Shown: piece by piece, positions 1-18,635 of the stretch | Position numbering within the stretch: the first letter of the stretch is position 1 | Layout: every line of letters starts with the position of its first letter | Source: Candidatus Heimdallarchaeota archaeon | GTDB taxonomy: Archaea; Asgardarchaeota; Wukongarchaeia; Wukongarchaeales; JBHIFL01 | DNA length: 18,635 bases | Direction: 5' to 3' | NCBI GenBank assembly: GCA_046761065.1 | Contig: JBHIFL010000078.1 | Location: forward strand, 1-18,635 | Notes under the pieces: model-generated | Database searches by the model: none | Seen by the model: only the letters and a program-made list of their open reading frames with translations | Told to the model about the DNA's origin: nothing | Program-made: the position numbers and the translations under genes

Positions 1-525
1 TAAATTTCCTAGATCTGTGGTTTCATCGATTTTCCCTAAAAAGTCCTATTCAATCCTTCTGATTTGGGCCTTTTCTTTCGATGACAATCCCCTTAAAGTA
101 AGAATACCCTTTCTTCGGTGCAGTTCCGGATACTGAAGCCATAATGACAGTTCACTTAGCTTAATATTAAGCGAGCAGGTTTGGACTAGAGAAGAAAATC
201 GTTTTTCAACATATTTGCCTCTCCCCCCTTGACTGTGTTGGTAATAAGAGGTTACCCCTAATAAGGCTTCATAGTAATGTTTCAAATCCTCAGAAATACT
301 TTCTAAGCCATCAAAAACTTTGGAAACTGGATCAAAGTTCTTAACTTTTGGGTTCAGAGAGAGTTCAACAAAATTGGCAAGAATATTCTTGTACGGCTCA
401 TACAATAGCTTATGTCCTAAATCAAGGGATTCTTTGTTTCTGAGACAAAGTATATTTCTTTTTCTCGAAGTTTTGCCTTTGTTTGACGGTTTTTTACGGT
501 TTTTCGCAGATGATGATGCTTTCAC
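1..525 (-). pseudogene. Putative restriction endonuclease-like gene interrupted by a nonsense codon; continues beyond the window edge
   Basis: ORF 46..525 stops at TAG (46-48), but the frame stays open to position 1 (RRIE*DFLGKIDETTDLGNL), consistent with TGG>TAG. It lies directly downstream of a methyltransferase remnant. The REase identity is inferred from context, and the true start is uncertain. Confidence 0.5.
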
Positions 526-695
526 CTCGAATCGCCCGGTTTCTTGCTCCTAGCAAGGGATTAAAAATCAATTTATCAAACTCAAACCCGGCTTCTTCGC
601 AAAAGGTCTTCGTCATCATAGTGGTAGGAATTTTTTCCCCGCCCACCGTACTATCGCCCATGATTGATAATGGCAAGTTTTCCTCCGGGGGGGTC
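494..695 (-). pseudogene. C-terminal remnant of an amino-DNA methyltransferase
   Basis: Reads PGGKLAII, then after a 4-bp duplication (TGATTGAT, 661-668) MGDSTVGGEKIPT...EEAGFEF...ESIIICEKP*. This resembles the (LK)PGG..I.GDS..G..IP...GF...E.I C-terminus of N4C/N6A MTases. No N-terminal part is recognisable. Confidence 0.65.
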
Positions 696-1005
696 CATAC
701 GACGTCCGGAAATCGTGCTCCCTGGAGATCTTCCTTACTCTGAGATTCCGGGGGATGCGTCCAAAACCAAGCGATGATTTGGGCGATGCCACGTGCAGTC
801 GATCTTTGAACAGGACAGAGTGGCTGTTATAAACCCCTACGTGCAGTAGTTGTGTGCACAACATCATGCCGCAAAGGCGCACCCAGACGATCCCGAATAC
901 AGCTCTTGCAAGAACCGGATGTCCGGACTTCAGCTACGCAATATACCAACGGAAGTTGGTGTTGGAATGATCTCCAGCCACTTTTGGATCAGGGAGGTCT
1001 TCAAG

Positions 1006-1031
1006 CGGTGAAAAGCTTCCCGGTGAAAAGC
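1006..1031. repeat. 11-bp direct repeat CGGTGAAAAGC x2 with a 4-bp spacer
   Basis: CGGTGAAAAGC-TTCC-CGGTGAAAAGC seen directly; function unknown. Confidence 0.8.
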
Positions 1032-1297
1032 AGCAAGAGTGCCTTTTGCACCCCTAAGATGGTTCAGATCTCGAAAGCGTCGCCATCCTCAGTGAAGCAT
1101 GCTAGCAGGTTGTGAAGGTCTATGAGATGCAAACCGCGGTGGATCTCGCCTCGCAAAAGAGACGCCCAAGCAGTGTGATCCAGCTTGCGCTTTGCAGGAT
1201 GCATCTCGGTCGCAGATCTACGAGTATACCGTTCTTTGAGATAGCTTAAATAAAACTTATTCGCAGCTTATTGACAAATATCCTGACCCCGTTCCCT

Positions 1298-1678
1298 TCA
1301 AATCCATTTGATCTGCAACCCCGGAATCAACTCATAATGAGGATCGTCTGAAACTACAATTTTCTCTTTGCTAAGTGCAGTCGCCCCAATTAGACTATCG
1401 GCTGTTGGTAATTTTTTGTGTATTCTTAATCGGGCTGCCGATAAGGCAATCTCTACCGACACCTCCACGATGGTATACGTTGATTGGAGAAGTCGTACTC
1501 GGTGTTCTGCAACTGCTTTCCCCTCCGTTTCCGCGAACATCTTGTACAATTCATGGAGGGTAATTACTGAAACAAATGAGCGAATTTTTGCAAGATCCTT
1601 TAGTTTCCTTAATTGCTGGGGGTCCTTTTGTCCAAATAACTCTACAAAGAAGCGGGTATCTAATGTGGGGAATGGCAT
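1298..1678 (-). CDS. vapC: PIN-domain ribonuclease toxin (VapC family)
   Basis: 126 aa with the PIN acidic pattern LDT...SVITLHEL...LPTADSLIGATA...VVSDDPHY; starts 4 bp after the antitoxin stop. Confidence 0.93.
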   Translation of the reverse strand: MPFPTLDTRFFVELFGQKDPQQLRKLKDLAKIRSFVSVITLHELYKMFAETEGKAVAEHRVRLLQSTYTIVEVSVEIALSAARLRIHKKLPTADSLIGATALSKEKIVVSDDPHYELIPGLQIKWI

Positions 1679-1682
1679 TTGT

Positions 1683-1904
1683 TCATACCCAGCTTTCCCG
1701 CTCTTTGTCCAGCTTTGCTTTTAATTCTTTCACCGAATACGTCCCAGTGCCCGCTTCCCGTTCGATCCAATCCGGAAGTGTTAATTTAAGGCCATCACCT
1801 ACATCTTCTATGAACAGGATGGTACCTTCTTTGATTCCATATTTCTTCCTTAGTTCCGCAGGAATGGTCATCTGCCCATTTCGGGTCACTTTTATCGTCA
1901 ACAT
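1683..1904 (-). CDS. vapB: AbrB/MazE/SpoVT-family antitoxin
   Basis: 73 aa with the AbrB signature KVTRNGQMTIPAELRKKYGIKEG, immediately upstream of the PIN toxin. Confidence 0.93.
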   Translation of the reverse strand: MLTIKVTRNGQMTIPAELRKKYGIKEGTILFIEDVGDGLKLTLPDWIEREAGTGTYSVKELKAKLDKERESWV

Positions 1905-2416
1905 TTTTTTTCTACTAAATATCAGATTTACAAAATTAAAAGATTACTAAGTCGTAGCCGAGAAGGCGATTCCATTTTTGGTGCCGTATAATATTTGGAC
2001 TAACAATGTACCAAAAATCGGGCAAGGTCTGCCATAAGCTTGGAAGATCTTGGTTAGTGTTTGTTCCTTCTTGCTCTGGGGGCACCTCCGCCGTCCTGCA
2101 GCATTGGTTGGCCCTGTCAAAACATGCTTTACACATCCATCAGAAGCAGTTTACAAACGGAACTCGCCCATCCGAAGCACAACAGAGATGAACGACAGAG
2201 TCGGATCTGAACCAAAATGATCGCCTTAAAAGACCTATTAGCCCATGGGCACGAGCCCAAAAGAGGAGGTAAGGGGGAGTTCAAGTATACAATCACACTA
2301 TATACCGGGTTGGCCAATTGTATGACAAAAAGTGCTTGGGTCTGAGGAGAACATGAAGACAGAAGGCTTTATTTTTATCAAAAAAAGCTATTTGAACATA
2401 TATAATTCTTTTTCAT

Positions 2417-2901
2417 ATGGATTAAAGTAAAATCGAACTGGAAGGCGAAAGCTTGCAGCTCAGGGAGTTATATCAGTCCTAAACCAGCATTACCCCGTTC
2501 TTGATCTCCTATGCCGAGACCTGGGAACTCTGGCTTAAACCGAATAAACCCTCTTCAGAACTGTTCGAATTGGCTATTGGGACGATCCTAGTACAAAATA
2601 CGAATTGGCGGAATGTGAACCGTGCTGTCGCGAATTTAAAACACGCCGGAGTCACTTCCTTTGACCAGTTACAACAGATAGATCCAGAGCGGCTTAAAGC
2701 ACTGATAAAACCTTCAGGGTTTCTTACCCAAAAAGCTAGCTCTCTTCGAGCGCTTAGTAATCTTCTCTTGACTCAACAAGCGCGAGGGACTCCACCCTCC
2801 CGACAACAATTGCTTGCAGAGGAATTGGAGAAGAAACCGCGGATTCTATCCTGGTGTATTGCTTCCACCGCCCCGTGGCCGTCAAGGTCTTTCAGACTTG
2901 A
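2417..2901 (+). pseudogene. Endonuclease III-related HhH-GPD DNA glycosylase, multiply disrupted
   Basis: The core FELAIGTILVQNTNWRNV...LIKPSGF..QKA is in ORF 2501..2929. The HhH motif GIGEETADSILVY(CFHRP) is in another frame from 2821 (frameshift at ~2819-2820) and is truncated at TGA 2899-2901. The N-terminus (ATG 2417, in-frame TAA 2423-2425, LRELYQ / LNQHYP) is split over other frames. Confidence 0.88.
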
Positions 2902-3474
2902 TACTGTTGTCAAGACTTGGTTTAACTGAAATAGCGTATACCAGAATAAGAAGTGATGGAAAGGGAAGAAATACTAACGAGATCTAGAAGCTAATTGCTA
3001 CTTCAAGAAGATTTGATCTATATTTGACCTCATTTGGTCATGAATATATCGCAAAGCTCAAAGCTGATAATAAAAAGAATGAGGGAAATCTCATAGACGA
3101 TGGTTTATTATGAAAGATTTTTAGAAAACAGATAGGAGAAAAAGAGAAGTTATGCTTTATCGAAAGAGCTTTATTCATTAAAATTAACTCTATTGGTTCA
3201 CTGGAAATAGAATGGCGTTCCACGTTAATTGAATTTCCTTTTAAAAAGTGAAATTTTGATTCAAAAGGCGCATTTTTGCCTCACCCATTCAAATGGTACA
3301 TCAGAGAGAGAATCCAGAAGAAAAAAACCCACTTCTGACCGGACTCGTGATTTCAGCAACTAAGGTCTCCTTTCCTGTAATACCTAAAAAATCACTATCT
3401 ACTTTAGCACCTAAATTATACAGTTCCGCCATTTTCCCTCCTATTTATTCCTCAGTTGAAAAGATGGAATTCTT

Positions 3475-4134
3475 TTAATGAAAGAACGAAACCAGAGCTA
3501 AACCCACAATCGATGCCAAGATAAGAAATAAAAGTGGAGTTACAAATTTATAGGTTATTCTAGTAAGCACATTAACATTTTCAGATAGTTGTCTTATAGA
3601 TTCCGACATTTCGGATAGGGTTTGAGTTTCAAGTGTTCGTAGATAATCTTTATCAACTCGGGGAATTAATCCCGCTTTTAGTTCAGTACCAGTTATAAAA
3701 CCTTCAGAGGCAGGAACAGTTAGACCGTAAAAATCAATGGTGCAAATTGGGCTTTGATAGTCCAATGTTATATTTCTCGGAGATGCATTATACATTCCTA
3801 AAATAAGATATCCGTCCCATCCAGGATCAATTTGTAATCCAGCCAATAAAATTAAACCTTTTCTGATATAATAAGACTTCATTCCGATGTGACAAACAAT
3901 ATTGTTTGAAAGGGTTATTTTTTCGAGTGTTGTCAATAAAGCAAACTCACCAGCCTTGATGGTGAAACTGGATCTCTTTTCCAAATCTATTTCATTTTCC
4001 ATGCCACTAATTAACGCTCTCTTACCAATCCTTAAATCATAACTTGCTGGTTGTAAACTTTGTTCATTGAATGGGTCAATAATTATTGTCTTCTTCTCCA
4101 TTTCATTACGGATTTCAACATCCGAAAGTAACAT
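3475..4134 (-). CDS. dcd: dCTP deaminase/dUTPase-fold protein with C-terminal coiled segment and transmembrane helix
   Basis: MLLSD.EI, SLQPASYDLRIG and IDPGWDG motifs of the Dcd/archaeal dUTPase family. The C-terminus FVTPLLFLILASIVGLALVSFF is a hydrophobic stretch of about 20 aa. Confidence 0.85.
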   Translation of the reverse strand: MLLSDVEIRNEMEKKTIIIDPFNEQSLQPASYDLRIGKRALISGMENEIDLEKRSSFTIKAGEFALLTTLEKITLSNNIVCHIGMKSYYIRKGLILLAGLQIDPGWDGYLILGMYNASPRNITLDYQSPICTIDFYGLTVPASEGFITGTELKAGLIPRVDKDYLRTLETQTLSEMSESIRQLSENVNVLTRITYKFVTPLLFLILASIVGLALVSFFH

Positions 4135-4569
4135 GATAGAATCAAATCCCTTGATCTTTTTTATTTTTTATTTTAGCTATCTCATTGTGAATAGCTTTAA
4201 TATAAATTAATAAGCAGCTTTACTTTATCACTTTTTCGTACAGGTTAGTATAAGTAAAACTCCATCGACATAGCTTGGTTTTCTTTTTTTAGTGTACTCT
4301 CTTACTGTGGTATTCTTTTTTCGAATGATCATCTAAGGAACAGTATTTCATTGTCTATATAACTCCTATTTCTCTCAACATTAAAGCTTCTGTGAGGCCT
4401 CCTGTTTTATATAATTGAGGTATGGATGTGCTAATATGCCACAAAATACACACAATGCTCGCAACGTTTGGGTTCTGTAATCCGCGAGTACCTTCAAATA
4501 TTCTATTTAACGCACCTAGTTGAAAAAAGGCCTTCTTCTCTCCCTTTTTTAAATGAAAAGTCAAAGATA

Positions 4570-5427
4570 TTACATATCTTCTAACTCAAATTGAAGGGAA
4601 TACTTCTTGAATTCAGCTAACTTAGTTCCTTTTGAATCAATTATTTCTGCTCCAAATAGTATCTTAGGATCGAAACTAGAAGCCACGATAATCCCCCTCA
4701 CTTCACCATCTATTTTCTTATTTACAGCGCCTTTATAACTCACTAATTGCCCGAGAGCATCATATTTGGCTTCTCCAGCTTTGAATTCGATAACAACATA
4801 TTTACCGTCTTTATCCTTGCAAATGAGGTCGGGTATTCCCGCCCCATCAGGCAAGGCTTCTTCAGGATCAACGACTTGAATGCCTTCCTCTATTTTTCCC
4901 GGATACGCACTAAAGTATTTATGAAGATCAGACTCTTTGCTGACTTCGATTTCTTCTTTCCTTTCTCTTATGGATTTTGACCAATTTAAAACCGTTTCTA
5001 GGTCGGATTCTTCCAATTCCCCAATGTTGAATCCTTGGATACCACACTTCCCCATCATATTAGAAAGTTCTCCAGAATCCACTTTTTCTCTAATTACATC
5101 TAGAGGCATACCGGTAGATAGTTTCTTTTTTTCACTTAGGTGCAGTATTGCCCTTTCGGGGACATCACTGAATTCTATCTTCTTTATTGTGAAAACGTGG
5201 CTCACCTGTTTTGGATAAGGATTAACATTTCCAGTGCAGTAAACAAGAACTTTATCTTCTTCTCGAATTTTTTCCCATAAATCTTTTTGATCCCTCCGAT
5301 CTTTCCAGTTATAATGTATGTATACTCCTTCTCCAATCGGTTCTTGCCACCATTGCTTTGCTTTTGTCTCTTTATGGAAACTTTCTCCACCACTCACCTG
5401 AATTAGAAAAACAGCCATATAATACAC
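4570..5427 (-). CDS. EVE/PUA-like domain fused to a NucS/Mrr-like PD-(D/E)XK endonuclease (likely modification-dependent restriction)
   Basis: The C-terminal domain has ESDL..Y, PDLICKDKDGKYVVIEFK, ALGQLVSY and VRGIIVA (NucS C-terminal type). The N-terminal aromatic domain has KIREEDKVLVY (EVE-like). The real start may be ATG at 5418. Confidence 0.8.
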   Translation of the reverse strand: MYYMAVFLIQVSGGESFHKETKAKQWWQEPIGEGVYIHYNWKDRRDQKDLWEKIREEDKVLVYCTGNVNPYPKQVSHVFTIKKIEFSDVPERAILHLSEKKKLSTGMPLDVIREKVDSGELSNMMGKCGIQGFNIGELEESDLETVLNWSKSIRERKEEIEVSKESDLHKYFSAYPGKIEEGIQVVDPEEALPDGAGIPDLICKDKDGKYVVIEFKAGEAKYDALGQLVSYKGAVNKKIDGEVRGIIVASSFDPKILFGAEIIDSKGTKLAEFKKYSLQFELEDM

Positions 5428-5450
5428 CGTGCAGTATATTCAACATTCAT

Positions 5451-5460
5451 TTAAATAAAA
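5451..5460 (-). promoter_or_regulatory. Putative archaeal TATA box for the EVE-nuclease gene
   Basis: TTTTATTTAA on the minus strand, about 30 bp upstream of the start codons at 5418/5427. Confidence 0.4.
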
Positions 5461-5673
5461 ATTTTACACCTCTCAAAGTTTTTACCTCTTAAAATCAGTT
5501 TAATCTTCTATTATTCTTTATAATTAAAATAAACTTTATGAATAAGTCGTTTTTAATCGAATTATTTATAATTAAAAGCATTTCGTTCAATTAGTGGGAT
5601 TTCTGATGGAAAAACTCTTCATACTATTTGTACTTAGAGTTCTATTGGTATAATAGAGTCAAGCATTGATGCG

Positions 5674-6087
5674 GTGAAACACCAGATCGCGGCATTTCCC
5701 TATCTTCGAGGCCCGAAGCTCTCGAACTTCTACCTTCGAGCGATGGGCGAAAAAGACTTGTTCAAACTGACGAACCTGAAGGAACTGGACATCCCTGTGG
5801 ATATTCAGGTCGCCCAGTTCATCATCTATACGGGATGCCTGGAGTTAGTCAGAGGCGTATTAACAGGCTGCGTCCAGGAACCGCCCATTCGATTACTCAT
5901 CGAAGATATCTGGAGAGTAACCGCGAGATCCTTTGGAATTGCTCCCTGGAAATTGGATGAACCAATCTGGACGGTTGGTTCCAAGCTATGTGCAAAGAAA
6001 AACTGTAGATATTGTCCCGTGCAGGAATTCTGCAATCAAAATTTCGATGCTATATTGAAAAATAACAAACTGGCTTGGACTAGGTAA
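5674..6087 (+). pseudogene. 5'-truncated HhH-GPD glycosylase-like gene with C-terminal 4Fe-4S cluster motif
   Basis: FPYLRGPKLSNFYLR (HhH-like), DIPVDIQV (GPD-loop Asp) and C-x4-C-x2-C-x5-C (CAKKNCRYCPVQEFC). An in-frame TAG at 5635-5637 and an abrupt change to AT-rich DNA upstream indicate a lost N-terminal half. Confidence 0.7.
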
Positions 6088-6125
6088 AAAAGCATGCATT
6101 GCTCCTCAATTATATCGATTGCTAA

Positions 6126-6167
6126 TTTATAAACCCAAAAAGCGAAATTTCAAAATAAATTTTGAAA
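6126..6167 (+). promoter_or_regulatory. TATA-like box followed by an operator-like inverted repeat
   Basis: TTTATAAA (6126-6133), then the perfect 9-bp inverted repeat TTTCAAAAT-AA-ATTTTGAAA (6148-6167), upstream of the DUF6884-like gene. The AT-rich context lowers significance. Confidence 0.35.
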
Positions 6168-6334
6168 GATTGTCCATTTGAGTCAATACTAGAAAAAAGA
6201 AAAATACTCTGTAGCACTTGGATAACAACACCTTAGATACTATCATCTAGGAAAAATAAATTGTTGATTCGCACTCTAATCACTTGACAAGAATTATATT
6301 AACATAATTAACCCTAAATATTACTTGGATAGAA

Positions 6335-6790
6335 ATGAATACTCTCGTCGTTGTTCCCTGTGGAATATACAAGATTTGGAAGAAATATTCAAATGCAGGG
6401 CCTACGCCGGCCAAGAATGTATATAAAGGAGCGCCATTCAAAGTATACAAAGAATATGCCGAGACCTTCAGCGACCAATGGGTTATCCTCTCAGCAAAAT
6501 ATGGCTTCATCAACCCCGATTTCATTATTCCAGAAGATTACAACGTCTCATTTACCAATCCCTCTACTAACCCGATTTCTTTAAAAGAATTGATAATTCA
6601 AGTTAATACAAGGCTTAACAAATTCAATTGTGTAATAGCCTTAGGAGGAAAAACTTACACTGAGATTACCAGAAAAGCCTTTGAAGAAACAGGAATACCA
6701 ATAAAAACTCCTACAATAGGCCTTACCATAGACTTTGCCATGGGTAAGGTAAAAAAGGCCACTAGGGAAGGTAGGCCTCTTGATTGCTGA
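6335..6790 (+). CDS. DUF6884-like protein (YaaA-related fold)
   Basis: VVVPCG..K, PAKNVYKG..F, WVILSAKYGFI.P..II..YN and ALGGKTY motifs, characteristic of DUF6884. Confidence 0.82.
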   Translation: MNTLVVVPCGIYKIWKKYSNAGPTPAKNVYKGAPFKVYKEYAETFSDQWVILSAKYGFINPDFIIPEDYNVSFTNPSTNPISLKELIIQVNTRLNKFNCVIALGGKTYTEITRKAFEETGIPIKTPTIGLTIDFAMGKVKKATREGRPLDC

Positions 6791-6923
6791 TACTAAAGTA
6801 GAATCTTTTGACGCTGAAAAAATAATTCGCTATAGTAACTGTGATCCTATGTACTAAAGTATTGAGGGTATTCAACCTACTAAAAATATAGAAGATGAAA
6901 AGAAGTTTTATAAGGAGGATTGC

Positions 6924-7781
6924 TTGTTGTATTTGCCTTCTACTAAAATCCCAATCGATGTACGGGCATGTCTTCACGGTAAAGATGAGTATTCGACCGT
7001 TATGCATATAGATTTCGAAAGTAATGTTTTACTGGAATTTATTGAACCCAATGAATCTACTTTCTGCCAAGGTGTAAAGGGAGGAGTGCTTATCGGACTT
7101 AAACCGGAAAGAGCAGAAATTATACAAAGTATTATGGTTGAACTTGAAGACGCCCTCTATGGGATTAAAAAAACACGTAAACAGTCATATTTTCCTCTAA
7201 GTTCTGAAAAAGTCCCTATCAATGTTCATTCCTATATCAATAGGAGAGGAAAGAGAACTTTCAATTACTTTCTGTTCTTTAAATCGCCAATTCTTGGTGA
7301 AATTGTAAGACCCGGTCAAAAAACATTTTCGGCGGGTAAAAACGATGGAATTTTTGTTGCAATGAAGAAGAGTATGATAGGACGCGCTGAACAATTTTTG
7401 AATAACATCAAAGACTTAATTGACACATCCGAATTTGCAAATGCAACTGACAATGTTGAACATATACTAAAGATCCATGGAGGTTCAGCTAGTTTCACAG
7501 AAATCTTGGATGAAACTCCTAGGAAATTATTCGAGAATATTGAAGATCCAGAGGATTTTCTGATATGCGTGTTACACTCAGATCCTCGATTCAAAATGAT
7601 TGGGGAGGATGGTTGGTGTTTAAAAGATCTGCCAAATTCATTGGTTCTTGAATACTATATTGATCGATATATCTCGACAAAAGATTATTCTACAGCAATG
7701 ACAATAATAGAACGGATTCCAGACGAGAACAAATCAGATAGAGTAAAAAAGTACGCAAAACTTTGTGAATGGAATCTTTAA
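6924..7781 (+). CDS. Hypothetical DNA-binding protein: tandem-duplicated N-terminal domain + winged helix (HARE-HTH-like) + conserved helical C-terminal tail
   Basis: TTG start preceded by AGGAGG. It has an internal repeat with an 88-aa offset and VLHSDPRFKMIGEDGWCL, which resembles the L..D.RF.....W.L wing of HARE-HTH/RNAP delta domains. Its tail is shared with ORF 8915..9814. Confidence 0.8.
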   Translation: MLYLPSTKIPIDVRACLHGKDEYSTVMHIDFESNVLLEFIEPNESTFCQGVKGGVLIGLKPERAEIIQSIMVELEDALYGIKKTRKQSYFPLSSEKVPINVHSYINRRGKRTFNYFLFFKSPILGEIVRPGQKTFSAGKNDGIFVAMKKSMIGRAEQFLNNIKDLIDTSEFANATDNVEHILKIHGGSASFTEILDETPRKLFENIEDPEDFLICVLHSDPRFKMIGEDGWCLKDLPNSLVLEYYIDRYISTKDYSTAMTIIERIPDENKSDRVKKYAKLCEWNL

Positions 7782-7926
7782 GTACGTTTATTCATATAGA
7801 TTGCGATAATAGGTAAAAGAAGAAATGAAATATGATTCTATTATGCTTTCAGTTTTTTAAATTCTATTTTTAGATTAATTAATGGTTAGTTATTTCATTT
7901 GTTGGCTCAATTATTACTATTAAAAG

Positions 7927-8817
7927 CTAACATGTTTCCAATTCCTTTTTGAAATCAAGAATATATTCATAAGCGCTATTCAATGCAATAAAATTGGAGG
8001 GATAGCCAAAAATACCCATTCTTTGGATTAGGTTTGATTTATCCCAAATTATAATATTTTTTAAAGTAAAGCCGATTCTCTCCAATGATTTAATCAAAGG
8101 AATATGAATGAAGTAGGGAACAACGTCACGAATGTTGATTACACATCGTTTTTCTGGTTTGAGAACAGAATAAATTTCTTTGAAGATCTTGGTTATTTCT
8201 TCAATGAAAGTTGGTGAGTCCATATTTCCCAAGTCTCTTGGGTTGTCACTATATTTTTCAGTAATACCCAGTCTCTTATCTTGCCTTACATTTGTATGTT
8301 TACTTTTGTTGGTCCGCACTGTATCTAGGATATTTGCATATGGTGGACTTGTGACGAATAAATCAATACTTTCATCAGGAATATATTTTCGTAGATTTAT
8401 AGCATCTTCACTAATCACTTCCAATTTTGGTATCATCCCATACAATTTTGTGTCTTTTAATCTGTTTTTTGCAATATTACAATATTTTTGATTCAAATCA
8501 ATACCAATACCATGTCTTTCTGTGTCATTGCAAGCGACCAGCGTTGTTCCAACGCCATTAAAACAATCTAGAACTACTTCGCCTCTATGAGTGAATAGTT
8601 CTATTATTCTCCTAACTAATGCAATTGGGAAAACCGCTGGATGAATTTTCTTATCACGTATATCGCGTTTTTCGTAGTCAAATCGCCAAACGCCAATCAT
8701 ATTCCTTACCCATTCCTTGCCGCTCAAACAATTGAGCCTATTTGGGGTACATTCGCAAATTCTCTGAGTTTTGCCAAACCACTCTATTCTTTTCATTTCA
8801 ACCAACTTTTTGGCCAA
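7927..8817 (-). CDS. Site-specific amino-DNA methyltransferase (N4C likely, SPPY type)
   Basis: HPAVFP, SAM-binding LDCFNGVGTT, GIGIDLN, catalytic TSPPY, VLKP, IIWDK and YEYILDF motifs. Confidence 0.93.
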   Translation of the reverse strand: MAKKLVEMKRIEWFGKTQRICECTPNRLNCLSGKEWVRNMIGVWRFDYEKRDIRDKKIHPAVFPIALVRRIIELFTHRGEVVLDCFNGVGTTLVACNDTERHGIGIDLNQKYCNIAKNRLKDTKLYGMIPKLEVISEDAINLRKYIPDESIDLFVTSPPYANILDTVRTNKSKHTNVRQDKRLGITEKYSDNPRDLGNMDSPTFIEEITKIFKEIYSVLKPEKRCVINIRDVVPYFIHIPLIKSLERIGFTLKNIIIWDKSNLIQRMGIFGYPSNFIALNSAYEYILDFKKELETC

Positions 8818-8914
8818 AATTAGAATAAATTTGTGGATACACGGCTTTTAGACTACCATAAACTTTTACCTATTTTTTAGTCGTCAAGGAGTTGCATTAA
8901 ATAATATCGAAATT

Positions 8915-9814
8915 TTACGATTCCCATTTACATAATCTTGCATATCTCTTCATTTCTATAGACTGTTCATTTTTGGGAACGTCATTAATGACATTTAAAG
9001 CGTCTTTGTACCTTCCTTGCTCATAGTAGTATTTTATTGCAGTTATTGGAGATGGTTCTACATTTAAATCTCCATAGTATTTAAACCAGTCATCTTCAGT
9101 CATGAAATTAATTATGATTGCTTTTTCTGCTAGGATTTTATCTATTAAGGCGGTTTTTTCTTCATTCAACCGCAAGTTCCCGTTTTCATTAACAATAACT
9201 AAATTAGTATTCACAAAAAAGGATCGGGCATAGCTCGAAAGGCGATGAAGTTTTTTATAGAATGTATTTGAATAAGTCAGCATAGATTTCTTTTCTTCCC
9301 CTATTTTTCTATATTTTTGGATTTTTTTCGATGTCAAATCAATTTCTGTCTCATCTCTTAGTCGCATCACGAATAATGCCATCTCATTATGCGTAACATA
9401 TGCTACTTTTCGCAGTATCTTTATGAAGGCTCGAAACGGGTGAATTTTTAATCCTTTTATTATTTTTTGGGAAGGATTTGGGAACTGCCATTTTAAAAGT
9501 TGATCACGAACAATTTCGTTTTCTTTGTCATAATTGTCAAGAACTTTACGTCCAGCCGGCGAAAAGATTATAATTCCTCTTTGTGATGGTTGGGTATAAA
9601 CCAAACCCAAAAATTTACATAAAGCAAAGATTGTTTCAATTCCATGTTTAGAAAGTCGTTTATTGGTGATTTTTCTCAAAAGTAATTCATTTGATAATTC
9701 ATTCTTTGTATTATCATTCCATAATTTTCCATCAAATTTGTATATTGTGTGTAGGTAGTTGTGGAGCATATATGGCGACCTTTTCGGAACAAGCCAATAT
9801 GACCGCATATTCAC
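8915..9814 (-). CDS. AlwI/type IIS-like DNA-recognition domain protein lacking an evident nuclease domain
   Basis: LGLVY...FSPAG, DQLLKWQFPNP, KIHPFR.F..IL and T..E.ALF resemble the N-terminal recognition part of AlwI-family enzymes. It is only 299 aa with no recognisable PD-(D/E)XK or HNH motif. The probable start is ATG 9808. Confidence 0.65.
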   Translation of the reverse strand: MNMRSYWLVPKRSPYMLHNYLHTIYKFDGKLWNDNTKNELSNELLLRKITNKRLSKHGIETIFALCKFLGLVYTQPSQRGIIIFSPAGRKVLDNYDKENEIVRDQLLKWQFPNPSQKIIKGLKIHPFRAFIKILRKVAYVTHNEMALFVMRLRDETEIDLTSKKIQKYRKIGEEKKSMLTYSNTFYKKLHRLSSYARSFFVNTNLVIVNENGNLRLNEEKTALIDKILAEKAIIINFMTEDDWFKYYGDLNVEPSPITAIKYYYEQGRYKDALNVINDVPKNEQSIEMKRYARLCKWES

Positions 9815-10015
9815 TTTTTTGCTGAAGCAAACTTATTTTTTTATGCAAATGACAAGGCAAATTACTTGTTATTCAATACTTTTGTGATTACTAGATCGAT
9901 CATCTCCTCTTTTTCTTTACAAAAAACATTGAAATTCAATAGAACACTATTAAATGGAAATAAAACCTAAATAAATGACAAATGGTATAGATAATGTATT
10001 AATAAAATCAATTAT

Positions 10016-11500
10016 CTATGATTCTATTCTGTAAGCCAATCTCTTTGCTTTAAACTCTCCAGGTGCCATGTGATGCAGTTGATCGATTATTCGTTGCCGG
10101 TATTCTACGGCAAGATCCATGCAGGTTCTTAGATCCATTTCGCTATAGAGACCATTTGGGGAAAGTAATTTTAACATTCCACTTCCTATTTTCTTAATGC
10201 TCTTCTCATCACGAATATCTGCGTTATCCAACTGAACTGCTTTACTGATATATCCGTTAAAGTCTATCTTACGGAGTTCATGCAAGATTTCTGCAAAATA
10301 ATCGCTTACAAACCCATAATTTTTTGCAAGATGTTTTTCGCTTTGTTGAATTCTTGGTAACTCCCACCCTGGTATAAACCCATTAAATCTATCAATAAAA
10401 GCAGTTTCACGCATTTCAGTAGGAAAAACCTCAAATAACGGTTCAATACTTGGGTATCCGTCCTTTACAGGAATATTTCCAACCATTATAAGAGATGTAT
10501 CACTTTGAATTTGTTTAGTTCCCCGGTCAAAATTTCCACTTTCCATATAGTCTTTCAATTTTCCAATGGTCTCAAAGGAGTATTTCATCTGGATTGTGCT
10601 AACTTCATCTAAGACTATGCAGTCTTTAATAGCTAATAACCCTAGACGTTGAGTACTTAGATTTACAAAAAGCGTAGCTGGAGTAATTTGGCCGCCTGAG
10701 ATGATCCTAGAATGATATGACACATTTCGGAAAAGAAAGGTTTTTCCAGTGCCTTTTGGACCTAACTCAACTATATTCACATTAGATTCGACTAGGGGGA
10801 TCAGGCGTGACAGTAGTACAAGTTTCGTCCTATCACTATAATTTCTCGGATTCAAACCGACACTGTTTATCAAAACATCAATCCATTCTTTTGTTGAAAA
10901 ACTCTCTCGTCCTTCTAGAAAGACATTAAAGTCAAGTTTTGATATCTGAAAGGGCGTAAATTCGGTTAGTAAGACCGGCGTATCACTATCTGGAACATAA
11001 ACTAGGTTTCCAACTCCCCACATACCATCTATAAGGAGGTTCTCATGTTGATAAAGCAAAGATTCAACGATTCTTGCATTTCGGATATCTAAACAGGGGA
11101 TCCAAACTTTTTGAATTCCACGATTGATATCAGTCTCAACTTTAAATTCATCCAACAACTTGTATGAACCAAATCTCATTAAAATGGTCTTTATTCGATC
11201 TTTTTCTTTCCGTTCGGGGTAAAACTTGTGAACAAAATCACTTAGTTTTGCCAGATTTTCTTTGGTGACACCATCCTTACAAAATTTAATAAGGAGATAC
11301 TCTGAGACAAATCTTGGCAGTCTCTTTATTTCCTGTAATTGAGATAATTTCTTATCTACCACAAATTCTGGAAAAACTTTCAGTAGTTTTTCATTCAAAC
11401 TGTCTTCAGAGATCATGTCTTCTATTAAAGTATCAATAGAACGTTTTACAGGTTCATCTTTCTTTATATTTTCAGACATTTTACCACTTGCCTGGTTCAT
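10016..11500 (-). CDS. brxL: BREX BrxL-like AAA+/MCM-like ATPase, without C-terminal Lon protease domain
   Basis: WIDVLINSVG.NP, RLIPLVESN.N.VELGPKGTGKT (Walker A), IVLDEV (Walker B), LKDYMESGNFDRG, AFIDRF.GFIPGWE, RDEKSI and AVEYRQRI..QL are BrxL signatures. The probable start is ATG 11479. Confidence 0.92.
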   Translation of the reverse strand: MNQASGKMSENIKKDEPVKRSIDTLIEDMISEDSLNEKLLKVFPEFVVDKKLSQLQEIKRLPRFVSEYLLIKFCKDGVTKENLAKLSDFVHKFYPERKEKDRIKTILMRFGSYKLLDEFKVETDINRGIQKVWIPCLDIRNARIVESLLYQHENLLIDGMWGVGNLVYVPDSDTPVLLTEFTPFQISKLDFNVFLEGRESFSTKEWIDVLINSVGLNPRNYSDRTKLVLLSRLIPLVESNVNIVELGPKGTGKTFLFRNVSYHSRIISGGQITPATLFVNLSTQRLGLLAIKDCIVLDEVSTIQMKYSFETIGKLKDYMESGNFDRGTKQIQSDTSLIMVGNIPVKDGYPSIEPLFEVFPTEMRETAFIDRFNGFIPGWELPRIQQSEKHLAKNYGFVSDYFAEILHELRKIDFNGYISKAVQLDNADIRDEKSIKKIGSGMLKLLSPNGLYSEMDLRTCMDLAVEYRQRIIDQLHHMAPGEFKAKRLAYRIES

Positions 11501-11543
11501 TTAGGAGCTTAATCATTAATTAGAATATCAAATTCATTCCTTT

Positions 11544-14222
11544 TTAAATGAATGAATCCAAAATCTCATCAACACTCCTTTTAACCTTTCTAGGATCTTC
11601 TATCACTTTTGCCGTACAATATGAACTTGTTTTTTTCATTTGAGAAAGGATGCTATATTCAAAATCAAAAATCAACTTGATTCTTCCTAATTCTTGCGGT
11701 TGAAACCTCATTTTAACTTCTATTTTCTCTTTCGAACCAATTACAGGGATGTTTGTTGTGCTCTGTCCAATCAACTCAATTCGAATGTTTTCAACCGCAC
11801 TATTGTTCAAATTTTGAATTTTTATCGGTATATATGTCGATTTATTGATAATGTATTGTTTTCCTTGAACTTGAGAAAGGTCCACTGATAATGGGATTAT
11901 TTTTAACTCTTTTCGAGGCAATAGAATGCTAAAGGGAACTAATACCTCTTGAAGTGATAGACCCCCATGAGAGTAACAATAGTGTGACCTGAGTCGGAAG
12001 AGTGGGTCAACAGTCATTTTATCACTATGGCGAAAACTTAGGTTACCAATAGGAAACGCAACGTTTCGGCTATTATTATCCATGATCCCAAAATCCTTAA
12101 CATTGATTTCAATAACCTCTCGGTCAGTCAGGTGTTCTCCCTCATCTAATGCAATACATCGATCGTGAATGAATCCTTTATACCTTCCAACTTTCATTTC
12201 ACGTGTAGTTCTCACAAAACCGTGATCCGATAGTATGAATAAAATACTCGACTCTTCTTTCTCGATTTCCTTTATTAAGGAATCAATGAGCGTTTCGTAG
12301 GTTGTTAGAAACAGTCGCCGGAGGTTCCCCTCAGAACCATTATATTGGTGAATTAAGTTATCAATATTGTTGAAAATTAATATTTTGACTTGATTTGGGC
12401 TAAAAAGCACTTTATCAACAGCATCTATCTTTACATCCGAATCAGACTGTGAACAGAAGTCTATTTGGGATGAAGGAATGCCAAGACATTCGCTTATTAA
12501 TCTAACCTCGTTTTTTTTCTTCTGGGGCTTCCCCTCATTTGGAAAGATAAGAGTGTCTCTTGGAAGCCTACCTGAAAAAATGCTAGATCGGGAGTAGATT
12601 GTAGTAGTTGGTAACATTGCCAAAGCTGGTATTGTCTTTATTTCAAATTTTTGCTCAAATTTTTCTTTAAATAGCTCCCAAATATCCCATCTCATACAAT
12701 CAAAGATAACTATGAAGATCTTTCGATATCTTGCCTTTTCCGGCATGAATATCTTTTTGATAAAATCTTTTGCTAGAATCAGTTCTTTTGTATCTCTAAT
12801 CCAAATAGGGTAGTTTTTTGTAAGAAACTTTGCAAATTTTTGATTATATTCCCAGATTAAACTTGTATATATTTCCTTCAATTTATTACGGTTGTCTCGT
12901 GTCAGATATCGAAATGATCTATTTGATTCTACCTCTGCATAGGCGATTTGGAAAGGAACAATTTTGCTTAAGTAGATCTTTGTCCACATTTCAACAGAAT
13001 TTAACTTTTGAATATCTTCAGCTTCTAATTCATTTGATAATTTTAGAAAATTGGTAATATGTTGAATTAATATAATTTCTTCTTGGAATTGATGCGAAAA
13101 TAGGTGGTTCTGAAGACTGTTCTGAATTATTGTGATCTCTTCTCTTAAGTAAGAGCTTGGATATTTAACAAGATAGTTTGAAACCCTCTTTACTGTTTTT
13201 TCAAAATTTATCTTTGTATATTGGTCTTTTTCTATCAACTCTGAAAGAGCTTCGAGTTCATTTGTACCATCAATTTTCGAGACCCGCCTGAATTGCATCT
13301 TAGCTGCTTGCGAATTGTCCAAACGAGTTTCTAATTGCGTTAGTTGATCTTGACAGAGCTTTCGAAGCGACCTATCTGAGAGAAGATTATCACACAATCG
13401 CCCGAAATCTTCGAATTTTAGCGATTCAACATCAAATTGCGTGAAAAGGGAAGGAAAAATACTCCGAATGTATGTCTTAGGGTTTTTTCCAAAATCCATG
13501 ATAATTTTCGAAAGCCAGAGTAGTTCTGGAAAGCTTTGATGATTGAAATCGCTTTCAAGCACTTTTTCGAATATTTGAGCAAGATTTCGATCTGTAGCTA
13601 CCAATTTTGATGTAAGTCGTTCATACAGGGTCGGTGATTTTGTTTGTATGGATTTCGCTCTGTTTTCTGGATATAGGAAAAGAAACGCTTCTTTTGGTGT
13701 TAAATCATTTAATAAATTAGTTTTTGCTAGAGCTGAGATAATAATATCGTAATATTTGGGTTGTGTAACTGGCTCATTGGCATTCCCTCTATATTCGATT
13801 AATTGTTCGAAATTGTCCCAAAAAACCCTCCCTTCTAAAATATTAATTATTCGGTGCCATTTTAGTTTAGTAAAGGATTCAAGCAAATTTTTAGGTGTCA
13901 CTGTGACTTCGTTTCTACCACATCTTGAAACAATATCTTGAATCTTCGAGTTATCCTGCCGTGACACAACGCAGATTTTTCTTTCTAATGCTTCGTTTAA
14001 GTCATACATTAGTCTATATTTTTCGATTTCAGCTCGAAATATTAAATCATTTTCATAGAAGATAATGATATATTCTTCTTTCAGTTGCTTCAACCAATTT
14101 TTATCAAGGATAAGTCCGTTTTGATCGTTTATTAAGAGGAAGGGGGATCGTCTTAGCGGAATAGACATTTTTATAAATTTTTGGAAGACTCCACTAGCTA
14201 TTTCATTTTCCATCCTGGTCAC
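11544..14222 (-). CDS. pglZ: BREX PglZ alkaline-phosphatase-superfamily protein
   Basis: IFDCMRWD, AMLPTTT.YSR..IFSG, IDNLIH, ILSDHGF and SHGGLSLQEVLVP motifs, with a beta-rich Ig-like C-terminus. The probable start is ATG 14213 after a GGTGA SD, overlapping the brxC stop. Confidence 0.93.
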   Translation of the reverse strand: MTRMENEIASGVFQKFIKMSIPLRRSPFLLINDQNGLILDKNWLKQLKEEYIIIFYENDLIFRAEIEKYRLMYDLNEALERKICVVSRQDNSKIQDIVSRCGRNEVTVTPKNLLESFTKLKWHRIINILEGRVFWDNFEQLIEYRGNANEPVTQPKYYDIIISALAKTNLLNDLTPKEAFLFLYPENRAKSIQTKSPTLYERLTSKLVATDRNLAQIFEKVLESDFNHQSFPELLWLSKIIMDFGKNPKTYIRSIFPSLFTQFDVESLKFEDFGRLCDNLLSDRSLRKLCQDQLTQLETRLDNSQAAKMQFRRVSKIDGTNELEALSELIEKDQYTKINFEKTVKRVSNYLVKYPSSYLREEITIIQNSLQNHLFSHQFQEEIILIQHITNFLKLSNELEAEDIQKLNSVEMWTKIYLSKIVPFQIAYAEVESNRSFRYLTRDNRNKLKEIYTSLIWEYNQKFAKFLTKNYPIWIRDTKELILAKDFIKKIFMPEKARYRKIFIVIFDCMRWDIWELFKEKFEQKFEIKTIPALAMLPTTTIYSRSSIFSGRLPRDTLIFPNEGKPQKKKNEVRLISECLGIPSSQIDFCSQSDSDVKIDAVDKVLFSPNQVKILIFNNIDNLIHQYNGSEGNLRRLFLTTYETLIDSLIKEIEKEESSILFILSDHGFVRTTREMKVGRYKGFIHDRCIALDEGEHLTDREVIEINVKDFGIMDNNSRNVAFPIGNLSFRHSDKMTVDPLFRLRSHYCYSHGGLSLQEVLVPFSILLPRKELKIIPLSVDLSQVQGKQYIINKSTYIPIKIQNLNNSAVENIRIELIGQSTTNIPVIGSKEKIEVKMRFQPQELGRIKLIFDFEYSILSQMKKTSSYCTAKVIEDPRKVKRSVDEILDSFI

Positions 14223-17200
14223 CGACGATTTGAATTAAAGTGTCTTGATCTGGCTTGTCTGGTGTGTTTAACCAGGAATTCACTTGCTCGATGACAGTTG
14301 AAGGTGGAAGAGTTCGTCCTTCTAAAACATTTATCAACTTCCTCAATGATCGTTTCTTTACCTTTATTCCCTCTAGCGCCTTATTGATTTCATCAATCAC
14401 TTCATGAGTAACTAACATAGAAAGTTGGTTGATAAGCTTCTCACAACTTTCAGTCGAATCGAGGTTAAACAATGATCGTATTTGATCACCTATCTTGGAA
14501 TTTGTCTGTTCTATATATGAAATTATTTTCTCCTTGTTTGTTTTCAAATTTAATGCGTTTAGATACTCCTTGCATCCCGAGCAGATACGCTCATGTATTT
14601 CCTCCACCGACAAGTTCTGAACAACATCACCTAATTTGAACCCACAATCGCATATTGGTTTTTTTGTGAGTATTTTTATAACATCTCGCTCACAAACCCC
14701 CCGCGCGATTTCATCCAAACCTAAAGAAGCTATATCGTGTTCAACTTTAATCTTCTCTATCCCAGACAATTTTGTTAACACAACATATCTTGGTGCCTTT
14801 CTCACGCTTTTTAATATCGTTTCACGCTTTTCTGCTTGCTTAGCATCGTAGTGTTCGCTAGTGTAAACGTTCTTATAAGCTGCTTGAAAATTATTGAAAG
14901 TTTTTTCAAGTTTCACTAGGCGATTTCTGAATATAATTCCTTCAAGATCTTTGAGAATTGAAATTGTTCCTGTTTTTTGTGAGTATAATTCCTCATAGGC
15001 TTCTGGAACCTCTGCTGGAACAAGATATCGATGAATTTTTGAAAGCTTATCCATCCCAGAATCAACAAATTCAAGTATCTTGTCATAATCGGCCTTTAAT
15101 AATTCTAGATTTTCCTCAAATTGCTCATTGAACCCCAGAAAAGATTCGAGACCTTCTCTTGATGGTATTTCCTCGTTAATACTCTCTAAAACTGAATGAA
15201 ACTTTTCAATGATGCGCTTTACTTGAATTAGATTCACGTCAGAGTATCCAAGAGAGTCCTGCATATTCTTAAACTCAACTATAACACGGTCACTTTGTTG
15301 CAAGTTCTCAGACTTGAAATTACAGAATGACGTCCATAGTTCGTTTTGGTTTATAAGATTATAACTTCTTGGGCTCTCTCCAAGTAACACTTTTGACAGA
15401 TCATTGACGTCAGACCATTTCTCTCGATTGATTAATTGGCCTTTTTCCAGCGTAGTCAGGTTTTTTGAAATTGGCGTTCCCAAATTGCTAATATTAGTGT
15501 GTGTATAGATCTTTTTGCCCTTTTTACCAATAATACTGCCTGTCTTTATCAAACTAGCAACTAATAGTTCGAACACACTGTCAATTATTCCGAACTCGGA
15601 TTTTCTAATTCTCCAATAGATCTCTTCATAGTTTCTCTCACCAGTCTCGGGCATAAAGTTCATTATCGCCTCTATTGCTTTGGACCCCTCAAGTTTCAGT
15701 TTCCATTCAGTCCCGATCCTCTCGACTATTCCCATGGGTTCAGCATAATTCTCAAGTGCGGATTTTAACCGAGGAACAGGATCCTTGACAAAGCCTTGTT
15801 TAATAAATTCATTAAAAATTTTATTAGCGGGTCCTCTAGTTCTTAAAAGGCGGCCGAAGACTGGATGTTTTGGATATTTTCGATTCAGAGGAACTTCCAC
15901 GATCTTGGAAAGCAAAATATCAAATGGTTGAGCTGAATATTCTCTAAGTTGTATGTCCAGATCACCTTCAGTTGTATAAACTCTTCCATCGTAATAGAGC
16001 TTTTTGAGATGAGAAGCAAGACTTCGCCGTCCCTCTCCCCCCCAGGAATTCAATTTCTCAAATTTTATAGCGCCTTCCGCTGTTTTGTCGTTTTTGTAAT
16101 CGTCCTGTACTTTTAAAATTGCAGTATAGGTCTTTAAAGCCTCTAACAAGGATTTTTTGATCCCAATCATCTCAATTTTTTCAACGACGTCAGATATTTC
16201 TAATGGCAACCAGAAAATGATTCCAGATTCTTCCTCTTCATCTAAAAGTGAGTTTATGTGTCTTTTTTGTTCCTCAACCTTAAAAGGCAGTCCAATTATC
16301 AGCTGAAAATCTTTTTCTGAGTTTTTTAACAATTCTCGTGCATCTGTCATCGTATCTTCAGTGATATCTGAAACATTTTGAATAAACAAACCACCTACTC
16401 GGTTTGTCTTGTTCCATTGCACCTCAATCTCATTGGGAAACCCATATTCGAAATCTTTTAAAATATCAACTAGAGACAGGAGAGGAGTAAACAACCGTCT
16501 ATCATCATCTGCTAGTCCTTCAGCATACCTCTCGACCTCTGGTCCCGGATCGCCACGAATCTCCACATCCAAGAAGTAAATCTCTTCGAATTTTTCCTTT
16601 CCACGCCTTATTCCGATGTATTGTCCTATCGATGCCAATTCACGCAGGAGACCATTAACATAATCATAATTTTGTTTACTATCAAAGGGACCGTACATTA
16701 CCATGTTTGTCAGTTCTAGTACATTCTTCTCTAAATTAGCTATCTTGAGAATTGCGAGAATTTTTATTAGTTTAAGCCCATATCGTCGGTCATCATCAAG
16801 TTCCAGCTTTGGAATAACGTTTTTCTCAAAATATTGATATGCTAAATATTTATCAGAGAACCGATCTTCAATTCGAGTCTCAAAATCATCAAATACCGCA
16901 TCAGGAGTTAAAAGATTGATGAAATCTTCATTTAAAATACCCGGAACTCCTCTTCGGGGATTTCCTTTCACTTCATCATGAATAAACTCCACAAGACTTC
17001 TAGTTCGAGAGAAGTACTGCATAACTTGTTCTAAACAGTCCAGTGTTGACGGATGAACTGGATAGATTTTCAAAAATTTGTCTTTGGGAAGTGTGTGTCT
17101 TAGATCCGGAAATTTTTGCATTAAGATTTCGTAGGCTTCTTCAATTTTGTACGGTTTCTCTTTGACTACCAGTCGTTCGCCGATTAGTTCTTCAATGTGT

Positions 17201-18635: not shown

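Follow-up and report, generated by a model that had tools for sequence, protein, structure and literature searches.

Two neighbouring genes in a defence island of an uncultured Heimdallarchaeota archaeon encode proteins that end in the same helical element, very probably derived from a restriction endonuclease. One of them (B) is an AlwI/BspD6I-type enzyme without its nuclease, kept by selection; the other (A) is a chimera of a doubled archaeal domain, a weakly assigned HARE-HTH-like helix and the linker of such an endonuclease. Our preferred reading, to which as a whole we assign a probability of about 0.42, is that A and B are two non-cutting DNA readers and that the orphaned linker has been retained to mediate contacts between its carriers. 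The genes lie in the window of 18,635 nucleotides that was analysed (the whole stretch of DNA), together with a BREX operon, a methylase gene and a nuclease gene. The features relevant to the argument are as follows.

4570..5427, minus strand: NucS-type nuclease protein (PF01939, E = 6e−12) with an intact-looking D..ExK motif; its N-terminal domain is EVE-like by eye
6924..7781, plus strand: A, 285 aa; doubled archaeal domain, HARE-HTH-like winged helix and shared tail, arranged tail-to-tail with the BREX/B/methylase run
6924..7427, plus strand: A repeats, a beta-rich domain of an unnamed archaeal family, present twice in tandem (aa 1-80 and 88-168)
7437..7631, plus strand: A winged helix (aa 172-236), HARE-HTH/RNA-polymerase-delta-like, weak assignment
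7641..7781, plus strand: A tail, three helices (aa 240-251, 255-263 and 272-284); 39-aa match at 7662-7778
7927..8817, minus strand: N4/N6 DNA methyltransferase, FxGxG before SPPY (PDLC03363, E = 3e−81)
8915..9049, minus strand: B tail, three helices (aa 256-265, 269-278 and 286-298); 39-aa match at 9034-8918; ends at the Glu with which the nuclease domain of relatives starts
9053..9814, minus strand: B, aa 1-254, AlwI/Nt.BspD6I/BpuJI-type DNA-recognition domain, no nuclease; start about 200 nt downstream of brxL, both genes on this strand
10016..11500, minus strand: BrxL, short form without the Lon-like C-terminus (TIGR02688, above cut-off)
11544..14222, minus strand: PglZ, divergent (PF08665; below all NCBIfam type cut-offs)
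14203..18144, minus strand: BrxC ATPase (DUF6079), divergent
18141..18635, minus strand: BrxB/BrxF-like small P-loop (iSTAND) protein, cut by the window

The last 39 residues of A (6924-7781, plus strand) and B (8915-9814, minus strand) align without gaps at 12 identities (BLOSUM62 score 70), and both proteins terminate two residues past the tail Trp. An earlier, sequence-only reading of this DNA had reported this match and described the remainder of the two proteins as unrelated, and both observations were confirmed. When the last 39 residues of the 2,617 six-frame ORFs of at least 200 aa in the genome were compared, neither tail scored above 14 against any other end; among random pairs of ORF ends, 12 of 300,000 reached a score of 70. 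The BLASTP match between the whole proteins (E = 8e−7) is driven by the tail. Both tails are modelled as three TPR-like helices and match TPR_19 weakly (E = 0.013 and 0.11), and their conserved positions are largely hydrophobic, core-type residues. At the DNA level the tails are identical at 51 of 120 positions, and the identities at codon positions 1, 2 and 3 number 14, 24 and 10 of 39, with third positions saturated. The likeness is therefore old and, judging from this pattern, appears to reflect a split kept at the protein level and no recent copy. Moreover, the score between the two tails is twice the top score of the B tail to any relative (36), which points to a common ancestor of the A and B tails nearer than any sampled member of the family.

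B belongs to a known class of restriction enzymes. It matches RE_AlwI (PF09491) with E = 6e−14, and the profile of its relatives matches N.BspD6I with E = 1e−33. The structural model of B (pLDDT 95.8, pTM 0.92), in which the tail belongs to the confidently predicted structure, contains the winged-helix recognition domain of the FokI/BpuJI/BspD6I fold and is similar to N.BspD6I (2ewf, Z 28.6) and to the recognition domain of BpuJI (5hlt, Z 18.9; residues 1-254). The C-terminal nuclease domain is absent from the B chain, also in a second strain known from another study. Compared with this strain (95% identical), B displays 16 synonymous and 16 non-synonymous changes on 182 and 709 sites, respectively (dN/dS 0.24, p = 2e−4). 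Both strains have the stop codon of B in the same place and share the gene order brxL, B, methylase. B is under purifying selection and is not decaying. The 98-145 nt behind the stops of A and B leave no room for a nuclease remnant, read-through or frameshift.

The defence island also contains an IS element and gene fragments. These, together with the weak TPR_19 matches, could be taken to mean that A and B are pseudogenes in decay, derived from two restriction enzymes, or that their tails are generic TPR units alike by chance. Such an explanation is very unlikely: the dN/dS of B and its conserved stop largely refute decay for this protein, neither gene is followed by space for a remnant of the nuclease, and the score of 70 against 14 was obtained in a genome rich in other helical proteins, with generic TPR matches falling mostly on helices 1-2.

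To trace the tail, we turned to the relatives of B. A word-index search retrieved B alone; a search of 1.8 billion proteins yielded 205 relatives, most of them 440-620 aa long, of which 149 were examined. Of these 149, 48 have, in this order, a WFxYYG motif, a helical linker and a NucS-type PD-(D/E)XK nuclease. B aligns straight through its tail with relatives of 440-540 aa, the four best ungapped matches of its tail are AlwI-NucS linkers, in register, and Atlas models of the full endonucleases align with B over residues 1-299. The stop of B lies one residue past the conserved Glu opening the nuclease domain, the last Glu of B being this very residue. Since B stays in register through the linker and stops just past that Glu, its tail appears to be what remains in front of a lost nuclease and not a segment that replaced it. 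A profile of the linkers from which A and B had been left out placed B second (E = 0.28) and A third (E = 1.3) among 19,197 ORFs, both in register. Taken together, these results make it highly probable that the tail is the three-helix linker found between recognition domain and nuclease in type II endonucleases of the AlwI/BspD6I-NucS kind. It counts against the main account, however, that the tail of A alone matches the family linker weakly and that its assignment runs via B. Intact relatives of B adjoin an N4/N6 methylase and no BREX genes, and one such pair resides on a 9.6-kb plasmid. An apparently split relative (L073) was considered as a natural precedent for separated recognition and cutting and rejected, as it results from a frameshift inside helix 3. 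The profile of the B family also gave a weak match of 119 aa (E = 0.001) in L025.

A has a different make-up. The two copies of its N-terminal repeat match each other with E = 3e−10, and no match to the repeat was found in Pfam, NCBIfam or PDB; by eye, its fold may be PC4/PUR-like. Relatives of the repeat stand alone in four genomes of the phylum (G001, G006, G284 and G297) and on a Haladaptatus plasmid, and in a fifth genome (G007) the repeat is fused to GNAT; no recognisable defence context was seen around them in these five genomes and on the plasmid. The region of residues 172-236 matches TIGR04567 (E = 0.022) and Pfam HARE-HTH (E = 0.18), both below cut-offs. Atlas features point to such a winged helix at 0.75-0.76, with 10 of 10 family matches in agreement. 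HARE-HTH domains fused to endonucleases have been proposed to be readers of modified DNA (PMC10853773, PMC11037411). No REase domain is fused to A, and its ORF ends after the linker. In the single-sequence model the tail is the only confident part (pLDDT 42 outside the tail). Word-index and further searches retrieved no full-length relative of A but itself at E ≤ 1e−3; contigs of the second strain cover positions 6774-7791, spanning A. The earlier description of both proteins as non-catalytic DNA-binding modules thus fits B well and A only weakly.

In the account that we favour, B would bind a specific DNA sequence without cutting it, and A would contact DNA with its winged helix and might thereby read a modification. 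The linker, freed of the nuclease, would have been kept as a TPR-like protein-contact module. Because A has no AlwI body for it to pack against and the linker nonetheless persists, a protein contact is a plausible role of the linker on A, and it is reasonable to suppose that the tail binds a putative protein partner. The most economical partner would be the other carrier, through either an A·B complex or self-association, and A and B would then together make up a non-cutting reader of two parts, with a guarding or regulatory role in this one defence island. Such an arrangement would be lineage-specific, inserted behind a type-4-like BREX operon, and not a general part of BREX. Further observations weigh against this account: the mostly hydrophobic conserved residues of the tail may only reflect its fold, and the position of B and the methylase behind brxL, on the same strand and in both strains, also fits a link to BREX.

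The core-type character of the conserved positions, the confident placement of the tail within the model of B and the absence of a third carrier (see below) would also be expected if the linker were a structural remnant that caps or stabilises the recognition domain of B. The copy on A would then stem from an old local rearrangement, for which the orientation of the two tails, facing each other across the methylase gene, is suggestive, and would be kept for folding or contact with the DNA backbone, with no docking involved. We consider this possible, though rather unlikely, because A lacks an AlwI body to cap and yet the protein pattern has outlived the saturation of third positions, and because no DNA-level inverted repeat is left at the tails. 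An invertible, shufflon-like segment between the facing tails was also considered and rejected, there being no matching inverted repeats and no joints in three contig sets.

The methylase encoded between the tails (7927-8817) has a dN/dS of 0.095 over 133 codons and is 65% identical to a methylase on another contig (C47), which has no visible partner. Its motif order differs from that of the methylases beside intact relatives of B, where both motifs could be read. The differing order and the paralogue elsewhere suggest that B and this methylase may not be an original pair.

The NucS-type protein (4570-5427) is a candidate for a nuclease acting in trans. On the profile of AlwI-NucS nucleases it scores 87 bits, at the bottom of the range of the members themselves (86-169), and the two other NucS proteins in the genome score 45 and 40 bits. 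A stand-alone NucS of 117 aa is encoded on contig C15. If the tail were a socket for one of these proteins (4570-5427 or the 117-aa NucS), A and B would be alternative aiming subunits of a split endonuclease. Both do stop where the nuclease starts in the fused family, and the higher-scoring NucS gene is located 1.5 kb from A. Nevertheless, this protein has a 160-aa N-terminal domain of its own, its score is only marginally that of a family member, and the sole apparently split relative is a frameshift; we regard a split endonuclease as unlikely.

The operon upstream of B contains the BREX core of BrxC, PglZ and BrxL. In identical DNA from other assemblies, the BrxB/BrxF-like gene is preceded by a BrxA-like gene of 320 aa and then by an IS6-family transposase. 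The 320-aa product matches BrxA models weakly (E = 0.002) as well as the first gene of L057, with no match to SspB/DUF4007. The core is type-4-like and not type 3. Type 3 BREX is defined by PglXI and BrxHII (PMC12839542); PglXI/BrxXI was not found in the BREX locus, the sole Eco57I-type match in the genome being in an unrelated context, and no gene for a BrxHII helicase is present in the island from the IS to its opposite end. The nearest relatives of BrxL (56-66% identity) come from loci of type-4 layout, with PAPS reductase or DUF4007. PAPS reductase is adjacent to brxL in three of the seven nearest loci, with none seen in the other four, and is present in eight of nine more distant ones. 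Here, no PAPS reductase (BrxP/SspD) was found in the locus or in the 91% complete genome, in which the operon is bordered by an IS and a contig end; the one PF01507 match in the genome is GMP synthase-like.

The sequence-only reading had likened the tail to the C-terminus of PglXI and proposed that it is a docking tag of swappable specificity subunits encoded near brxC/pglZ/brxL. Neither suggestion found support: apart from the missing PglXI, none of the PADLOC or NCBIfam BREX models matches A, B or their tails, and no further protein with the tail turned up when about 400 genomes of the phylum, metagenome and viral contigs, plasmids and phages were searched with two profiles, one made from the tails and the other from the tails together with linkers. 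In the 16 related brxL loci there is no tail, no A-like gene and no homologue of the methylase. The tail profiles are short (40-50 aa, two sequences) and of limited sensitivity, making a wider family less likely rather than excluding it. Their weak matches are internal repeats of TPR proteins, mostly helices 1-2, and a SWIM-finger protein; generic TPR hits are the outcome that the earlier reading had itself named as speaking against its proposal. The linker of AlwI-NucS restriction enzymes offers a simpler origin for the tail. What stands of that reading is a shared, selected TPR-like helical tail on two nuclease-less proteins, with DNA recognition for B.

A BREX connection could still take another form, in which a type-4-like system has no phosphorothioation module, the methylase marks self, and A and B are plug-in readers docking on BrxC/PglZ/BrxL via the tail. 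The trailing of brxL by B and the methylase in both strains agrees with this, as does the failure to find a BrxP-like PAPS reductase or PglX in the genome. In addition, B shares the fold of BrxA (7zge, Z 7.3) and SspB (Z 6.3), and BrxA is known to resemble the recognition domains of BpuJI and FokI (PMC9240713; also PMC12839542). However, neither the tail nor the methylase recurs in any of the 16 brxL loci, and four of the seven nearest loci likewise show no modifier beside the core, so that its absence requires no replacement. BrxP may also be unassembled, given the IS and contig end just upstream and the completeness of 91%. Furthermore, the operon has a BrxA-like gene of its own, an AT-rich spacer of about 200 nt precedes B, and no likeness to PglXI models was seen. 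Docking on BREX is accordingly distinctly unlikely. About as little favoured as a whole is a broader scenario: a type II enzyme stripped of its nuclease (B), the chimera A acting as a reader and a small methylase would have been recruited by a type-4-like BREX core that has no phosphorothioation module, and the linker would attach either reader to the BREX machinery or to one common nuclease, so that recognition, marking and cutting would be swappable parts.

On our preferred reading, a restriction enzyme has turned into a selected, putative non-cutting DNA reader, and its linker was reused on an unrelated protein. It would illustrate, on a small but concrete scale, a route by which type IIS enzymes could give rise to modules such as BrxA. 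Should the tail after all dock on BREX or a shared nuclease, it would provide a natural handle for re-aiming such systems. The general weight is modest, as the case concerns one lineage, represented by two strains, of an uncultured archaeon, probably an Asgard member sampled in a hydrothermal-vent metagenome.

The locus may be compared with several known systems. With type 3 BREX (BrxXI/PglXI, BrxHII) it shares the BrxF-like iSTAND protein and the BrxA-like gene, and the top PglZ model is that of type 3, albeit with a score of 84 against a cut-off of 250; it differs in lacking BrxXI and BrxHII, in the presence of BrxL and in a tail that does not match PglXI models. Type 4 (phosphorothioation) BREX (Rakesh & Krishnan 2026, PMC12839542) has the same order of a gene in the BrxA/DUF4007 position, iSTAND, BrxC, PglZ and short BrxL. 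In contrast to it, no PAPS reductase was found here, BrxC and PglZ are only 21-27% identical to those in the loci of the nearest BrxL relatives, and B and a small methylase follow. Fusions of HARE-HTH with REase domains occur beside Dnd and BREX (PMC10853773, PMC12839542), and A is similar in placing an endonuclease linker behind a HARE-HTH-like helix; unlike them, it lacks the REase and has an extra unnamed doubled domain, and the HARE-HTH call is weak.

BrxA and SspB (PMC9240713) are, like B, stand-alone FokI/BpuJI-like DNA-binding modules beside BREX genes. B, however, resembles true endonucleases much more closely (Z 28.6) and carries the linker, and the operon already possesses its own BrxA-like gene. 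The closest counterparts of B are the AlwI/Nt.BspD6I/BpuJI type IIS endonucleases and the uncharacterised subfamily combining the AlwI N-terminal part with NucS (e.g. WP_081876348.1 from the Sphingobium plasmid pTK7), with which it has in common the recognition fold and sequence, the WFxYYG motif, the three-helix linker and an adjacent N4/N6 methylase. Compared to the AlwI-NucS enzymes, B is devoid of the nuclease domain, the two motifs of its methylase come in the opposite order, and the same linker is found on a second, unrelated protein, A.

Beside protein A (tailed, with a doubled N-terminal domain) and protein B (tailed, with an AlwI-type recognition domain), the window carries the following genes:

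1298-1904, AbrB-like gene paired with a PIN-like one, by eye a VapBC-like toxin-antitoxin
2501-2929, HhH-GPD-like ORF
3475-4134, dCTP-deaminase-family protein whose C-terminus is hydrophobic
5674-6087, AGOG glycosylase-like fragment
6335-6790, DUF6884 (YaaA/DpdC-like) gene

The HhH-GPD-like, AGOG glycosylase-like and DUF6884 genes constitute a base-modification or repair gene cluster within the defence island. The dCTP-deaminase-family protein has a second copy, 37% identical, on contig C166.

The doubled domain of A belongs to an unnamed archaeal family of ~140 aa, found in the fetched loci L066-L069, L060:1051-1911 and L062:8965-9201, which starts with MTGP, ends with a GGIFxGxK motif and a helix, and has no match in Pfam, NCBIfam or PDB. 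Haladaptatus encodes a single stand-alone unit; in genome G007 the unit is fused to GNAT.

Elsewhere in the host genome, we identified three further genes or gene pairs of the methylase, AlwI-like and NucS types:

C198:586-2435, second methylase and AlwI-like gene pair, cut by the contig end
C47:33184-34119, 65% paralogue of the window methylase, surrounded by housekeeping genes
C15 (L054:1471-1833), stand-alone NucS nuclease domain of 117 aa

As P0037, P0016, P0085 and P0008 illustrate, AlwI-type recognition domains occur in fusion with a wide variety of partners: PLD (N-terminal), HNH, NOV_C, beta-sandwich domains and NucS. One AlwI-NucS gene (L073:1500-1610) is broken where a frameshift falls within linker helix 3, and its NucS ORF is therefore called separately.

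Within the fetched DNA, the archaeal type-4-like BREX cores of L041, L042 and L057 are adjoined by neither PAPS reductase nor methylase. One contig (L058:87-17774; GCA_030589605.1, G069:C258) holds two brxC-pglZ-brxL operons, facing brxL to brxL at a spacing of 96 nt, and no modifier gene was seen with them. In L038, the PAPS reductase is divergently oriented.
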